Source: an uncultured Actinomycetota bacterium | Lineage (GTDB): Bacteria; Actinomycetota; Actinomycetes; JAFAQI01 | Reading direction: 5' to 3' | NCBI GenBank assembly: GCA_963770565.1 | Contig: CAVYQE010000006.1 | Location: forward strand, 1-64,000 | DNA: 64,000 nt | Made by a program: the position numbers and the translations under genes | In this document: piece after piece, positions 1 through 64,000 of the stretch | How positions within the stretch are numbered: position 1 is the stretch's first letter | Layout of the letters: each line of letters starts with the position of its first letter | Notes under the pieces: model-generated | What the model was told of the DNA's origin: nothing | The model's input: the letters and a program-made list of their open reading frames with translations, nothing else | The model's database searches: none

Positions 1-19
1 GATTGGATATGCAGCAGGC

Positions 20-576
20 ATGAGTGACGTACTCGCCCGGAGCATCGCCGCAACTTCGAGAGCGCGTTGCGGCTCATGGAGGCGGCACTCGCGGACTGCC
101 CCGATAGGTTGTGGGAGGCCGACCTGTGGCCCGGAGATGGGACCACACGTCGTCTCCCGCAGGGCGGACTGCATGGCTCCGCGACCTGGTTCCTCGGCTA
201 CCACGCGCTGACCTGCCTCGACTACGACCTCGGCGGAGACTTCGAGCCGTGGGTGCCTCTAGCGGCTTTCGATGAGAACACATACTCGTTTCCGAACCGC
301 GTCTTCACTAGGGCGGAGCTCCTCGAATACGTCGACTGGTGCCGCCGCCGAGCGCGGCAAAGCTGCGAGACTCTTACCGAGGAGTTGGCTCTGCGTCCGC
401 TGCCAAGCACACATCGATACGCGGGCACCCCTTACGGCGACATTGTCACTGCCATTCCACTCCACGTGGTTGAACACGCCTCGCAGATCCGCCAGTTCCT
501 CAGCAGCTCAGGCGTCTCGGTGCAACCGATGCCCGGCGACCAGGGCTACACAGGATCAATCGCAACCGAGCGGTAA
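20..576 (+). CDS. DinB/YfiT-like family protein, apparent 1-nt frameshift near 47-51
   Basis: ORF 67..576 has DinB-type motifs (WFLGYHAL...HVVEHASQI). ATG at 20 gives MSDVLARSIA, which joins RNFESALRLMEAAL in the frame of 67 if one base is restored. Confidence 0.7.
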
Positions 577-598
577 GTGATGCCACTCTGCACGTTCC

Positions 599-1138
599 TC
601 AGGTAGCCGTTGTAGTTGAGATCCAGTAGTGGCGTTTCGTTTCCCGCTGAGGGGTCGCCGGCAAGACTTGGGTTAGTCGACCACCGCAACGCTCGATGAC
701 GCGGGCGGACGTGAGGTTGTCGTCGTTGCAGGTGAGCAGTACCTGATCCAGACCGAGGTCGGCGGCGATGCCGATCGCTTGCCTCAGCATCTGGGTCGCA
801 TGACCACGTCGCCGAAACTGCGGCCGCACGGCGTAGCCGACGTGGCCGCCAACCTCCGCGAGGTGCTCGTTCAGGCAATGGCGGATCGAGACGATGCCGA
901 TCAGCTCGCCTGAGGCTTCGGCAGCCAGGATTGTGACCGGGACCCACCCAGCCGGCAGGTCATAACCGTCGGCCATGCGAGCGATCCGGTCGAGATAGTC
1001 GCTCCACGTGTCGTCGGAAGCCCAACCTTCGAGAAGATCGAAGCCGTCAGCAGCTAGTTCGTCATGTGCTGCCAAAGCGTCCGTCTCGTCGCGCAGCAGT
1101 AGTGGCCGCAGTCGGACCTCATTCTCTGTAGTCGCCAC
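599..1138 (-). CDS. GNAT family N-acetyltransferase
   Basis: C-terminal part of ORF 599..1861: GGHVGYAVRPQFRRRGHAT (acetyl-CoA motif A) and TCNDDNLTSARVIERCGG. Start placed at GTG 1138; the upstream extension overlaps other genes. Confidence 0.85.
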   Translation of the reverse strand: MATTENEVRLRPLLLRDETDALAAHDELAADGFDLLEGWASDDTWSDYLDRIARMADGYDLPAGWVPVTILAAEASGELIGIVSIRHCLNEHLAEVGGHVGYAVRPQFRRRGHATQMLRQAIGIAADLGLDQVLLTCNDDNLTSARVIERCGGRLTQVLPATPQRETKRHYWISTTTAT

Positions 1139-1234
1139 CAAACCAGGATCGCGCAGCGCATCAAACTTGGGGCGAACCGATGTGCCGATCCCCGTCGGCG
1201 ACCGCCCGCCCGCGGCAGGGGGTAGGAATGCGGT

Positions 1235-1438
1235 ATGGAGATCCGCCGGCTCTTCTCTTGGAGGATGAACCTCTACCGCCTCATCGTGGGAGCAGTAGTC
1301 CTGGCCATCGTCTTGCCGTCCTGGGCGGCCGGGGTGCGGGCAACCTGGCTTGTTGTGACCGCGTGCATTGTTGTGGTTCTTGCAGGGGTCATTGTCGGCA
1401 GGCGGGTGCCACTCGTCCGAGGATGGCTGCGCCGCTGA
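1235..1438 (+). CDS. Small membrane protein, two hydrophobic segments
   Basis: 67-aa ORF with two hydrophobic stretches and a basic C-terminus. Alternative start at ATG 1266-region after GGAGG. Confidence 0.45.
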   Translation: MEIRRLFSWRMNLYRLIVGAVVLAIVLPSWAAGVRATWLVVTACIVVVLAGVIVGRRVPLVRGWLRR

Positions 1439-1536
1439 TGGCAATGGCGCCGAAACGGTCATGCCCGTGTGCGATGCCGGGAGTGCCAGAACATCGAACT
1501 CGCGGGGCTCGCCAGCCGCCGCTCCCGATGAAGGCG

Positions 1537-1752
1537 CTACTCGGGTCTTGAGAGGTACAGCGGGAAGAACACGATCCAGAGGATCAGGCATCCAGCGGCC
1601 CACGCCGTTGGGGTGCGGATGACGAGGTCTCCGGCGCGAACCGTCACCGGACGGCCGGCTCCCATGCGCTGCTTCGCGTCGCCATAGACCCATAGATCGA
1701 GGGCGATCCCCAGGCCGAGAACGATCAGCGGGGCAAGCGCTGTAGCGGACAC
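1537..1752 (-). CDS. Small membrane protein (71 aa), paralog of 6274..6489
   Basis: 3' part of ORF 1537..2163 from GTG 1752; DLWVYxDAK...WAAGCLILWIxFFPLYL is shared with 6274..6489. Confidence 0.7.
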   Translation of the reverse strand: MSATALAPLIVLGLGIALDLWVYGDAKQRMGAGRPVTVRAGDLVIRTPTAWAAGCLILWIVFFPLYLSRPE

Positions 1753-1860
1753 GGGGCACACGGCATAAGTGATGCCATAACGGAGCGGGGCCTCCCGCTC
1801 CTGTGAGTACCGCAGGAGACTGCGGTTGCTCATAAACCCACATGGTGAGGGAGGCCACCA

Positions 1861-2907
1861 ATGAGTGACGGTATCGCTAGGAAGAAGCAGTTCGTCGGCG
1901 TCGACCTGCATCTGCACCGGTCGGTGATCGTGCGGATCGACAACCGCGGTCGCGAGCTCGAGTGCGTGCGGATCGACAACTCTGTGTCCGGCCTTGTCGC
2001 TGAAGTGGCGAAGGCTGGGCAGGGTGCGCCGGTCGCGATCGAGGCGACATATGGCTGGTACTGGGCGGTCGACGCGTTGCAGGCGAAGGGTTTCGAGGTG
2101 CATCTCGCGCACCCGTACGGGATGAAGCAGATGCGGAAGCGGCGCCGGGTGAAGACTGACCATGCGGATGCGCTGGAGTTGGCGCGGCTGATGCGGCTTG
2201 GTTCACTGCCGGAGGCCTACATCGCCCCGGTCGAGCTTCGGGAGCTGCGGGAGCTGGTCCGCCACCGCCAGCAGCTGACGAAGGTCGCGACCTCAACCAA
2301 GGGCGGGATCCGCGCCGGGTTGGCGAAGCACGGGATCCGTCTGCCGGTCAGCAAGCTGAACACGGTTGCTGGGTCGGATCTGCTCGATGAGCTACGGCTT
2401 CCGGGCTACTACGGGCAGCGGCTCGCCGCGCAACGCCGGATGATGATGCTCGTCGAAGACGAGCTGGCTCGGGTGGAGCGCGAGCTGGACCGTCGGCTGA
2501 AGACCGACCCGGACTACCGGCGGCTGCAGAGGATCAAAGGGATCGGTCCGATCCTCGCGGCGGTGTTCGTCGTCGAGATCGGTGATGTGAGCCGGTTCCG
2601 CAACGCGGCCGCGATCACCTGCTGGGCCGGGCTGACTCCACGGGTGCATGAGTCCGACCGGCGCCGACACGACGGCTCGATCAGCAAGGAAGGCTGCGCC
2701 CTGGTCCGGTGGGCCGCAGTCGAATCGGTGCAACGCCAATGCGAACCAGTCATCCGAGCCGTCCGGGACGACATCCTCGCCCGCCGCGGGAAGAGAGCGA
2801 AGAACACCGCGAAAGTCGCCGCCGCCAGGCGGATGCTCGAGGTCGTCTACTACACGCTGCGTGACGGTGAGGCCCGTTGCCTGACCAAGCCGGTCGCCGC
2901 CGCGTGA
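1861..2907 (+). CDS. IS110 family transposase/recombinase (DEDD RuvC-like + Transposase_20)
   Basis: GVDLH, IEAT and KTDHADA (DEDD residues), IKGIGPILA, WAGLTPRVHES (serine finger), VAAARRML; RBS GGGAGG upstream. Confidence 0.95.
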   Translation: MSDGIARKKQFVGVDLHLHRSVIVRIDNRGRELECVRIDNSVSGLVAEVAKAGQGAPVAIEATYGWYWAVDALQAKGFEVHLAHPYGMKQMRKRRRVKTDHADALELARLMRLGSLPEAYIAPVELRELRELVRHRQQLTKVATSTKGGIRAGLAKHGIRLPVSKLNTVAGSDLLDELRLPGYYGQRLAAQRRMMMLVEDELARVERELDRRLKTDPDYRRLQRIKGIGPILAAVFVVEIGDVSRFRNAAAITCWAGLTPRVHESDRRRHDGSISKEGCALVRWAAVESVQRQCEPVIRAVRDDILARRGKRAKNTAKVAAARRMLEVVYYTLRDGEARCLTKPVAAA

Positions 2908-2919
2908 ACACCGTCAAGA

Positions 2920-3125
2920 CTTCGTGCGGGTCGAAGTAGCGGCATGACCCACCCTCGGGTGCGGTCGACGAAGTGAATGACCCCACGACCCTGGAACCCA
3001 GGGACGCTCGCACGGCTTCATGCTGACCACCACGTCGCGAAGGGATGCCTGACAGCAAACTGGCTGTCGCCGAGCTCTGCCATTTCAAACTGAAGCCGAA
3101 CCTGACAACCACATAGCGACGCCGG
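2920..3125 (+). ncRNA. Putative bridge/seek RNA of the IS110 element
   Basis: Stem 2928-2932/2979-2983 closes an internal loop carrying CGGCAT (2940-2945) and AAGTGA (2971-2976), which match the insertion target. A second domain (stem 3033-3038/3116-3121) carries AGGGATGCC, identical to the IS right end. RNA ends are approximate. Confidence 0.7.
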
Positions 3126-3359
3126 CAACACAGTCTGCGTCAACCACGAGACGGCCTCAACACCGTTCGTCCTCGCGCTCCGCGCTCCGGGCGCTGCGTG
3201 TTGACCCCGCCCCGCGATCGACGCCGCCCTTGATCTGCCGACCATCGCCGAAGAACGCTCAAAACAAACAGTTGACGGCCCCACTCCGTTCAGGGATGCC
3301 GTTCTTCGACGCTCGATCGTCGCGCACTTCGTGCACGTGATCCGGCGTAGCGTGCGCGA

Positions 3360-3746
3360 ATGGCACGCCTTGCTGACATCGTGTTCGACTGCGAACATCC
3401 CGCCTCGCTGGCGCGGTGGTGGGCCGCGGCGCTCGATGGCTACCGGGTCGCTGCTTACGACGAAGTTGAACTTGAGCGGTTGCGGGCCCGGGGGGTGTTC
3501 GATCCTGAGGATGACCCGAACGTCTTGGTCGAACCGAAGAGTGGCGAAGGGCCGCGCTTTTGGTTTCAACGGGTGCCAGAGCACAAGGAACATAAGAACC
3601 GGCTGCACCTCGATCTGCGCGCGGACGACCTCGAAGTTGAGGTGAGCCGCTTCGTTGAAATGGGCGCGACGGAGCTTTACCGACTCGGGACCAACGTGAC
3701 CTTGACGGACCCTGAGGGCAACGAGTTCTGTCTCGGACCGGGCTAG
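3360..3746 (+). CDS. VOC/glyoxalase-like family protein
   Basis: DIVFDCEHPASLARWWAAAL...FQRVPEHKEHKNRLHLDL...DPEGNEFC; TAGCGT-N6-ATG leaderless-type start. Confidence 0.9.
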   Translation: MARLADIVFDCEHPASLARWWAAALDGYRVAAYDEVELERLRARGVFDPEDDPNVLVEPKSGEGPRFWFQRVPEHKEHKNRLHLDLRADDLEVEVSRFVEMGATELYRLGTNVTLTDPEGNEFCLGPG

Positions 3747-3930
3747 CGCGAGGCGATGTCGCGGCCGGTCGGTCCGTTTCAGGGCGCCCGCGAAGTGTGA
3801 TCGCATGTGCTTGCCGGCGTTCACACTGTCGCTATTCGTCTGCGAGGCTGTATTCGACGATCACAACTTGGGATCGGGACGGCGGGCATTGCATCGGAGT
3901 TGAGGGCGTGAGGGAGGGAGCGGAAGCGGT

Positions 3931-4581
3931 ATGCGCATCATCGGAGCTGGCCTCGGTCGGACGGGAACCAACTCGCTGAAGCTGGCGCTCGAGCGGCTTC
4001 TTGGTCGCCCGACCTATCACATGATTGAGGTGCAGCGGCATCTTGACCATGTCCCCACCTGGCGCGCAGCCCTGCGCGGCGAGCCCGTCGACTGGGAGCC
4101 GGTCCTCGGCAATTACGCGGCGACTGTGGACTGGCCAGGTGCGGCGGTCTGGCGTGAGCTAGTTGCCGAGAACCCGGAGGCGGTCGTCCTGCTCTCGACG
4201 AGACGTGACGCGGCCACCTGGCTGGCGAGCGCGCGGGCGACGGTTATGGACAGCTCTGATCGGCTGGAGGACGAGCCCGACATGCCGGGATACATGGCGA
4301 TGGTCCGAGAGATGTACGAGATGTTTGACCCCCTCTGGCGGGATGACGGCGCTGCGATGACTGCTTATGAGCGGCATGCAGCGTCAGTGCGTCGCGAGGT
4401 CCGCGCGGATCGGCTCGTCGAGTGGCAACCGGGCGACGGTTGGGGGCCACTATGCGTCGCGCTCGGCGCGGCGGTGCCGCCAGAGCCTTTCCCACATGTC
4501 AACTCGACAGAGGAATACCGCGCGCGGCTCAGTCAGATCGAGAGCCGGCTGGCTGCTTCGAGAGACACCATCCACGAATGA
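3931..4581 (+). CDS. Sulfotransferase-family (P-loop) protein
   Basis: IIGAGLGRTGTNSLKLALE, YHM, VDWP, GDGWGPLC, PFPHVN motifs. Confidence 0.9.
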   Translation: MRIIGAGLGRTGTNSLKLALERLLGRPTYHMIEVQRHLDHVPTWRAALRGEPVDWEPVLGNYAATVDWPGAAVWRELVAENPEAVVLLSTRRDAATWLASARATVMDSSDRLEDEPDMPGYMAMVREMYEMFDPLWRDDGAAMTAYERHAASVRREVRADRLVEWQPGDGWGPLCVALGAAVPPEPFPHVNSTEEYRARLSQIESRLAASRDTIHE

Positions 4582-4714
4582 TCGCCATACAGGTGCCGAC
4601 ATGGTCACCGGCTCGCGCGAATTGTCATCGAGCGGTCGTTCTCGATCGTTCGCGTCTCTGAGCGCGACGGTCTGGAGGCCGCTATGTTCGGCCGTGCTGA
4701 CCCGGGAGGTTGAT

Positions 4715-5137
4715 GTGCAGATCGAGTCTGTAACCAGTGTCGCTGTCATCACAGCGGACGCGCCAGCGAGCCGCGCGCTCTACATGGAGGCTCTCGGGCT
4801 GCCCCTCAAGCAGCTCGACGGTGACTACTTCGCGAGCGGCGAGATACCTGGGTGCAATCACTTCGGTGTGTGGCCCATCGAACAAGCTGCCGAAGCTTGC
4901 TTCGGCACACGGTCGTGGCCGGAGGGCATCACAAGACCTCAGGTGAGCGTGGAGTTTGAGCTGGCATCTGCGACGGCTGTGAGCGACGGCGTGCGGGAAT
5001 TGCGGTCCCGTGGATACGAGATGCTGCACGATGCCAAGGTCGAACCGTGGGGACAGACCGTGGCACGTCTTCTGTCGCCGGAAGGCGCCGTCTTCGGGCT
5101 CTCGTACGCCCCGTCGCTGCACGAGCATGTGACATGA
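4715..5137 (+). CDS. VOC/glyoxalase family protein
   Basis: GTG 4715 after GGAGG; HFGVWP...PQVSVEFE...EPWGQTVARLLSPEG. Confidence 0.85.
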   Translation: MQIESVTSVAVITADAPASRALYMEALGLPLKQLDGDYFASGEIPGCNHFGVWPIEQAAEACFGTRSWPEGITRPQVSVEFELASATAVSDGVRELRSRGYEMLHDAKVEPWGQTVARLLSPEGAVFGLSYAPSLHEHVT

Positions 5138-5254
5138 CGAACGCGATGCACGGCGGGTAGTGCCGGTTCGCGAGGGCGGCTCGGTTTGGTCGTGACGCAA
5201 TCAAAACCGCGCTGAGCCGGCGTAAACGATCCTGGGCTGCGGCAGACTTCCAGC

Positions 5255-6072
5255 ATGTCGCTGTGGAATGAGCCCGTCCGTGATCTGCGGTCGCTCGCCA
5301 CTGCTGAGCGGCAGGGTTTGCTGCGCTTGCTGGCCGGGATGACCGATGCCGAGTGGCTCGCGCGAGCTGCCATTCCGGGATGGACGGTCAAAGACATCGC
5401 GCTTCATTTGCTCGACGATGACCTGACATGACCTGGCTTTCTCAGGAGCGTGATGGCGAACTTAGCGGGCTGATCAACATGTCAGATCGTCAGATCTTTC
5501 CGAGGTTGCTAGCAGAGAAGAACCAACGGTGGGTAGACGCGGCTCGGGTGATGAGCCGACGCGTGGTCGAGGACCTGCCGCAGTGGAGTGGCGAGCAAGT
5601 CGACGCGCTTCACGCGGGCCGGGACCTACTTGACGAAGGCTGGGTCTCATGGGCCAGCGACGAGCCGGTGCCCTACTGGTTCAACCTGGCGCAGGAGTTC
5701 ACCGAGCGTTGGGTCCATCAACAGCAGATGAGAGAGGCCGTGGACCGCGTGGAGGACCACGACGTGACCCTTCCGGACGTGCTACGTACCTTTATTTGGG
5801 CCTTCCCTCACCAATTCCGCGGTGCCGTCGGGGCGCGCGTGATCCGAATGAGGATCGACCCCCTGGGCGACTGGACGCTCAGCGCCACGGACGACGGCGG
5901 CTGGAACCTCTCCACAGGATCGCCCGGCAGTGCAGATGCTCGTTTGCATCTGACGGCTGATGCGGCGTGGCGCATGCTTACCGGCGCCGAGGTGCCTGCA
6001 GCGTCGATTACGGCAGAAGGTGACGCCGCCATAGTTGAGGCGCTGAGCATGGTGCGCGCGATCATCGTGTAA
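5255..6072 (+). pseudogene. Maleylpyruvate isomerase (MDMPI)-family protein broken by a 5-nt insertion
   Basis: 5255..5431 encodes ...PGWTVKDIALHLLDDDLT*; 5428..6072 continues TWLSQERD...ERWVHQQQMREA. The junction GACC-TGACA-TGACCTGG reads as a 5-nt near-duplication. Confidence 0.75.
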
Positions 6073-6273
6073 GTGATGCCGGTCCAGATCATTCGGATTC
6101 GCCGCGACAGCCGAGCGCCAGTGCAAGTTCTGCTCAAGGCCGCTCGAGGAACAGAAGTGCCGTTACTTCACACAGTTGACCCAGCAAGCAAAGCGTGAGT
6201 AACGCACCTATAGTCTGCCGCCGACAAGCGGCGGACGGTGCCGCGGGCAAGAGCGGCGCATATCGTTCAGAGG

Positions 6274-6489
6274 GTGTCCTTTGCTGCGCTCGCGCCGCTG
6301 GTCATTCTTGGTATCGGGATCACCGCGGACCTGTGGGTCTACGCGGACGCGAAGAGGCGTGCAGACTCCGGGAGTCCGGTCGTTTTCGAGGCGGGCACGT
6401 TCGTTATCGACACACCCGCCGCATGGGCAGCTGGATGCCTGATCCTCTGGATCCTGTTTTTCCCGCTCTATCTCACGTCCCGCGAATAG
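6274..6489 (+). CDS. Small membrane protein (71 aa), paralog of 1537..1752
   Basis: GTG 6274 preceded by TATCGT-N7; 47/71 identical to 1537..1752 by manual alignment. Confidence 0.72.
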   Translation: MSFAALAPLVILGIGITADLWVYADAKRRADSGSPVVFEAGTFVIDTPAAWAAGCLILWILFFPLYLTSRE

Positions 6490-6559
6490 GCCCATCGCGT
6501 GCGGGCGAGTGTCGGCCGCTATGGGCACTTCTTGTTGCGTCGTTGATAGGAATGAAGGC

Positions 6560-6967
6560 GTGAACGAGTTCACGTTCTCGCGGGTGGCTCCGGTTATCCC
6601 GGTGGCCAATCTCAAGCGGGCGCTGCGGCGATATCGCATGCTCGGCTTCTCAGTGCGCTCGTATGGCGGACCGGCCGAGTATGGATACGTCGAGCGAGAT
6701 GGCGTCGAACTTCATGTGAGCGAGTCGCCGGATCACGACCGCCATCACGGCGCCGAGGTGTACCTGTTCGTCTCTGATGCTGACGCGGTGTACGCCGCTT
6801 GGTTGGCTTCCGGCGTGAAGGGCCGGTTCATCCGGCCCCACGACACGGACTACGGCGTTCGCGAGTTCGCTTTCGTCGATCGCGACGGGACGGCGCACCG
6901 AGTCGGCTCGCCGCCAACCCAGAACGGACGAGTCATCGGCCATTCGGGATCGGAACCCGGCGAATAA
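6560..6967 (+). CDS. VOC/bleomycin-resistance-like protein
   Basis: VAPVIPVANLKRALRRY..LGF...YLFVSDADAVY...DTDYGVREFAFVDRDG; start at GTG 6560. Confidence 0.85.
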   Translation: MNEFTFSRVAPVIPVANLKRALRRYRMLGFSVRSYGGPAEYGYVERDGVELHVSESPDHDRHHGAEVYLFVSDADAVYAAWLASGVKGRFIRPHDTDYGVREFAFVDRDGTAHRVGSPPTQNGRVIGHSGSEPGE

Positions 6968-7039
6968 CGCCGGCTCGCGGCGCTGGCTGTGGACGAGCTC
7001 GCGCCTATTGTTCGCTCTTATGATCGGATCGTGGTGCGA

Positions 7040-7756
7040 TCAGCGCCGGGGTGGGAGGGCGTCGAACCCCGCGTCGGCCAGCCACTGTCCGGCCCTTCCG
7101 GTTCGGGTCTCTGCCGAGTACGAGTACCAGGAGGAACGCAGGTCGTCGTGGTCATCGAGGACTCGGCGAAAGCGGGAGAAGGCGCCACGGCCATCGATGG
7201 CGTCGAGTAGCCGGTCGCGGAGCGCGGGATCCTGAACTGTCGTGGCGAACTCGCGCATGTCCTCCCACGCCTCGCGCGAACCCTCATTGGGGATGAACAG
7301 GTACCGATCCGGATCGTCCTCCGGGTCCGGTCGCTCCCCGTCGCCCACCCAGTCATCAAGGGCCCCCTCGGGCCAGGCATCGCCGGTGTTGCAATCCAGC
7401 ACACCGCCGAAGCCCATCTCGAGAGGTCCCTCGAGCAGGTCGGAGACACCGTCGAGGTCGGCGCGGATGCGGCGCCGGCCGGGCGGTAGACCGTCGACGA
7501 TCGCGACGAGCAGCTCCGCCAGCTCAGCGTCGCCGACCCATGACCGTTCAGTGAGTCGCCTCGCGAGGGCCTTGCAGGTGTCCGCGCAGCCGGAGGGGTT
7601 GTCCGGAGCGAGCGCCAAGATCGTCTCCCCGGCTTCCTGCAAATGCGGCTGCAGTGACTCAGCCTGGACGAGCCCCGACAGCTGCATGAGGTCGCCGGTG
7701 GCGGCCGCGATGCGCCATGATCGGACCAGATCTCGCGCGCCCTCGTCCGTCGTCAT
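7040..7756 (-). CDS. UPF0158-domain protein
   Basis: C-terminal SREAWEDMREFA...RLLDAIDGRGAFSRFRRVL...WL is typical of UPF0158; start at ATG 7756. Confidence 0.75.
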   Translation of the reverse strand: MTTDEGARDLVRSWRIAAATGDLMQLSGLVQAESLQPHLQEAGETILALAPDNPSGCADTCKALARRLTERSWVGDAELAELLVAIVDGLPPGRRRIRADLDGVSDLLEGPLEMGFGGVLDCNTGDAWPEGALDDWVGDGERPDPEDDPDRYLFIPNEGSREAWEDMREFATTVQDPALRDRLLDAIDGRGAFSRFRRVLDDHDDLRSSWYSYSAETRTGRAGQWLADAGFDALPPRR

Positions 7757-7837
7757 GAGCCGAGCCTTGCCCAGTCGCCGACCGCCCGCAACTTCGACGT
7801 TCTTGGTACCAGGTACCGGGCCGTCGACCAAGATCGT

Positions 7838-7962
7838 TGGGCCACATCTGGGCCACATCTAGTGGCCCAAGGCGGTAAATCAGGGTCTCTGGCGGGCAAG
7901 GACGCCGCACTTGTGGAGGCTCGAAAACCGGCCCTGACCTGCGAAAACGCTCCGAAAAAGCC
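7838..7962. promoter_or_regulatory. Putative att-junction with integrase arm-type sites next to the tRNA 3' end
   Basis: Tandem TGGGCCACATC x2 (7838-7859), inverted GTGGCCCA (7862-7869) and TGACCTGC (7935-7942), all within ~125 bp of the tRNA CCA end. Confidence 0.55.
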
Positions 7963-8036
7963 TGGAGCGGGTGACGGGAATCGAACCCGCACTGTCAGCT
8001 TGGGAAGCTGATGTTCTGCCATTGAACTACACCCGC
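7963..8036 (-). tRNA. tRNA-Gly (CCC)
   Basis: Reverse strand GCGGGTGTAGTTCAATGGCAGAACATCAGCTTCCCAAGCTGACAGTGCGGGTTCGATTCCCGTCACCCGCTCCA: cloverleaf, anticodon CCC, T-loop GTTCGA, encoded CCA. Confidence 0.97.
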
Positions 8037-8086
8037 GCGCGCCGAAATCGGGCTCGGCGACCGGCCCGAGGATAGCGCCAGCGGCG

Positions 8087-8680
8087 TTACGACGACACCT
8101 TCAGCGGCTTGCTCGCGACCGGCGTACCGGTCACGGCGGCGCCGGTGCCGTCCAGGCGGAACATCCGGACGTTGTACTGCCCGCTCGGGATGTCGACCGT
8201 GAACGAGCCGTTGGCCTTGCACCCGCTCGACAGCTTGGTCGGGAAGACCGCGATCTCGGTGCTGTTGGCCGAACCGCCCGGGTCGGGGATCGGATGCAGC
8301 TGGCCGGGATTGGCGCCCGGCACCAGCCGGCTGACCCCGATCGCGATCACAAGATGCATGTTCGCCGGGCCAGTGCCCGACCATCGGATCGTCGCGCCGC
8401 GATGGATGCTCGCCGAGCTCAGCGCGATCGCCGGCGTCTTGCAGTTGGTCACGAGCGTCGGCGCGCGGGCGTCGAGGCCATTGCGGATCAGGATCGCGAC
8501 GACGATCGCCGCCACTCCCCCGAGCGTCCACTTCCAGGTCGAGCGCTTCGGCAGGTCGACCGAGGTCGCCAGCGGCTTCGGCATCTCGGTGGCGCCGGCC
8601 GCCCGCTCGCGGCGCTGGAACTCGGTCTCCTCGAAGGCGCGTTCCTGCCAGTCGCGGCGGTTGCGCTTCTTCTCTGCCAT
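8087..8680 (-). CDS. Hypothetical single-pass membrane protein
   Basis: 197-aa ORF 10 nt downstream of the Fe-S oxidoreductase; one TM segment then a beta-rich domain with two Cys. Confidence 0.7.
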   Translation of the reverse strand: MAEKKRNRRDWQERAFEETEFQRRERAAGATEMPKPLATSVDLPKRSTWKWTLGGVAAIVVAILIRNGLDARAPTLVTNCKTPAIALSSASIHRGATIRWSGTGPANMHLVIAIGVSRLVPGANPGQLHPIPDPGGSANSTEIAVFPTKLSSGCKANGSFTVDIPSGQYNVRMFRLDGTGAAVTGTPVASKPLKVSS

Positions 8681-8689
8681 CGCGCTCGG

Positions 8690-10783
8690 CTATTCGGCGG
8701 GATCGGGTCCGGCCGGCGCCTCGGTGGCGGTGGCGGCCGCAGGCCGCAGGCCGATCGAGTTGGCGAGCACCTGCGCGATGTCGATCACGGTCACGCCCTG
8801 CGCTTCGCCGTCGGCGCGCTTCGAGGTCACCGCGTCGTCGAGCATGATCAGGCAGTAGGGGCACGACGTCGCGATGATCTCCGCGCCGGTGCCGAGCGCC
8901 TCTTCGGTGCGCTCGACGTTGACCCGCTTGCCGATCCGCTCCTCCATCCACATCCGCGAACCGCCTGCGCCACAACAGAATCCGCGCTTGCCGTGCCGGT
9001 GCATCTCGACCCGCTCCAGGCCCGGTACGGCGTCGAGCACCGTGCGCGGTGCGTCGTACTCGTTGTTGTGCCGGCCGAGGTAGCAGGGGTCGTGGTAGGT
9101 CAGCTTCGCGACGATCGGGTCCTGCGGCGTCAGCTTGCCTTCCGCCACCAACCGGCCGAGCAGCTGCGAGTGGTGCACGACCTCGTAGTTGCCGCCGAGC
9201 GCCGGGTATTCGTTGCCGATCGTGTTGAAGCAGTGCGGGCACGACGCGATGATCTTCTTCACGCCGGCGCCGTCGAGGGTCTCGATGTTGGCCTTCGCCA
9301 TCTCCTGCCAGAGGTATTCGTTGCCGAGCCGGCGGGCCGGGTCGCCGGTGCACGACTCCCCCGCGCCGAGAATCGCGAACTTCACCCCAGCCGCGTGCAT
9401 GACCCGTGCGATCGCTTGCGTCGACTTGCGCGCGCGGTCGTCGAGCCCACCCGCGCAGCCGACCCAGTACAGCCACTCGACATCGTCGGGGATCCGGCCC
9501 GACACGACCGGGATGTCGAACTCGATCGCCTCGGTCCACTCCTCGCGCATGTCGGCGCGCAGGCCCCACGGGTTGCCGTGGTTCTCGACGTTGCGCAGCA
9601 TCGTGCCCGCCTCGCTCGGGAACGACGACTCCATCAGCACCTGATAGCGGCGCAGGTCGAGGATCGTGTCGACGTGCTCGATGTCGACCGGGCACTCCTC
9701 GACGCAGGCGCCGCAGGTCGTGCAGGCCCACAACGCGTCGGGGTCGATGACGTCCGGCACCAGCGACACCGGCTCCATCTCGGAGCCGTCCTCGGCCTTC
9801 GCGCCGAGTAGCCGGTCCGCCTGCGCGAACATCGAGTCGCGCAGGTTGGTGATGATCAGCTTCGGGTTGAGCGGCTTGCCGGTCGCCCAGGCCGGGCACT
9901 TGTCCTGGCAGCGCCCGCACTCGGTGCAGGCCAGGGTCTGCAGCAACTGTTGATGGTGCAGGTGCTCGATGATGCCGGCGCCGAGGACCGCGTCCTCGTC
10001 CTCCATCAGCTTCTCGAGATCCGGCGTCGTACCCAGCGGGCCGAGCGCCTTGGGCTGCCGCTTCATCGAGGCGTTCAACGGCGCGGTGAAGATGTGCATG
10101 TGCTTGCTCGAGAGCACGAAGATCAGGAAGCCCATGACGACCGCGATCTGGGCGACGATGAAGATCGTCTCGAACGCCTCGCTGTCCGGCGTGATGTACG
10201 ACGTGGCCTTCGACGCGAACGCCCACCAGCCGTCGTGCTGGTAGGGGAAGTAGCCGCTCTGGATCTGGGCGCCGCGGTAGAGCAGCAGCGTGGCGATGAC
10301 CAGGAAGATCATCCCGAGGACCAGGAACGCCTGGTCGGTGTGCGAGCCGTAGAACCGGGATCTGCGGTCGAGCCGCCGCGGCGAGTTCTTCAGCCGGATC
10401 ACGGTGAACACGACCAGCGCCAGAACGACCGCGGTCGCGAAGCCGTCCTCGAGCACCGCGACCGCCCGGGTGTGGCCGATCCACGGGAGCGCGAAGTCAC
10501 GGCTGAACAGCGCCCCGTAGGCCTCGATGATCGTCAGGAACAGCACCACGAAGCCCCAGAAGGTCAGGGCGTGCGCGATCCCGGCGACCTTGACCTTGAA
10601 CAGCTTGCGCTGCCCGAAGACGTCGATCAGCTGGGCCTTGATCGCGCCGAAGACGTGCGGGCGCCGTTCGGGCGGGATCGGCGCGCCGGCGAGGACCAGC
10701 CGGGCCAGCCACTGGACCCGGTAGGCCGCGGCGGCGAGCGCGACGACGGTGACAACCAGCCCGGCAACGAGTCGAACGGTCAC
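8690..10783 (-). CDS. Membrane-bound Fe-S oxidoreductase (FadF/heterodisulfide-reductase-like, CCG domains)
   Basis: N-terminal TMs; CTECGRCQDKCP and CTTCGACVEECP ferredoxin motifs; CPHC, YHDPCYLGR, CCGAGG. Confidence 0.92.
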   Translation of the reverse strand: MTVRLVAGLVVTVVALAAAAYRVQWLARLVLAGAPIPPERRPHVFGAIKAQLIDVFGQRKLFKVKVAGIAHALTFWGFVVLFLTIIEAYGALFSRDFALPWIGHTRAVAVLEDGFATAVVLALVVFTVIRLKNSPRRLDRRSRFYGSHTDQAFLVLGMIFLVIATLLLYRGAQIQSGYFPYQHDGWWAFASKATSYITPDSEAFETIFIVAQIAVVMGFLIFVLSSKHMHIFTAPLNASMKRQPKALGPLGTTPDLEKLMEDEDAVLGAGIIEHLHHQQLLQTLACTECGRCQDKCPAWATGKPLNPKLIITNLRDSMFAQADRLLGAKAEDGSEMEPVSLVPDVIDPDALWACTTCGACVEECPVDIEHVDTILDLRRYQVLMESSFPSEAGTMLRNVENHGNPWGLRADMREEWTEAIEFDIPVVSGRIPDDVEWLYWVGCAGGLDDRARKSTQAIARVMHAAGVKFAILGAGESCTGDPARRLGNEYLWQEMAKANIETLDGAGVKKIIASCPHCFNTIGNEYPALGGNYEVVHHSQLLGRLVAEGKLTPQDPIVAKLTYHDPCYLGRHNNEYDAPRTVLDAVPGLERVEMHRHGKRGFCCGAGGSRMWMEERIGKRVNVERTEEALGTGAEIIATSCPYCLIMLDDAVTSKRADGEAQGVTVIDIAQVLANSIGLRPAAATATEAPAGPDPAE

Positions 10784-10849
10784 GCCGGAAGCGTACGAGC
10801 CTGGGGCCGGCGGCGCGTGACCGGCACGCGCCGGAGCCGCCGGCCGAGC

Positions 10850-11029
10850 TCAGAGGTGGTGGGCGAGCCAGCCGATGAACGGGATCATGATCACCGGCGC
10901 GCTGAACACGACCAGCCCGAAGACGATCGTCCCGGCGAGCAGCCTGACCCGCAGCCGCGGCGCCCCGCGGGTGTCCTGCAGCCGGCCCAGCACGCGTGAA
11001 CGGTACGCCGATTTGAGCCGCCTTGGCAC
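10850..11029 (-). CDS. Small hypothetical membrane protein
   Basis: Basic N-terminus plus hydrophobic C-terminus; start moved to GTG 11029 so it does not overlap the dnaK promoter. Confidence 0.5.
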   Translation of the reverse strand: MPRRLKSAYRSRVLGRLQDTRGAPRLRVRLLAGTIVFGLVVFSAPVIMIPFIGWLAHHL

Positions 11030-11071
11030 CGTCCGGGCAATTTCCAGGGTTATCAAGTCACGACAAAATAA

Positions 11072-11145
11072 GTTGAGCCTGATCCGCTCAAGAAGGAATT
11101 GACAGGCCACCCGGCATCGTTCACCATGAGTAAGAGCGACTCAAC
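11072..11145 (+). promoter_or_regulatory. dnaK promoter with two HAIR (HspR) operators
   Basis: GTTGAGC-N7-GCTCAAG (11072-11092) and CATGAGT-N7-ACTCAAC (11125-11145) resemble CTTGAGT-N7-ACTCAAG; TTGACA at 11099, 17-nt spacer, CACCAT. Confidence 0.88.
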
Positions 11146-11192
11146 TTACCGATGAGCCGCACCCCGGACACAGAAGCGAAAGGTCAATCACC

Positions 11193-13054
<1,862 letters not shown>

Positions 13055-13058
<4 letters not shown>

Positions 13059-13720
13059 CCGAGGGTTCCGAGGAGGTCGGCCCGGTCATTCGTGACCGGC
13101 GCCGCCTCGATCCGACGACCGGCGAGGTCCGATCCGGGGTAGCCGAGGCGGCTGCCACGGTCGGTTCCGCGCCGGGTCCCGGTGGCGGGGCGGGCTCGGA
13201 CCTCGAGGCTGAGGTGGCCGAACGCACGGCCGACCTGCAGCGCTTGCAGGCCGAGTACGCCAACTACCGGCGCCGGGTCGAACGCGACCGGCAGGCGGTC
13301 GGCGAGGCGGCGCTCGCGTCGGTCTTCGCCAACCTGCTGCCGGTGCTCGACGACATCGACCGTGCGCGTGCGCACGGCGAGGTCTCGGGCGGCTTCTCGC
13401 TCGTCGCGGACGGCCTCGAGACCACGTTGACCAAGCTCGGTCTCGAGCGGTTCGGCCAGGTCGGCGAGCCGTTCGACCCGACCGTGCACGAGGCCCTCAC
13501 CCACGGCTTCTCCGACCAGGTCGACGAGCCGACCTGCAGCGAAGTGCTGCAGACCGGCTACCGGGTCGGCGACCGGGTGCTCCGGCCCGCGCGGGTCGCG
13601 GTCCTCGAGCCGACCACTCCGCCGCCCGCCGACACAGGTGAGCCGTTCGATGTCGGGGCGTTCGACGAGGCCGTCGGCGACCCGATGCCGGATCAGGATT
13701 ACGACGACTCCACCGGCTGA
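13055..13720 (+). CDS. grpE: Nucleotide exchange factor GrpE
   Basis: [38 protein letters not shown]; overlaps the dnaK stop. Confidence 0.97.
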
Positions 13721-13774
13721 GCGGCAGACTCAGCCATGCACGCCGACGATTCGTAGCGGAGAGGAGAGACGCGC

Positions 13775-14938
13775 GTGAGCGCCCGCGACTATGTCGAGAA
13801 GGACTACTACGCCGCGCTCGGCGTCTCGAAAGAAGCCTCCGCAGCGGACATCAAGAAGGCCTATCGCAAGCTAGCCCGGACCCATCACCCCGACGCCAAC
13901 TCCGGTGACCCCAAGTCCGAGGAGAAGTTCAAGGAGGTTTCCGAGGCCTACGACGTGCTGTCGGACACCACCAAGCGCAAGGAGTACGACGAGGCCCGCG
14001 CGTTGTTCGGGTCCGGCGGCTTCCGGATGCCGCGCGGCGCCGGTGGCCCGGGTGGCGCGACCTTCGACCTCGGCGACTTGTTCGGCGGCGCCGGCGCGAG
14101 TGCCGCGGGCGGACTCGGCGACCTGTTCGGCGGCCTGTTCGGCGGGGGTGGCCGTCGTACCACGGCAAGCGCGCCGCGCCGCGGCGTCGACGTCGAAGCC
14201 GAGGTGACCTTGTCGTTCCAGGACGCCGCCGACGGCGTGACCGTCCCGCTGACGATCTCAGGGCCGCACGTCTGCCCGACCTGTGCCGGCAGCGGTGCGA
14301 AGCCCGGCACGGCGACCCGGGTGTGTCCGCGTTGTTCGGGCACGGGCATGTCGACCCGCAACCAGGGCGGCTTCGCCTTCGCCGAGCCGTGCCGCGACTG
14401 CCGCGGCCGCGGCCTGCTGGTCGACGACCCCTGTGCGACCTGTGGCGGCACCGGCCAGGCGATCACCAGTCGCAACCTGCGGGCGCGGATCCCGGCCGGT
14501 GTGGCCAACGGCCAGAAGATCCGGCTGAAGGGCAAGGGCGAGGCGGGCGAGCGCGGCGGGCCGCACGGCGACCTGATCGTGACCGTGCACGTCCAGCCGC
14601 ACCCGATGTTCGGCCGCAAGGCGCACAACCTGACGCTGAAGCTGCCGGTCACCTTCGCCGAGGCGGCGCTCGGTGCGACGGTCAAGGTGCCGACGCTGGA
14701 CGGGCCGATGGTGTCGATGAAGATCCCGGCCGGCACGACCAACGGCCGGGTGCTCCGGGTCAGGGGCAAGGGCGTCCCCAAGCGCGACGGCACCAAGGGC
14801 GACCTGCTGGTGACGATCGACGTGGTCGTCCCCGAGCAGATGTCGGATGAGTCGCGCGAGGCATTGAAGGCCTTTGCCGCGACTAGTTCCGACGATCCGC
14901 GGGCACATCTCGGAACTGGAGGGACCGCAAATGGCTGA
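13775..14938 (+). CDS. dnaJ: Chaperone DnaJ
   Basis: J-domain HPD, G/F-rich linker, four CxxCxGxG repeats. Confidence 0.98.
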   Translation: MSARDYVEKDYYAALGVSKEASAADIKKAYRKLARTHHPDANSGDPKSEEKFKEVSEAYDVLSDTTKRKEYDEARALFGSGGFRMPRGAGGPGGATFDLGDLFGGAGASAAGGLGDLFGGLFGGGGRRTTASAPRRGVDVEAEVTLSFQDAADGVTVPLTISGPHVCPTCAGSGAKPGTATRVCPRCSGTGMSTRNQGGFAFAEPCRDCRGRGLLVDDPCATCGGTGQAITSRNLRARIPAGVANGQKIRLKGKGEAGERGGPHGDLIVTVHVQPHPMFGRKAHNLTLKLPVTFAEAALGATVKVPTLDGPMVSMKIPAGTTNGRVLRVRGKGVPKRDGTKGDLLVTIDVVVPEQMSDESREALKAFAATSSDDPRAHLGTGGTANG

Positions 14939-15362
14939 CGGCTTCGGCCTCGGCGTGCCGGATGACGACGCGCCGGTCTTCGTGATCTCGATCGCGGCGA
15001 CACTCGCCGGCATGCACCCCCAGACCCTGCGCGCCTACGACCGGATCGGTCTGGTCTCACCTGGCCGGGCCAGTGGCCGCGGTCGCCGCTACTCGGCGCG
15101 TGACATCGCGAAGCTTCGCGAAGTGCAACGACTGAGCCAGGACGAAGGGATCAACCTGGCCGGCGTGAAACGGATCCTCGAGCTGGAGAGCCAGGTCGAG
15201 GCGTTCCGGGACCGGCTGGCCGACCTGCACGCGCAACTCGAGGCGATGCATCTCGAGATCGCCCGACGCGAGCGACAGGTGCATCAGTCCTACCGACGCG
15301 ACCTGGTCCCGATCGATCAGGGCGCGGTCGTGGTCTGGCGATCCGGCGCCAAGGATCGCTGA
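14931..15362 (+). CDS. hspR: Heat-shock repressor HspR (MerR family)
   Basis: FVISIAATLAGMHPQTLRAYDRIGLVSP...GINLAGVKRILELE; follows dnaJ. Confidence 0.96.
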   Translation: MADGFGLGVPDDDAPVFVISIAATLAGMHPQTLRAYDRIGLVSPGRASGRGRRYSARDIAKLREVQRLSQDEGINLAGVKRILELESQVEAFRDRLADLHAQLEAMHLEIARRERQVHQSYRRDLVPIDQGAVVVWRSGAKDR

Positions 15363-15406
15363 CCCGCAACCCCTTCCCCCACCACTGACGAAGAAATGAC
15401 GCTCTG

Positions 15407-17986
15407 ATGGACACTTACCGATTCACCGCTCGTAGCCAGGAGGCCCTGTCCGCGGCCGTGCACGCCGCCGGTGCGGCCGGGCATCCGCACGTCGAGCCGC
15501 TGCACATCCTGGTCGCCCTGCTGGCGCCGACCGACGGGGTGCCCCGCCCGCTGATCGAAGCGGCCGGCGGCGACCCGGCTGCGGTCGCGCGCTCGGCGCA
15601 GGCTGCCCTTGATCGGTTGCCGACCGCGACCGGCGCCACGGTTGCCGCACCTGGCCTGTCGAGCACCGCGCTGGCGGTGGTCAACACCGCGGCCGAGATC
15701 GCCCGATCGCTCGACGACGAGTTCGTCTCGACCGAGCACTTGATCGTCGGTCTGGCCCGCTCCGGCAAGCACCCGGTCACCGACCTGCTGCCGCCCGCGG
15801 ATGCGTTGCAGGAGGCGTTCACCGCGGTGCGCGGCTCGGCCCGGGTGACCAGCCCGGAGCCCGAGGGCACGTATCAAACCCTCGAGAAGTACGGCGTCGA
15901 CCTCACCGCGCAGGCGCGTGACGGCAAGCTCGATCCCGTCATCGGGCGCGACAACGAGATCCGCCGGGTGGTGCAGGTTTTGAGCCGCCGTACCAAGAAC
16001 AACCCGGTGCTGATCGGTGAGCCCGGCGTCGGCAAGACCGCGGTCGTCGAGGGACTGGCGCAGCGGATCGTGGCCGGCGATGTGCCGGAGTCGTTGCGGG
16101 GCAAGCGATTGGTCTCGCTCGATCTCGCCGCGATGGTGGCCGGTGCGAAGTACCGCGGCGAGTTCGAGGAGCGGCTCAAGGCCGTGCTCGCGGAGATCAA
16201 GGACAGCGACGGTCAGGTCGTGACGTTCATCGACGAGCTGCACACGGTCGTCGGCGCCGGCGCGACCGGCGAAGGCGCGATGGATGCCGGCAACATGCTC
16301 AAGCCGATGCTGGCGCGCGGTGAGCTGCGACTGATCGGCGCGACGACGCTCGACGAATACCGCACCTCGATCGAGAAGGACCCCGCGCTCGAGCGGCGGT
16401 TCGCGCCGGTCATGGTGGGGGAGCCGAGCGTCGAGGACACGATCGGGATCCTGCGCGGTCTCAAGGGCCGCTACGAAGCGCACCACAAGGTCGAGATCAC
16501 CGACGCCGCACTGGTCGCGGCCGCGACGCTGTCCAACCGCTACATCACCTCGCGCTTCCTGCCTGACAAGGCGATCGACCTGATCGACGAGGCCGCCTCG
16601 CGACTGCGGATGGAGATCGACTCGCGCCCGGTCGAGATCGACGAGCTGCAGCGCACGGTCGACCGGTTGCGGATGGAGGAGATGGCGCTCGAGCGCGAGG
16701 AGGACGAGGCGTCCAGGGACCGGCTCGATCGGTTGCGCGCCGAGCTCGCCGATCGTTCCGAGCAACTCGCCGCGCTGACCGCGCGATGGGAGCGCGAGAA
16801 GGGCGGACTCAACCGGGTGGGCGAGCTCAAGCAACGGCTCGACTCGTTGAAGACGCAGGCCGAGAGCGCGCAACGAAGCGGCGACTTCGAAGCCGCGTCG
16901 CGGTTGCTCTACGCCGACATCCCGGCCGCCGAGGCGGAGCTGGCCGTCGCTTCGGCCGACTCCGAGCAGCGCGAAGCGATGGTGAAGGAAGAGGTCGGCG
17001 CCGATGACGTCGCCGAAGTGGTCGCGGCCTGGACCGGCATCCCGGCCGGCCGGTTGCTCGAGGGTGAGACCGCCAAGCTGCTGCGGATGGACGAGGCGCT
17101 CGCTACCCGCGTGGTCGGTCAGGACGACGCGGTCCACGCGGTGTCTGACGCCGTGCGCCGCGCGCGCTCGGGCATCTCCGACCCGGATCGCCCGACCGGC
17201 TCGTTCCTGTTCCTCGGCCCGACCGGGGTCGGCAAGACCGAGTTGGCGAAGGCGCTTGCCGGCTACCTGTTCGACGACGAGCGGGCGATGGTCCGGATCG
17301 ACATGAGCGAGTACGGCGAGAAGCACACCGTGTCGCGCCTCGTCGGTGCGCCGCCCGGCTACGTCGGCTACGACGAGGGCGGCCAGCTGACCGAGGCTGT
17401 CCGCCGCCGGCCCTACTCGGTGATCCTGCTGGACGAGGTCGAGAAGGCACACCCGGACGTCTTCGATGTGCTGTTGCAGGTGCTCGATGACGGCCGGTTG
17501 ACCGACGGTCAGGGCCGCACGGTCGACTTCCGCAACGTCATCCTGCTGATGACCTCCAACATCGGGTCGGTGTTCATCAACGACCCGGCGCTCGACGACA
17601 AGGCCAAGCACGAAGCTGCGTTGCGCGCCGCGCGGGAGCACTTCAAGCCGGAGTTCCTCAACCGGCTCGACGACATCGTGGTCTTCCACTCGCTCGGCAG
17701 CGAGCAGCTGGCCGCGATCGTCAACCTGCAGATCGATCGGCTTGCCGGCCGCTTGGCCGATCGCCGGTTGAGTCTCGAAGTGACCGATGCCGCGCGGGAG
17801 TGGCTCGCGATCACCGGGTTCGACCCGGTGTACGGCGCGCGGCCGCTTCGCCGGCTGGTGCAGACCGCGATCGGCGACTCGCTGGCCCGCTCGCTGCTGT
17901 CCGGCGAGATCGCCGACGGCGACACCGTGCTCGTCGACGTCACCGCCGACCGCGACGCGTTGCAGGTGCACGCAATGCCCCGTTGA
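15407..17986 (+). CDS. clpB: ATP-dependent chaperone ClpB
   Basis: Two AAA+ modules ([16 protein letters not shown]), coiled-coil middle domain, GYVGYDEGG. Confidence 0.98.
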
Positions 17987-18042
17987 TCATGGCAAAGCGA
18001 GCGGTTTATCGCGCGAAAAGCGCGCTGTTCGCCATGATCAAC
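17982..18042. repeat. 61-bp palindromic repeat, family A, solo copy
   Basis: GTTGATCATGGC...GCCATGATCAAC; supplies the clpB TGA. Confidence 0.9.
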
Positions 18043-18068
18043 TCGGGGCCGCGGATAGTGTCGCGGGC

Positions 18069-18605
18069 GTGAGCGATCGCGAGGAGTTGCTGAGCCGGAT
18101 CAAGCAGGACGCGGTCGTGCACGGCCGGGTGACGCTGTCCTCAGGGCAGGTGGCCGACTACTACGTGGACCTGCGCCGGGTGACGCTGTCTGCGGCCGCG
18201 GCCCCACTCGTCGGCCGGGTGATGCTGGAGACGACCGCTGACCTCGAGTACGACGCGGTCGGCGGCTTGACCCTCGGCGCCGATCCGGTCGCGACCGCGA
18301 TGCTGCATGCCGCCGCTGCGGCCGGCCGGAAGCTCGACGCGTTCGTCGTCCGCAAAGAGGGCAAGGCGCACGGACTGCAACGCCGGATCGAGGGACCTGA
18401 CGTCGCGGGCCGGCGGGTGCTTGCCGTGGAAGACACCTCGACCACCGGTGGCTCGGTGCTGACCGCGGTCGAGGCGCTGCGCGAGGCGGGAGCCCAGGTG
18501 GTCGGCGTCGCCGTCATCGTCGAGCGGGGCGCGGCCGACGCCGTACGGGCGGCGGGCCTGGACTACCGGGGGGCCTACTCGACCGCGGACCTCGGTCTGA
18601 CCTGA
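18069..18605 (+). CDS. pyrE: Orotate phosphoribosyltransferase
   Basis: LSSGQVADYYVDLR, VRKEGKAHG, VEDTSTTGGS PRPP motif; GTG 18069 after TAGTGT-N7. Confidence 0.96.
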   Translation: MSDREELLSRIKQDAVVHGRVTLSSGQVADYYVDLRRVTLSAAAAPLVGRVMLETTADLEYDAVGGLTLGADPVATAMLHAAAAAGRKLDAFVVRKEGKAHGLQRRIEGPDVAGRRVLAVEDTSTTGGSVLTAVEALREAGAQVVGVAVIVERGAADAVRAAGLDYRGAYSTADLGLT

Positions 18606-18625
18606 GCGACCGGGTTCGACCGCCT

Positions 18626-19270
18626 TCAGGTCGCTGCGCGGTGGCGGGCCATGTGCACCAGGAACGGGATGACAGACAGGACCACGACGACCACGGCCAG
18701 GCCCTCGATGTAGTGCCGGATGAACGAGATGTGCCCGAGCCAGTGCCCCAGCAGGATGATCGGGATCGTCCAGATCAGCCCGCCGACCAGGTTCCAGAAC
18801 GCGTACGACGACGCCGGCATCCCGGCAATCCCGACGATCGGGCTGGTGAAGGTTCGCACGATCGGCACGAACCGCGACAGGACGACCGCGCGGGCCGCGC
18901 CGAACCGGTCGAAGAACCGCTCGGCCCGCTCGACGTACGAGCGCTTGTAGAACCGCGAGTCTGGGCGTTCGTGCAGGCTCACGCTGGCGCGGCGACCAAC
19001 CTCGAAGCCGAACTGACCACCCACGATTGCCGCGCCGGCGGCGGCCACCATCAGCCAGCCGAGCGGCAGGTGGATGCCGAGCGAGTTGTCGGCGACGGTC
19101 GCGTATCCGGCCACGAAGAGCAGCGAGTCGCCCGGCAGGAAGAATCCGACCAGCAGACCCATCTCGACCAGCACGATGACCAGGACGCCCACCACCCCGA
19201 AGGTGGACAGCAGGTGGGTAGGGCTCAGGGCGCTGAGCAGCGCGAGCTGATGGCCGAGGGGCTGGTGCAC
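18626..19270 (-). CDS. DedA family membrane protein
   Basis: EMGLLVGFFLPGDSLLFVAG and RFVPIVRTF motifs. Confidence 0.93.
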   Translation of the reverse strand: MHQPLGHQLALLSALSPTHLLSTFGVVGVLVIVLVEMGLLVGFFLPGDSLLFVAGYATVADNSLGIHLPLGWLMVAAAGAAIVGGQFGFEVGRRASVSLHERPDSRFYKRSYVERAERFFDRFGAARAVVLSRFVPIVRTFTSPIVGIAGMPASSYAFWNLVGGLIWTIPIILLGHWLGHISFIRHYIEGLAVVVVVLSVIPFLVHMARHRAAT

Positions 19271-19355
19271 CGGCGCAGGGTAGCGCCCATACTTCAGACA
19301 GGCGTCTCAAGCGGCGCCACCAGGTAGGACCCGAAGCACCACCGAGGAGATCGAG

Positions 19356-20381
19356 ATGCCGATAGCCAGCCCAGAGGTCTACGCCGGGATGATCGACCGG
19401 GCGAAGGCAGGTGGGTTCGCCTACCCCGCGATCAACGTCACCTCGTCCGGCACGCTGAACGCGGCGCTGCGCGGGTTCGCCGAGGCCGAGAGCGACGGGA
19501 TCCTCCAGGTCTCGTGGGGCGGTGCCGAGTTCGCCTCGGGCGCCACGATCAAGGACATGGTCACCGGCGCGGTCGCGCTCGCGGAGTACGCGAAGGTGGT
19601 CGCGAAGAACTACCCGGTCACCGTGGGCCTGCACACCGACCACTGCCCGCCGGACAAGCTGGCCGGCTTCATGCGCCCGCTGCTCGAGCTCTCGATCGAG
19701 CGGGTGAAGTCCGGCGGTGATCCGATCTTCGGCTCACACATGTGGGACGGCTCCGGCATTGACCTGGAGGACAACCTCAAGATCGCCGACGAGCTGTTCG
19801 CGATGTCGATCGAGGCGCACACGATGCTCGAGCTCGAGATCGGCGTGGTGGGCGGCGAGGAGGACGGCGTCTCGAACGAGATGAACGAGAAGCTCTACAC
19901 CTCGCCCAAGGACATGATGCGGGTCGCCGAGGTGCTCGGCGCACCCGGCGAGCGCGGTCGCTACCTGCTCGCCGCCGTCTTCGGCAACGTCCACGGCGTC
20001 TACAAGCCCGGCTCGGTCAAGCTCAAGCCGGCCATCCTGAAGGAGGGCCAGGACTACGTCGGCAAGCAGCTCGGCCGCGACCATCCCTTCGACCTGGTCT
20101 TCCACGGCGGCTCGGGTTCGATGCTCGACGAGATCCGGGAGACCCTCGGGTACGGCGTGGTGAAGATGAACGTCGACACCGACACGCAGTACGCCTTCAC
20201 CCGGCCGGTGGCCGATCACATGATGAAGAACTACGACGGCGTCCTGAAGGTCGACGGTGACGTGGGGGTCAAGAAGGCCTACGACCCGCGTGCCTGGGGT
20301 CGCGCGGCGGAGGCGGGCATGGCGGCTCGGGTCACCCAGGCATGCGAAGATCTCAAGAGCACCGGCACTCGGCTGACCTAG
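19356..20381 (+). CDS. fbaA: Class II fructose-bisphosphate aldolase
   Basis: AYPAINV, LHTDHC, FGNVHGVY, VFHGGSGS. Confidence 0.97.
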   Translation: MPIASPEVYAGMIDRAKAGGFAYPAINVTSSGTLNAALRGFAEAESDGILQVSWGGAEFASGATIKDMVTGAVALAEYAKVVAKNYPVTVGLHTDHCPPDKLAGFMRPLLELSIERVKSGGDPIFGSHMWDGSGIDLEDNLKIADELFAMSIEAHTMLELEIGVVGGEEDGVSNEMNEKLYTSPKDMMRVAEVLGAPGERGRYLLAAVFGNVHGVYKPGSVKLKPAILKEGQDYVGKQLGRDHPFDLVFHGGSGSMLDEIRETLGYGVVKMNVDTDTQYAFTRPVADHMMKNYDGVLKVDGDVGVKKAYDPRAWGRAAEAGMAARVTQACEDLKSTGTRLT

Positions 20382-20482
20382 ATCCGGTCGGCGGGTCGCG
20401 ACGCAGAGGGGCGCCTTGCGCCTCAAATCTCACATCTGCGACGTATCGTATGTGGGTTGACCGCCTGTCCTGAAGGGGAATC

Positions 20483-22018
20483 ATGTCGTCGAGGCTGCGC
20501 TGGCTCGCAGTTGCGAGCAGCACCGCACTTCTCGTGGCCGGTCTGGCGAGTGCCGCCGATGCCCGCGGCGGCCCGCAGTTCGCGCTGACGCCGTCCTTCG
20601 GGCAGCTCGGCAGCACGTTGACGCTGAGCGGCACCGATTTCACCGGCGAGACCGCGGCCACGATCAACAGCGTGGCCGCCGACAACTTCCACGTGATCGA
20701 CTCCGGCCAGAAGGCCACCCTCGTGGTGCCGGCCGGAGCGACTTCGGGGCCGGTCGTGGTCACCGGCGCGAAGACCCTCAACGGACCGAGCTTCACGCTT
20801 CAGCAGAAGGCGGCCGGCACCGCATCTCTGTCGACCAGCCGGCTCATCTACACCCACCCGTTGGTCGTGACCGGCACGCTGACCGTCGCCAGTACGGGGC
20901 ACCCGGTGGCCGGCCAGCCTGCGGTGCTTCAGCATCGCGCGACCGGCGGCACGGCCTGGCACCACGCGAAGGGGACCACCACCCAAACGACCGGCCGGCT
21001 CGGCCGGGCGACGTGGAAGGTCACCCCATCGGCGAACGGCTCGTACCGCGTGGTCTTCCTTCGGACGCCCACCTACACCAAGGTCACGACCGGCGCGCAT
21101 TCCTACAAAGTCCAGCCGTTGCTCGGGCTCAAGCGGATCCGTACGGTCCCGGTTCTCTCGCAGTCGCAGATCAGCGGTCGGATCCGCCCGCACATCGACG
21201 GCACGGTCTACCTGCAGCGGTTCGTCAACGGCGGCTGGCACCGGGCCGGTACGTCGTCCGTCGTCGATGGTCGTTACTCGTTCACGATCTCGCCGTCGAC
21301 CTTGGGCCCGCTGAGCTATCGCGTGGTCTGGCGCTACGACGGACTGCACGCCGCCACCAAGACCTCGGCGTTGCATCTGCAGGTGGTCAACCGGGACCTC
21401 TCGCTCGGCGACTCGGGTCCTGACGTCCGCACCCTGCAGAAGCGGCTGCACAAGCTGCACTACTACGTCGGTTCGCGCAGCACCTACTACGGCGACGACA
21501 TCCTGCACGCGGTCACCGCGTTCGAGAAGGTGCAGGGCTTCACGCCCAACGGCGAAGTGACCATGAAGGTCTGGAAGCGGCTGAACCACCCGAAGCGGGT
21601 CCACCTGAAGCACCCGCAGGCCGGCATCTACCAGGTGGAGGTCAACATCGGCAAGCAAGTCCTGCTGATGGCGCACGACGGCAAGATCACCAGCATCCTC
21701 GACACCTCGACAGCCGGCGGCTACCTCTACACGAACTCCGAAGGCGGGCTGTCCCGCGCGATCACGCCGACCGGGCACTTCAGCATCCAGTACAAGCTGA
21801 CCGGCACCCGGGTGTCGAAGCTCGGCACGCTCTACTACCCGTCGTACTTCACCACGACCGGGTACGCGATCCACGGCGAGGGCAACGGCAACGACGGTGG
21901 CGAAGTGCCGCCCTACCCGAACAGTCACGGCTGCGTCCGGATCACCGACGACGCGGTGCTGCACTTCTTCTCCTCGCCGTACCTCGCGGTCGGTACCTCG
22001 GTCTGGATCTACCACTGA
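20483..22018 (+). CDS. Secreted L,D-transpeptidase with Ig-like and peptidoglycan-binding domains
   Basis: Signal peptide; GDSGPDVRTLQKRL...AFEKVQG PG-binding domain; AIHG...SHGCVR YkuD motif. Confidence 0.9.
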   Translation: MSSRLRWLAVASSTALLVAGLASAADARGGPQFALTPSFGQLGSTLTLSGTDFTGETAATINSVAADNFHVIDSGQKATLVVPAGATSGPVVVTGAKTLNGPSFTLQQKAAGTASLSTSRLIYTHPLVVTGTLTVASTGHPVAGQPAVLQHRATGGTAWHHAKGTTTQTTGRLGRATWKVTPSANGSYRVVFLRTPTYTKVTTGAHSYKVQPLLGLKRIRTVPVLSQSQISGRIRPHIDGTVYLQRFVNGGWHRAGTSSVVDGRYSFTISPSTLGPLSYRVVWRYDGLHAATKTSALHLQVVNRDLSLGDSGPDVRTLQKRLHKLHYYVGSRSTYYGDDILHAVTAFEKVQGFTPNGEVTMKVWKRLNHPKRVHLKHPQAGIYQVEVNIGKQVLLMAHDGKITSILDTSTAGGYLYTNSEGGLSRAITPTGHFSIQYKLTGTRVSKLGTLYYPSYFTTTGYAIHGEGNGNDGGEVPPYPNSHGCVRITDDAVLHFFSSPYLAVGTSVWIYH

Positions 22019-22040
22019 CCGGCGGCGGCGCAGGCCGACG

Positions 22041-22448
22041 ATGACGCATCACCACAACCTGCTCGGCGAGCCGCCGGAGACGCTGTTGCCGGACGTCCCG
22101 GCTGCCCGCGAGGCGCTCGAGGCAGGCGAGGACCCGGCCGCGGTCGCGGCCAGGTTCCCGTCGTACCCAGGGGTCTGGGCGGCGCTGGCGGATGCGGCTT
22201 TCGAACGCGGCGAAGTGATCGAGTCCTACGCGTATGCGCGGGTCGGCTACCACCGCGGTCTCGACGCGCTGCGCCGGGCCGGCTGGAAGGGCCATGGGCC
22301 GATCCCGTGGTCGCACCAGCCCAACCAGGGGTTCCTGCGGTCGGTGCACGCGCTCGGCCGTGCCGCCGGTGCGATCGGTGAAGCAGACGAGGCCGAGCGC
22401 TGCCAAGGCTTCCTGCACGAGAGCGACCCGTCCGCGCCGCTCGGCTGA
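22041..22448 (+). CDS. DUF3151 family protein
   Basis: YAYARVGYHRGLDALRRAGWKGHGPIPWSHQPNQGFLR; usual position between fbaA and purA. Confidence 0.9.
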   Translation: MTHHHNLLGEPPETLLPDVPAAREALEAGEDPAAVAARFPSYPGVWAALADAAFERGEVIESYAYARVGYHRGLDALRRAGWKGHGPIPWSHQPNQGFLRSVHALGRAAGAIGEADEAERCQGFLHESDPSAPLG

Positions 22449-22464
22449 GCGGACCGGCGCTGGT

Positions 22465-23328
22465 TCAGCCCTCGATCGCGGCCGCGAGAACCTGCTCGAT
22501 CTGCTGCGGGCTCATCCCGACCGAGTCGGCCAGCAGGAAGTCACCGTCGGGGAAGCTGATCCCGGTCGTGACGTGATCGGGCAGCGCAACCGTTTGTGGC
22601 GACTGCTGGCGGGTGCACTCGCCGAGCCGCAGCGCCTTCTTGAGCTCGCGGCCCTGTGTGGTCGTGAGCCCGCCGGTCCTCAGGTGCGCGGTGTGCCGGG
22701 CCTTCTTCCGGTCGGACCCGCCTGACAACAGCTGCTTGATCGTCTGGGGTGCCCCTTTGACCGACCTGGCGAGGTATGAGCACGCCACGTAGGTGCCGGA
22801 CTCGTCGACGGTGGCGGGCAGACCCGCGATCGTCGTGGTGGTGACCGTCGGCGTGACTGCCGGAATAACTTGCTTCTCGGCGGCTGCGATCGGGCCGCGG
22901 TACATGGTCAGCGAGATCGACAGGGGCGAATCCGCGAGCTTGGCCGACTGGTCCTCGCCGGCCAACGGGCCGTGCGGCTTGAGCCGGCCGGGGTGCAGGA
23001 CCGAGCCGGCTCCGCCGGTCCAGCCAGCTCGGAAGTGCAGCGGGTGGTTCAGCAGCGTGACGGTCGCGCCCGGTCCGGCCGACTGGCTGCCGGTCGGGTT
23101 CGAGACCCCGACGCTGCCGCCAGTGTCGTTGCCGACGGCGGTGGCCGCAAGGATCGACCCGGCCGCGAGCGCCGCGACTCCGATCGGAGCCCCGAGCATC
23201 ATCGTCCGCTGCTGCCGGGCATAGCGGCGCCGTACGTCGACCAGTAGCGCCGGGTCGACGGACAGGTCGGCGAGCGCGGTGCCGAACCGCGCGTGGAAGG
23301 CGTCGCGGATCTGCTCGTCAGTGGTCAT
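22465..23328 (-). CDS. Putative anti-sigma-like single-pass membrane protein
   Basis: Overlaps the ECF sigma stop; short cytoplasmic N-terminus, one TM, extracytoplasmic domain. Confidence 0.65.
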   Translation of the reverse strand: MTTDEQIRDAFHARFGTALADLSVDPALLVDVRRRYARQQRTMMLGAPIGVAALAAGSILAATAVGNDTGGSVGVSNPTGSQSAGPGATVTLLNHPLHFRAGWTGGAGSVLHPGRLKPHGPLAGEDQSAKLADSPLSISLTMYRGPIAAAEKQVIPAVTPTVTTTTIAGLPATVDESGTYVACSYLARSVKGAPQTIKQLLSGGSDRKKARHTAHLRTGGLTTTQGRELKKALRLGECTRQQSPQTVALPDHVTTGISFPDGDFLLADSVGMSPQQIEQVLAAAIEG

Positions 23329-23848
23329 TGCTGGCTCCGATCGCGGTCGGGACTTGGGGCAGGTCGAGGACGTGGCGCAGTCGAGCGAGCGCCTTGCTGG
23401 TGGTGGACTTCACCGTTCCTTCGGAGCAGCCGAGCAGGCTCGCCGTCTCCGCCACCGACAGGTCCTCCCAGAACCGAAGGACGACGGTGGCGCGCTGACG
23501 CTCCGGGAGCGCGCGAAGGGCGCTGAGCAGCTCGCCACGGGTCTCGATCGTGGACTCGGCCGCGGGCTGAGCGGTGGAGAGTCTCTCGAGCTCGGGCGCC
23601 GGTGACTCCGGGTGCCGCCGCCGACGCCGGGCATGGTCGTGCGCGAGGTTGACCAGGACCCGCCGGGTGTAGGCGTCGGGGTTGTCCAGGGCGCGTGACC
23701 AGTGCCGGGCGACCCGGAGGAACGCGGTTTGGAGCAGGTCTTCGGCCTCGTCCCGGTCGCCGAGCAGGAGGACGGCGGTTCGCAGCAGCGCACCGGAGCG
23801 GGCCGTGACGAACTCATCGAAGTCCGTGCCTAACCGGCCCACAACCAC
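23318..23848 (-). CDS. SigE-family ECF RNA polymerase sigma factor
   Basis: [16 protein letters not shown]...AEDLLQ...[23 protein letters not shown]...GTVKS. Confidence 0.93.
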
Positions 23849-24001
23849 ACTGTCTCAACGCCGTCCAGCGCGCTGAGGTTGCCTGGCACCCGGGTGGAGA
23901 CGGTAGCCTCTGATCGCAAGAGGCTCCGGTCGCTTGCGACCGGGGCCCGTTGTGTGTCCGGCCTTTGGTCAGCGTCTCGGGCGTTGGAGAGGACGACGCA
24001 G

Positions 24002-25285
24002 ATGCCGGCGATCGCGTTGCTCGGCGCCCAGTGGGGCGATGAGGGCAAGGGCAAGGCCACCGACCTGCTCGGCGAGCAGGTCGACTACGTCGTGAAGTTC
24101 AACGGCGGCAACAACGCCGGCCACACCATCGTGGTGGGCGAGGAGAAGTACGCCCTCCACCTGCTGCCGGCCGGCATCCTCACCCCCGGCGTGACGCCTG
24201 TGATCGGCAACGGCGTTGTGGTCGACCTCGGCGTGCTCTTCAGCGAGATCGACGCGATCACGGCCCGCGGGGTTGACTGCTCGCGGCTGGTGGTGTCCGC
24301 CAACGCGCACATCATCACGCCGTACCACGTGTTGATGGACAAGGTCGGCGAGCGCTTCCTCGGCAAGGCCAAGATCGGCACCACCGGGCGGGGGATCGGC
24401 CCGGCGTACGCCGACAAGATGTCGCGACTCGGCGTGCGGGTGCAGGACCTGTTCGACGAGAAGATCCTGCGGCAGAAGGTCGAGGGCGCGCTCGAGCTGA
24501 AGAACCAGATCCTGGTGAAGGTCTACAACCGCAAGGCGGTCGGCATCGACGAGGTGGTGGCCGAGCTGCTGGGGTACGCCGACCGGCTGCGGCCGATGGT
24601 CGCGGACACCTCGCTGCTGCTGGCGCAGGCGCTCGACGCGGGCAAGGTGGTGTTGCTCGAAGCCGGGCAGGCCACGATGCTCGACGTCGATCACGGCACG
24701 TATCCGTTCGTGACGTCGTCGAACGCGACCGCCGGTGGCGCGAGCACCGGATCCGGGATCGCGCCGACCCGGATCGACCGGGTGGTCGCGGTGGTGAAGG
24801 CCTACACGACCCGGGTCGGCGAGGGGCCGATGCCGACCGAGCTGCTCGGTCCCGAGGGCGAGCGGTTGCGATCGGTGGGTGCGGAGTTCGGCGTGACCAC
24901 TGGACGGCCGCGACGCTGCGGCTGGTACGACGCCGTTGTCGCGCGCTACGCCGCGCGCGTCAACGGAGTCACCGACTTCGTGCTGACCAAGCTCGACGTC
25001 TTGACCGGCCTCGAGCAGATCCCGGTGTGCGTCGGCTACGACGTCGGCGGCACTCGGCATGACGAGATGCCGATGACCCAGACCGAGTTCCATCACGCCG
25101 TACCGATCTATGAGCACTTCGACGGCTGGCACGAGGACATCAGCGGCGCGCGGTCACTGGGCGACCTGCCGAAGGCGGCGCAGGCCTACGTCGAGGCGCT
25201 CGAGGACCTGAGCGGCGCGCCGATCTCGGTGGTCGGCGTCGGCGCGGATCGCGAGCAGACCGTCGCGATCCGGCCCCTGGTCTGA
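24002..25285 (+). CDS. purA: Adenylosuccinate synthetase
   Basis: [31 protein letters not shown]; ATG 24002 after GAGAGGA. Confidence 0.98.
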
Positions 25286-25301
25286 GGGCGCGGGCAGCGG
25301 C

Positions 25302-26542
25302 ATGAACGTGCTGGTGATCGGAGCCGGCGGGCGAGAGCACGCGCTGTGCCTGGCGCTGTCCCGCGATCCGTCGGTCACGGCGCTGTTCTGCAGTCCCGGC
25401 AACCCCGGCACTGCGCAGGTCGCGACCAACCTGCCGATGACTACGGCGGTCGAGGCAGCGACGACCGCGGCAGCTGACCTGGTCGTCGTCGGGCCGGAGG
25501 TCCCGCTCGTCGCGGGGGTCGCCGACATGTTGCGGGCGGCCGGGTTTGCAGTCTTCGGGCCGAGCGCGGCCTCGGCCCGGCTCGAGGGCAGCAAGGAGTT
25601 CGCGAAGGAGGTCATGGCAGCTGCCGGCGTGCCGACCGCCGGGCACTGGGTGGCGAGCACGCCGGCCGAGGTGGCCGCCGTGCTCGAGCGGCTCGATCCG
25701 CCGTACGTCGTCAAGCACGACGAGCTCGCCGCCGGCAAGGGGGTGGTCGTCACCGCCGATCGAGCCGAGGCCGAGCGGCACGCGGTCGGGCATCGGGTGG
25801 TGATCGAGGAGTATCTGGACGGCCCCGAGGTCTCGCTCTTCTGCGTGACCGACGGCGTGGTCGTCGTGCCGTTGCTGCCGGCCCAGGACTTCAAGCGGGT
25901 CGGCGACGGCGACGCCGGCCCCAACACCGGCGGCATGGGTGCCTACGCGCCGTTGCCGTGGGCTCCGGCCGGGCTGACCGCCGAGGTGGTCGAGCGGGTG
26001 GTGCGCCCGACCCTGGCCGAGCTGGCTCGCCGCGGGACCCCGTTCTCCGGCCTGCTGTACGTCGGTCTCGCGCTGACCTCGCGCGGGCTCAAGGTGGTGG
26101 AGTTCAACGTGCGGTTCGGCGATCCCGAGACGCAAGCCGTGCTCGCGCTGCTCGAGACTCCGCTCGGCGGATTGCTGCACGCGGCCGCGACCGGGTCGCT
26201 GGCCGCGCACCCGCCGTTGCGATGGCGGGACGCCGCGGCGGTCACGGTCGTCATGGCCGCGGCGGACTACCCTGCCGCCCCGCGCACCGGCGATCCGATC
26301 AAGGGAATTGAGGCGGCCGAGGCGATCGACGGGGTCGACGTCCTGCACGCCGGCACCGCGGAGGTCGACGGGCAGCTGGTCACGAGCGGCGGTCGGGTGC
26401 TGTCGGTGACGTCAGTGGGCATAGACCTGACGGCTGCGAGACAATCGGCGTACGCCGCAGTGGAGCAGATCCAATTCGACGGCGCGCACTACCGAAGCGA
26501 TATCGCGGCGAAGGCCGCGGCTGACGAGCAGACAGGGAATCG

Positions 26543-26546
<4 letters not shown>
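25302..26546 (+). CDS. purD: Phosphoribosylamine-glycine ligase
   Basis: [31 protein letters not shown]. Confidence 0.98.
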
Positions 26547-27846
<1,300 letters not shown>

Positions 27847-27850
<4 letters not shown>

Positions 27851-28752
27851 CCGTCGATCCACTGGCCGGACTGGCCGAGTTCCGGGTCCACTCCGGCAAG
27901 GTGCGCGAGTTGTATCGCGCCGGCGAGGACATGCTGCTGATGGTGGCGAGCGACCGGATCTCGGCGTTCGACTACATCCTGCCGACCGATATCCCGGACA
28001 AGGGCGCGGTGCTGAACCGCATGTCCTTGTGGTGGTTCGAGCAGCTCGCCGACATCGTTCCCAACCATGTCGTGACGGCTCGGGTGGAGGACTACCCGGC
28101 GGTCTTCGCGCCGTACGCCGATGCGCTGCGCGGGCGGTCGGCCCTGTGCCGGCGGCTGGAGATGGTCGGGGTCGAGTGTGTGGCCCGCGGCTACCTCGCG
28201 GGCAGCGGCGTGCTCGACTACGACGCGACCGGCTCGGTGTGCGGGATCGAGTTGCCGGTCGGGTTGCAAGACGGCTCGCAGCTTCCGGAGCCGATCTTCA
28301 CGCCGACCACAAAGGCGCCGCTCGGTGAGCACGACGCCGCGATGACCTACGACGATGTGGTGGCTGAGGTCGGCGCCGAGGCCGCTGCGGAGCTCCGCGA
28401 CGTGACACTCGCGGTCTACTCCCGCGGCCGCGACCTCGCCGCGAAGGCCGGGATCATCCTGGCCGATACCAAGATCGAGCTGGGGCGGGACCGTGACGGC
28501 CGGTTGGTGCTCGCCGACGAAGTGCTGACCCCGGATTCGTCGCGGTTCTGGCCGGCGATCACCTGGGCGCCCGGTGGGCCGCAGCTGTCCTACGACAAGC
28601 AGTACGTCCGGGACTGGCTGGCGCACGAGTCCGGCTGGGACCGGGCCGGCGAACCGCCGCCCCTGCCGGACGACGTCGTGGCCAGCACCCGGGCGAAATA
28701 CATCGAGGCCTACGAACGCCTCACCGGCAAGCGCTTCTCCCCATCCCCCTGA
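27847..28752 (+). CDS. purC: SAICAR synthetase
   Basis: SGKVRELY, SDRISAFD, DEVLTPDSSRFW, DKQYVRDWL. Confidence 0.98.
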
Positions 28753-28753
28753 G

Positions 28754-28803
28754 CCAAGCAACGTGACATCGCCCAGCACTCAGCCACGCGAGTGTCACGC
28801 CGC
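28754..28803. repeat. Family B repeat, left part (degenerate)
   Basis: CCAA-GCAACGTGACATCGC (28758-28772) and a second TGTCAC-centred unit 31 bp later. Confidence 0.65.
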
Positions 28804-28949
28804 GCCGGGCGCCACGGAACAGAAGCATCACCTACTGCTCGGGGTTTGCGAGCACACGAAGCATCGCTGCGTACGCCCATCGCGATGTCGTCCCGTTGAG
28901 TAGCGGCGAGCCCAGTTATCCTGCGGCACGCCAGGAGGAGTGGAGTGGC

Positions 28950-29549
28950 ATGGCTGACCCTGACCGCCGAGCCACGCTGTTCGCTTCGTACGAGAACGCC
29001 GCAGCGATCATCTCGGCTATAGGCCACGAGCAACTCGACCACCCGACGCCATGCCCCAAGTACGACGTGGCCGCACTAATCGACCACCTTGTCGAAGCGG
29101 GTAACCGGGCGGCCGCTCTCGGCCGGGGACAGACACCTCCGCCGGGAGACAAGTCCCCGCACGTCGAGGTGTCCGACGCGCCCTCACAGTTACGTCGCGC
29201 CGCTAAGGAGGCGGCAGCGGCATGGGACGGCGAGTCGGCCTTGTCGTCGACGTTCACGATGCCGTGGGGCGAGGAGTACACCGGGGCCACCCTGGTGGAT
29301 ATGTACCTGGCGGAGCTGGTCACACACGCATGGGACCTGGCCCAAGCCACAGGACAGCTCGAAAGGTTGAACCCCTCGCTCGCACTGCCAGCACTCGACG
29401 GAGCGCGGGCCATGATCAAACCTCGGTACCGCGACATGGTCGGACCAGGGGCCCCTTTCGCGGCAGAGGTACCGCCACCTCCCGGCGCCGACAACTGGGA
29501 GCGTCTCGCCGCCTTCATGGGGCGCGACCCACGGGCACCGCTCGGCTAA
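28950..29549 (+). CDS. TIGR03086-family (MDMPI-like) metal-binding protein
   Basis: PTPCPKYDVAALIDHL, ELVTHAWDLAQATG, ERLAAFMGR; lies between purC and purS. Confidence 0.88.
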   Translation: MADPDRRATLFASYENAAAIISAIGHEQLDHPTPCPKYDVAALIDHLVEAGNRAAALGRGQTPPPGDKSPHVEVSDAPSQLRRAAKEAAAAWDGESALSSTFTMPWGEEYTGATLVDMYLAELVTHAWDLAQATGQLERLNPSLALPALDGARAMIKPRYRDMVGPGAPFAAEVPPPPGADNWERLAAFMGRDPRAPLG

Positions 29550-29787
29550 GTAGTCGCCGGCTCAATGCGCGCGAGCGAAGCCTCTACGACTGACTCGCGG
29601 ACGCAGCCCGTGTTCTGCCAGTTGACCACGTTCTAGCCAGGCCAGACGGCCATGGCGGGATAGGGGTCCTCTATGACCCTCAAGTCGCCATGATCTTGCT
29701 CCCGCAGCCGCCGGACAGTAGCCGGTTAAGTTCGAATCGCCCTCTGCCGGAGTGATGGCCGTATTGGCGGAGCGCGGGGTTCGTGGG

Positions 29788-29839
29788 GTGATGTCACGTC
29801 ACGCCCACAAAATGCCCAAGCGATGTGACATTGCTTGGG
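29788..29839. repeat. Family B repeat, right part
   Basis: GTGATGTCACGTCAC (29788-29802) and GCGATGTGACATTGC-TTGG (29820-29838). Confidence 0.75.
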
Positions 29840-29856
29840 ATCGGTAGGGTCGGGGG

Positions 29857-30096
29857 GTGACCCGAGTCGTTGTCGATGTGATGCCGAAGCCGGAAATCCT
29901 TGACCCGCAAGGCCAGGCGATCGCCCGCGCGCTGCCCGACCTCGGCTTCGACAACGTGCGCTCGGTCCGCCAGGGCAAGCGGTTCGAGATCGAGGTGAGC
30001 GAAGGCGGCGACGCACTCGACGTCGCACGTCGGGCCGCCGAGGCGATGCTCGCCAACCCGGTGATCGAGGACTTCTCGGTCCACCTCGCCGACTAG
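29857..30096 (+). CDS. purS: FGAM synthase subunit PurS
   Basis: [29 protein letters not shown]. Confidence 0.97.
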
Positions 30097-30176
30097 AGCG
30101 GCGCGAACCGGTCCGGTCTGCCTGGGCGGCGCGGCTCGCCGCCGAAGCCGTCACTGCCCGCCGGTATCCTCGGGAT

Positions 30177-30860
30177 GTGACGGCCGCAATCACCATCGGT
30201 GTCGTGACGTTCCCAGGCTCGCTCGATGACCATGATGCCGCGCGCGCCGTCCGAGCCGCCGGCCTCGAGGCAGTGCCGCTCTGGCACGGCGATGCCGACC
30301 TGCGCGGAGTCGACGCGGTCGTCCTTCCCGGCGGCTTCTCCTACGGCGACTACCTGCGTGGCGGCGCGATCGCGCGGTTCTCGCCGGTGGTCGGCGAGAT
30401 CGTCGCCGCGGCCCGCGTCGGCCTGCCGGTGCTCGGCATCTGCAACGGCTTCCAGGTGCTTTGTGAGGCGCACCTGCTTCCCGGCGCGCTGGTGCGCAAT
30501 GCCGGGCTGCGCTTCGTGTGTCGCGACCAGGTGCTGACCGTCGAGCACAACGACACGCGCTGGACCGGCGACTACGCGCGCGGTGAGCAGATCGTCATAC
30601 CGGTCAAGCACGGTGAAGGCCGGTACGTCGCCGACCCGGCAACGCTCGACGAGCTCGAGCAGACCGGGCGCGTGGTCTTCCGCTACTTCGGTGGCAACCC
30701 GAACGGTGCGCTCAACGACATCGCCGGGATCGCCAACGACGCGGGCAACGTGGTCGGGCTGATGCCGCATCCGGAGCACGCCATCGACGAGCTGACCGGA
30801 CCGAGTGCCGACGGTCTGCGGATGTTCACCTCGGTGCTGCAGGCGCTGATCGCGGCATGA
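30177..30860 (+). CDS. purQ: FGAM synthase glutaminase subunit PurQ
   Basis: [23 protein letters not shown]. Confidence 0.98.
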
Positions 30861-33101
30861 GCGACGTCGACACCGTCGCGCACGCTGCCAGCACACCGGA
30901 CGTTCCTCAACCGTTCGCCGAGCTCGGGCTGAAAGCCGATGAGTACGAACGGATTCGAGCCATCCTCGATCGCCGCCCGACCGCCACCGAGCTCGCGATG
31001 TACAGCGTCATGTGGAGCGAGCACTGCTCCTACAAGTCGAGCAAGGTGCACCTGCGCCAGTTCGCGGAGGACCCGCCGGCGAGCGACGCGATGCTGGTCG
31101 GCATCGGCGAGAACGCCGGCGTGGTCGATGTCGGCGACGGCCTCGCGGTTACGTTCAAGGTGGAGAGCCACAACCATCCGTCGCTACGTCGAGCCCTACC
31201 AGGGCGCTGCGACCGGGGTCGGCGGGATCGTCCGCGACATCCTGACCATGGGTGCGCGGCCGATCGCGGTGATGGACTCGCTGCGGTTCGGCGCCGCCAC
31301 CGCGCCGGACACCAAGCGGCTCGTGCAGGGGATCGTGGCCGGCGTCGGCGGCTACGGCAACTGCCTAGGCCTGCCCAACATCGGCGGCGAGGTCGGATTC
31401 GACCCGACGTACGCCGGCAACCCGCTCGTCAACGCGCTGTGTGTCGGAGTGCTGCCGCACGACCGCTTGCAACTGGCCAAGGCGACCGGGGTCGGCAACC
31501 AGGTCGTGTTGCTCGGCGCCAAGACCGGCCGCGACGGCATCGGTGGCGTGTCGGTCCTGGCGAGCGCGACCTTCGACGAGACGTCGTCGGCGAAGCGGCC
31601 GAGCGTGCAGGTCGGCGACCCCTTCACCGAGAAGATTCTGATCGAGTGCTGTCTCGAGCTCTTCGACGACAACCTGGTCAGCGGGATCCAGGACCTCGGC
31701 GGGGCCGGTCTGTCGTGCGCAACCAGCGAGACCGCCGGTCACGGCGACGGCGGGATGCGGATCGAGCTGGATCGGGTGCCGCTGCGCGAGGCCTCGATGT
31801 CGCCGCTCGAGGTGCTGACCAGCGAGTCGCAGGAACGGATGCTGGCGATCGTCGAACCGCGGCACGTCGAGGCGGTTCTGGCCCGCTGCGCGAAGTGGGG
31901 CGTGATCGCAACCGTCATCGGCGAGGTGGTCGAGGGCGACCGGCTGACGGTCACCTGGCACGGCGAGGTCGTCGTCGACGTACCGCCTGGATCGCTCGCC
32001 GACGACGGTCCGGTCTACCACCGGCCGGTCGCGCGACCGGATGCCGACCAGGACACGGTGGTGGCCGCGAACTCGTCGAGCCTGCCGCGACCGTCGACCC
32101 CGGCGGAGCTGCGCGAGACGGTGCTGCGGATGGTCGCCTCGCCCGAGCTGTGCTCGCGCCGATGGGTCACCGAGCAGTACGACCGCTACGTGCTCGGCGG
32201 CACCGTGCTCGCGATGCCGAACGACGCCGGCGTGGTCCGGCTCGGTGACGAGACGGCGCGTGGCATCGCGCTCGCCCTTGACGGCAACGGCCGGTTCGCC
32301 AAGCTCGACCCGTACGCCGGCGCGCAGCTCGCGCTGTCGGAGGCGTATCGCAACGTCGCGTGCACCGGCGCGACGCCGCTCGCGGTCACCGACTGCCTGA
32401 ACTTCGGCTCGCCGGAGGATCCCGCGGTGATGTGGCAGTTCGCGGAGGCCACCCGCGGCCTTGCGGAAGGCTGCCGTGCCCTGGGTACGCCGGTCACCGG
32501 CGGCAACGTCAGCTTCTACAACCAGACCGGCGCGACCGCGATCAACCCGACGCCGGTCATCGGCGTACTCGGGGTCATCGAGGACGTCGCGAGGCGGATC
32601 CCGTCCAGCTTCGTTGCGGCCGGCCAGCACATCGTGCTGCTGGGTGAGACCGCCGATGAGCTCGACGGGTCGGCGTGGGCGTGGGTCGAGCACGGCCATC
32701 TCGGCGGCCGGCCGCCGGCGGTGCGGCTCGCGGCCGAGCAAGCACTTGCCGACCTGCTGGCCCATACCGCCTCCCATCACCTGCTCAGCACCGCCCACGA
32801 CCTGTCCGAGGGCGGACTCGCGCAGGCCCTGGTCGAGGCCGCACTGCACGACGGGATCGGCGCGACCGTCTCGGTCGCCGGCGACCTTTTCACCGCGTTG
32901 TTCAGTGAGTCGGCGGCGCGCGCGATCGTGACGACCGACGACCCCGAGGCGATCCTCGAGCTGGCCGTCGATCTCGGCGTGCCGGTCATCCAGATCGGCA
33001 TCACCGGCGGCGACGCCCTGGTCGTCACCGATGCGTTCGAGATCTCGTTGTCGGAGCTGCGGTCGGCCTTCGAGGGCACGTTGCCGGCGCTGTTCGGCTA
33101 G
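30857..33101 (+). CDS. purL: FGAM synthase subunit PurL, with one extra base at ~31184
   Basis: [10 protein letters not shown]...ESHNHPS in one frame, [14 protein letters not shown] onward in another; TCG-c-TAC at 31181-31187. Confidence 0.95.
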
Positions 33102-33117
33102 ACCGATGGCTGGCTAG

Positions 33118-33897
33118 ATGGCGACGCCTTCAGATCTTCGTGCCGCCTACGCCGCGCAGCAGGCGGCGATCGTCGACTGGCTGCGACGGCTGCCGTCGAC
33201 CGCTGCTGATCAACCGTCCCGGCTGTCGGGGTGGACCGTGCAGCAGCTCGCCTTTCACACCACCGAGGTGCCGCGCGCGTTGACCGCGGCCCTGGGCGAG
33301 GCGCCTCCGGTCGAACGAGCGATGTCGATCAGTGCTTACACCGCACGGTGGCGGGAGTCCGCCGGCCAGATCGAGCAGCGTGATCGGGATGGCGCGGTCG
33401 GGCTCACGCTCACCGACATCGCCGACCGGCACGAGGCCGAAGGCGCCGCGATGATCGCCGCGCTCGATTCGGTGCCGGCGGATCGGGTGGTGGCCGCTCG
33501 CCGCGGCCCGATCCGGGCGATGGACATGCTGACCACGCGGGTCAACGAGCTCGTCGTACACAGCCTCGACCTCAGCGCGTCGATGCCGGATGTTGATGCG
33601 ATCGCGATCGACCCGAGAGCGCTCGGCATTTCCTGCCGGATGCTGGCCGCGATCCTGGCCGAGCGCGCACCAGGACGGTCGGTGGAGGTGCGGGTCCCGC
33701 CGTACGCCGCGGTGCAGTGTGTTGAGGGGCCGCGACACACCCGAGGTACGCCGGCCAACGTCGTCGAGATCAAGCCGATGACGTGGGTCGAGCTCGCGAC
33801 CGGGCGGCTGGAGTGGGCTGCGGCGCTCGCGGCCGGCGCCCTTCAGGTCAGCGGTGAGCGCGCCGACCTCAGCGCCTTGCTCCCCGTCCTCTCCTAA
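33118..33897 (+). CDS. MDMPI N-terminal + bacterial SCP-like domain protein
   Basis: PSRLSGWTVQQLAFH, ELVVHSLDL, APGRSVEVRVPPYAAVQCVEGPRHTRGTPANVVE; usual position between purL and purF. Confidence 0.88.
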   Translation: MATPSDLRAAYAAQQAAIVDWLRRLPSTAADQPSRLSGWTVQQLAFHTTEVPRALTAALGEAPPVERAMSISAYTARWRESAGQIEQRDRDGAVGLTLTDIADRHEAEGAAMIAALDSVPADRVVAARRGPIRAMDMLTTRVNELVVHSLDLSASMPDVDAIAIDPRALGISCRMLAAILAERAPGRSVEVRVPPYAAVQCVEGPRHTRGTPANVVEIKPMTWVELATGRLEWAAALAAGALQVSGERADLSALLPVLS

Positions 33898-33904
33898 CCC
33901 CCCG

Positions 33905-33989
33905 CCAAGCAATGTCACATTGCCCAGCCAAACGCGGGGGTGGAGTCACATTGCGTGGCGAAGGCCACACGCAATGTGACATTGCTTGG
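33905..33989. repeat. Family B repeat, complete three-unit copy
   Basis: GCAATGTCACATTGC (33909), GTGGAGTCACATTGC (33940), GCAATGTGACATTGC (33971); 31-bp period; CCAA/TTGG termini. Confidence 0.9.
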
Positions 33990-34053
33990 GAAGGGGCACC
34001 CGTATGCTGGGGGCTCGGTTTCCCCGACGTCGACGACGACAAGGAGCCTGTCG

Positions 34054-35616
34054 GTGGCGCTCGACGCATCCGACGACTACATCCCTGACGAGGCACCACC
34101 GCGAGACGCCTGTGGCGTCTTCGGCGTCTGGGCGCCCGGCGAAGAGGTGGCGAAGCTCACCTACTACGGGCTGTATGCGTTGCAGCATCGCGGTCAGGAG
34201 GCCGCGGGCATGGCGGTCTCCGACGGCACGGCCGTGGTCGTCTACAAGAACCTCGGCCTGGTCGCGCAGGTCTTCGACGAGCCGATCCTCGGCGCGCTCA
34301 CCGGACACATCGCGATCGGCCACACCCGCTATTCGACGACCGGCTCCTGCACCTGGGAGAACGCTCAGCCGTCGTACCGTCCGTCCGGTCATCGCGGCGG
34401 GATCGCACTCGGCCACAACGGCAACCTGACCAACACCGCCGAGCTCGCCGACCTGCTGGTCGACGGCGCTTTGGGCGACCGGCACTCCGAGGAGGCGCCG
34501 CAGTCGACCAGCGACTCCGACCTGATCACCGCGATGCTCGCCGGCCATCCCGACCTCTCGCTCGAGGCGGCCGCGATGGAGGTGCTGCCGAGGTTGCGCG
34601 GCGCGTTCTCGCTGGTGTTCATGGACGAGAACACGATCTACGCCGCCCGCGATCCGCACGGAGTCCGACCGCTGGTGCTCGGGCGGCTGGAGCGCGGCTG
34701 GGTGGTCGCGAGCGAGAGCGCGGCGCTCGACATCGTCGGGGCGTCGTTCGTCCGCGAGGTCGAGCCGGGCGAGCTGGTTGCGATCGACGAGCATGGCCTG
34801 CGCTCGCAGCACTACGCGGAGGCGACCCCGAAGGGCTGCCTGTTCGAGTACGTCTACCTGGCCCGGCCCGACACGTCGATCGCCGGTCGCTCAGTGCAGG
34901 AGACCAGGGTCGAGGTCGGCCGCCGGCTCGCGCGGCAACACCCGGCCGACGCCGACCTGGTGATCCCGGTGCCGGAGAGCGGCACGCCGGCCGCGGTCGG
35001 GTACGCCGAAGCCAGCGGCATCCCGTACGGCCTGGGCCTGGTCAAGAACGCGTACGTCGGCCGCACCTTCATCCAGCCGTCCAACACGATCCGGCAGCTC
35101 GGCATCCGGCTGAAGCTCAACCCGTTGCGGGCCACGATCGCCGGCAAGCGGCTGGTCGTGGTCGACGACTCGATCGTGCGCGGCAACACCCAGCGCGCGC
35201 TGGTGCGGATGCTGCGCGAGGCCGGCGCGCGCGAGGTGCACGTCCGGATCTCCTCCCCGCCGGTCCAGTGGCCGTGCTTCTACGGGATCGACTTCGCCTC
35301 GCGGGCCGAGCTGATCGCCAACGGGCTGAACGTCGACCAGGTGTGCGCCTCGATCGGTGCCGACTCGCTCGGCTACATCTCGCTCGACGAACTGGTCTCG
35401 GCGACGACGCTGCCGGCCGAGCGGTTGTGCACCGCCTGCTTCACCGGCGACTACCCGATCGAGCTGCCGGCGCCCGAGCTGCTCGGCAAGCACATGCTCG
35501 AGGGCATCTCGCGCGCGGTCGAGAGCGGCGCCGACGTCGACGAGCTCTCACCGGATTCCGACTTCGAGCCGATGCTCCCGGGTGTCGGCGCCGGTGACGC
35601 GCTTCAACGACCGTGA
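34054..35616 (+). CDS. purF: Amidophosphoribosyltransferase
   Basis: ACGVFG, LQHRGQE, VDDSIVRGNT; start set at GTG 34054 after AAGGAG. Confidence 0.97.
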   Translation: MALDASDDYIPDEAPPRDACGVFGVWAPGEEVAKLTYYGLYALQHRGQEAAGMAVSDGTAVVVYKNLGLVAQVFDEPILGALTGHIAIGHTRYSTTGSCTWENAQPSYRPSGHRGGIALGHNGNLTNTAELADLLVDGALGDRHSEEAPQSTSDSDLITAMLAGHPDLSLEAAAMEVLPRLRGAFSLVFMDENTIYAARDPHGVRPLVLGRLERGWVVASESAALDIVGASFVREVEPGELVAIDEHGLRSQHYAEATPKGCLFEYVYLARPDTSIAGRSVQETRVEVGRRLARQHPADADLVIPVPESGTPAAVGYAEASGIPYGLGLVKNAYVGRTFIQPSNTIRQLGIRLKLNPLRATIAGKRLVVVDDSIVRGNTQRALVRMLREAGAREVHVRISSPPVQWPCFYGIDFASRAELIANGLNVDQVCASIGADSLGYISLDELVSATTLPAERLCTACFTGDYPIELPAPELLGKHMLEGISRAVESGADVDELSPDSDFEPMLPGVGAGDALQRP

Positions 35617-36617
35617 CCGAACCGGTCGAGGGTGCAGCGACGTACGCCGCGGCCGGGGTCGACATCGAGGCCGGCGAGCTGGCCGTCGACCTGATCAAGT
35701 CGCGGCTGCGGTCGACCAGGCCTGAGGTGGTCGGCGGCCTCGGTGGTTTCGCCGGGCTGTTCCGGATCGATGCCGACCGGCTGCTCGCCACCTCGACCGA
35801 CGGAGTCGGCACGAAGGTCGCGATCGCCCAGGCGATGGACCGGCACGACACGATCGGCCAGGACCTGGTCGGAATGGTGGTCGACGACATCGTGGTCTGT
35901 GGTGCCGAGCCGCTGTTCATGACCGACTACATCGCCTGCGGCCGAGTGGTTCCCGAGCGGATCGCCGACCTGGTCGCCGGCATCGACGCCGGGTGCGTCC
36001 TGGCCGGCTGCGCACTGATCGGCGGCGAGACCGCCGAGCACCCGGGTCTGCTCGACCCGGACGCCTACGACCTGGCGGGCGCGGCGACCGGCGTCGTGCG
36101 GGCCGACTCCGTGCTCGGCCCGGATCGGGTGCGGGCCGGCGACGTCGTGGTGGCGATGGCCTCGAGCGGCCTGCACGCCAACGGCTACTCGCTGGCCCGG
36201 CACGTTCTGCTCACGGTCAACCGGATCTCGCTGGACTCGATCGCCGACCTCGGCGAGCCGCTCGGCGAGGTGCTGCTCACCCCGACCCGGATCTACGCCA
36301 AGGACTGCCTCGCGCTCGCCGCAGCGCTCGAGGTCCACGCGTTCGCGCACGTCACCGGCGGAGGGCTGTCGGCCAACCTGGATCGAGTGCTCCCGCCGAG
36401 CCTCTCAGCCGCGATCGACCGTACGACGTGGACGCCGGCGCCGATCTTCGCGCTGATCGCCGATCGCGGTTCGGTCGCCGAGCCGGAGATGGAGCGCACC
36501 TTCAACCTCGGCGTCGGGATGGTCGCCGTCGTACCAGCGGAGGCTGCCGACGCCGCGGTCACGCACCTCACCGACCGAGGCGTACCGGCCTGGATCGCCG
36601 GCGAAATCAGAAGTTGA
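35613..36617 (+). CDS. purM: AIR synthetase
   Basis: YAAAGVDI, TDGVGTK, GGETAEHP, SSGLHANGYSL, FNLGVG. Confidence 0.98.
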   Translation: MTEPVEGAATYAAAGVDIEAGELAVDLIKSRLRSTRPEVVGGLGGFAGLFRIDADRLLATSTDGVGTKVAIAQAMDRHDTIGQDLVGMVVDDIVVCGAEPLFMTDYIACGRVVPERIADLVAGIDAGCVLAGCALIGGETAEHPGLLDPDAYDLAGAATGVVRADSVLGPDRVRAGDVVVAMASSGLHANGYSLARHVLLTVNRISLDSIADLGEPLGEVLLTPTRIYAKDCLALAAALEVHAFAHVTGGGLSANLDRVLPPSLSAAIDRTTWTPAPIFALIADRGSVAEPEMERTFNLGVGMVAVVPAEAADAAVTHLTDRGVPAWIAGEIRS

Positions 36618-36673
36618 TCATGGCAAAGCGAGCGATCTTCGTCGCGAAATCCGCGCTTTTCGCCATGATCAAC
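36613..36673. repeat. 61-bp palindromic repeat, family A, left of DUF559 gene
   Basis: GTTGATCATGGC...GCCATGATCAAC; supplies the purM TGA; first 22 nt identical to the copy at 17982. Confidence 0.9.
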
Positions 36674-36737
36674 TGATTCGGGCGGGCAGCTGTGGACGGC
36701 GGCGCGACTGCCGCCGGTCGCGCGGCATTCTCGTCCG

Positions 36738-37616
36738 ATGCAGCGTCCGCGGCCCTCGCCGCTCACCGGGCCGTTCACCGCGCGCCAAGCCGAACGCGTC
36801 GGCCTGACCCGCCACGCCCTCCGGAGCTCGGCGTGGCGCCCGGTCACCCGCGGCGTCTGGATCGCAGCGAGCGAGATCATCGATCGGAGCGTCTGGGTCG
36901 ACGCGGCTCGCCTGGTCCTGCCGGTCGACGCCGTCCTGTGCGGTCCATCGGCTGCGGTCGACTACGGCGTCGATGTTCGCGCCGCTGACGATCTGCTCGT
37001 TCATGCCGCCTTCGACGGTCAGGTCCCTCGCCGTCGGCCGGGAATGGTGCTGCGGCAGGTCGAACTCCGGCCTGAGGAGGTGGTGGTTCGGGCCCGCTGG
37101 CTAACGACCACCGAGCTGCGAACCGCGTTCGACTGTGCGCGCTGGTTGCCGCTCGTCGATGCCGTGGTCCTGGTCGACGCGATGGCCCACGCCGGGCTCA
37201 TCGACGTCGCCGAGCTGAAGCAGTTCGCGCTCGATCACCCGCGCGTTCGTGGGCTGTGGCAGGTCGTCCGGGTGGCCGACCTCGCCGATCCGCTGGCCGA
37301 GTCGCCGATGGAGACGCGGCAGCGGTTGGTGCTCGTCTTTGCCGGGCTGCCGCGCCCGGTGAGCCAGTTGAACGTGTACGACGCCGCCGGCCGATTCGTC
37401 GCCCGACTCGACCTTGCGTATGAGGCCGAAAAGGTTGCCGTGGAGTACGACGGCGCCCACCACTGGACCGAGCGTCGCCACGACGACCGACGCCGCGACG
37501 CGTTGCGCGCGCTCGGATGGACCGTCCTCGTGTTCAGCGCCGACGACGTCTACCGAACGCCGTGGCTCGTGGCGGCTAAGGTCGAGGCCGCGCTGGCCGC
37601 CGCGCGCCGGCGTTGA
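36738..37616 (+). CDS. AbiEi-like N-terminus + DUF559/Vsr-like endonuclease domain protein
   Basis: PFTARQA..GL...RGVW N-terminus; AESPMET, RLDLAY..KVAVEYDGAHH...D.RR..L..LGW; CATTCT-N6-ATG start. Confidence 0.88.
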   Translation: MQRPRPSPLTGPFTARQAERVGLTRHALRSSAWRPVTRGVWIAASEIIDRSVWVDAARLVLPVDAVLCGPSAAVDYGVDVRAADDLLVHAAFDGQVPRRRPGMVLRQVELRPEEVVVRARWLTTTELRTAFDCARWLPLVDAVVLVDAMAHAGLIDVAELKQFALDHPRVRGLWQVVRVADLADPLAESPMETRQRLVLVFAGLPRPVSQLNVYDAAGRFVARLDLAYEAEKVAVEYDGAHHWTERRHDDRRRDALRALGWTVLVFSADDVYRTPWLVAAKVEAALAAARRR

Positions 37617-37631
37617 TCGCCGCCCGCCAGA

Positions 37632-37692
37632 GTTGATCATGGCGTTATGCGCGAAAAAACGCCGTCAAACTGCGCATTTCGCCATGATCAAC
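37632..37692. repeat. 61-bp palindromic repeat, family A, right of DUF559 gene
   Basis: GTTGATCATGGCG...CGCCATGATCAAC with inner stem ATGCGC/GCGCAT. Confidence 0.9.
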
Positions 37693-37700
37693 TTGGCGCG

Positions 37701-37904
37701 TCAGTCAGCGCCGGTGTCAGTTTCAGCGTCGTCGTACTCGTCGGTGTCGGTGTCGGTTTCGTCCGACGGCGTGCTGCTGACGTAGGAGCTGCCGCGCTCG
37801 GCGGCGAGCTCCTCTTGCAGTCGATCGAGATCAGTGCCGCCGCTGGAGTACTTCAGCTGGCGGGCGACCTTCGTCTGCTTGGCCTTGGCCCGGCCGCGCC
37901 CCAT
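37701..37904 (-). CDS. DUF3073 family protein
   Basis: MGRGRAKAKQTKVARQLKY plus acidic tail; usually convergent on purM. Confidence 0.93.
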   Translation of the reverse strand: MGRGRAKAKQTKVARQLKYSSGGTDLDRLQEELAAERGSSYVSSTPSDETDTDTDEYDDAETDTGAD

Positions 37905-38008
37905 GTGGCTCGACCCCCTCGTGCGCCGGGCCGACCCGGTGCGATTCGGACGTGTTCGACTAGGAGGATCCGGCGAGGCCGAATCCCCTTCAGGATAACG
38001 CCCCCGGG

Positions 38009-39079
38009 CTACCGATGGGGAAGCCAGACCCGTCGCAGCGCCCCGATCTGCTCCATCCGCCGCTCGGCCAGCCGGTCGGCCGCGACCGACGGCGGCACGC
38101 CCTCGGCGGCCGCGAGGGAGAAGATTCGCAGCGTGGTGTCGTAGATCCCGGTCGCCTTGGCCCGCGCCCTCGCCTCGCTGTAACCCTCGATCTCGTCCGC
38201 GACCTGGATCAGGCCGCCCGAGTTGACCACGTAGTCCGGCGCGTAGAGCACGCCGCGCTGCTCCAGCACCTTCTCGATCCCGGGGTGGGCGAGCTGGTTG
38301 TTGGCCGCTCCGCACACCACCCGGGCCAGCAGCTTGGGCACGGTCTCGTCCGAGAGCGCCGCACCCAGCGCGCACGGCGCATACACGTCCATCGGCTCGC
38401 TGACCAGCGCATCCGGCGCGACCGCGTCGACTTCCGGGTGGATCAGCCTGACCCGGTCGACCGCGTCGGCTGCAACGTCGGTGACCACGACTTCGGCGCC
38501 GTCCTCGAGCAGGTGCTCGACCAGGTGATGCCCGACCTTGCCGACCCCGGAGATGCCGACCCGCCGCCCCCGCAACGTCGGCGATCCCCACGCGACCTCC
38601 GCCGCGGCCCGCATGCCCTGAAAGACGCCGTACGCCGTCAAGATCGACGAGTCGCCGGCCCCGCCGTGGGCCGGCGAGCGACCGGTCACGAAGGTGCACT
38701 CCCGGGCGATGACGTCCATGTCCTCGACGTAGGTCCCGACGTCGCAGGCGGTGTAGTACCGACCGCCGATCGCTTGTACGAACCGGCCGTAGGCGCGCAG
38801 CAGCGCCTCGGACTTGTCGACCGCGGGGTCACCGATGATCACCGCCTTGCCGCCGCCGAGATCGAGCCCGGCGCACGCGGCTTTGTAGGCCATCGCCTTC
38901 GACAGGTTCAGGACGTCGGCCAGCGCGTCGGCCTCGCTGGCGTACGGGTAGAAGCGGGTGCCGCCGAGGGCAGGCCCGAGTGCAGTCGAGTAGATCGCGA
39001 TGATCGCGCGCAGCCCGCTGGCCGGGTCGTTGCAGAAGACGACCTGCTCGTGCGAGGCGCCGGATTCGAAGACGCTCAC
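38009..39079 (-). CDS. Leu/Phe/Val dehydrogenase (valine dehydrogenase-like)
   Basis: [39 protein letters not shown]. Confidence 0.93.
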
Positions 39080-39132
39080 CCTCGCAGGTTAGACCGTGTC
39101 CCCAGGGCCGGACTGCGTGACAGGATGATGTC

Positions 39133-39990
39133 GTGACCGGGTACGCCGCGCACCTTCGGGTCTACGAGCCGATGTCCGGCCTGCCCGAGGCGGAGCAGGC
39201 GAGGTGGCAGGAGTACGTCAAGCAGGGCGACATCCCGAGCCGCCCGGTCCAGATGGCCCGCGAGCACGAGGTGGCGCTGTCCGCCGTACTGTCCGTGCCG
39301 CCCCGATTCGATCTCTCCGACGGGGTCGAGCACGCCTACGTCCGGCATCTCGACGGCCTGACCTACGTCTGCCCGTGGCGGTTGCAACTGCGGGCGTGGG
39401 ACGCGCTCGACAGCTTCCGTTCGCAGCTGCCCGACGAGCTGCAGGACGCCTTCTTCCCGCCCGCGCTCACCGCCGAGGCGGATCTGGCTCGCGACGCCTG
39501 GGTGGCCCGCCACCCCGAGGTCAAGGCCGGGATCCTGACCTCGACCTGGCAGGTGCCGGTCGCCTGGTTCACCGTCTTCGAGGCCTCCGAGCGCCGCCTC
39601 GTCCTCGGCGACCGTCGCGCGGCCAGTGGCACCGCGGGCGGCCTCGACCGGGCGATGATCTACCTGACCGCGATGTCGCGGGCCCGCCGGCGGGTGGCCC
39701 AGGCGCTGCGGATCGTCCGGAAGGTCTTCGACGAGGGCCCGGCGACGCTCGCGATCGAGGACGTCGGGCGCTGGCTGGAGGACTTCCACCCGCACTCCCT
39801 CGTCGAGCTCGACTACGGCGGGCTGGTGCACCTGTTCGACGACGAGGCGTTGTCCGCGGACGCCTCGGTGGCCGAGGTCGGCGAGTCGCTCGAGCGCCTT
39901 GCGGTCGGCGATGTCCAGGCCGCGGGGGAGTGCTACGAGAAGGTCATCGGGCGCTGGCGGGCGATCGCGGCCCTTGAGCACGCAAACTAA
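39133..39990 (+). CDS. Conserved actinobacterial hypothetical protein upstream of bldC
   Basis: 285-aa ORF with GC-rich third positions; YAAHLRVYEP...WLEDFHPHSLVELDYGGL. Confidence 0.8.
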   Translation: MTGYAAHLRVYEPMSGLPEAEQARWQEYVKQGDIPSRPVQMAREHEVALSAVLSVPPRFDLSDGVEHAYVRHLDGLTYVCPWRLQLRAWDALDSFRSQLPDELQDAFFPPALTAEADLARDAWVARHPEVKAGILTSTWQVPVAWFTVFEASERRLVLGDRRAASGTAGGLDRAMIYLTAMSRARRRVAQALRIVRKVFDEGPATLAIEDVGRWLEDFHPHSLVELDYGGLVHLFDDEALSADASVAEVGESLERLAVGDVQAAGECYEKVIGRWRAIAALEHAN

Positions 39991-40186
39991 CGGCGTCGGC
40001 GGTACGCCGTAGGAGTGAACGGGGGATGGATCAAAATTCAGCATTAATCGGATGAAAAACCGATAAACCGTACTAGTCAACCGATGCCCAAAGATGGTTC
40101 GGATGGGCCATACCGGACATGCTGCCGAATCTGCACTATGGGAGCCCTGATCGGCCGTACAAACGGTCGCCATGACGGGAGTCCTG

Positions 40187-40393
40187 ATGAGCACTCGCAC
40201 CGCTGATGCCGAGCCGCTGCTCACCCCCGCCGAAGTCGCCACCATGTTCCGGGTGGACCCGAAGACCGTCACTCGCTGGGCCAAGGCCGGCAAGCTGACC
40301 TCGATCCGCACTCTCGGCGGCCACCGCCGCTACCGCGAGGCGGAGGTGCGCTCGCTGCTCGCCGGCGTGCCTCAGCAGCCGCGCGCCACCTGA
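40187..40393 (+). CDS. bldC: BldC family MerR-like transcriptional regulator (68 aa)
   Basis: EPLLTPAEVATMFRVDPKTVTRWAKAGKLTSIRTLGGHRRYREAEVR closely matches Streptomyces BldC as I recall it. Confidence 0.95.
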   Translation: MSTRTADAEPLLTPAEVATMFRVDPKTVTRWAKAGKLTSIRTLGGHRRYREAEVRSLLAGVPQQPRAT

Positions 40394-40414
40394 GTCGCAA
40401 CCGCAGTCACTGAC

Positions 40415-40446
40415 GCCCCGGGCCGGTGACCGGCCGGGGCGGCTTT
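40415..40446 (+). terminator. Putative intrinsic terminator after bldC
   Basis: GCCCCG-GGCCGGT-G-ACCGGCC-GGGGC hairpin followed by a short T run. Confidence 0.55.
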
Positions 40447-40514
40447 GTATGCGCCGCGCGCCGACGCGCCCAAATCGACGCGACCTGCCGCCAGTCGCCA
40501 CGTACATTCGATTC

Positions 40515-41726
40515 ATGGACATTCGCCAGTCCGACAAGCTCAAGGACGTCGCGTACGACGTACGCGGGCCGCTGCTCGACGAGGCGGCGCGGATGGAGGA
40601 CGAGGGCTTCCGGATCCTCAAGCTGAACATCGGCAACCCGGCCCCGTTCGGTTTCGAGGCGCCGGAGGAGATCCTCCACGCGGTGATCCACAACCTGCCG
40701 ACCGCGCAGGGCTACAGCGATTCGAAGGGGTTGTTCTCGGCCCGGACCGCGGTCGAGCAGTACTACCAGCTGCACGGCCTGGAATCGATCGGGGTCGACG
40801 ACATCTACCTGGGCAACGGGGTCAGCGAGCTGATCTCGATGACCCTGCAGGCGCTGCTCAACGACGGCGACGAGGTGCTGATCCCCGCGCCCGACTATCC
40901 GCTGTGGACCGCGGTCACCAGCCTGTGCGGCGGCCGGGCGGTCCACTACCGCTGCGACGAGCGGGCCGACTGGCTCCCCGACCTGGACGACCTCGCGGCC
41001 AAGGTCAGCGATCGGACCCGGGCGCTGGTGGTCATCAACCCCAACAACCCGACCGGTGCGGTCTATCCGAGGCCGATGCTCGAGGCGCTGGTGGAGTTCG
41101 CCCGGCAGCACGACCTGGTCGTCTTCGCCGACGAGATCTACGACAAGATCCTGTACGACGACGCCACTCACACCGTGATGGCCTCGCTCGCCCCCGACGT
41201 CCTGTGCCTGACCTTCAGCGGCCTGTCGAAGTCGTACCGGGTCGCGGGCTTTCGGGCCGGGTGGGTGGTGGTGAGCGGGCCGAAGCAGCATGCCCAGAGC
41301 TACATCGCCGGGCTGTCCGTGCTCGCGAACATGCGGCTGTGCCCGAACGTGCCCTCGCAGCACGCGATCCAGCCGGCGCTCGGCGGGCACCAGAGCATCA
41401 ACGACCTGGTGCTGCCCGGCGGGCGATTGCTGGCCCAGCGCGACCTGGCCTGGGAGATGTTGAACGCGATCCCCGGGGTGAGCTGCACCAAGCCCAAGGG
41501 CGCGCTCTACGCGTTCCCCCGGCTCGATCCGGCGGTTTACCCGATCGTGGACGACGAGCGGATGGCGCTCGATCTGCTGAAGTCAGAGAAGATCCTGGTC
41601 ACACACGGGCGCGGCTTCAACTGGCCGGACCCCGACCACCTGCGGATCGTGACCCTGCCCGCCGTCGACGTCCTCGAGGACGCGATCGGGCGTTTCGGGC
41701 GGTTCCTGGAGACGTATCGCCAGTAG
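40515..41726 (+). CDS. alaA: PLP-dependent class I/II aminotransferase (AlaA-like)
   Basis: LKLNIGNPAPFGF, NPNNPTG, DEIYDK, GLSKSYRVAGFRAGW; TACATT-N6-ATG. Confidence 0.88.
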   Translation: MDIRQSDKLKDVAYDVRGPLLDEAARMEDEGFRILKLNIGNPAPFGFEAPEEILHAVIHNLPTAQGYSDSKGLFSARTAVEQYYQLHGLESIGVDDIYLGNGVSELISMTLQALLNDGDEVLIPAPDYPLWTAVTSLCGGRAVHYRCDERADWLPDLDDLAAKVSDRTRALVVINPNNPTGAVYPRPMLEALVEFARQHDLVVFADEIYDKILYDDATHTVMASLAPDVLCLTFSGLSKSYRVAGFRAGWVVVSGPKQHAQSYIAGLSVLANMRLCPNVPSQHAIQPALGGHQSINDLVLPGGRLLAQRDLAWEMLNAIPGVSCTKPKGALYAFPRLDPAVYPIVDDERMALDLLKSEKILVTHGRGFNWPDPDHLRIVTLPAVDVLEDAIGRFGRFLETYRQ

Positions 41727-41806
41727 GTCCAGGGCTACTTGATCCACAGAGCCACCTGATCCATTTGGGCCATTTAGCGTCATCAACCTCCGTCGACAAA
41801 TCGAAG

Positions 41807-43786
41807 ATGGGGCGGCGGAGCGCGGCACCACGCTCGGCCACGCGGCTTTTCGCCACATTTGCGGCGGCAAGCCTCGTGCCGGTACTCCTGCTCGGCTTCA
41901 TCCTGGCCGACAGCTATCGCCGCGACGCCAACGCGCGCGGGCTGTCCGAGGGTCGCGCTGAGGCCGGGCTGCTCGCCCGGACCGCGGTCGCGCCGCTGCT
42001 CGACGGGCGTGACCTGCGCTCGACGCTGAGCGTGCCGGAAACCGCCGCGCTGCAGCGGATGAGCAGCGCAGCGATCACCGCCGGTCAGATCGTCCGGCTG
42101 CGGCTGCGCGATCTCGACGGGACGGTGGTCTTCGCCACCGACGGTGCCGGGATCCACGATCCCGCGGATGACGAGGCGCTGGACGCCGCAAAGGGCGAAG
42201 TCGTCGCCGAGACGACGCACCTCAACGCCGACAACAACCCGAACGGTCCCCAAGGGATCCGGGTGGCCGAGGTCTACTGGCCGCTGATGGCGGGCTGGCC
42301 CGCGCACCGGGTCGGGGTGCTCGAGGTCTACCTGCCGTACGCCCCGATCGCCCACGACGTCAACGCGCAACTCGATGCGTTGTACCGCGACCTGGGAGTC
42401 GGTCTCGGCGCGCTCTATCTGCTCCTTGCTGCGATCTCATACTCGGCGACCCGACGGCTGCGGGCGCAGGTCGCGCGCAACGCTTACCTGGCCGAGCACG
42501 ACGTGCTCACCGGGCTGCCGAATCGCGAGCTGTTCCACCGGCGGGTCATCGACGCGATCGACGCCGCCGGCGGCGGTGGTGCGGTCGCGGTGGCGGTGAT
42601 CGACCTCGACCGCTTCAAAGAGGTCAACGACACCCTCGGCCACAGCAACGGCGACGCGCTGCTGCGCGAGCTCGGCCGTCGGCTCGGTGACATGGTGCGC
42701 GGCGACGACACGGTGGCCCGGCTCGGCGGGGACGAGTTCGGCGTCGTACTCAGCGGGGTGCACGACCCGGAGCATGTCCGGTTGGTGCTGACCCGGCTGC
42801 TCGAGGTGCTGCAGCGCGAGGTCGAGGTCGGCGGACTGCCGCTGACCGCAGACGCGAGCGTCGGCTTCGCGCTCTCGCCCGACGACGGCACCGACGTGGA
42901 CACGCTGCTCCAGCACGCCGATGTGGCCATGTACGTCGCCAAAGCCGGGCCGAGTCCGGTCGTGCGATACGACCCGGTGCACGACCACTACGACTCGACC
43001 AAGCTCGCGCTGCTCGGCGAGCTTCGCCATGCCATCGCCGGCGAGCAGCTGGTGTTGCACTACCAGCCGAAAGCGTGCCTCGGCACCGGCCGGATCACTG
43101 CAGTCGAGGCGCTGGTGCGCTGGAACCACCCGGAACGCGGGCTGCTCTACCCCGACAGCTTCGTGCCGCTCGCCGAGCAGACCGGCATCATCGAGGCGCT
43201 CACGCGTTGGGTGTTGCGCGACGCGCTCGGCCAACTCGTGACATGGGGCCGCGCGACCGGTGACCTGGCCGTGGCGGTCAACATCTCGGCTCGCAGCATC
43301 TCGCGTGGCGACTTCGCCGAGATGGTGATGACCGAGATCTCGCGAAGCGGGGTGTCGCCCGAGCGGCTGCTGCTCGAGATCACCGAGACAGCGTTGGTCA
43401 GCGATCCGGAGCGCGCCGGTCGAAGCCTGCGCCAGCTTGCCGCCGCCGGCGTACGGGTCAGCCTCGACGACTTCGGCCGGGGTCAGACCTCGCTCGGCTA
43501 TCTTTCGACCCTGCCGCTGCACGAGGTCAAGATCGACAAGAGCTTCGTGCTCGACATGCTGCACGACCGCTCGCATGCAGCGATCGTGCGGTCGGTGATC
43601 GACCTTGCGCACAACCTTGGCTTCGAGGTCGTCGCCGAGGGGGTCGAGACCGAGCAGACGCTGGCCGCGCTGACCGATCTCGGCTGCGACATCGCGCAGG
43701 GATTCCTGCTCGCGCGTCCGATGCCGGCCGCAGCTCTCCCGGCCTGGCTCAATGCGCATCAGCCGACGGTCCTGGTCGAGCCCTAG
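41807..43786 (+). CDS. Membrane GGDEF-EAL diguanylate cyclase/phosphodiesterase
   Basis: Two TMs around a sensor region; RLGGDEF; EALVRW; DDFGRG; KIDKSFV; VAEGVE. Confidence 0.93.
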   Translation: MGRRSAAPRSATRLFATFAAASLVPVLLLGFILADSYRRDANARGLSEGRAEAGLLARTAVAPLLDGRDLRSTLSVPETAALQRMSSAAITAGQIVRLRLRDLDGTVVFATDGAGIHDPADDEALDAAKGEVVAETTHLNADNNPNGPQGIRVAEVYWPLMAGWPAHRVGVLEVYLPYAPIAHDVNAQLDALYRDLGVGLGALYLLLAAISYSATRRLRAQVARNAYLAEHDVLTGLPNRELFHRRVIDAIDAAGGGGAVAVAVIDLDRFKEVNDTLGHSNGDALLRELGRRLGDMVRGDDTVARLGGDEFGVVLSGVHDPEHVRLVLTRLLEVLQREVEVGGLPLTADASVGFALSPDDGTDVDTLLQHADVAMYVAKAGPSPVVRYDPVHDHYDSTKLALLGELRHAIAGEQLVLHYQPKACLGTGRITAVEALVRWNHPERGLLYPDSFVPLAEQTGIIEALTRWVLRDALGQLVTWGRATGDLAVAVNISARSISRGDFAEMVMTEISRSGVSPERLLLEITETALVSDPERAGRSLRQLAAAGVRVSLDDFGRGQTSLGYLSTLPLHEVKIDKSFVLDMLHDRSHAAIVRSVIDLAHNLGFEVVAEGVETEQTLAALTDLGCDIAQGFLLARPMPAAALPAWLNAHQPTVLVEP

Positions 43787-43814
43787 TAGAGCCGCGCTCG
43801 GACATTGCGATCGG

Positions 43815-43953
43815 CCCCACCGATGGGCCACGGGTGTGCCGATACCCCACCGATGGGCCATCAATGGGGCCATAGCCCCACCAATGGGCCATGCGTGGGC
43901 CAATAGCCCCACCGATGGGCCATGCGTGTGGCCGTAGCCCCACCAATGGGCCA
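43815..43953. repeat. Family C tandem array, 5 x CCCCACCRATGGGCCA at 30-31 bp period
   Basis: Units start at 43815, 43845, 43876, 43907 and 43938; lies between convergent genes. Confidence 0.92.
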
Positions 43954-43967
43954 TGCGTGGGGTTGTG

Positions 43968-46214
<2,247 letters not shown>

Positions 46215-46247
46215 CGGGTCACCGTCACCGTCACTGTGCGCGAGGGG

Positions 46248-47808
46248 TCAGCTCGGCAGCCGGAAAGACTCGTCGGGCACCAGTTCGACGACGTCCATCT
46301 GCGCTTTCTGGAGCCGGCCCGAGTAGTCCCAGTTCATCGACTGCCAGCGGGTGAACTGGTCGAGCACCCACACGCCGGACTGCCGCGAGCCGTTGCCGGA
46401 CTTGCCGTTGCCCCCGAACGGAAGGTGCGCCTCGGCGCCCGAGGTCGAGTTGTTGATGCTCACCATGCCGGCGCTGATGCCGCGACGGAACCGGAACGCG
46501 TCGTTGGCATCGGTGGTGTAGATCGACGACGACAGGCCGTAGCCGGGCGCGTTCGCCAGCCGGATCGCCTCGTCAAGATCGCGGTACGTCGTGACCCCGA
46601 CGAGCGGCCCGAACGTCTCGTTGCGGAAGATCTCGTCGGTCTCGCGGACTCCGTCGACGATCGTCGGGTGGTAGTAGACGCCTGCCTCCGGGTCGCCGAC
46701 GAACCCGTCGCGCGGGTTCGCGGCGGTGATCCGGCCGGTGGCGGACGAGCCGAGCACGGTGTGGTGCGGCTGGATCCAGCCGAGGAAGTCGTCGAAGCGC
46801 TCGCCGAACTTCGGGTCGAGCATCGGCCCGAAGACGACCGCTTGGGTGGGGTCGCCGACCGCGGCCTGCTGGGTCAGCTTGTCGAAGCGGGCCAGGAAGT
46901 CGTCGTGGACGCTCTCGTGCGCGATGACCGTGCCGAGCGAGGTGCACCGCTGGCCGGCGGTGCCGAAGCCGGAGAACAGCGCCGCCTCCGCGGCCAGGTC
47001 GAGGTCCGCGCTGGGGGTGACGACCATCGGGTTCTTGCCGCCGAGCTCGAGGCAGGCGGACTGCAGGTGGCGGCCGGTCAGCTCGCCGATCTTCGACCCG
47101 ACCTGGCTAGACCCGGTGAAGCCGACCTTGTCGACGTACCCGGCGTCGAGCGCCTCGGACAGTCCGGCGAAGGTGGCCTCGCCGTCGGCAAGGACCAGGT
47201 TGAGGACTCCGTCGGGGATCCCGCCGCCGCGCACGAACAGCTCGTACAACGCCTCGCCGCAGGCGGGTGAGTAGTCGGCCGGCTTCCAGACCACCGCGTT
47301 GCCGCACAGCAGGGCCGGCACGAGATACCAGGACGGTACGGCGACCGGGAAGTTGCCCGCGGTGATGATCGCGGCGACGCCGACCGGGTTGCGGAAGGTG
47401 AACAGCTGCTTGTCGGGCATCTCGCTCGGGACGGTCTGGCCGTAAAGCCGGCGGCCCTCGCCGAGGAAGAAGTCGCAGGTGTCGACGATCTCGCGCACCT
47501 CGCCGAGGGCTTCGGCGTACGGCTTGCCGATCTCTCGTGTCACCAGCCGGGCGAGCGACTCGGCGTTGGCCTCGACGACGCCGCCCGATGTGGGCGATCG
47601 CCCGGCCGCGGACCGGTGCCGGTACGTCGGCCCAGGCCAGCTGGGCCTCGCGAGCCGCGCGGCAAGCCGCGACGAAGGTGGCGGAGTCGCCGAGCTCGAC
47701 GTCCGCGACCAGGTCGTCGAGCTGGGCCGGGTTGCAGTCGGCCAGCCGGCCGCCGGGCGCGCCGGTGGCGGGCGCGCCACCGATGACCGAGGTGATCGTG
47801 CGAGTCAT
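46248..47808 (-). CDS. Aldehyde dehydrogenase (aminoadipate-semialdehyde/P6C dehydrogenase-like), one extra base at ~47579
   Basis: N-terminus in ORF 47107..47808 (WADVPAPVRG); rest in ORF 46248..47780 (GNFP, FTGS, LELGGKN, GQRCT, ETFGP, PFGG). Confidence 0.88.
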
Positions 47809-47842
47809 GTGGTTGCTCTCTGGGTCTGCAGGGTGGTGTTGC

Positions 47843-49195
47843 TTAGGAGTCTGCTCCTGCGCCGAGCCGGGTGAGCACCCGGTCGAGCGCAGCGATGCCG
47901 ACGCCCAGCTCGTCTTCAGTGACGGACAGGGTCGGGCGGAAGCGGATCGAGCGCTCGCCGCAGGTCAGGGTCACTACTCGCTCGTCCTTCAGCCCCTTGG
48001 CTAGCGCGTCGCGGACGCTTTCGCTCGGCAGGTCGAACGCGCACATCAGGCCACGCCCGCGGACGTTGGACACCAGCGCGGGGTGCCGCTCGCCCAGGTC
48101 GCGAAGCTGGCTCTGGAAGACCTCGCCGACCTTGGCGGCGTGGTCGAACAGGCCGTCGGCTTCGATGATCTCGAGGATCCGGCGCGAGCGGACCATGTCG
48201 ACCAGGCCGCCGCCCCAGGTCGAGTTGATCCGGCCCGACTCGGCGAAGACGTTCTTGGCCACCTCGTCGACCCGCCGCCCGGCCATGATTCCGCCGAGCT
48301 GCACCTTCTTGGCGAACGCGACGATGTCGGGCTCGAGTCCGAGCTGCTGGTAGAGCCACGGCGTGCCGGTGAGCCCGACGCCGGTCTGCACCTCGTCGAG
48401 GATGAACAGCGCGTCGTACGTGTGACACAGCGCCTGCATCGCCTGCAGGAACTCCGCGCGCATGTGGTTGTCGCCGCCCTCGCCCTGGATCGGCTCGGCG
48501 ATGAAGCAGGCGATGTCGTGCGGGTGCGCCTCGAAGGCGGCCTTCGCCTGCGCGAGCGCGTGTGCCTCGGCGGCCTCGATCTCGGCCAGGTGGTCCGCGA
48601 TCGGGAAGGTGGCCGCCGGGGTGTCGATCCGCGGCCAGTCGAACTTGGGGAACCGGTCGGTCTTGTTCGGGTCGGTGTTGGTCAGCGAGAGGGTGTACCC
48701 GGAGCGGCCGTGGAAGGCCTTGGTCAGGTGCATGACCTTCGTACCGAGGTCGCGGGAGCGACCGGCCGCCTCGTTGCGCTGGCTCTTCCAGTCGAAGGCG
48801 GCCTTCAGCGCGTTCTCGACCGCGAGCGCGCCGCCCTCGACGAAGAACAGGTGCGGGAGCGCGGGATCGCCGAGGACCCGCGCGAAGGTCACGACGAACT
48901 CGGCGAGATGCGTGCTGTAGATGTCGGGGTTGGCCGGCTTGCTCGCTGCGACCCCGCCGAGCAGGGCCATGAACTCGGGGTCGTCGGCAAGGCCGGGCGG
49001 GTTCGCACCGAGCGGCGAGGAGGCGAAGTAGGTGTAGAGGTCGAGATGCTCGCTGCCGTCGCGGGCGTCGACGAGCCAGCTGCCATGGCTGCGCTCGACG
49101 TCGAGCACGAGCTCGAGGCCGTCGGTGAGCAGATGATCGGCAAGGCGGGCGTGCACCTGGTCCGCGGGCACGTTAACGCCCTGACGTGCTGGCAT
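47843..49195 (-). CDS. lat: L-lysine 6-transaminase
   Basis: FFVEGGALAVENALKAAFDWK, FHGRSGYTLSLTNT, EPIQGEGGD, DEVQTG, RINSTWGG; ATG 49195 after AAGGAGG. Confidence 0.93.
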   Translation of the reverse strand: MPARQGVNVPADQVHARLADHLLTDGLELVLDVERSHGSWLVDARDGSEHLDLYTYFASSPLGANPPGLADDPEFMALLGGVAASKPANPDIYSTHLAEFVVTFARVLGDPALPHLFFVEGGALAVENALKAAFDWKSQRNEAAGRSRDLGTKVMHLTKAFHGRSGYTLSLTNTDPNKTDRFPKFDWPRIDTPAATFPIADHLAEIEAAEAHALAQAKAAFEAHPHDIACFIAEPIQGEGGDNHMRAEFLQAMQALCHTYDALFILDEVQTGVGLTGTPWLYQQLGLEPDIVAFAKKVQLGGIMAGRRVDEVAKNVFAESGRINSTWGGGLVDMVRSRRILEIIEADGLFDHAAKVGEVFQSQLRDLGERHPALVSNVRGRGLMCAFDLPSESVRDALAKGLKDERVVTLTCGERSIRFRPTLSVTEDELGVGIAALDRVLTRLGAGADS

Positions 49196-49308
49196 GACGC
49201 CTCCTTGGGTCATTGAGGGATCTCTTTGCTCCGACCCTCCAGTATGCCGAAGAACATTCGGTGCGTCACGGCAATATCAGGACGATCTTTACTCGATCGG
49301 ACCCCTCC

Positions 49309-49393
49309 CAAAGCAATGTCACATTGCCCAGGGGTTTTGTGGGGTAATGCCACATTCCCCCATGGTTTGTCCATGCAATGTGACATTGCCTGG
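49309..49393. repeat. Family B repeat, complete three-unit copy
   Basis: GCAATGTCACATTGC (49313), GTAATGCCACATTCC (49344), GCAATGTGACATTGC (49375); 31-bp period. Confidence 0.9.
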
Positions 49394-49429
49394 TACGGGC
49401 GGGTGCGGGGTGGGTGGGTATGGGTGCAG

Positions 49430-50128
49430 CTAGCAGCCTGGGACGTCGGGGATCGTCAGGACCAGGCCCGGGCCGGCGGCCTGCAGGACGAGGCCGGCCG
49501 GGGTCGCGGTGACCGAGGTCAGGCCGAGTGAGGTGAGCAGCGACGGCAGCCGCACCCGCCGCTGCGCAAGGGACTGACCGGTCCGGGCCGCGGTCCGTTC
49601 GGCCTGCGCCCAGGGGACCTGCTTGCCGGCCAGCATCACCCGCACCGGGGTGACGACGACCGTGTCGCCCTCGAGCGCGACGTCGGCGTACACCGTCGAG
49701 CCCTGCGTGTCGTCGGCCTTGTCGGTCGAGGTGAACAGCAACTGGCCGTCGGCCTCCGAGGCCGAGACGTCCTTGCCGGCCGCGGCGCCGATCGTGCTGA
49801 ACGGTACGACGACGTCCACCTGGCCGTGCCCGGCGTCCAACCGGCTGTGCCCGACCTCGCGGACGTCGTACAGGTCGGCGTTGAGGTTGACCGGGCCGCC
49901 GGGCTGGCGCAGGCCCTGGCTGTGAATCGTGATGTGGCGGTAGCGGTTGCGGACGATCTGCGGGATGAGCAGCGGACCCCCGATCCCGACCGAGCTGTGT
50001 ATCGCGTCGAGCCTGCAGTTCGTCTGCCGGCCCAGCCGGTGTTCGGCGGCCGCCCGCAGGCCCTGATCGCCGACCGCGACGAGCGCGACCACGACGGCCG
50101 ACCCGATCGCCATCCGCCGCACCAGCAC
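49430..50128 (-). CDS. LmeA/DUF2993-like membrane-anchored protein
   Basis: N-terminal TM followed by D...R.AAE, VGIGGPLLIPQ and C-terminal LTSVTATPAGLVL. Confidence 0.65.
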   Translation of the reverse strand: MLVRRMAIGSAVVVALVAVGDQGLRAAAEHRLGRQTNCRLDAIHSSVGIGGPLLIPQIVRNRYRHITIHSQGLRQPGGPVNLNADLYDVREVGHSRLDAGHGQVDVVVPFSTIGAAAGKDVSASEADGQLLFTSTDKADDTQGSTVYADVALEGDTVVVTPVRVMLAGKQVPWAQAERTAARTGQSLAQRRVRLPSLLTSLGLTSVTATPAGLVLQAAGPGLVLTIPDVPGC

Positions 50129-50269
50129 GCCCTGCTCCTCAGCCGAGACCCTGCCCCCAGGCTCTCAGATTGCCGCCCGCGCGGGGCGCGATCACGATTC
50201 GGCGACGATTTGGCGCCCATCGTCGCGAAGGCCGACGGCGGTCGACCAGAGTTCGGGTGAGGAGGCCAG

Positions 50270-53200
50270 GTGCGACAGTCGAGGCTGTGGGCGTGGGGCT
50301 CATTCGGGCTGGCCGGGCTATGGCACCGCCGGGGAATCGCAGTCATGGTCCTCGTCACGACCATGCTTGCCGCCGGTGCCGCTGACGGCGCCTTCATCTA
50401 CCGCGCCGCAGCGGCGACGTCGGGACTGCGGGCCCGGCTGGTCGCAGCTACGCCGCAGGACTCGGGTGTCGTGGTGGGTGCCGGCGGGACGCCGCGCGAC
50501 GACCCGGCCGGCGCGCTGAGTGCGCTCGTGCGGAACCTTCCGTCTGCGTCGCAACGGATCGTTGGTACGTCGATCCAGGCCTACCTCAAACGACCCGGGA
50601 AGGTCGACGCCCCGGTCGCGCTGCTGACCAGTACGAACCTGTGCGCACAGGTGCACATCGTGGCCGGAGCCTGCCCGACCACCGGGCTCGAGATCGCACT
50701 GCCGGCAACGGTCGCGAGCAGCCTCGGCTGGTCGGTCGGCCGCACCGTGACCATCGGCCAGTGGGAACGCGAGCCGAACGGGCCCCTCGACACCAACATT
50801 CTCGGCGTGTCGATCTTCCACTCGCAGCGCCCGGTGCCGCCGGAGCTCCGGCCCCTGCACCTGACGCTGGTCGGCACCTATCAAGTGCCGGATCCGGCGG
50901 CGGCGTACTGGATGGGGAGCCCTCCGGTCACCACGTTCGGGGCGACGCAGGCACTGTCCACCACCCTCATCGCGACGCCGGCCGACTTCGCCGCGATCCC
51001 GCACTTCACCGTCGCGCAGGTCTTTGTCGCTCAGCCGCTGAAGGCGTCCACGATCGTGACCAGCGAGGTGCCGGCGCTGCGTGCAGCGATTGCGACGATG
51101 TCCGCGATCGACCCGACCGGCCACGTGAGCGTGACCACGGCACTTCCGCAGCTGCTCACCCTTGACGCGGCCGATCAGACCGCGCTGGGTCAGGTGACCC
51201 TGGTGTCGGTCGCCCAACTGCTCGCGCTGCTCGCGTTGGTTCTGGTCGTCGTCTTGTGGGTTTCGTCGGCGGCCCGGCGGACCGAGATGATGGCGGCCAG
51301 CCTTCGGGGCCGGCGCCTGATCGGGGTGGCGGGCGAGGTTGCGATCGAGCCCGCCCTGCTCGTCCTGGCCGGGTCGGTGGCCGGGGCCGCCCTGGCGCCG
51401 GTCGGCGTGCGAATCGCGGTCGGGCGCTGGCTGCGCGGCGGGACCCCGGTGCCGTCACTGCCGCACGACGGCGAGCTCGGGGTCCTCGCGGTGGCCGCGG
51501 GCGGCGTCGTCGCGGCCGCGGTGATCGCGTTGATCGCGACCCGGCGCACGTCGATCCTGCAGGCCGCGACCGAGCCGAGGAGCGCCGCCGCGTGGTGGGA
51601 GATCGCGGTTTTCACGGTCGCATTGGGCGGGTTGGTCGAGCTCCTGACCGCGGGCGGGATCCGGTCGCACACCACCCCGTGGGCCCTGGTGTCGCCGTCG
51701 ATCTGCGGCCTCGCGGTCGCCCTGCTGCTCGCCCGTGGCCTGCCGCCCCTGCTCGGCCCGATCGTGAAACGCACCCGGCGGACGAGCTGGCTCTCGCTCT
51801 ACCTGCTGGTCCGCGAGCTACGGCGTGACATCGTCGCCTGGCGGGTCACCGCGGTGGTCGCGATGTCGGTCAGCCTGCTCGCGTTCGCGGTGGCGATTGA
51901 TCGGGGCGCGGTGAACGATCGACAGGACCGCGCCGGCCTGATCGTCGGCGCGGACCGGGTCGTGACGGTCGAGGTCCCGTCGCTGAAAGCGCTGCCGGGC
52001 ATCGTGAATCGGCTCGATCCCGACGGTCGCTGGGCGATGGCGGCGGTCCAGGTGAACCCGCTCGGGTCACCGGACGAGCGCACCCTCGCGGTCGACGCGC
52101 GCCGGTTGCCGGCGGTCGCGGGCTGGTCCCGCCGGGTGGCCGGGATGACACCGGCTCAGCTGGCGAAGGTGCTCGAGGCAACTCAGCCCGCGCCGTACCA
52201 GTTCACCGGCGCCGCCCTGCGCCGGCCGATCATCGACGGCGCCCGCGACAAGGTCCCGATTTCGTTGACCTTGCGGTTCGCGCTGCCCAGCGGCACGCGC
52301 CGGATCGTGCAGGGCCCGGCTCTCGAGCGCGGCCGGCACCTGTACTCGTGGCCGACCCCCGGCTGTACAACCGGCGGCAGTTGTCGGCTGCTGTCGATCA
52401 GCGTCGCCAAGCCGCCCCGCCGTGAGCACCTCGACATCACGATCGACGGGCTCGGCGCCGGTCCCTGGGTCGCCAACAACGTCGGGGCGCATCACAGCAG
52501 CGCCGGCTGGCAGCTCGCCGCCGGGCACTACCGCTCGCTGCTCGGGACCGAGTCGCTGATCCGGGCCGAGGCGCCGCGCGCGATCCCCGCGATCCTCTCG
52601 CCCGGGCAGCCGCTCGTCGTCGGCGTCGACTCCGAGCAGCCGCGGGTGAAGGTCGTGGCAAAGGCAGCCGCGCTGCCGAGGCTGCTCAACGACGGCTCGC
52701 TCGTCGACTTGTCGTACCTGCTTCTTGCCGACACCGGCGCCGACCCCGGTACGACGCAGATCCAGCCGCAAGTGTGGTTGGGGGATGGCGCACCGGCCGA
52801 TGCCGTCGCGCGGCTCGAAGCGATGCACGTGTCGGTCACATCGGTCCACACTCGCGCCGCCGAGGTCGCGCAGCTCAATGACCTGGATCCGGCGCTGGGG
52901 CTCGATGCCTATCTCGCGGTGTCGGCGCTCGCCGTGCTGCTCTCGCTGGCATTGTTGTGCGGTCAGGGCGCGGTCGCTGCCCGCCGTCGCCGCAGCGAGT
53001 ACGTCGCATTGGCGACTGCAGGCGTCTCGCGGTTCTCGCTCGGGTGCGGCTGGTTCGCGGCCGCGGTCGTCCGGCTCGGCTTCTGCGTCGGCGCCGGCGC
53101 GACGGCCGGTCTGTTCGTGGCAAGACTCGCGGCATCCGGTGTGCCGCTGGCCGCGCGCGGCTCGGTGCCTGCGCCGATTCTCGTCGTACAGATCCTGCCG

Positions 53201-53314
53201 GCCGTGGTCGCAGCAATCGCCACCCTGCTGCCGTTGGTGGTAGCTGAGGCCTTCAGCGTGCGTTGGTCGATCCGCACGGTCGGGCTCCGGCGAGCGAGGG
53301 AGACCGCGGCATGA
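50270..53314 (+). CDS. FtsX-like ABC transporter permease (two-module)
   Basis: 1014 aa with two large extracellular loops and two TM clusters (RRTEM, RRSEY motifs); followed by two ATPases. Confidence 0.8.
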   Translation: MRQSRLWAWGSFGLAGLWHRRGIAVMVLVTTMLAAGAADGAFIYRAAAATSGLRARLVAATPQDSGVVVGAGGTPRDDPAGALSALVRNLPSASQRIVGTSIQAYLKRPGKVDAPVALLTSTNLCAQVHIVAGACPTTGLEIALPATVASSLGWSVGRTVTIGQWEREPNGPLDTNILGVSIFHSQRPVPPELRPLHLTLVGTYQVPDPAAAYWMGSPPVTTFGATQALSTTLIATPADFAAIPHFTVAQVFVAQPLKASTIVTSEVPALRAAIATMSAIDPTGHVSVTTALPQLLTLDAADQTALGQVTLVSVAQLLALLALVLVVVLWVSSAARRTEMMAASLRGRRLIGVAGEVAIEPALLVLAGSVAGAALAPVGVRIAVGRWLRGGTPVPSLPHDGELGVLAVAAGGVVAAAVIALIATRRTSILQAATEPRSAAAWWEIAVFTVALGGLVELLTAGGIRSHTTPWALVSPSICGLAVALLLARGLPPLLGPIVKRTRRTSWLSLYLLVRELRRDIVAWRVTAVVAMSVSLLAFAVAIDRGAVNDRQDRAGLIVGADRVVTVEVPSLKALPGIVNRLDPDGRWAMAAVQVNPLGSPDERTLAVDARRLPAVAGWSRRVAGMTPAQLAKVLEATQPAPYQFTGAALRRPIIDGARDKVPISLTLRFALPSGTRRIVQGPALERGRHLYSWPTPGCTTGGSCRLLSISVAKPPRREHLDITIDGLGAGPWVANNVGAHHSSAGWQLAAGHYRSLLGTESLIRAEAPRAIPAILSPGQPLVVGVDSEQPRVKVVAKAAALPRLLNDGSLVDLSYLLLADTGADPGTTQIQPQVWLGDGAPADAVARLEAMHVSVTSVHTRAAEVAQLNDLDPALGLDAYLAVSALAVLLSLALLCGQGAVAARRRRSEYVALATAGVSRFSLGCGWFAAAVVRLGFCVGAGATAGLFVARLAASGVPLAARGSVPAPILVVQILPAVVAAIATLLPLVVAEAFSVRWSIRTVGLRRARETAA

Positions 53315-54132
53315 GCGGGGTGCGGGGGGCGGAGGTCTGGCTGCGTGAGGTGACCCATCTCTACCAGCGCCAGGGCGAGCAGGTGGTCGCGCTGCGGGAC
53401 GTCTACCTGCATGTCGAGTCGGGCGAGTCGGTCGCACTGCTCGGGCCTTCGGGCTCGGGGAAGTCGACGTTGTTGAGCTTGCTGTCCGGCTTGCAGACTC
53501 CGACCACGGGCGAGGTCGCCATCGATGGGCGGACCCTGAGCTCGCGCGAGTCACGTGGCGGCCGCCGGATCCGTCGCGACACGGTCGGTTTGCTGGTCCA
53601 GGATCCGACCACGGTGTTGCCGCCGTTCGCGACGCCGCAGCAACTACTGCGGTTGGCGGGCGACCGCAACCCGGAGCTGACCTTGGCCCGGTACGGCATG
53701 CGACCGAAGGCGCAGCAACCTCTCGGCACGATGTCGGCCGGTGAGCAGCAGCGAATCGCGCTGGCGGTCACGATGGCCCGCCGGCCCGCGCTGCTGTTGG
53801 CCGACGAGCCGACCAGCCGGCTCGACGCCGAAGCGAAGGCGGTCGTGGTCGCCGCGCTGCACGAGACGACCAGGGAAACCGGTACGACGGTGATCGCGGT
53901 CACCCACGACCGCGCAGTGGCGGAGACGTTCCCGCGGACCGTCACGATGCTCAACGGCCGGGTCGGAACGGACGGTTCGGCGTTCGACGCCTACGCCATC
54001 GTCGGGCCGGACGGAACGCTGCCCCTGACTCCGGACGCGCTGGCGCTGCTGCCACCCGGGAGCCGGGTGCGGATCATCGCCGACGCGCCGCACGTGCGAC
54101 TGAGCCGCTCGGACGAGGAGGACGGGTCGTGA
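53311..54132 (+). CDS. ABC transporter ATP-binding protein
   Basis: GPSGSGKS, MSAGEQQR, LLADEPT, VTHD. Confidence 0.93.
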   Translation: MSGVRGAEVWLREVTHLYQRQGEQVVALRDVYLHVESGESVALLGPSGSGKSTLLSLLSGLQTPTTGEVAIDGRTLSSRESRGGRRIRRDTVGLLVQDPTTVLPPFATPQQLLRLAGDRNPELTLARYGMRPKAQQPLGTMSAGEQQRIALAVTMARRPALLLADEPTSRLDAEAKAVVVAALHETTRETGTTVIAVTHDRAVAETFPRTVTMLNGRVGTDGSAFDAYAIVGPDGTLPLTPDALALLPPGSRVRIIADAPHVRLSRSDEEDGS

Positions 54133-54743
54133 CGCTGCGACTGGAGGGCTTCGGCGTACGGGTCGGGGATCGACAGCTGCTCGATCCGCTCGACCTCACC
54201 TTGGACGACGGTCTCCTGCTCGCGATCGTCGGCGCGAGCGGCTCGGGCAAGACCAGCGTGCTGGCGGCGTTGGCCGGCCTTTCGCACCCGGCGCACGGTG
54301 TCGCGCTGGTCGACGACGAGCCGGTCGATGAGATCGACCGTCGGCGGATCGGCGTGGTCACGCAGCCGGTCGTGCTCGCCGCGACGTTGACGGTCGAGGA
54401 GAACATCAGCCTTCCGCTGCAGGCCTCCGGGCGATCCGCCGAGGACATCGACACCAAGACCGTCGAGGTGCTGGCCCAGCTTCGGCTCGACCGGCTCGCC
54501 GACCGCTTGCCGGCGCAGCTCTCCGGCGGTCAGCGGCAGCGGGTCGCGACCGCTCGCGCGGTGATCGGCCGGCCCCGGCTGCTGGTCGCCGACGAGCCGA
54601 CCAGCGAGCTCGACGAAGCGTCACGCGACCGGGTCATGGATGTGCTTCGGGTCGCCGCCGGCTTCGGCGCGGCCGTCGTAATCGCGACGCACGACGCCGC
54701 GATCGCTGAAGCCTGCGACCGCCGGCTGGTTCTCACCGGCTGA
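54129..54743 (+). CDS. ABC transporter ATP-binding protein
   Basis: GASGSGKT, LSGGQRQR, VADEPT, ATHD. Confidence 0.93.
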   Translation: MTLRLEGFGVRVGDRQLLDPLDLTLDDGLLLAIVGASGSGKTSVLAALAGLSHPAHGVALVDDEPVDEIDRRRIGVVTQPVVLAATLTVEENISLPLQASGRSAEDIDTKTVEVLAQLRLDRLADRLPAQLSGGQRQRVATARAVIGRPRLLVADEPTSELDEASRDRVMDVLRVAAGFGAAVVIATHDAAIAEACDRRLVLTG

Positions 54744-54760
54744 GTCGTCTGCGGGTCCGG

Positions 54761-57700
54761 TCAGGGCACCCGGTAGTGGGTCGAGCGGTGGCTGCTGGCG
54801 GCCTTCTCCGCGCCGCCGTGGACGGCGATGGTGACCACGACCGCGGTAAAGGTCAGCCGCTTGTGCCGCCACTTCTTGTGCTTGGCAAGCTTGATCAGCC
54901 ACCTCGACGTCACCGACCGCTTGCCGGTCGACAGGACCACCCGGTGCGTGGTGAGCAGCTTGTGCCCGTTGTGCACGAACCACACCGCGATCGCCTGGCT
55001 GCCCGCGGGCAGCTTCGGCAGCTTCATCTTGAGTACGGCGTCGATTGCCTTCTTGCCCTTCTTCGACACGTGCAGCGTGGTGATCTTCGCGCCGTGCGGC
55101 TTCGCAGTCAGGTTGTGCAGCGTGATCGTCTTCGTGCCGACCTTGACCTTCACCGTCCCGCCGCTGTGGCCCCAGCTGATGCTGTCGACGTGTGCGCTTT
55201 GGTTCGCGCCGAGTGCAATCGGCTTGCCGGTGAAGGTCTGCGGAAGCCCGCCCTTCGTGTTGCCCGACAGCGTGATCGTGAAGGTCGTTGCGGCGCCGGT
55301 GTGCGAGAGGGTCACTGCGCCCTTGCCGGCGCCGAGGGTCAGCGCGTCGGCTGACCCAGGCTTCGCCACGGTCACGCTGACGTCGTGCTCGTCGTTCGTG
55401 GCAGTCCGGGCAACGTCAAGCGTGACCGGGTTGGTCGTCGTACCGGTATAGCCGACCGTCCCCGCCTTTGAGTTGAAGCTGCCGCCCTGCTTCGCGCCAC
55501 TTGACGTCGAGGTCTGAACCTCGCCGGCGTAGGCGCCTTGGACGTAGGTCAGCGTCGCGCCGCCGGTCTTCGAGCCGGTGGTCGAGACCTTCAGGCTGCG
55601 CACGTGCTTCCCGACGTCGATGAGCTGGCCGACGCTCGCGGTCGAGCCGCTGACAAAGGCGGGCATCGGCATCGCGGCGAGCCGCGTCGACGGGTTCGTG
55701 TTCAACCCGCCGCCGGACCCGTAGAGCGTGCGTCCGCCGGAGGAGACCTGGGTGATGGCCGCTGCCGACGACCTGCTGGCGCTTCCCGGCGCGGAGTTGC
55801 TGCTGAACAGCGACCCTGGCACTGCCGCGCCGCTGAAGGATCCGAGGTGCGGGACCTTCGGGATGATCTGCGGGTCGGTCACGACCAGCCCACCGGGGCC
55901 GCCGTGGAACGGGGTCGTGCCGTCCTTCTCCGGCGTGCTCGCGAGCGACCACTGACCGTTCGTCGTCAGGTGGATCACCGCGTTGTTGACCGCGCTGGCG
56001 TGCCCGCTGCCGTCGGTGTTCTCGCTCGGCTGGAACTGGTCGTTGCTGTCGTAGACGTAGACGTCGAAGGTGCCGGTGCCGGTCTGCACGATGTCGTACG
56101 CGATCACGACGTGGCCCTCGCCGTTGTCGTTCATCTCGATCAGCGGGAACCGCCCGGCGCTCAGGACCTTCTCGATCTCGCCGGCGAGCGCCGGCGTCAC
56201 CGTGGATGGGTCGGAGATCTGCAATGCCTGTGCCGTCGGCCCCCACTGCGTCAGGAACTCGTCGCTGAGTTGCATGAGGTGGTCGGCTTTGAGTAGGTCG
56301 AGCACCGGCTGCACTCCGTGGTTCGCCTGCGCATCGTGGTCGGTGTCGGGCGCTGGTTGGTCGAAGATCGATGGGAGGTTGCCCGGAAGGCTGTCGATCC
56401 CTTCGAGCAGTCGCTGCGTGCTGAGCGAGAAGCCGAAGCACGTGCCGCTCTCCATCGAGGCCTGCGCGATTCCGAGGAAGATGTAGGCGGTCGGGTCGGG
56501 AACCACGTCCACCGAGCAGTGCCCGAAGCCCAGGGTGAAGAACCCGCAGGGGTCGATGTGGATGTAGGTCTGGTCGGTGCCATAGGCCTGGACCAGGTCG
56601 TCGAAGATCAGGTTCGGGTCGAAGTTGTGGAACTGCCAGCCGTTGGTGTTGCGGTAGCTGTCGACGACGAGCGCCGTCCCGCTCGCCGCGCTCGTCACGC
56701 TGGGCGAGCCGGCCTCGACGGTCACCGAGCCGCTGGTGGCCAGCCGCGGTGTCTCGATCCGGATGTAGTCATACGGACCCTGACCGCTGGACTTGTGCTG
56801 GACGGTCGCGGAGACACCTGCGTGGTCGTTGCCGACAAAGACCGTCGCCGTGTCGCAGAATCCGTGGCCGTAGACCTCGATCGTCGTACCGGGTCCTTGG
56901 GACCGAGGGGTCATGGCGAGCTTGCCGGCAACCGGGCCGTGACCGCCCGCGTCGATCGCATCAACGGCAGTGATGTCCGGCGCCTCGCGCGTCACACTGA
57001 TGTTCACCGTTGCGCTGTCGCCGTTGATCAGGAGCGCGGTCACCTTCAAGGTGGTGTTGACGCCGCCGCCAGTGCTCGAGACGTGCACCGAGGTGTCGGC
57101 GAGCCCGCTGGAGATCGTGATCGGTGTGGTTGCGCTTGCGGTCAGCCCGGTGGTGACCGGGAGGAACGAGGTCGAGAACGCGACGGTCGATCCCGGCTCA
57201 CCCGGAGCGACCTGTGCCTCCACGGTGAACGTGTTGGACTCGCACGTCTGCGACGTGATGCCGGTCGGAGCGGCGAACGAGATCGGCGTGATCACGTCGA
57301 TGTGCACGGTATTGGATGGCTGCGAGTTCGTGTCCGTCGCCGACGCCGAGATCGTGAGTGGCACGTCGGTGAGCGGCGCCGTATGGTCGGCGCTCACCGT
57401 CAATGTGGACGAGTTGCCGGTGCCGGGGTCGGTCGCGGACCCGGTGACGTGTGCGGTGAAGCCCTCGACGTCGATGTCGACATCGCCGGTAGCGCCGTTG
57501 ATGCGGTGGATGGTGAGCGGGATCTGGATCGTACCGTCCTTCCCGACCTCGTAGCTGCCGGCGCTCGCGGAGACACCGACCGTCGGGACCGAGCCCGCCG
57601 GTACGGAGACCGAGAAGTCATCGATATCAAGCGGGACCGCGTCGAATGGCCCTCGCTGATACACGTCGAAGTAAGCAATGTCCTTACCCGCGGGGGCGGT

Positions 57701-58201
57701 GAAGCTCATCAGCTCGCTCGCGCCTGCGCTCGTCGTCGTCAAGGTCGAGTCGCCGAGATAGTCACGGTTCGCGTCGTAGGCGTCCAGCTCGAGCTGCTCG
57801 CCGGTGCCGCCCTGATCGCCGACGTACACCGACATCTCGTCCGCGGTGTAGTTGAGCAGGCCAAAGACGCCCGTTCCGCAGAACTCGGTCCCGCAATAGA
57901 TCAGGCCGCTGTTGGTGCCGTCATGTGCCCCGGACGCCGCGACCAGCGGGTTTCCGCTCGCGAGCACGACCACGCCGTCGCTCGGGTTCACCCCGAAGGT
58001 AAAGCCGTCGCCTGCGACGTGGAACGAGTCGAAGGTGACGAACGGGTATTGGTTGGTGATCTCGGTGCCCGCCGAGTAGGCCTCGAAGTCGGCCGTGAAC
58101 GTCGTGTCGGCCACCGCGTCGCTGATGTGCGCGACTTGAACCGCCGGGGTCAGTGCGACCATGAGCGCGGTGACTGTCAGCAGGGTCGAGTATCGGCGCA
58201 T
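54761..58201 (-). CDS. Large secreted multidomain protein (Ig-like repeats, possible papain-like domain)
   Basis: Signal peptide; Thr/Ser/Gly-rich beta domains; GTCFGFS...GHVVIAY...VYDSN pattern; basic C-terminus. Confidence 0.8.
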   Translation of the reverse strand: MRRYSTLLTVTALMVALTPAVQVAHISDAVADTTFTADFEAYSAGTEITNQYPFVTFDSFHVAGDGFTFGVNPSDGVVVLASGNPLVAASGAHDGTNSGLIYCGTEFCGTGVFGLLNYTADEMSVYVGDQGGTGEQLELDAYDANRDYLGDSTLTTTSAGASELMSFTAPAGKDIAYFDVYQRGPFDAVPLDIDDFSVSVPAGSVPTVGVSASAGSYEVGKDGTIQIPLTIHRINGATGDVDIDVEGFTAHVTGSATDPGTGNSSTLTVSADHTAPLTDVPLTISASATDTNSQPSNTVHIDVITPISFAAPTGITSQTCESNTFTVEAQVAPGEPGSTVAFSTSFLPVTTGLTASATTPITISSGLADTSVHVSSTGGGVNTTLKVTALLINGDSATVNISVTREAPDITAVDAIDAGGHGPVAGKLAMTPRSQGPGTTIEVYGHGFCDTATVFVGNDHAGVSATVQHKSSGQGPYDYIRIETPRLATSGSVTVEAGSPSVTSAASGTALVVDSYRNTNGWQFHNFDPNLIFDDLVQAYGTDQTYIHIDPCGFFTLGFGHCSVDVVPDPTAYIFLGIAQASMESGTCFGFSLSTQRLLEGIDSLPGNLPSIFDQPAPDTDHDAQANHGVQPVLDLLKADHLMQLSDEFLTQWGPTAQALQISDPSTVTPALAGEIEKVLSAGRFPLIEMNDNGEGHVVIAYDIVQTGTGTFDVYVYDSNDQFQPSENTDGSGHASAVNNAVIHLTTNGQWSLASTPEKDGTTPFHGGPGGLVVTDPQIIPKVPHLGSFSGAAVPGSLFSSNSAPGSASRSSAAAITQVSSGGRTLYGSGGGLNTNPSTRLAAMPMPAFVSGSTASVGQLIDVGKHVRSLKVSTTGSKTGGATLTYVQGAYAGEVQTSTSSGAKQGGSFNSKAGTVGYTGTTTNPVTLDVARTATNDEHDVSVTVAKPGSADALTLGAGKGAVTLSHTGAATTFTITLSGNTKGGLPQTFTGKPIALGANQSAHVDSISWGHSGGTVKVKVGTKTITLHNLTAKPHGAKITTLHVSKKGKKAIDAVLKMKLPKLPAGSQAIAVWFVHNGHKLLTTHRVVLSTGKRSVTSRWLIKLAKHKKWRHKRLTFTAVVVTIAVHGGAEKAASSHRSTHYRVP

Positions 58202-58366
58202 GGCACACCCCCAGCGTGCTCGCCGGGCTGCCCCACCCGGCAGGTGCTGGGGACGCTACTCGTTACCGATCGCTTCCGCACCTGCCTGTCGGGTGAACCC
58301 GGGCGGCGCCTGCGGCCCGGTTGCTCCGGCGTATCGTCGACGGCGACTGGAAAGGGCTCAGATCAG

Positions 58367-59113
58367 GTGGCTGATGGCGCTCGACTGAAGGTGGAGCCGA
58401 CGGCGAAGCGGATTCGCGGCTTCGTCGGGGGTCAGCTCGCGTTCGACACGACATCGGCGCTGATGGTCTGGGAGAGCCGCTCCTACCCGGCGTACTACCT
58501 GCCGCTGAAGGACATCGTCGGCGAGCTCCGACCGAACGGCGAGAGCCGGCACTCCCCGAGCCGGGGCGAGGCCGAGATCCTCGACCTGCATCTCGGTGCG
58601 GCCGTGCGACCCGCCGCCGGATGGCGCTATCCCGACTCGCCGATCGAGGCCATTCGCGAGCATGTCCGGTTCGAGTGGTCGGCGTTGGACGAGTGGCTCG
58701 AGGAGGACGAGCCGGTTTACACCCACCCGCGCGATCCCTACACGCGGGTCGACATCCTCCAGTCGTCGCGACACGTGCGGGTCGTGGTCGACGGGGTCGA
58801 TGTCGCGGACAGCCGGGCTCCGCACATCCTGTTCGAGACCGGTCTGCCGCCTCGCTACTACCTGCCGATGTCGGACCTGCGCCTCGACCTGCTGACGCCG
58901 ACCGACTCCGAGAGCCACTGCCCGTACAAGGGTGTCGCGACGTACTGGAGTCTCACCGTCAACGACAAGAGGTACGACGACTTCGTCTGGTGTTACCGGA
59001 CGCCGCTTCCCGAGTCGCAGAAGATCGCCGGCCTGCTCTGCTTCTACAACGAGAAGGTGGAGCTCTGGGTCGATGGTGTGCGCCAGGAGCAGCCGCATAC
59101 GAAGTTCTCCTGA
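58367..59113 (+). CDS. DUF427 (tandem-domain) protein
   Basis: HPRDPYTRVDIL, LFETGLPPRYY, HCPYKGVATYW; GTG 58367. Confidence 0.9.
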   Translation: MADGARLKVEPTAKRIRGFVGGQLAFDTTSALMVWESRSYPAYYLPLKDIVGELRPNGESRHSPSRGEAEILDLHLGAAVRPAAGWRYPDSPIEAIREHVRFEWSALDEWLEEDEPVYTHPRDPYTRVDILQSSRHVRVVVDGVDVADSRAPHILFETGLPPRYYLPMSDLRLDLLTPTDSESHCPYKGVATYWSLTVNDKRYDDFVWCYRTPLPESQKIAGLLCFYNEKVELWVDGVRQEQPHTKFS

Positions 59114-59260
59114 ACCGCAAGCAGCGCCGCGTGGGCGGTGGCGTCAGGGAGCCGCCGGTTTTCCCGGGTGAGCCGTCACGAACGCGTCAGATTCGTTGCT
59201 GACCGTGGGTCGGCAGCGTTCACTGGTTCCGGTGGTGTTCATTGCCTCCGGGAGACGAAT

Positions 59261-59788
59261 ATGGTGCAAACAAAGGAAGACCGAGCCAGCCGCGTGGTCG
59301 TCGGTGTGCATGGCTCGTTGACCAGCTTGGCCGCTCTGCGGTCGGCGCTGGAGATTGCCCGGGACCGCGATGCCGTGCTGGTCCCAGTACTGACGTGGGC
59401 GCCGGTCGGCGGTGAGATGGCGTATCGCCGAGCACCATGCGGTCAGTTACTTCACGTGTGGCGGGCCAAGGCCCAGGAACGACTGGACACCGCGTTCGAC
59501 GAAGCGCTCGGTGGCTATCCGAGCGATGTCGAGGTCTTCCGGCAGGTTGCCCGCGCCACCGCCGGGCCGGCGCTCGTCGAGCTCGCCGAAGAGCCCGGCG
59601 ACGTACTGGTCGTCGGTGCCGGGCGGCACCGGGTCTTGGGCCGGCGGCTGCCGGGTCCGACCACCCGCTATTGCATCGCGCATGCCGCCTGCCCGGTCCT
59701 ACTGGTGCCCCCGCCCGAGCTGCTGCAGCACTCCGAGGGCCACCTGCGGCACTGGGGCAAGACGCTGACCGCCGGTAGCCCGAACTAG
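59261..59788 (+). CDS. Universal stress protein
   Basis: RVVVGVHGS..S.AAL...LVVGAG...HAACPVLLVP; ATG after GGAGA. Confidence 0.88.
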   Translation: MVQTKEDRASRVVVGVHGSLTSLAALRSALEIARDRDAVLVPVLTWAPVGGEMAYRRAPCGQLLHVWRAKAQERLDTAFDEALGGYPSDVEVFRQVARATAGPALVELAEEPGDVLVVGAGRHRVLGRRLPGPTTRYCIAHAACPVLLVPPPELLQHSEGHLRHWGKTLTAGSPN

Positions 59789-59904
59789 CGGTGGCCTGTC
59801 CGTCGGGTGACGGATCGCGTTGAGCACGAGTTGCGGGTCCGCTTCTGACGTCAGTGGGGCGTTGGCTCGTCGATCGCAGCTTGCGCCCGCTAGCAATGTC
59901 CTGA

Positions 59905-59929
59905 TACTTTCATAACCATAATGAAAGTA
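59905..59929. promoter_or_regulatory. Putative MarR operator
   Basis: Perfect inverted repeat TACTTTCAT-N7-ATGAAAGTA over the MFS start. Confidence 0.6.
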
Positions 59930-61414
59930 GAAACGACTGCGCGATCCGGGCTGCCGCCTGACGTCGCGATCCACGAGCTCGGCCGTGGCCGGCGGATCGG
60001 CATCTTGCTGATCTGCTGTATGAGCCTGCTGATCGTCGGGCTCGACGTGACGATCGTGAACGTCGCGCTCCCGTCGATCGGCCGGGAGCTGCACGGCAGC
60101 ATTTCCGGCCTGCAGTGGACGCTCGACGCGTACACGCTCGTGCTGGCCAGCCTGTTGATGCTGTCGGGCTCGACCGCCGACCGGTTGGGTCGCAAGCGCA
60201 CCTTCGTGATCGGGCTGATCGTGTTCTCACTGGGTTCGCTGCTGTGCAGCCTCGCACCGAGCCTGGTCTTCCTCGTTGTGTTCCGGATGGTCCAGGCGAT
60301 CGGCGGGTCGATGCTCAACCCGGTCGCGATGTCGATCATCACCAACACGTTCACCGACCCACGCGAGCGCGCTCAGGCGGTCGGCGTCTGGGGCTCCGTG
60401 GTCGGCATCTCGATGGCGCTCGGCCCGGTCGTGGGCGGCCTGCTCGTGAGCTCGGCCGGCTGGCGGTCGATCTTCTGGATCAACCTCCCGGTCGGTCTGG
60501 TCGCGATCGTGCTGGCGTTGCGCTACATCCCGGAGTCGCGCGCACCGCGACCGCGCCGGTTCGACCCGGCCGGTCAGGCGCTGATGGGCGTGCTGCTCGC
60601 CACGCTGACCTACGCGATCATCGAGGCGCCGCGGCGCGGCTGGACCTCGCCGCTCATCCTCGCGGCGCTCGCCATCGCAGCCGCTGCGTTGGTCGGCTTC
60701 CTGATCGCGGAGTCCCGTTGCGAAGAGCCGTTGATCAACCTGCGGTTCTTCCGGTCGGTGCCGTTCGTGTGCGCGACGCTCACCGCGGTGACGTCATTCG
60801 CCGCGCTCGGCGGCTTCCTGCTGGTCAACACCTTGTATCTCCAGGACGTGCGCGGTCTGTCCCCGCTCGACGCCGGACTCGACACGCTGCCGCTGGCGCT
60901 GGTGATCATGGTCGCGTCCCCGATCTCCGGGCGGCTGGTCGGCAGCCGTGGGCCTCGCTTGCCGCTGATGGCGTCCGGTCTCGGCATCCTGGTCGCCTGC
61001 GCGATGCTTGCGACGATCACGCCGACCACGTCGTTCGTGACGCTGTTCACGGCGTACGTCGTACTCGGGCTCGGGTTCGGTTCGGTCAATGCGCCGATCA
61101 CAACGGCCGCGGTCTCGGGGATGCCGCGGGCGCAGGCGGGTGTCGCGTCCGCGATCGCATCGACGTCGCGGCAGGTCGGCCTGACGCTCGGCGTCGCGGT
61201 CGTCGGGTCGCTGGTGACGTCCCGGCTCGGGCCGTCGACCCATGCCAACCTCGCGACCGCGAGCCACGTCGGGTGGTGGGTGTTGGCAGGGTGTGGTGCC
61301 GCGGTCATCGGCCTTGGCGAGCTGTCGGCATCACGGCGGGCACTGGAGTCGGCTCGCCGTACCGCGGTGGAGCTCAATCCGGAGGCACTCGGCGCGGACG
61401 GACTCACCCGATGA
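59921..61414 (+). CDS. MFS transporter, DHA2 (14-TM) family
   Basis: LDVTIVNVALPSI, ADRLGRKR, WRSIFWINLPVG. Confidence 0.93.
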   Translation: MKVETTARSGLPPDVAIHELGRGRRIGILLICCMSLLIVGLDVTIVNVALPSIGRELHGSISGLQWTLDAYTLVLASLLMLSGSTADRLGRKRTFVIGLIVFSLGSLLCSLAPSLVFLVVFRMVQAIGGSMLNPVAMSIITNTFTDPRERAQAVGVWGSVVGISMALGPVVGGLLVSSAGWRSIFWINLPVGLVAIVLALRYIPESRAPRPRRFDPAGQALMGVLLATLTYAIIEAPRRGWTSPLILAALAIAAAALVGFLIAESRCEEPLINLRFFRSVPFVCATLTAVTSFAALGGFLLVNTLYLQDVRGLSPLDAGLDTLPLALVIMVASPISGRLVGSRGPRLPLMASGLGILVACAMLATITPTTSFVTLFTAYVVLGLGFGSVNAPITTAAVSGMPRAQAGVASAIASTSRQVGLTLGVAVVGSLVTSRLGPSTHANLATASHVGWWVLAGCGAAVIGLGELSASRRALESARRTAVELNPEALGADGLTR

Positions 61415-61857
61415 CCGGCTCACCCGCCGACCCGGCCCGCGGATCGGTCGATGCGCGCGAAGTGTGGGCGATGCTGTGCGAGCTCGTGCTCGACAACGTG
61501 CGTCGCCGCGAGGTGGCGGAGACGCTGGGCCTGAGCTTCAGCCGGATCCGGGCGATCCGGCGGATCGCACGTCAACCGATGTCGATGGGTGAGCTCGCCC
61601 GTGCCCTCGATATCGATCCGCCGAACGCGACCACGATGGTCGACGAGCTCGAGGCGCTCGGGCTGGCCAAGCGGCGGCCGCATCCCACCGACCGGCGGGC
61701 GAAGGTCGTGGAGGCGACCCGCAAAGGTGCGCAGCTCGCGCGTCGCGCCGACGAGATCCTCAGTACGCCGCCGGCGGCGATCAACGACCTCGATCCGAAA
61801 GACATCGACGAACTGCGCCGGATCCTCGGCAGCGTTTCCGTCGCTCGCCGGTCCTGA
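61411..61857 (+). CDS. MarR family transcriptional regulator
   Basis: MSMGELA...T.MVDELE..GL..R.PHPTDRRAK; coupled to the MFS stop. Confidence 0.9.
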   Translation: MTGSPADPARGSVDAREVWAMLCELVLDNVRRREVAETLGLSFSRIRAIRRIARQPMSMGELARALDIDPPNATTMVDELEALGLAKRRPHPTDRRAKVVEATRKGAQLARRADEILSTPPAAINDLDPKDIDELRRILGSVSVARRS

Positions 61858-61927
61858 TCGTTTGAGCCGTCGAAGCCCTTTCGCTGTGCGACGATCCGGT
61901 TGGCCCATGCGGCGGGGGAGGTGGTCG

Positions 61928-62509
61928 ATGAACGCACGAAGGAGATCCGCCGCGCTGGCCCTCGCCGCCATCGCGTGTGTGGCCGCACTCTCAGGTTGTG
62001 GTGCTGGCGGGCCCACCGGTCACCCGGTGGCGTCCACCCGGCCGACCCCCAGCGAGGACCCGGCGTCCCGAAACGCGGTCGACGCGGTGTTCTCGATCAC
62101 AGATACCGCGATCCGCACGATCGCCCACATCAAGAAGCCGCAGTTGCTCGACAGCCAGTTCAACGCGATGACACAAGCGGGCGGCGAGATGCTGTCCGCA
62201 GCCTTCGGGATCACGCCGCCGCCCACCGGGGTGCCGTCGCCTGTTGCGCGCACGGTGTACCAGCGGATGCTCACGTTCGGTCGCGCGCTCCAGCACGGGG
62301 CAGCCTGCTTGTCGAGGCGGTACCGCCCGAAGCACGCGAACTATCGCCCCTGCTTCGCTCCGTTCGACAAGGGCGGCCGCTCGTTTGACGATCTCGTCCT
62401 TCTGGTCAAGGCCGTGATCTCGCTCGAACCGTACGGGTCACCGTCGGCGGGTGCGCAGTTCAGGCAGTTGTTCGAGAGCTCCCTTCCGAAGACCGCATTG
62501 TCGGCGTAG
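61928..62509 (+). CDS. Putative lipoprotein
   Basis: Signal peptide with LSGC lipobox; ATG after GGAGG. Confidence 0.7.
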   Translation: MNARRRSAALALAAIACVAALSGCGAGGPTGHPVASTRPTPSEDPASRNAVDAVFSITDTAIRTIAHIKKPQLLDSQFNAMTQAGGEMLSAAFGITPPPTGVPSPVARTVYQRMLTFGRALQHGAACLSRRYRPKHANYRPCFAPFDKGGRSFDDLVLLVKAVISLEPYGSPSAGAQFRQLFESSLPKTALSA

Positions 62510-62539
62510 CCGACGCGGCCCGTGCCGAGGGCTCGACGG

Positions 62540-64000
62540 CTAGTGCTTCTTGTGGTGCTTCTTCGGTGGCTTGAGCTCGTAGGCTCCGATGTCGCACCTC
62601 GGGCCCTGCGGGCGGTGCACGCCGCGCTGGTCGGTCTTGATCGGGCAGGCCGACACCGGTACGGCGTTGACCGCCGGGCTGGTCTTCTTCAACGCCAGGG
62701 TTTCGGTCGGGCCGCCGTTGGCATGCAGGGCCTCGAGCTCGGGGCTCACGCCGATCTTGTCGGTCCCCTTCTTGGCGTAGGCGCAGCCGGTCTTCGTACC
62801 GAGCAGGTCGTAGCCGGTGGAGAGGACCGTCCCGAAGCAGTCACGCCCCTCCGACGCGATCGGTGTGCTGTTGTCGGCCAGGATGGTCGCGGTCACGTGC
62901 ACGGCGCCTGTACTGACGTAGAGGCCGCCGCCGGCGATCGCCGCGGTGCCCCCACCGCCCACCGTGTTGCGCGCCAGCGTCGAGTCCGTGACCTTCAGCG
63001 GTATTCCATCGTCGAAGACCCCGCCGCCGTCGATGACCGAGCCGGAGGCCCCGCTGGTCTTCGCAGCGAGCGTGTTGCCGGTGATCGTGGAGTCGGAGAC
63101 CTGATCGGTCGGAGTGGTTGTCGATCCACCACTCGGGTTGAGATCGAGGGCGCCGCCCGAGAGCTGCGCTGACGACACCTTCCCAAAATTCGCGACGTTG
63201 TCGGAGATCGTCGTGTGGGTGATGGTCGTGCTGGCCTCGCTGTAGATGGCACCGCCGTCCATCTCGGCGTCGGTCGTTGACCCGGTGCTCCGCACCGATG
63301 TCCCGGCGACGCTGTCGTGATCCAGGGTCAGCGTGAACGTGCCGGTGGCGCCGGCCTGATCGAACACCGCGCCCCCTTGCCAGTTCTCGTTCGGGGCCTT
63401 GATGGTCAGCGTCGTACCGATGATCGGCGTGTGGCTGATCGTCACCTTGCCGAAGGCATCGACGGCTCCACCCGTGCCGACGATGAGATCCGCGGATGCC
63501 CCCCGTGCGCGCGAACCGGCGATGCGCGAGTCCACGATCGTGCCTGACTTTGTGGCGTTCATCGACAGCGCGGCGGAGTCCAGGTCCACCTCGGTGCCCG
63601 GGCCGGTCGCATGCCCGAGGAGCTCATCGTTGTCGAACGTGGAGTCGGTGACACTGACCCGGGCTCCGAGGAGGAGGGCCCCACCGCTGTCGGCCTCGCT
63701 TGCGTCGCCCCCGGCCTCGTCGCTGCCGGCGACATTGCGGTCGAAGTGCGACCCCTCGACCGTGGCGGAGCCGCTCACGCTGATGTAGTCGAGACCGCCG
63801 GCCTTGCTGGTCGAGAAGGCGCTGCCTCCACTGCTTCCCGCGTGGTTGGCGTCCACGGTTGTTGCCTGCACGATCAGTTCGCTGCCGTCCGCGTAGATCC
63901 CGCCACCGAGGGAAGCAGCATCCAACCCGCTTTCCGCGTCAGCCTGATTCGCGGTAACGGTCGAGTGAATGACCTCCAGCCGCCCGGAGGTCCACATGCC
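62540..64000 (-). CDS. Secreted beta-helix repeat protein with choice-of-anchor Q-like C-terminus (5' truncated)
   Basis: GGAI/GGGxY and STIxxN repeats; NGGPTETLAL..SPAVN...DQRG..RPQGPRCDIGAYE; frame open to the window end. Confidence 0.85.
   Translation of the reverse strand, partial: GMWTSGRLEVIHSTVTANQADAESGLDAASLGGGIYADGSELIVQATTVDANHAGSSGGSAFSTSKAGGLDYISVSGSATVEGSHFDRNVAGSDEAGGDASEADSGGALLLGARVSVTDSTFDNDELLGHATGPGTEVDLDSAALSMNATKSGTIVDSRIAGSRARGASADLIVGTGGAVDAFGKVTISHTPIIGTTLTIKAPNENWQGGAVFDQAGATGTFTLTLDHDSVAGTSVRSTGSTTDAEMDGGAIYSEASTTITHTTISDNVANFGKVSSAQLSGGALDLNPSGGSTTTPTDQVSDSTITGNTLAAKTSGASGSVIDGGGVFDDGIPLKVTDSTLARNTVGGGGTAAIAGGGLYVSTGAVHVTATILADNSTPIASEGRDCFGTVLSTGYDLLGTKTGCAYAKKGTDKIGVSPELEALHANGGPTETLALKKTSPAVNAVPVSACPIKTDQRGVHRPQGPRCDIGAYELKPPKKHHKKH

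Follow-up and report, generated by a model that had tools for sequence, protein, structure and literature searches.

What is a short word doing at several gene junctions in an array of small stand-alone genes? The array occupies the left end of a 64,000-nucleotide stretch of DNA from an uncultured actinomycete (the window), and the word, the 11-mer TAAGTGATGCC, is found exactly at 574-584, 1766-1776 and 6070-6080, always on the plus strand. The original prediction took the array for an integron-like platform in which single genes are captured serially at a short core. Its description of the locus held: an exact pattern search confirmed the three sites, found no fourth in the 64,000-nt window, and confirmed that the TAA of the 574 and 6070 copies is the stop codon of the DinB-like ORF and the MDMPI ORF, respectively. 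The gene content was also roughly as claimed, in that GNAT, Glyoxalase_6, Sulfotransfer_4, MDMPI_N, Glyoxalase, UPF0158 and an IS110-family transposase all scored above their Pfam cut-offs, but the DinB and second VOC assignments did not (15.5 and 21.3 bits).

20-576, plus strand: DinB-like gene with an apparent frameshift near base 48 (ORFs 20-211 and 67-576, in different frames); DinB_2, E 0.025
599-1138, minus strand: GNAT acetyltransferase (PF13302, 57.5 bits; PF00583, 50.3 bits)
1537-1761, minus strand: small membrane-protein gene, paralog of 6274-6489; no Pfam match
3297-3360, plus strand: junction element of ~65 bp preceding the first VOC gene and beginning with the right half of the IS#1 target
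3360-3746, plus strand: VOC/glyoxalase-like gene 1 (Glyoxalase_6, PF18029, 102.3 bits)
3931-4581, plus strand: sulfotransferase (Sulfotransfer_4, PF17784, 181 bits)
4715-5137, plus strand: VOC-like gene 2, weak (PF12681, below cut-off)
5255-6072, plus strand: MDMPI/DinB-superfamily gene in two ORFs, 5255-5431 and 5428-6072 (PF11716, 29.3 bits, on the first)
6509-6967, plus strand: VOC/glyoxalase gene 3 (PF00903, 22.3 bits)
7040-7858, minus strand: UPF0158-family gene (PF03682, 41.3 bits)

Frameshifts seem to have hit both the DinB-like gene and the MDMPI gene; the latter appears to be split by a 10-base tandem duplication, and at the DinB-like gene one short-read contig (X2) has an additional A after base 48 and another (X3) lacks it. 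Homologs of the DinB-like gene that are 79 to 80% identical are present in two relatives, G001 and G002. A homolog of VOC-like gene 2 in G021 (75% DNA identity) has GAAGTGCCGTTC 22 bases past its stop, and the gene in the window has TAGTGCCGGTTC 20 bases past its own. The two small membrane-protein paralogs share 73% DNA identity (1542-1752 against 6482-6274), and the first probably starts at a GTG ~10 bases away from where the IS inserted. The junction element recurs upstream of the DinB-like gene on contig C2 of the same genome (C2:887566-887638) and, at 84%, in the congener G003; short-read contigs linked 3347 to window base 1 in three of four runs.

The 11-mer is strongly concentrated here, as had been proposed: three of its five exact copies in the genome (4,428,154 bases, both strands) lie in the window. 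Of the others, C2:891368 is the 6070 locus as found on the noisy second copy of this region, and C1:859694, which falls within an opposite-strand ORF of 308 aa (GC3 0.82), is probably a chance match. When up to two mismatches were allowed, the window held 11 matches against 5.30 expected, a count reached in 1 of 100 shuffles. Among 40 relatives searched, the frequency of the word is at background level (nine exact matches in six genomes, against five for a reversed control pattern). One of those nine falls in an unpublished genome, G040. One soil run yielded a short-read contig that spans 486-713 with no differences, so the copy at 574 is not a polishing artefact. Could the three copies simply be a coincidence in a low-G+C island? 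Of 400 first-order Markov simulations of the island, 28 contained some 11-mer at least three times, and the match at C1:859694, within a gene, is of the chance type. The simulated triples were not confined to A/T-rich words, however, whereas TAAGTGATGCC is the only one of the 33 11-mers found at least three times within 8 kb in the window to have five or fewer G+C (the others have 6 to 10). By hand calculation, a triple of an 11-mer with six A/T is expected at ~4e-5 per 8 kb, three of the five genomic copies fall within 5.5 kb on one strand, and at width 11 the motif family was reached in 1 of 60 spacer shuffles. Coincidence is thus disfavoured, and we consider it very improbable.

The setting of the array is an ordinary genomic island at tRNA-Gly(CCC), of which the small genes are the tRNA-proximal cargo end (window 1-7958).

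7963-8036, minus strand: tRNA-Gly(CCC), the island integration site (ARAGORN; Rfam, 72.1 bits)
7959-8009, no strand assigned: 51-bp att repeat, the 3' part of the tRNA, 98% identical to its counterpart on the far side of the island, C2:880898-880948

The whole integrative island would measure ~14 kb, with the remainder at the end of contig C2, where we found the att repeat, a HicB-like gene, a tyrosine integrase, an AAA_30/TraI-like (relaxase-like) helicase and a 588-aa ORF; between the att repeat and the cargo genes lie Phage_integrase (56.9 bits), AAA_30 (183.6 bits) and the HicB-like gene. In G003 the site is empty: a single contig carries the C2 left flank (92.8% identical across 1,225 bases) and the tRNA flank, with 18 bases separating them and no island in between. 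G+C is 0.63 to 0.67 in the island and mostly 0.68 to 0.72 beyond it, and GC3 is 0.72 to 0.80 in island ORFs versus 0.93 to 0.95 in adjoining core genes. The array was not found as a block in any of the 40 relatives searched, which upholds the proposal that it was acquired horizontally. The expected recombinase to the left is indeed present, on C2, but it is the integrase of the tRNA-Gly island and not a cassette integrase. C2 carries a second version of the same island locus, a noisy copy or a strain variant of it. The two island copies differ just by two IS elements and one noisy stretch; since that stretch (C2:887700-888290) is C-homopolymer noise, small differences between the copies are not to be trusted.

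One of these two IS elements accounts for the second copy of the 11-mer.

1772-3298, plus strand: IS#1, an IS1111-type insertion sequence of 1,527 bp, its boundary ambiguous by a 2-base TG overlap
1861-2907, plus strand: DEDD transposase of the IS110 family, 348 aa (PF01548, 74.3 bits; PF02371, Transposase_20, 74.6 bits)
1779-1792, plus strand: left subterminal inverted repeat, preceded by a 7-base terminal extension; the partner repeat at 3277-3290 has an 8-base extension after it
1766-1776, plus strand: second motif copy, a chimeric junction in which 1766-1771 is target DNA and 1772-1776 the IS left end

IS#1 is present in three genomic copies that are 99.8% identical and is missing from the C2 island copy. 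All three have the left junction RGTG/ATGCCATAACGG and the right junction CAGGGATG/CCGTTCT (the slash marks the IS boundary), and the three unoccupied paralogous sites (C2:888540, C6:173832 and C1:8117xx) all read GTG/CCGT. From these junctions, IS#1 inserts between G and C of A-R-G-T-G/C-C-G-T-T-C-T, with TG as the overlap. The 11-mer at 1766 therefore consists of six target bases (TAAGTG) and the first five bases of the IS (ATGCC). The predicted link between the motif and the IS110-family enzyme is thereby borne out, but the motif was not a pre-existing site at 1766, having arisen only when IS#1 inserted. A 73% identical IS#1 copy in G044 has the junctions GAAGTG/ATGCC on the left and ATGAATG/CCGCTC on the right, and a relative with 68% amino-acid identity lies on a public Nocardioidaceae MAG contig, L044. 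Read from these junctions, the repeated 11-mer is the putative junction signature of an IS1111-type element, not an integron-like capture site.

IS#1 and the second element, IS#2, are built like IS1111 elements: their inverted repeats are subterminal, the transposase gene is followed by a long non-coding tail, and the target is not duplicated. The repeats of IS#1 (14 bases, 13 of 14 complementary) and its 7-base left extension agree with the IS1111 description in PMC11187229; its right extension, in contrast, is 8 bases rather than the usual 3. The same paper reports that an IS1111 transposase and its seekRNA move cargo flanked by IS ends. The non-coding tail of IS#1 contains the following candidate RNA features.

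3150-3212, plus strand: conserved structured RNA scaffold, a covarying hairpin (RNAalifold, seven sequences: 21 pairs, 6 of them compensatory on both sides)
2966-2982, plus strand: guide-like segment (i), containing GAAGTG, a match to the left target flank
3039-3049, plus strand: guide-like segment (ii), GAAGGGATGCC, matching the IS right end and the first two flank bases

The scaffold is common to IS#1, IS#2 and elements in G017 and G039; the tail as a whole folds no better than shuffles (z -0.79). Target choice by RNA guides has been demonstrated experimentally for other IS1111/IS110 members. In the IS#1 lineage the guide-like segments, compared by reading the sequences, appear to change along with the flanks in all three variants. 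Segment (i) has GAAGTG in G044, where the flank ends in GAAGTG, and GAACTG in L044, where the left flank ends in AACTG. The AGGGATG of segment (ii) matches the IS right end; the segment is AGGAATGGC in L044, with the right junction AGGAATG/GC, and AGGAATGCC in G044, with ATGAATG/CC. The right flank here also has a complementary stretch at 3249-3257, CGAAGAACG, as a third candidate guide, but its conservation in G025, with a different flank, speaks against this part of the account. The covariation of segments (i) and (ii) suggests that target choice by IS#1 is most likely RNA guided. Of the near-copies of the 11-mer, the one at 3039 (two mismatches) is guide-like segment (ii) of the non-coding RNA, and the one at 3290 is the right junction of the IS.

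A related target lies just beyond the third copy of the motif.

6155-6164, plus strand: AAGTGCCGTT, an unoccupied target, at which the C2 island copy carries IS#2

IS#2 is a second IS110-family element of 1.6 kb, and ARGTGCCGT(T) abuts one side of all three of its copies; judged by these flanks, IS#2 and IS#1 have the same putative target word, AAGTGCCGTT.

IntI is absent from the genome: none of 11 TIGR02249 matches reaches the cut-off. The short core is at background: the island has 7 RGTGCCG words, and 4,348 8-kb windows of the genome average 4.93 (sd 2.57), 25% of them having 7 or more. In an unbiased count over 13 spacers, no word of width 8 to 10 occurred in more spacers than in shuffles, and at width 11 the only word beyond shuffles was TAAGTGATGCC itself, in 4 of 13 spacers, two of them IS junctions. 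Homology was expected to break at the motif, and does so at 574, where the DinB-like gene is compared with its 80% homolog in G002, but not at 6070, where the two island copies diverge only at 6164, the IS#2 position. Short-read contigs contain neither circular single-gene intermediates nor alternative joints at a coverage of 0 to 4. An ordinary integrase, no IntI, a chimeric 1766, no shared spacer word, a background core and a break at 6164 together mean that serial single-gene capture at a core is not borne out. We also rejected the array as an integron-like platform, most of its gene junctions sharing no site.

An updated variant of the platform works at IS-type junctions. Single-gene modules could be moved at AAGTG/CCG by an IS110-family recombinase acting in trans, TAAGTG/ATGCC being the left junction of non-IS modules (e.g., 580-1771 and 6076-6160) and the next AAGTG/CCGTT the right junction. 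Each orphan copy then has a same-strand ARGTG/CCGTT partner (6070 with 6155, 74 bases on; 574 with 1766/3299), and that 10-mer occurs just 34 times in the genome on both strands; the word pairs, however, were spotted post hoc. Segment 580-1771 opens with ATGCC and closes with GGCAT-AAGTG, the G002 homology stops directly after the motif, and in a remote homolog of MDMPI (L051/L052, 45% amino-acid identity) the stop is followed by 3 bases, ATGCCGG, 6 bases and GAAGTGCCGC. Published work likewise describes non-IS DNA moved by such enzymes, namely, the module ssr9 circularized in Pseudomonas putida (PMC12288879) and IS-end-flanked cargo mobile by an IS1111 transposase with seekRNA (PMC11187229). 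Yet the motif is at only 2 of ~10 non-IS junctions, with no word in most spacers; the putative modules lack subterminal repeats, their similarity to IS ends stopping at 5 to 6 bases; one of them is a gene-free 85 bases; the two island copies differ by no such module; and the lack of circles or alternative joints, weak at that coverage, points the same way. We regard trans mobilization as quite unlikely.

The two remaining copies have the form of a left target flank joined to an IS left end, with no IS.

574-584, plus strand: first motif copy, an orphan resembling an IS left junction, overlapping the DinB-like stop
6070-6080, plus strand: third motif copy, an orphan resembling an IS left junction, overlapping the MDMPI stop; also in the C2 island copy

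We favor reading them as orphan left junctions, putative relics of earlier insertions, and this is the weakest step of our account. Insertions of the IS#1 lineage would have lain directly after the stops of two DinB-superfamily genes and then been lost, e.g., by deletion across the 6-base repeat GATGCC flanking the inserted copy; abortive one-ended strand transfer would be an alternative source. For another IS110 element, a preprint (bioRxiv 10.1101/2025.10.25.684509) reports that, with a TBL-only RNA, LT-RD transfer into new targets is ~10-fold more active than the second step, which we count in favor of relics. In G002 the DinB-like homolog ends in a degenerate motif (9 of the 11 letters, with an additional base), where homology stops, so the 574 site is old; the G001 homolog has no such motif. 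Against relics, the bases after each supposed scar match the conserved right flank CCGTTCT at only 5 of 7 positions (CCACTCT after 574, CCGGTCC after 6070), and past the 5 to 6 bases ATGCC(A/G) the sequence after 584 or 6080 resembles no IS end or interior. Excerpts of the IS110-family literature describe no footprint of this kind, and for a tested IS110 element they report that excision rejoins the donor and the original copy stays in place. Two independent losses, each leaving exactly ATGCC, would require a precise mechanism that is so far only inferred, and the end of homology right after the motif at the DinB-like gene is what a crossover site, rather than a simple scar, would predict.

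That both orphans overlap the TAA of DinB/MDMPI-superfamily genes raises another reading, a host signal such as a TAA-GTG-ATG restart site for a coupled small ORF, or a binding site, its identity with the IS junction being coincidence or mimicry. A 44-codon frame seems to start at the ATG at 6076, the G002 homolog keeps its 9 letters, and ATGCCGG lies at the same post-stop offset in the L051 homolog. The frame after 574, by contrast, has just 8 codons, the two downstream frames have nothing in common, and the L051 frame shares just Met-Pro; the motif is lacking in the G001 homolog and at background in the 40 relatives. By a hand calculation from base composition, moreover, an IS junction would match a pre-existing 11-mer within 8 kb by chance with a probability of ~6e-4. 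We therefore think a host signal unlikely.

Our preferred reading, to which we give a probability of roughly 0.55, combines a tRNA island, an IS1111-type junction and orphan left junctions, with no integron-like platform. The cargo region of the island has been struck by two different IS110-family elements of IS1111 type.

The original prediction placed the 11-mer TAAGTGATGCC at 574, 1766 and 6070, all on the plus strand, and these positions proved exact. Counting both strands, the whole 4.43-Mb source assembly contains five copies, three of these in the window and the other two on contigs C2 and C1.

C2:891368, fourth genome copy of the 11-mer, in the second copy of the window locus
C1:859694, fifth genome copy of the 11-mer, within a 308-aa ORF with a GC3 of 0.82

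Across 40 relatives we found 9 copies in 6 genomes, against 5 for a reversed control word (one of the nine comes from the unpublished genome G040; the unpublished genomes G032, G040 and G060 entered the tallies over relatives and are the basis of no other claim). Most of the eight copies fetched from relatives fall within long ORFs. The window has 33 11-mers that are present three times inside 8 kb, among which TAAGTGATGCC is the sole A/T-rich one; simulation of 400 islands gave an 11-mer with three copies in 28 of them, and by a hand estimate the chance of a triple for a word of this composition is ~4e-5. Given this estimate, the rarity of the word genome-wide and its standing as the sole A/T-rich triple, we concluded that the repeat is real and local. 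A polishing artefact at 574 was ruled out by a short-read contig that spans 486-713 with 0 differences; at 6070, the best short-read contig ends at 6073, before the end of the motif copy. The shorter core that had been proposed to mark additional spacers did not stand out, since RGTGCCG and three related patterns reached only the 75th to 88th percentile of 4,348 genome windows of 8 kb. The k-mer table also drew attention to 43815-43950 of the window, a short tandem repeat in which overlapping 11-mers recur every ~30-31 bases, three times in all.

The copy at 1766 lies at the left end of an insertion sequence, an IS1111-type element referred to here as the first IS. A BLAST search of window bases 1-9000 against the assembly found 1763-3309 again at 99.8% identity in two further places, and all three copies of this 1.5-kb repeat begin with ATGCCATAACGG, finish with CAGGGATG and have everything between in common. 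The flanking sequence on the left closes with TAAGTG, GAGGTG and TAGGTG and that on the right starts with CCGTTCTTCGA, CCGTTCTTCGA and CCGTTCTCGA, respectively, giving a target of RGTG^CCGTTCT (caret, junction) in three of three copies, with no target-site duplication. At all three unoccupied paralogous sites, GTG is followed directly by CCGT.

C2 copy of the island, unoccupied site
C6:173832, unoccupied site, identical over >50 bases to the flank of the copy at C2:4648xx and at the end of a 1.2-kb repeat
C1:8117xx, unoccupied site, paralog of the flank of the copy at C6:1797xx

The copy junctions and the unoccupied sites together therefore define the element as 1772-3298, with a 2-base TG overlap as the sole ambiguity. 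The motif at 1766 consists of six target bases and five IS bases. The 1.2-kb repeat (C2:463596-464805 and C6:173829-175039, 99.7% identity) ends 9 bases beyond the insertion point of the first IS, which there sits at the tip of another repeated element and recalls IS4321/IS5075, elements that sit at transposon ends.

The transposase of the first IS is of the DEDD/IS110 type (PF01548, 74.3 bits; PF02371, 74.6 bits). Subterminal inverted repeats of 14 bases, 13 of them complementary, lie at 1779-1792 and 3277-3290, and the noncoding sequence comprises 89 bases before the transposase gene (1772-1860) and 391 bases after it (2908-3298). As described in the available sections of PMC11187229, IS1111 group elements extend 7 (or 6) bases beyond the repeats at the left end and 3 at the right end, and they have subterminal inverted repeats some 11-13 bases long and a noncoding RNA (seekRNA) with matches to both target strands. 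The left extension of the first IS is 7 bases (ATGCCAT), as in that group; its right extension is 8 bases (CAGGGATG), both here and in the copies in two related genomes (G044 and G025) and at locus L044, where the IS1111 description has 3. These features, the right extension excepted, are marks of the IS1111 group. Diverged relatives with the same ends are present in G044 (73% DNA identity) and in L044, a public Nocardioidaceae metagenome-assembled genome (MAG) contig (68% protein identity); a transposase scan of the genome collection returned one locus.

A hairpin in the noncoding tail of the first IS has 21 predicted pairs, 6 of which have changes on both sides among seven sequences, and it is common to the first IS, to a second IS described below and to elements in G017 and G039. 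Within the tail of the first IS, two guide-like segments resemble the junctions. Segment (i), at 2966-2982, reads GAAGTG in the first IS and in G044, where the left flanks end in (T/G)A(A/G)GTG and GAAGTG, respectively; in L044 it reads GAACTG and the left flank ends in AACTG. Segment (ii), at 3039-3049, reads AGGGATG-CC in the first IS, with a right junction of AGGGATG^CC; the corresponding pairs are AGGAATG-GC and AGGAATG^GC in L044, and AGGAATG-CC and ATGAATG^CC in G044. Segment (ii) and the right junction account for two of the matches to the 11-mer with two mismatches, those at 3039 and 3290. A third guide candidate, CGAAGAACG (3249-3257), is complementary to the right flank in the first IS; it is kept in G025 despite a different flank there and is in a shifted register in G044. 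A whole-tail RNA fold of the first IS was uninformative (z = -0.79 versus shuffles). Family behavior and the covariation suggest that target choice by the first IS is probably RNA guided.

Relative to the window, the C2 island copy has 1.6 kb of inserted sequence at 6164, the second IS, which encodes an IS110-family transposase (PF01548, 36.5 bits; PF02371, 51.6 bits) only 25% identical to that of the first. It is present in three copies, each abutting ARGTGCCGT(T) on one side. We rejected REP-like abundance of ARGTGCCGTTC, which occurs 16 times in the source assembly versus 14 for the reversed control and is about twice as frequent as the control in the relatives. Just two genome loci carry the ~65-bp junction element (three nhmmer hits, both island copies counted; next best E value, 0.25). 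The target word is low copy and not REP-like, and its surroundings fold no better than shuffles.

Two copies of a short element in G017 (L025 and L034, on contigs C182 and C53) keep the IS noncoding scaffold, have no transposase gene in their shared part and both end at ..CCAGTG^CCGTT; the element may be a nonautonomous derivative. AGGTGCCGTTC occurs with a 51-base period at a contig start (G015:C75:28-140) and four times within 4 kb at G022:C106:37609-41446. On the same contig as the window, a second mobile region (C6:171000-188000) encodes a VirD4/TraG-type coupling protein, an ECF sigma factor and an Imm1-like gene, together with an IS630-type (DDE_3) element that has four identical genome copies, one copy of each of the two IS and four ARGTGCCGTT words.

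The three motif copies of the window lie in a classical tRNA-integrated island, of which the window carries the cargo end. As the initial 64 kb of contig C6, the window allows no leftward extension. The same BLAST search found 3297-8011 again at the end of C2 with 96-98% identity. Window bases 7959-8009 are the 3' part of tRNA-Gly(CCC), which has a direct repeat at C2:880898-880948 (98% identity), and the C2 sequence from that distal repeat to the cargo includes a HicB-like gene, genes for a tyrosine integrase and an AAA_30/TraI-like helicase, and an ORF of 588 aa.

L001:5761-7017 (C2 end), minus strand, tyrosine integrase of 418 aa, ~0.8 kb from the distal repeat, matching Phage_integrase, SAM_3 and Phage_int_M

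The congener G003 has an empty site: on its contig C216, the match to C2:878554-879778 takes up bases 1-1225 and the match to C6:7935 onward starts at base 1244, so that the C2 left flank and the tRNA flank lie 18 bases apart on one contig with no island between them. The island is lower in G+C and GC3 than the adjoining core genes. It was not found as a block in the 40 relatives, where single genes only were present, on separate contigs and at 67-80% identity. The ~1.1 kb from the end of the G003 homology to the distal att repeat (C2:879778-880897) may be left over from an earlier insertion at this tRNA.

The two island copies differ in quality. Where the window has the DinB-like and GNAT genes, C2:887700-888290 (about 11700-12290 of L001) is ~600 bases of C-homopolymer-rich sequence that resembles a consensus built from long reads that were mixed or sparse; this noise makes C2 a poorly resolved second copy or strain variant. 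The C2 end is unreliable base by base, and its final bases fit tandem or allelic island copies. Short-read contigs from the soil runs agree with the window sequence wherever they cover it, and contigs from three of four runs join 3347 to window base 1, so a second copy of the 3297-3347 element precedes the DinB-like gene, as on C2. Near-identical stretches on different contigs also appeared in pattern matches (C3 and C5; C9, C2 start and C11 start), which implies that the assembly has alternative copies (haplotigs) elsewhere too. In the DinB-like gene, at 40-50, the frame shifts near base 48 relative to the homolog in G002; an extra A after base 48 is present in short-read contig X2 and absent from X3, and the frame change may be a population polymorphism or an assembly error. 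A 10-base tandem duplication at 5417-5436 (ATGACCTGAC / ATGACCTGGC) splits the MDMPI gene into ORFs at 5255-5431 and 5428-6072, so that either the gene is a pseudogene or the assembly is wrong there. At 3788-3832, past the first VOC gene, lies the sole clearly stable hairpin in the island spacers (-12.3 kcal/mol, z = -2.90), terminator-like and without a T tract.

The proposal that the array is an integron-like gene capture platform was at best partly supported. Integron cassettes mostly lie in one orientation and are read from a common promoter, and each ends in an attC site, an imperfect palindrome with conserved inverse core sites (core consensus, GTTRRRY). In the island, the GNAT gene, the small gene at 1537-1761 and the UPF0158 gene are on the minus strand and the other genes are on the plus strand. 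IntI was not found in the whole genome (TIGR02249: 11 matches, none over the cutoff; best, 77.9 bits versus 265). The original prediction had also seen no attC-type hairpins, and Rfam (which returned tRNA and nothing else), folding and the spacer word count agreed that attC-like palindromes are absent. We rejected a hairpin or attC-like target as well: the junction elements and both orphan sites gave z scores of -1.36, +0.11, -0.87, -0.34 and -0.10, no better than shuffles. The G003 copy of the junction element scored -2.72 with a different fold, each copy folding differently, and a crude scan for GTGCC-type hairpins yielded chance pairs in coding DNA only.

There remained the copies at 574, the stop of the DinB-like gene, and 6070, the stop of the MDMPI gene, which have the left-junction form with the IS absent; they are the sole unexplained element of the region. 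Beyond ATGCC(A/G), neither 580-640 nor 6076-6160 resembles any IS or anything else, and we ruled out that they are miniature IS derivatives, as they have no subterminal repeats and no similarity across those stretches. An 80% identical DinB-like homolog in G002 ends with a degenerate copy of the motif, and homology stops there; the site at 574 is thus old. The DinB-like homolog in G001 has no motif. The 6070 site is colinear in both island copies, and a scan of metagenomes with the MDMPI protein found seven loci, all at 34-45% identity and too distant for boundary tests, with a flank noted only for L051/L052.

One reading of these two words is that they are live sites, where TAAGTG^ATGCC and the next AAGTG^CCGTT would serve the IS1111-type recombinase and its guide RNA as the two ends of a non-IS module, and accessory genes would enter and leave the island one at a time. 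Downstream of each orphan, on its own strand, comes an ARGTG^CCGTT word; at the DinB-like gene, the end of the motif is where homology breaks; for two cargo genes, homologs in other genomes are followed by similar words; and the part of PMC12288879 available describes IS110 enzymes that move non-IS modules. However, a shared-word count over 13 spacers (1,325 bases) found no word common to more spacers than in shuffles at widths of 8, 9 and 10 (0.28, 0.55 and 0.28 of shuffles, respectively, reached the observed count). At width 11 the motif family alone stood out, in four spacers, two of them IS junctions (1 of 60 shuffles). The short-read contigs contained no IS-free joint and no circles, which, with a depth of 0-4 and many empty bins, is evidence neither way. 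We consider live sites improbable.

We weakly favor the reading that the copies at 574 and 6070 are relics of earlier insertions of the lineage of the first IS. An inserted copy would have the 6-base repeat GATGCC on both sides, and deletion across it would leave exactly the target plus ATG. Readier formation of left (LT-RD) than of right junctions may also account for the orphans, by analogy with another IS110 element, which is described in the accessible part of bioRxiv 10.1101/2025.10.25.684509 as forming left junctions at new targets with ~10-fold greater ease than right junctions. Only 5 of 7 positions of the conserved right flank are matched by the sequence that follows each supposed scar, and the portions of PMC11187229 and bioRxiv 10.1101/2025.10.25.684509 consulted, as published IS110 descriptions, contain no footprint of the relic type.

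Compared with the seekRNA elements ISEc11, ISKpn4, ISPst6 and ISPa11 (Siddiquee et al. 2024, PMC11187229, as far as excerpted), the first IS shares a DEDD transposase, subterminal inverted repeats with a 7-base left extension, a long noncoding region downstream of the transposase gene, a single fixed target with no target duplication, and short noncoding stretches matching target and IS ends. It differs from them in its right extension (8 bases versus 3), in its host, an uncultured high-G+C soil bacterium, in a target that is a low-copy word at gene junctions of mobile islands and not an attC, a REP element or a transposon end, and in that its RNA and activity are deduced from sequence. Chromosomal integrons (IntI, attI, attC arrays) are likewise runs of small, unrelated, stand-alone accessory genes whose content is not shared with relatives, whereas the island has no IntI, attI or attC and no site common to most junctions, and its array belongs to an element that is integrated at a tRNA gene and has a phage-type integrase. 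The IS1111-attC group, reportedly studied by Tetu and Holmes in 2008 and by Post and Hall in 2009, offers another parallel. There too, according to the sections of PMC11187229 at hand (ISPa21, ISPst6 and relatives), the IS lie at gene boundaries of an accessory gene array, in one orientation to a short conserved site, but the island has no integron (no IntI), no attC-type palindromes and genes in mixed orientation. From tRNA gene islands and integrative mobilizable elements there is no essential difference: insertion in the tRNA 3' part with a direct repeat, a distal tyrosine integrase, a relaxase-like helicase, G+C below that of the core and an empty site in a close relative are found in both. 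ISPpu9 modular transposition (PMC12288879) and IS110 "direct transfer" (bioRxiv 10.1101/2025.10.25.684509), in the excerpts available, give a precedent for IS110-family enzymes acting on junction-like sequences outside a complete IS; here no circles, strand transfer products or module polymorphism were seen at a short-read depth of 0-4, and the link to the orphans is drawn by analogy.

Taken together, these results describe a tRNA-Gly island with detoxification-type cargo genes and site-specific insertion sequences, two of them new IS1111/IS110 group members with a target word in common, together with the two orphan junction words; this is ordinary biology. If the orphan sites were live, the island would be an instance of host genes shuffled by such recombinases, and the cargo region would be functionally analogous to an integron cassette array, but guided by RNA and in a lineage without integrons. 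The region also illustrates that the left junction of an IS110/IS1111 element can pass for a host "junction motif," a question that is settled by paralogous sites without an insertion. A further contribution is the natural IS1111-type elements of uncultured high-G+C soil bacteria, with guide-like segments and flanks that covary across three diverged variants and with two unrelated elements at one target word; such elements are useful raw material for mining bridge and seekRNA recombinases.

Follow-up and report, generated by a model that had tools for sequence, protein, structure and literature searches.

A probable IS1111-group insertion sequence with a TG core and predicted target guides in a soil actinobacterial tRNA-Gly island

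The IS1111 elements for which a seekRNA has been described, ISEc11, ISPa11, ISKpn4 and ISPst6 (Siddiquee et al. 2024, PMC11187229), carry subterminal inverted repeats, and their transposase gene is followed by a long non-coding region; the transposases of the group are given as 330-350 amino acids long. In the bridge RNA system of IS621 (Durrant et al. 2024, PMC11208160; Hiraizumi et al. 2024, PMC11208158), a DEDD and serine recombinase is paired with an RNA that has two internal loops, and the dinucleotide core lies within both guide pairings. A further relative, annotated as an 'IS110 family transposase' on plasmid pROB01 of Rhodococcus opacus B4 (NC_012520.1), falls in the same clade as the element treated here (48% amino-acid identity); the best identity that we found to annotated plasmid copies was at most 49%.

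The element at 1772-3298 of the window (i.e., the whole 64,000-nucleotide stretch of DNA that was analysed) resembles the four seekRNA elements in its repeats, its non-coding region and its 348-residue transposase, and resembles IS621 in its recombinase, its two predicted loops and the inclusion of the core in both guide pairings. It is very likely an insertion sequence, probably active, of the IS110 family, IS1111 group, in which a DEDD/serine recombinase and a bridge (seek) RNA encoded at the 3' end would recombine TG with TG. Our analysis documents the family membership, boundaries, core and target consensus of the element, along with covariation between guides and flanks and within stems. 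There are also differences. In contrast to ISEc11, ISPa11, ISKpn4 and ISPst6, the present element comes from a high-GC soil lineage, its RNA is a prediction, and its serine motif is ESD, in 10/10 relatives, instead of S(T)G. Relative to IS621, TG replaces CT as the core, the RNA would be encoded in the right end instead of the left, the order of the guide strands is reversed, and no right donor guide was found. As PMC11187229 and PMC11208160 report for IS1111 elements, the guides are located 3', and the segment that matches the top strand precedes, on its 5' side, the one that matches the bottom strand. The parts of the element on which these comparisons draw are as follows.

1772-3296, + strand: insertion sequence proper, 1,525 bp (1,527 bp including one TG core, 1772-3298), with ends taken from empty-site comparisons
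1772-1778, + strand: left terminal extension ATGCCAT, which relatives keep as ATGC[CG]AT
1779-1792, + strand: left subterminal inverted repeat AACGGAGCGGGGCC, complementary to 3277-3290 at 13 of 14 positions and conserved in relatives
1861-2907, + strand: recombinase gene (348 aa), with D15, E61, D100 and D103 and a catalytic-type S265 in the motif ESD
3277-3290, + strand: right subterminal inverted repeat GGCCCCACTCCGTT, read from the sequence

The recombinase matches PF01548 (E = 1.2e-20) and, in its C-terminal part, PF02371 (E = 8.2e-21), both of which mark the IS110 family, and it scores 213.7 bits on the NCBIfam model NF033542, 'IS110 family RNA-guided transposase', for which the cut-off is 140. 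An alignment of 10 sequences shows no variation at D15, E61, D100, D103 or S265, and S265 aligns to the serine of the ESG motif of IS621 (8wt6, E = 9.8e-14). The region corresponding to the IS1111 motif GL-P----S(T)G reads GLTPRVHESD, such that G, L, P and S are present and the final residue is D, not G, in 10/10 relatives. The structure of the DNA points the same way: a short core common to donor and target, site-specific insertion and the lack of long terminal inverted repeats are those of the IS110 family, and subterminal inverted repeats set 7 (left) and 6 (right) bases inside the element ends, in keeping with the 7-17 bp expected of the IS1111 group, accompany 391 nt of non-coding DNA downstream of the recombinase gene (2908-3298) vs. 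89 nt upstream (1772-1860), again as in that group. An IS1111-type element had been placed here by a sequence-only reading of the window, and this is borne out, Pfam and NCBIfam giving the IS110 family and the subterminal repeats agreeing with the IS1111 group. The genome holds three copies of the insertion sequence, one of them frameshifted, with 100% identity across 1777-3294; a search for related loci among genome contigs, with the single protein as query, gave one locus.

Where the element ends, and what it shares with its target, can be read from sites that lack it.

1767-1769, + strand: left target (LT) bases AAG (AGG in copies 2 and 3), which the left target guide would read
1770-1771, + strand: left copy of the TG core; 66/70 related left junctions read NNN-TG-ATG, and empty sites have a single TG
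3297-3298, + strand: right copy of the TG core; 52/55 related right ends read CAGGRA-TG-N6
3299-3312, + strand: right target (RT) CCGTTCTTCGACGC, which also opens the 51-bp repeat (3298-3348)

Positions 173829-175039 of contig C6 match the left flank of copy 3 along 1,211 bp with 99.7% identity, and the junction there runs GGTG, then CCGTTCTCG, without ATG. The paralogue of the window's right flank on contig C2 reads ACGTG, then CCGTTCTTCGAC. In Rhodococcus, the site occupied in pROB01 is empty in the DK176 and VOC-14 plasmids, and a single TG stands between the flanks, which proves the TG core of that element; its end architecture is the same as that seen here (left ...C-TG-ATGCGATGAAGG, right ...ACA-TG), but its target, GACC-TG-ACCTGTG, is different, and its guide bases are changed to suit. 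In the window, the insert thus consists of the insertion sequence plus one TG core, and the empty site, AAG-TG-CCGTTC, lies in ...ACGGCA-TAAG-TGCCGT..., with 6-bp arms. All three genomic copies sit in RRG-TG-CCGTTCT, and a fourth junction, from a soil-run contig, agrees (...TG-CCGTTCTT, then unrelated DNA). Across the junctions in relatives there are 22 different LT triplets and 30 different RT hexamers, and the target rule for this soil-actinobacterial clade would be a TG preceded by about 3-4 nt and followed by about 6 nt. A search for orthologous empty sites in the families of G096 (12 genomes) and G253 (39 genomes) gave no match over most of the query except in the genome from which the query came.

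The hexamer GATGCC does occur at both ends (1771-1776 and 3295-3300), as the sequence-only reading had noted, and removal of the element with one GATGCC had been taken to restore a target with 7-bp arms; the empty and paralogous sites show a single TG and 6-bp arms instead. GATGCC seems duplicated because the element starts with ATGCC and ends in ...GGGA, and the target happens to go on with CC. It is very improbable that the core or duplication is nevertheless (G)ATG(CC), that the empty site is AAGTG-ATG-CCGTT, and that the sites at 575 and 6071 discussed below are real targets. Such a geometry would accommodate the GATGCC at each end, a possible reading in which the two guide strands overlap on ATG, and the over-representation of the motif near the insertion sequence, but three independent empty or paralogous sites are without ATG, and the Rhodococcus empty site largely refutes it. 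It would also demand that LT end in an unchanging TG in 66/70 unrelated insertions, and it would leave the circle junction without a -10-like hexamer. On these comparisons the shared core is TG, not GATGCC, with ATGCC as the conserved first five bases of the element.

The difference in register bears directly on which neighbouring sequences can be regarded as unoccupied targets.

575-585, + strand: AAGTGATGCCA, a left-junction look-alike and not a target
6071-6081, + strand: AAGTGATGCCG, a left-junction look-alike and not a target, present also in the paralogue on contig C2 (C2:891369)
6152-6166, + strand: GAAG-TG-CCGTTAC (exact match 6155-6164), the sole exact unoccupied target-like site in the window by decamer search

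Since the apparent 6-bp duplication shifts the reconstruction of the target by three bases, it gives rise to false empty targets: the true target is three bases shorter than had been supposed, and the two nearby sequences, although present at 6071-6081 and 575-585 as reported, are therefore not targets. They match LT, TG and the first 5-6 bases of the element (five of these in AAGTGATGCCG) and are thus mimics of the left junction, AAGTGATGCC. Their motif has five matches in the window at one mismatch or fewer, vs. 0.93 expected, a number that 0/100 shuffles reach; and AAGTGATGCC has nine genomic copies, three of them within 6.1 kb, a local excess for which the TG-core model gives no account. 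The similarity of the 575 and 6071 sites to the insertion sequence is not beyond chance, and we do not regard either as an internally deleted relic.

The left junction holds two TGs three bases apart (TG-A-TG), and excision through the second of these would leave 3 bp behind, such that the AAGTGATGCC at 575 and 6071 would be scars of register-shifted excision, i.e., former targets carrying an extra ATG. Base composition predicts about 4.2 genomic copies of the 10-mer and nine are seen, three of them within 6.1 kb and one more in the paralogue, and CCGTT follows 27 nt past the 575 site and 86 nt past the 6071 site. We nonetheless consider these scars decidedly unlikely. IS110 excision is described as scarless in PMC11208160, and the stretches from the motifs to the downstream CCGTT are without similarity to the insertion sequence (277/300 and 276/300 shuffles score at least as high). 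With the ATG taken out, moreover, neither right half of these two sites (CCGGTC and CCACTC) is more than a partial fit to the guide.

Post and Hall in 2009, Tobes and Pareja in 2006, and Partridge and Hall in 2003 are said to have described IS1111 elements at attC sites, REP sequences or Tn21 inverted repeats. The present element is like these in its site- and orientation-specific insertion at a short sequence of which a genome may have several copies; unlike theirs, its target 11-mer is common, often in coding sequence, and belongs to no defined repeat family, and one of its three copies stands at the edge of a repeat inside an island. That insertion, in the window, adjoins a 51-bp repeat present three times across two paralogous tRNA-Gly islands (one at window 1-8036, the other at the end of contig C2). 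In the C2 paralogue, the site equivalent to 6152-6166 is occupied by a different IS1111-type element.

It is possible, if unlikely, that these islands contain a cassette-like array with a recurrent junction (the 51-bp repeat or GTGCCGTT(N)CTTC, often palindromic) for which both this element and the second IS1111-type element are specialised, in the manner of the attC and REP users. Each of the three copies of the 51-bp repeat lies upstream of a gene, and the insertion sequence sits exactly at the left edge of the repeat; the C2 island has its different IS110-family element in an overlapping motif; the two islands differ by gene blocks; and several of the sites are palindromic by eye. Against such specialisation, copies 2 and 3 are found away from the islands, beside other repeats in unrelated surroundings. 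Genome-wide, RRGTGCCGYTC has 74 sites vs. 50 for the reversed control; being common, it is not a rare safe haven. Apart from the occupied site, the window has a single exact copy of the target decamer, which is therefore not present at every gene junction, and its seven matches at one mismatch or fewer are at chance level (5.1 expected). A recurrent, conserved array junction motif, as the sequence-only reading had envisaged, was thus not found in any general form; nor did a repeat search of 1-12000 reveal, among the 20 largest of at least 60 families, any that recurs at every gene junction. No integron integrase is present among the ten ORFs of 1-6967, and the XerA/integron-integrase model, whose cut-off is 220, gives 42.9 bits for the tyrosine recombinase that the paralogous island encodes. 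An integron cassette array, lacking an adjoining integrase and a recombination site at each cassette boundary, was not adopted.

Combining the two ideas, the tRNA-Gly islands would be a cassette-like array, the 51-bp repeat and the GTGCCGTT(N)CTTC junctions would be landing pads for at least two RNA-guided IS1111-type elements, and the nearby AAGTGATGCC would be 3-bp scars, with the consequence that excision by a bridge recombinase is not always scarless; we hold this combination to be improbable, to the same degree as the scars themselves. That the recombinase builds or rearranges the small-gene array by target-to-target recombination, as had also been suggested, is barely credible. The homology between the window and the C2 island turns strong exactly at the insertion point, but weak homology persists to the left of it, the block differences between the islands do not, where examined, end at target motifs, and no inverted or deleted segment between two targets was found; of such activity we saw no sign. 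In our reading, 1772-3298 is a typical IS110/IS1111-type mobile element with its own predicted guide RNA, and we see in it no departure from the published mechanism.

The non-coding 3' region of the element contains segments that would form such an RNA.

2924-2986, + strand: predicted target-binding internal loop, with P1 formed by 2924-2932 and 2979-2986 and the P2 hairpin by 2946-2966
2933-2945, + strand: 5' loop strand GAAGUAGCGGCAU, predicted right target guide, in which 2938-2942 pairs with RT and 2943-2944 (CA) with the TG core
2967-2978, + strand: 3' loop strand GACGAAGUGAAU, predicted left target guide, in which 2970-2973 is GAAG and 2974-2975 is the UG core
3013-3098, + strand: second internal loop, presumed to be donor-binding, with P4 formed by 3013-3020 and 3091-3098 and the P5 hairpin by 3051-3068
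3041-3049, + strand: left-donor-guide-like segment AGGGAUGCC, in the same sense as the right end, TG and the first two RT bases (3292-3300)

In P1 and P2, 89.7% of cells are paired, vs. 35-48% in slid controls, five pairs show compensatory change, and the covariation score is reached by 0/500 shuffles; over 66 sequences, pairing is 84% in P1b and 93% in P2. Both guides follow the flanking DNA. The reverse complement of the right guide matches RT positions 1-6 in 70-88% of 43 relatives (summed match 5.51 vs. a maximum of 4.19 in 2,000 permutations), and LT positions -1 to -4 before the TG match the left guide in 97, 62, 57 and 47% of 40 relatives, compared with 43, 32, 29 and 33% when permuted (summed match 3.92 vs. 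a maximum of 3.42, also in 2,000 permutations). Covarying stems and covariation between guides and flanks that includes the core, as in bridge and seekRNAs, are therefore both present, the segments 2938-2945 and 2970-2976 covarying with the flanks in about 40 relatives, although the covariation counts take in related sequences and keep six rows with mis-extracted guides. The right target guide is imperfect for the sites in use (its reverse complement reads CCGCTA vs. CCGTTC, with one G-T wobble and one mismatch). One extra guide base past the core fits the recombinant junction, like the handshake base of IS621 in PMC11208160 and PMC11208158, and U2945 is possibly such a base. Thus, of the claim that the element had evolved a guide to this array motif, the guide itself stands, in that 3' segments match the insertion site and covary with it, and evolution for the array motif does not: TG is the core clade-wide and, being present at 66/70 left junctions of relatives, did not evolve for the window locus.

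The evidence for a donor loop is of the same kind. P4 is 82% paired (26-35% in slid controls), with exchanges among CG, GC and AT and between TA and CG, and P5 is 81% paired. The segment 3041-3049 covaries with the RT-proximal guide base (GC 15, UA 12 and CG 3, of 30), and at one related locus, L004, the donor-like segment and the matching end are both GGAATGGC. No right donor guide could be assigned in the non-coding region. In an RNAalifold consensus of 30 sequences, the 3041-3049 segment became the partner of the right target guide and P1 and P2 were not recovered, which we read as both segments tracking the same DNA. The fold of the whole 3' non-coding region is no better than that of shuffles (z = -0.62), and a scan of 1-8000 against Rfam, with E up to 1, gave no match in the insertion sequence and two chance miRNA-like matches outside it. 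Two further candidates were set aside. A P3 helix, as placed, is 39.6% paired, and we claim none. A second right-flank guide at 3249-3257, where 9 nt are complementary to CGTTCTTCG, was rejected as a general feature: over 49 loci the longest match averages 5.94 nt vs. 5.90 nt in mismatched pairs, and a 9-nt match is reached by 27/2,070 controls.

The main value of these results is correct annotation: for a soil-actinobacterial IS1111-type clade they give exact ends, the TG core, the places where the target guides lie and a rule for the target. Any element whose core and guides have been mapped is a candidate programmable recombinase. By the mechanism that we propose, the DEDD/serine recombinase would work with a bridge (seek) RNA from the 3' non-coding region, at about 2924-3100, whose internal loop, closed by the two covarying stems, would offer the two guides. 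The TG of the circular element would then recombine with the TG of the target, leaving the element between AAG-TG and CCGTTC with a TG at each junction. We infer from the sequence that the RNA would be made and bound by the recombinase, that the intermediate would be circular, and that the donor guides are assigned as above. Contigs from four soil DNA runs, which are short and give partial cover, contained no circle junction, no joint across the insertion sequence and no excised site, and none of the sequencing runs listed for the stretch is of RNA. Scans of the integrated element for sigma-70 promoters and for terminators returned 0 and 0. Once the right end is joined to the left, a junction promoter (TTGACG, 17 nt, GATGAT) would probably be assembled, its first part being supplied by the following hexamer.

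3272-3277, + strand: TTGACG, a -35-like hexamer 17 nt before the right end, of which TTGAC is kept in 7/7 aligned elements

A mobile element is present at 1761-3305 of the window, and the sequence-only reading, which called it an IS1111-type element with a guide, spotted it correctly, as judged by its family matches, repeats, downstream non-coding DNA and the covariation between guide and flanks. Its features are as follows (window coordinates).

Features of the element
1779-1792 and 3277-3290: subterminal inverted repeats, 13/14 match
1861-2907: recombinase gene, 348 aa (Pfam PF01548 DEDD_Tnp_IS110, E 1.2e-20; PF02371, E 8.2e-21)
2924-2932 with 2979-2986: stem P1
2933-2945: 5' loop strand, GAAGUAGCGGCAU, reverse complement of A-TG-CCGCUACUUC
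2946-2966: hairpin P2
2967-2978: 3' loop strand, GACGAAGUGAAU, same sense as GAAG-TG-A
3013-3020 with 3091-3098: P4, 82% paired, with CG/GC/AT and TA/CG exchanges
3051-3068: P5, 81% paired

The gene product scores 213.7 bits (cut-off 140) against NCBIfam NF033542, 'IS110 family RNA-guided transposase', and a phmmer search of PDB chains matches it to IS621 (8wt6, E 9.8e-14) and ISCro4; in the phmmer alignment an ESD lies opposite the ESG of IS621, and when ten relatives are aligned, D15, E61, D100, D103 and S265 never vary. The gene is preceded by 89 nt of non-coding DNA and followed by 391 nt. Subterminal repeats and downstream non-coding DNA are features of the IS1111 group according to PMC11187229, and the sole departure from that description is in the motif GL-P----S(T)G, whose last residue is here D. 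The IS is an ordinary member of the published IS1111-type mechanism.

Three copies, 100% identical over 1777-3294, are found in the genome (4.43 Mb in 11 contigs); the copy on contig C2 has one additional base, and its gene is broken into two frames.

Flanks of the three copies
copy 1 (window): AAGTG ATGCC[IS]GATG CCGTTCTTCGAC
copy 2: AGGTG ATGCC[IS]GATG CCGTTCTTCGAT
copy 3: AGGTG ATGCC[IS]GATG CCGTTCTCGATC

A soil-run contig supplies a fourth right junction (...TG-CCGTTCTT, then unrelated DNA). Copy 3 is close to the end of a 1.2-kb duplication, and copy 2 has an IS630-type element as its neighbour, which begins 28 bp to its right; this 1.13-kb element, with DDE_3 and HTH domains, exists in four copies (L098:9255-10391 on contig C6, C11:674786, C1:940700 and C2:471274).

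Four sequence comparisons show the common core to be TG and assign ATGCC to the IS. The 1,211 bp that flank copy 3 on its left have a 99.7% identical paralogue at C6:173829-175039, which continues GGTG|CCGTTCTCG, without ATG, before diverging. The right flank of the window copy (3297-6164) is 95.9% identical to C2:888546-891462, where C2 reads ACGTG|CCGTTCTTCGAC. Among relatives (one MAG contig, 7 of 401 class genomes at E <= 1e-90, and 80 metagenome loci retained out of 559 confirmed relatives), left junctions read NNN-TG-ATG... in 66 of 70, with 22 distinct NNN, and right ends read CAGGRA-TG-N6 in 52 of 55, with 30 distinct hexamers; because TG and its adjoining bases are fixed while both neighbours vary, they represent the IS's own end plus a fixed core. 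An independent test comes from Rhodococcus opacus B4 plasmid pROB01, in which a related element (48% amino-acid identity) has the junctions ...GACC-TG-ATGCGATG... and ...ATACA-TG-ACCTGTG..., and the orthologous empty sites on the DK176 and VOC-14 plasmids read ...GACC-TG-A[CT]CTGTG..., with one TG only.

Given a TG core, the inserted DNA is 1772-3298 (1,527 bp counting one core) and the empty site is ACGGCA-TAAG-TGCCGT. The earlier restoration, by removing the IS and one GATGCC, is thus superseded, since neither the paralogues nor the empty sites carry the ATG; the apparent 6-base duplication results from an IS start of ATGCC and an IS end of GGGA with the target continuing CC. The inverted repeat reported for the restored site is retained, with arms of 6 rather than 7 bp. 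Because the earlier target was 3 bases too long, both proposed empty targets fall away: AAGTGATGCCA (575) and AAGTGATGCCG (6071) consist of the left target bases, TG and the first 5-6 IS bases, and are therefore copies of the left junction, whose right halves as targets would be ATGCC..., outside the guide's reading. The left-junction 10-mer has nine genomic occurrences versus three for a reversed control (about 4.2 expected by arithmetic from base composition); three of the nine fall within the window's first 6.1 kb, another is the C2 paralogue of 6071, and this local excess is real. A hypothetical excision shifted in register to the second TG of TG-A-TG would produce a 3-bp scar of exactly this kind; the stretches behind the 575 and 6071 motifs yielded no IS similarity.

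As a true target-like site, AAGTGCCGTT has one further occurrence in the window (6155-6164), allowing one mismatch at most gives the window a chance-level number of matches (7 versus 5.13; 24 of 100 shuffles reach 7), and RRGTGCCGYTC occurs 74 times genome-wide versus 50 for a control, many of these sites in apparent coding runs GTG-CCG-TTC. The target is thus no rare reserved site.

The claim that a guide matches the insertion site is borne out. In the 3' non-coding region, two stems are predicted to enclose an internal loop: across 30 aligned relatives, P1 and P2 are paired in 89.7% of cells, versus 35-48% when the partner is slid 1-3 columns, five pairs have changes on both sides, and none of 500 shuffles attains the covariation score. 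Over the six bases that follow TG, the 5' strand agrees at 70-88% (34-86% permuted; 43 loci), and its summed match of 5.51 exceeds the highest of 2,000 permutations, 4.19. Over the four bases that precede TG, the 3' strand agrees at 97, 62, 57 and 47% (43, 32, 29 and 33% permuted; 40 loci), summing to 3.92 against a permutation maximum of 3.42. These counts are inflated by kinship among sequences and include six rows with mis-extracted guides, which bias against the result. In one relative (L004) the reverse complement of the guide is GCACTACC and the flank GCACTACCGA, and the left guide GAAC equals the flank GAAC (GAAG in the window); in another (L011) the corresponding pair is CCAGTAGC and CCAGTCCC.

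Strand order and location are those of published IS1111 seekRNAs and bridge RNAs (PMC11187229, PMC11208160), and the core lies within both guide strands, as for IS621 (LTG and RTG in PMC11208160). In each strand, one base past the core matches the recombinant junction and not the target, and probably resembles the IS621 handshake bases of PMC11208158. Between P4 and P5 is a second loop, in which AGGGAUGCC (3041-3049) is identical to the right end plus TG plus CC and covaries with right end and target among relatives; no right donor guide was found. Another segment inside the IS, CGAAGAACG (3249-3257), complements the right flank CGTTCTTCG exactly; as a general guide it was rejected, being not general in relatives and possibly due to chance (27 of 2,070 control pairs have a match at least as long, 9 nt).

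The guides predict (G)AAG-TG-CCGCUA, and the sites used (AAG or AGG, TG, CCGTTC) differ by one G-T wobble and one mismatch. By inspection, with U2937 bulged, GAAG (2933-2936) could also pair with CTTC, from which the sharing of CCGTTCTTC by copies 1 and 2 would follow. The hexamer ACCTGC, in many cases as part of a longer ACCTGCGG, marks 18 of 52 related right junctions in the metagenome loci L018-L097; a common target C-TG-ACCTGCGG would thus serve a large part of the clade. A promoter scan found no sigma-70-like site in the integrated IS. TTGACG (3272-3277) sits 17 nt ahead of position 3295, and in a TG-core circle would face GATGAT (9 of 12 bases agree with the consensus, A2 and T6 among them), an arrangement that would fit the junction promoter described for the IS110 family in PMC11208160.

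The IS lies in an island of small genes (window 1-8036: GNAT, three glyoxalase/VOC, sulfotransferase, DinB-like and two small membrane-protein paralogues), of which 3297-8011 recurs with 96-97.5% identity at the extreme end of C2 (in L017, C2:878000-894948).

Features of the two islands
7963-8036 (window), minus strand: tRNA-Gly(CCC), ending the region
C2:880898-880948: 51-nt tRNA-Gly fragment
L017:3761-5017, minus strand: tyrosine recombinase, 418 aa
L017:13464-15082 (C2:891463-893081): different IS110-family element, subterminal repeats, long 3' non-coding region, inserted in GAAGTGCCGTT|ACTTCAC

The arrangement resembles an integrative island in two copies (tandem or duplicated); the bin may instead combine two strains. 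The sequence-only idea of a recurrent site draws its best support from two facts together: a 51-bp repeat has its left edge at the IS, and the C2 equivalent of 6152-6170 holds the different element, 1.6 kb long and oppositely oriented, whose own gene is of the IS110 family (NF033542, 102.7 bits, under the cut-off). Against it, copies 2 and 3 are situated elsewhere. The repeat (window 3298-3348, C2:887576 and C2:888547) is each time directly upstream of a gene, on C2 of two different genes, and possibly serves as a common promoter or leader. A gene related to that of the C2 element (386 aa, L098:12658-13818) lies near copy 2. The proteins scanned include no integron integrase, and a search for the target motif across the window, together with the 20 largest repeat families of 1-12000, gave no motif recurring at every gene junction. 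As to the recombinase as builder of the array, nothing was found to suggest it.

The two membrane-protein paralogues (1530-1752 and 6274-6496), which encode about 75-83 aa and match no Pfam family, share 70-76% identity in inverted orientation; the IS lies some 10-15 bp upstream of the start of the minus-strand one and may cut off its promoter. The DinB/MDMPI-like gene (5255-6072) occupies two overlapping frames (5255-5431 and 5428-6072), a possible frameshift. Window 577-1430 (GNAT gene and a 67-aa ORF) has no blastn counterpart in the C2 island, so the islands differ by gene blocks; the first 56 nt of the window alone align there, upstream of a different gene. The C2 island also contains a run of about 16 C (C2:888250-888275), possibly an assembly artefact.

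What the first reader, a model, noticed from the sequence alone, without database searches (positions are those of the whole stretch)
2920..3125. Readable bridge/seek RNA guides in the IS110 downstream non-coding region
Seen: the stem GGGTC(2928)/GACCC(2979) and an inner hairpin (2946-2966) frame an internal loop. One strand holds CGGCAT (2940-2945), the reverse complement of the target right half ATGCCG. The other holds AAGTGA (2971-2976), identical to the target left half. A second domain closed by CGTCGC(3033)/GCGACG(3116) holds AGGGATGCC (3041-3049), identical to the IS right end 3292-3300, and TGCCAT (3078-3083), identical to the left end 1773-1778. These are both halves of the predicted circle junction CAGGGATGCCATAAC. 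Known: IS110/IS1111 recombinases use a non-coding RNA with target- and donor-matching segments, encoded downstream of tnp in IS1111. Inference: a complete, probably active and reprogrammable system. Both donor matches being top-strand-identical differs from the IS621 layout.
Basis: partly seen in the sequence, partly recalled or inferred. Interest (0 to 1): 0.7.

Follow-up and report, generated by a model that had tools for sequence, protein, structure and literature searches.

The report
IS1111-type insertion sequence with bridge RNA

Summary
The element is an IS1111-type IS: a DEDD/Ser transposase (1861-2907), 14-nt subterminal inverted repeats, a long 3' non-coding region, and three near-identical copies in the genome.

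The target-binding loop is real. The stem GGGTC/GACCC, the inner hairpin and both guides (…CGGCAT, AAGTGA) covary with structure and with flanking DNA in 56-63 homologous loci.

Three points need correcting.
- **Core.** Unoccupied sites in other genomes show a TG core, not ATG or TGCC. The element is therefore 1772-3296, and the circle junction would be CAGGGA-TG-ATGCCATAAC.
- **AGGGATGCC.** AGGGA+TG reads the right end, but the last two bases (CC) follow the target's right flank (56/56 and 54/56 loci), not the left end. That is the handshake-guide pattern of IS621.
- **TGCCAT and the CGTCGC/GCGACG stem.** TGCCAT occurs at that place in 1 of 47 loci. The stem pairs no better than slid controls. 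The donor domain is instead a multi-loop closed by CGGCTTCA/TGAAGCCG.

No guide for the left end could be established, and no RNA data exist. Verdict: a new member of a known kind.

The parts
1770..1771 (+). Left copy of the 2-nt core TG (target side of the left junction)
   Evidence: Unoccupied sites of two target families have TG directly abutting the right-flank sequence and never TGATG. Unoccupied look-alikes of this element's own target read ..AGG-TG-CCGTTC...
1772..3296 (+). The insertion sequence proper (1525 bp), ATGCCATAAC...TTCAGGGA
   Evidence: There are three copies in the genome. Copies 1 and 2 differ at one base. Copy 3 has that base plus a 1-nt insertion. The ends are redefined from the empty sites.
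1779..1792 (+). Left subterminal inverted repeat AACGGAGCGGGGCC, 7 nt inside the left end
   Evidence: Local alignment of the upstream region against the reverse complement of the downstream region gives 13 of 14 matches to 3277-3290. The same architecture is seen in the homologues listed.
1861..2907 (+). Transposase/recombinase gene (348 aa)
   Evidence: Pfam DEDD_Tnp_IS110 (1.2e-20) and Transposase_20 (8.2e-21). D15, E61, D100, D103 and S265 are invariant in 13 homologues. E61, D100, D103 and S265 align with the IS621 motifs that hold its catalytic E, D, D and S. D15 aligns only in the ISCro4 row (GvD/GiD), not in the IS621 alignment. The numbering D11/E60/D102/D105/S241 is from PMC11208158.
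2923..2932 (+). 5' strand of the outer stem of the target-binding loop (CGTG-c-GGGTC)
   Evidence: It pairs with 2979-2987. Helix 1 has 80.2% of cells paired and 5 pairs with changes on both sides. The MFE fold reproduces it.
2933..2945 (+). 5' guide of the target-binding loop. CGGCA (2940-2944) is complementary to TG+CCG of the target's top strand. T2945 is complementary to the last base (A) of the right end.
   Evidence: The contiguous complementary run into the right flank averages 5.61 nt for cognate pairs and 1.35 nt for non-cognate pairs (56 loci). Examples: L004 11 nt, L022 10 nt, L089 10 nt.
2946..2966 (+). Inner hairpin of the target-binding loop
   Evidence: Helices 2-3: 84.1% and 62.7% of cells paired. 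Also in the MFE fold.
2969..2976 (+). 3' guide of the target-binding loop. AAG+TG (2971-2975) is identical to the target's left side plus core. A2976 equals the first base of the left end.
   Evidence: The base just 5' of TG matches the left flank in 45 of 46 loci, against a random-pair rate of 0.34. The next bases match in 28/46, 20/46 and 24/46, against 0.24-0.31. Highest mutual information of the whole scan: 1.31.
2979..2987 (+). 3' strand of the outer stem (GACCC-CACG)
   Evidence: Partner of 2923-2932.
2989..3003 (+). Small linker hairpin CCCTGG-aac-CCAGGG, specific to the window's subgroup
   Evidence: MFE fold. In more distant homologues this stretch instead pairs with sequence upstream of the loop (read from the alignments; not counted).
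3013..3020 (+). 5' strand of the stem that closes the second (donor) domain, CGGCTTCA. Also a weak candidate for the missing left-end guide.
   Evidence: It pairs with 3091-3098. Helix 4 has 79.6% of cells paired, with one pair UA:32/CG:30 and another UA:39/CG:8/AU:6. ACGGCTTCA matches the reverse complement of TG+ATGCCAT at 7 of 9 positions. Matches of at least 7/9 within 35 nt upstream of the RE guide (bins -35 to -20, which include this strand) occur in 24 of 53 loci.
3022..3038 (+). Small hairpin 'a' in the multi-loop.
   Evidence: MFE fold. G3022, C3023, G3037 and C3038 are invariant in 63 sequences.
3041..3049 (+). Single-stranded donor guide. AGGGA+TG is identical to the right end plus core. 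CC (3048-3049) is identical to the first two bases of the target's right flank (handshake-like).
   Evidence: G3044 equals the variable right-end base in 56/56 loci. 3048 equals the first right-flank base in 56/56, and 3049 equals the second in 54/56. All 14 loci whose flank does not start with A match the flank and not the left end.
3051..3068 (+). Hairpin 'b' of the multi-loop (GACAGC/GCTGTC)
   Evidence: Helix 5: 74.0% of cells paired, 5 of 6 pairs with changes on both sides. Also in the MFE fold.
3078..3083 (+).
   Evidence: The equivalent 6-mer is present in the 3' part of the domain in 1 of 47 loci, the window only. It is absent from all 9 other loci printed with a CCA-type left end, 7 of which have exactly CCAT. 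In relatives this stretch forms a third hairpin (helix 6).
3091..3098 (+). 3' strand of the closing stem of the donor domain, TGAAGCCG
   Evidence: Partner of 3013-3020.
3277..3290 (+). Right subterminal inverted repeat GGCCCCACTCCGTT, 6 nt inside the right end
3297..3298 (+). Right copy of the core TG
   Evidence: Identity with the paralogous segment at C2:888546 begins exactly here.

Best explanation
Window 1772-3296 is an IS1111-type insertion sequence. Its DEDD/Ser recombinase (1861-2907) is followed by a bridge/seek RNA of about 180 nt (about 2920-3100), probably co-transcribed with the gene.

**Domain 1 is a target-binding internal loop.**
- The 5' strand (…GCGGCA, 2939-2944) pairs with the top strand of the core TG plus the right flank CCG….
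- The 3' strand (AAGTG, 2971-2975) pairs with the bottom strand of the left flank plus the core.

**Domain 2 is a multi-loop closed by CGGCTTCA/TGAAGCCG.**
- Its single-stranded segment AGGGATG (3041-3047) pairs with the bottom strand of the right end plus the core.

**Each guide runs 1-2 nt past the core into the partner DNA, not its own.**
- T2945 matches the right end.
- A2976 matches the left end.
- CC 3048-3049 matches the target's right flank.

This is the handshake rule of IS621, and it means the guides match the recombination products. Read on the opposite DNA strand, the layout is that of IS621.

The element inserts at …AAG|TG|CCGTTCTTCGA, at the edge of a palindromic element of about 51 nt.

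**Shown:** the anatomy, the covariation and the core. **Inferred:** RNA expression, protein binding and the strand-exchange steps. **Not identified:** a guide for the left end.
For: **Family.** Pfam domains. The catalytic residues are conserved and their motifs align with IS621/ISCro4 chains. A 14-nt subterminal inverted repeat. The non-coding ends are 389 nt on the 3' side and 89 nt on the 5' side. Three copies sit at sites that share RG-TG-CCGTTCT.

**Structure.** On 63 aligned homologues, 77.9% of cells are paired, against 33.0-46.4% when partners are slid. The covariation score is 0.202 against at most 0.084. None of 500 shuffles reaches the observed value. The MFE fold of 2917-3105 reproduces the helices, z = -1.92.

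**Guides.**
- 5' guide against the right flank: mean run 5.61 nt cognate, 1.35 nt non-cognate, in 56 loci.
- 3' guide against the left flank: 45/46 at the first variable base.
- Right-end guide: 56/56. Its two extension bases against the target's right flank: 56/56 and 54/56.
- The top mutual-information pairs are exactly these positions.

**Core.**
- At least 14 of the 150 listed matches read CTG directly followed by GCACTACCG. None reads TGATGGCACTACC.
- 29 of 46 matches read YTG directly followed by ACCTGCGG. None reads TGATGACCTGCGG.

**Literature.** The IS1111 guide order and the 3' location are described in PMC11187229 (abstract, sections 6, 8-10, 13, 14 read). Multi-loop donor binding in IS1111 is described in PMC11208160 (passages read). 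Handshake guides are described in PMC11208158 (passages read).
Against: - No RNA evidence: no RNA run holds the stretch, Rfam has no matching family, and no promoter-like or terminator-like site was found in 1700-3400.
- The whole non-coding region folds no better than shuffles, z = -0.63.
- The window's own 5' guide matches its three insertion sites contiguously for only TG+CCG, and further only with a G·T pair and a bulge (my reading).
- No convincing guide for the left end was found. No 10-mer within 2 mismatches recurs at a consistent place. The candidate in the closing stem varies among relatives whose left end is constant.
- For ISEc11 the short RNA with the target loop alone sufficed for transposition (PMC11187229, section 10), so the role of the second domain in IS1111 elements is not settled.
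- The homologues are related, so the tallies overstate the number of independent events. Distinct guide/flank dinucleotide types are 6 matching and 2 mismatching.
- One of the rows (L016) comes from an unpublished genome.
Confidence: 0.8

Rival explanations
1. A second domain closed by CGTCGC/GCGACG carries both halves of the circle junction in the same sense: AGGGATGCC for the right end and TGCCAT for the left end. This would be a donor-binding layout unlike that of IS621.
For: All strings are present. In the window copy the stretch 3069-3090 that holds TGCCAT is not paired in the centroid fold. In relatives the corresponding stretch forms a third hairpin, which appears degenerate here.
Against: - The stem pairs in 45.3% of cells, against 27.7-43.5% for slid controls. 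CGTCGC is the 3' arm of a small conserved hairpin.
- The TGCCAT-type 6-mer is at that place in 1 of 47 loci, and in none of the 9 other loci printed with a CCA-type left end.
- With a TG core the left end starts ATGCC, so CC of AGGGATGCC is not left-end sequence. It follows the target flank.
- Both strings would have to pair with overlapping bases of the same DNA strand.
Confidence: 0.05
2. The covariation of 3048-3049 with the target's right flank does not reflect pairing with DNA. It reflects RNA-RNA pairing between the donor-domain segment (…ATGCC) and the 5' target guide (GGCAT…), an intramolecular or alternative fold that must be kept when the guide changes.
For: The two segments are complementary over 5-6 nt in every target family seen. 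In the locus where guide and actual flank disagree (L014: guide predicts AC, flank AA), the donor-domain bases agree with the guide (AC).
Against: - The same complementarity exists by construction in IS621, where structures show that the handshake bases pair with DNA after strand exchange (PMC11208158, passages read).
- The MFE and centroid folds do not pair these segments.
- The other two extensions (T2945, A2976) also follow the partner-DNA rule, which this rival does not explain.
Confidence: 0.12
3. The non-coding region holds only a target-reading seekRNA (domain 1). The second domain is a processing, stability or promoter-related element without a guide function.
For: For ISEc11 the 82-nt RNA sufficed and was even more efficient than the long form (PMC11187229, section 10). 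No left-end guide was found here.
Against: AGGGATG plus 2 nt is single-stranded in the folds. GAAG..ATG is invariant in 63 sequences. Its variable bases follow the right end (56/56) and the flank (56/56 and 54/56). That is hard to explain without base pairing to those sequences.
Confidence: 0.1

Closest known systems
seekRNAs of IS1111-family elements ISEc11, ISPa11, ISKpn4 and ISPst6 (Siddiquee et al. 2024, PMC11187229)
   Same: - The long non-coding region lies downstream of the transposase gene.
- Subterminal inverted repeats are present.
- The transposase is 348 aa; the paper gives 330-350 aa for the family.
- The two target matches sit in an internal loop, with the top-strand complement 5' of the bottom-strand complement.
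- The element lies next to a hairpin-forming repeat.
- Natural re-targeting among relatives occurs by changes in the guides.
   Different: - No experimental RNA exists here.
- The paper left the role of the longer (145-170 nt) RNA open.
- Here the second domain carries a segment that follows both the right end and the target's right flank.
- Sequence relatedness to those elements was not tested, because no reference sequences were available in the tools.
IS621 bridge RNA (Durrant et al. 2024, PMC11208160; Hiraizumi et al. 2024, PMC11208158; 2026, PMC13626964 abstract only)
   Same: - The recombinase motifs align: E61, D100, D103 and S265 with IS621, and D15 with the ISCro4 chain.
- The core is 2 nt.
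- Each guide covers an arm plus the core.
- The guides extend 1-2 nt past the core into the non-cognate DNA (handshake).
- There are two domains, one for the target and one for the donor.
   Different: - The RNA is encoded 3' of the gene, not 5'.
- The guide order relative to the element's orientation is reversed, so the layout matches IS621 only when the DNA is read on the other strand.
- Donor-binding bases sit in a multi-loop and not in a simple internal loop.
- The core is TG, not CT.
- The subterminal repeats are long (14 nt).
- The guide for one donor arm (the left end) was not identified.
- Protein similarity is modest: E 9.8e-14, mainly in the C-terminal domain.
Predicted IS1111-group bridge RNAs of Durrant et al. 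[quoted passage not shown]
   Same: The bridge RNA is predicted in the right end. Donor-binding nucleotides sit in a multi-loop.
   Different: I could read only the text and legends, not the figures or Supplementary Table 5. I therefore cannot say whether the handshake-like pattern or a left-end guide is drawn there.

Membership tests
IS110 family, IS1111 group (insertion sequence) | DEDD (RuvC-like) N-terminal domain and a C-terminal Tnp domain with a catalytic Ser | tested here: met
   PF01548 and PF02371 are above their cut-offs. D15, E61, D100, D103 and S265 are invariant in 13 homologues. E61, D100, D103 and S265 align to the IS621 motifs and D15 to the ISCro4 chain.
IS110 family, IS1111 group (insertion sequence) | Subterminal inverted repeats of 7-17 bp | tested here: met
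   1779-1792 against 3277-3290, 13 of 14 matches, set 7 and 6 nt inside the ends. The range 7-17 bp is from PMC11208160.
IS110 family, IS1111 group (insertion sequence) | Longer non-coding region downstream of tnp, with a short left end | tested here: met
   389 nt (2908-3296) against 89 nt (1772-1860).
IS110 family, IS1111 group (insertion sequence) | Site- and orientation-specific insertion with the same short core at both junctions | tested here: met
   Three copies lie at RG-TG|…|TG-CCGTTCT. The TG core is confirmed by empty sites.
IS110 family, IS1111 group (insertion sequence) | Transposase falls in the IS1111 clade of the ISfinder phylogeny | not tested
   No ISfinder reference sequences were available in the tools.
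Bridge RNA / seekRNA | An internal loop whose two strands match opposite strands of the target on either side of the core, changing with the target among relatives | tested here: met
   5.61 against 1.35 nt, and 45/46.
Bridge RNA / seekRNA | IS1111 order: the top-strand complement lies 5' of the bottom-strand complement | tested here: met
   CGGCA (2940-2944) lies 5' of AAGTG (2971-2975). The rule is from PMC11187229.
Bridge RNA / seekRNA | A donor-binding domain with guides for both donor arms | tested here: inconclusive
   The right-end guide is met (56/56). The left-end guide is not identified.
Bridge RNA / seekRNA | Handshake bases next to the core that match the non-cognate DNA | tested here: met
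   3048-3049 against the target's right flank: 56/56 and 54/56, including 14/14 loci whose flank does not begin with A. T2945 and A2976 fit the rule but are nearly invariant, so they are uninformative.
Bridge RNA / seekRNA | The RNA is made and binds the recombinase | not testable with these tools
   No RNA run holds the stretch.
Bridge RNA / seekRNA | Match to a curated RNA family model | tested here: not met
   The only Rfam hit is an unrelated snoRNA model at E = 2.8. Whether Rfam 15 holds a bridge-RNA family at all was not checked.

The most novel reading that the evidence does not exclude
IS1111-type bridge RNAs may be mirror images of the IS621 RNA. Read on the opposite DNA strand, all guide segments fall into the IS621 order, and all extensions past the core obey the handshake rule. 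The guide for the left end may be hidden in the closing stem of the donor domain (ACGGCTTCA, 3012-3020, 7 of 9 to the reverse complement of TG+ATGCCAT). Its partner strand TGAAGCCG then mimics the other DNA strand. On this reading the stem would have to open, or the long subterminal repeat would replace that guide. This would explain why the short target-only RNA suffices in ISEc11, and it would give design rules for IS1111-type recombinases.
Probability: 0.25. Interest if true: 0.5.

Novelty: new member of a known kind. Interest (0 to 1): 0.3.

Why it matters
For annotation, the window holds a recently active RNA-guided insertion sequence. Its ends, core (TG), target (…RG-TG-CCGTTCTTCGA, at the edge of a palindromic repeat) and guide positions can now be written down.

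For the field, the set of about 60 natural relatives with at least eight different right-flank targets is a small natural re-programming series for an actinobacterial IS1111 lineage. It shows that the handshake rule established for IS621 also holds in the donor domain of an IS1111-type RNA.

I found no paper that states this. The only four papers holding 'IS1111', 'handshake' and 'bridge RNA' together do not treat it in what I saw of them. For the fourth, a bioRxiv preprint on foundation models, I saw only the title and the start of the abstract in the listing. The figures and supplements of Durrant et al. could not be seen.

It does not change the known picture of how these elements work.

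Tried and rejected
**Leads that gave nothing or were dropped**
- **Rfam scan of 1600-3500.** No relevant family.
- **Fold of the whole non-coding region.** No better than shuffles. Only the 189-nt core is informative.
- **The search for related loci in genome contigs with the single protein.** It gave one locus. Homologues came from the genome search and from the metagenome scan with alignment A1 (80 loci).
- **First reading of the core as ATG.** Rejected after the empty sites. Labels such as 'RE-1' and 'LE+1' use that older numbering. The tallies were recomputed for the TG reading.
- **Exact unoccupied target under the ATG reading (RGTGATGCCGTTCT).** No exact match. There were 19 one-mismatch matches, 3 of them the element's own right junctions, against 4 for the reversed control.
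- **Left-end guide as a 10-mer within 2 mismatches.** No consistent place. As a 9-mer under the TG reading, matches are enriched just upstream of the right-end guide: 24 of 53 loci, and 0.92 hits per locus against 0.34 for shuffled queries. It does not covary, so I left it as a candidate.
- **The 9-nt match CGAAGAACG (3249-3257) to the right flank.** Relatives with other targets keep similar sequence there, so I judge it chance.
- **Global MAFFT of whole non-coding regions.** Too gappy (938 columns). Replaced by trimmed segments.
- **Sequencing runs.** No RNA holder is listed.
- **Contigs of four soil-metagenome runs laid on 1300-3800.** No joint shows an empty site or a circle junction. Loose ends at 1766 and 3306 suggest further insertion sites of close relatives. 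This is not used as evidence.
- **Promoter/terminator scan.** Nothing found.
- **Supplementary files of papers.** Closed. Durrant et al. Supplementary Table 5 and the Extended Data figures may bear on the donor domain of IS1111 elements.

**Rows dropped before counts**
- L021 and L007 have no recognisable ends.
- L018 has no right end.
- L020, L034 and others have no guide anchors.
- L030, L058 and L056 were dropped from A2 (truncated or uncertain ends).
- Loci whose contig ended before an end was reached are simply missing from the corresponding tallies. This is why n is 56, 46, 47 or 53 out of 96 loci processed.
Full report
**Observation**

All are at the stated coordinates. The same script shows that hexamer matches between the 380-nt non-coding region and the target and donor strings are frequent: 20 target and 12 donor matches of 6 nt or more. 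The strings alone could therefore be chance. The question had to be settled by comparison with relatives.

**What the element is**

- The ORF 1861-2907 (348 aa) carries Pfam DEDD_Tnp_IS110 and Transposase_20.
- In an alignment of 13 homologues, D15, E61, D100, D103 and S265 are invariant.
- In the phmmer alignments to solved chains, E61, D100, D103 and S265 fall on the IS621 motifs (iEAT, KTDxxDA, GLTPRxxES), and D15 falls on the GiD motif of ISCro4. The residue numbers D11, E60, D102, D105 and S241 are taken from PMC11208158.
- A 14-nt subterminal inverted repeat (1779-1792 and 3277-3290, 13 of 14) flanks the gene.
- The non-coding part is 89 nt upstream and 389 nt downstream.

These are the features of the IS1111 group as described in PMC11187229 (section 6) and PMC11208160 (passages).

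The genome holds three copies.
- The copy at C6:179710 differs from the window copy at one base (2497).
- The copy on C2 carries that change plus a 1-nt insertion after the equivalent of 2293, which breaks the gene.
- The non-coding regions are identical.
- The three insertion sites share RG-TG on the left and CCGTTCT on the right.

**Relatives**

- The genome search over the family and class gave 15 homologous loci at 46-68% protein identity.
- The search for related loci gave one more.
- A metagenome scan with the protein alignment gave 80 more.
- Of 96 loci processed, 64 had a recognisable left junction, 72 a right junction and 48 both.
- All share the same end architecture: …TG-ATGC[C/G]A… on the left and …CAGG[G/A]A-TG… on the right.

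**The core**

I first read the shared ATG as the core. Empty sites show otherwise.

- The relatives L004, L016, L024, L025, L028 and L030 sit in …GA[A/G]C-TG|…|TG-GCACTACCGATCGG. A pattern search over 401 genomes of the class found this right-flank motif in many places. Among the 150 matches listed, at least 14 read CTG directly followed by GCACTACCG, and none reads TGATGGCACTACC. The only ATG-GCACTACC with an element upstream is the occupied junction itself.
- For the ACCTGCGG target family, 29 of 46 matches in five genomes read YTG directly followed by ACCTGCGG, and none reads TGATGACCTGCGG.
- The window's own target has unoccupied look-alikes. These are C2:887575 (…CCGAGG-TG-CCGTTCTTCGACAC…), C2:888546 (…CATACG-TG-CCGTTC…) and one in a genome of the same genus (…TAGG-TG-TCGTTCTTCGAC…), again without ATG.

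The core is therefore the dinucleotide TG. The element is 1772-3296 (ATGCCATAAC…TTCAGGGA).

**Structure of the RNA region**

Sixty-three homologous segments (window 2917-3129 first) were aligned (A2), and a structure written from the window sequence was counted on them.

| Helix | Window coordinates |
|---|---|
| Outer stem | 2923-2926/2984-2987 and 2928-2932/2979-2983 |
| Inner hairpin | 2946-2966 |
| Closing stem of the second domain | 3013-3020/3091-3098 |
| Hairpin b | 3051-3068 |
| Third hairpin | taken from L004 |

- 77.9% of cells pair, against 33.0-46.4% when the partners are slid by 1-3 columns.
- The covariation score is 0.202 against at most 0.084.
- None of 500 shuffles reaches the observed values.
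- The closing stem shows clear exchanges, with one pair UA:32/CG:30.
- Its 5' half is the 3' arm of a small conserved hairpin (3022-3038; invariant G3022, C3023, G3037, C3038).
- The MFE fold of 2917-3105 gives the same helices, z = -1.92, with 10 of 200 shuffles as good.

The second domain is a multi-loop, as Durrant et al. describe for many IS1111 orthologues (PMC11208160, passage).

**Guides**

Mutual information was computed between alignment columns and flank or end positions. It singles out 2973 with the left flank, 3048 with the first right-flank base, 2940 and 2938 with the right flank as complements, and 3044 with the variable right-end base. The tallies on A2 are as follows.

- **5' guide.** It is complementary to the right flank for a mean contiguous run of 5.61 nt in 56 cognate pairs, against 1.35 nt in non-cognate pairs.
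- **3' guide.** The base 5' of TG equals the left flank in 45 of 46 loci (random-pair rate 0.34). The next three equal it in 28, 20 and 24 of 46 (rates 0.24-0.31).
- **Re-targeting examples.**
  - L004: GGTAGTGCCAT against TG-GCACTACC.
  - L012: TGGCAT against TG-CCA.
  - L022: GCGAACGGCAT against TG-CCGTTCG.
  - L089: 10 nt.
  - L070: the TCGGTGC family.

The last base of each hexamer (T2945, A2976) belongs not to the target but to the element's ends.

**The donor domain**

GAAGG[G/A]ATG is almost invariant and single-stranded.

- G3044 equals the variable base of the right end in 56 of 56 loci.
- The two bases after TG equal the first two bases of the target's right flank in 56/56 and 54/56 loci.
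- They would equal the left end (A, T) in 42/56 and 0/56.
- All 14 loci whose flank does not begin with A follow the flank.
- There are six matching dinucleotide types (AC, CC, AA, GC, TC, TA) and two single mismatches.

This is the pattern of the handshake guides of IS621. Those are bases next to the core that pair with the non-cognate DNA after strand exchange (PMC11208158, section 'Handshake base pairing', passages read).

The other two extensions obey the same rule but are nearly invariant and so uninformative. T follows CA in the 5' guide, CAT in 44 of 63. A(T) follows TG in the 3' guide, TGAT in 51 and TGAA in 9 of 63.

Read on the opposite DNA strand, the order becomes that of IS621. 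The 5' guide has the same sense as the 'left' arm plus core. The 3' guide is complementary to core plus the 'right' arm and is followed by the handshake bases. The second domain has the handshake-bearing guide on its 3' side. This is my inference from the tallies. It agrees with the statement that the order of matches is reversed between the two families (PMC11187229, abstract).

**What is not there**

The equivalent 6-mer is present in 1 of 47 loci, the window itself, and in none of the 9 other loci printed with a CCA-type left end.
- A search for any 10-mer within 2 mismatches of the left end, on either strand, found no consistent place.
- Under the TG reading, 9-mers with at least 7 of 9 matches to the reverse complement of TG plus the left end cluster just upstream of the right-end guide, around the 5' strand of the closing stem. 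This holds in 24 of 53 loci, with 0.92 hits per locus against 0.34 for shuffled queries. The window has ACGGCTTCA and L019 has 8 of 9.
- That strand, however, changes together with its pairing partner among relatives whose left end is constant. I therefore regard it as only a candidate.
- For ISEc11 the 82-nt RNA without the second domain sufficed (PMC11187229, section 10), so the need for a left-end guide in this group is open.

**Expression and activity**

- No RNA run holds the stretch.
- Contigs of four soil-metagenome runs show no circle or empty-site joint.
- No sigma-70-like promoter or intrinsic terminator was found within 1700-3400. This fits co-transcription with the gene, as proposed for ISEc11, but does not show it.
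- Near-identity of three copies at three matching sites argues for recent movement.

**Comparison and novelty**

The element works like, and by the tested features belongs to, the IS1111 group with a bridge/seek RNA. Such RNAs were predicted in 93.0% of IS1111 elements (PMC11208160, passage).

New here are the particular lineage, its TG core and target, and the demonstration by natural variation that the donor-domain guide carries handshake bases. I found no paper treating handshake bases in IS1111 elements. Four papers hold the three terms together, and none is on this point in the parts I saw. The figures and supplements of the key paper were not visible to me.

One row of the tallies (L016) comes from a genome flagged as unpublished, and no claim depends on it.

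Noticed in passing
window 3297-4083 and G000:C2:888546-889332: The window's right flank is 100% identical to a second place in the genome for 787 nt. The identity starts exactly at the core TG of the right junction, and the sequence to the left of it differs (…CCCCATACG instead of the element). This could be a duplicated segment whose edge is a target site, or a recombinase-mediated rearrangement.
   Followed up: partly
window 3297-3347; G000:C2:887575-887625; G000:C2:888546-888599; L113 (G025:C97:2480-2526): A palindromic element of about 51 nt (TGCCGTTCTTCGAC…GATCGTCGCGCACTTCGTGCACGTGATC…) has three copies in the genome and one at 85% identity in a genome of the same genus. The insertion sequence sits at its 5' edge. 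The copy at C2:887575 is an unoccupied near-perfect target.
   Followed up: partly
window about 3150-3213: A long conserved hairpin lies 3' of the bridge RNA. Its arms TCAACAC/GTGTTGA become TCAAGGC/GCCTTGA in distant relatives. It ends in TTGACCCCGCCCCGC, an internal look-alike of the right subterminal repeat with its TTGAC. In several relatives the repeat search picked this internal copy first. Its function is unknown.
   Followed up: no
window 3272-3276: TTGAC is conserved in all relatives examined, just upstream of the right subterminal repeat and about 20 nt from the right end. It is a candidate -35 box of a junction promoter of the kind described for ISEc11. The -10 part could not be tested without typing a joined sequence.
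   Followed up: no
window 2930-2936: GTCGAAG, which overlaps the outer stem, is complementary to CTTCGAC of the right flank. With one G·T pair and one bulged U, the 5' guide could pair with TG plus 12 nt of the window's target. The window RNA has 1-2 extra bases here compared with its nearest relatives.
   Followed up: partly
G000:C2:464807-466335 (locus L003): The third copy of the element has a 1-nt insertion (G) after the equivalent of window 2293. This splits the transposase gene near residue 144-149. Its bridge-RNA region is intact, so it could be mobilised in trans.
   Followed up: yes
L033:131-313 and about L033:2270: The bridge-RNA segment of this metagenome locus occurs twice in the same contig, about 2.1 kb apart. 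This suggests tandem or adjacent copies.
   Followed up: no
L020 and L016: Two relatives have shortened non-coding regions (274 and 291 nt). L020 lacks the target-loop and donor-guide anchors altogether. L016 lacks the distal conserved hairpin. These are probably decayed or deleted copies.
   Followed up: no
window 3360-3746 and 1537-1770: The neighbours of the element are a Glyoxalase_6 domain protein on the right (PF18029, 2.8e-29) and a small ORF without a Pfam match on the opposite strand on the left. The element lies between them and interrupts neither.
   Followed up: partly
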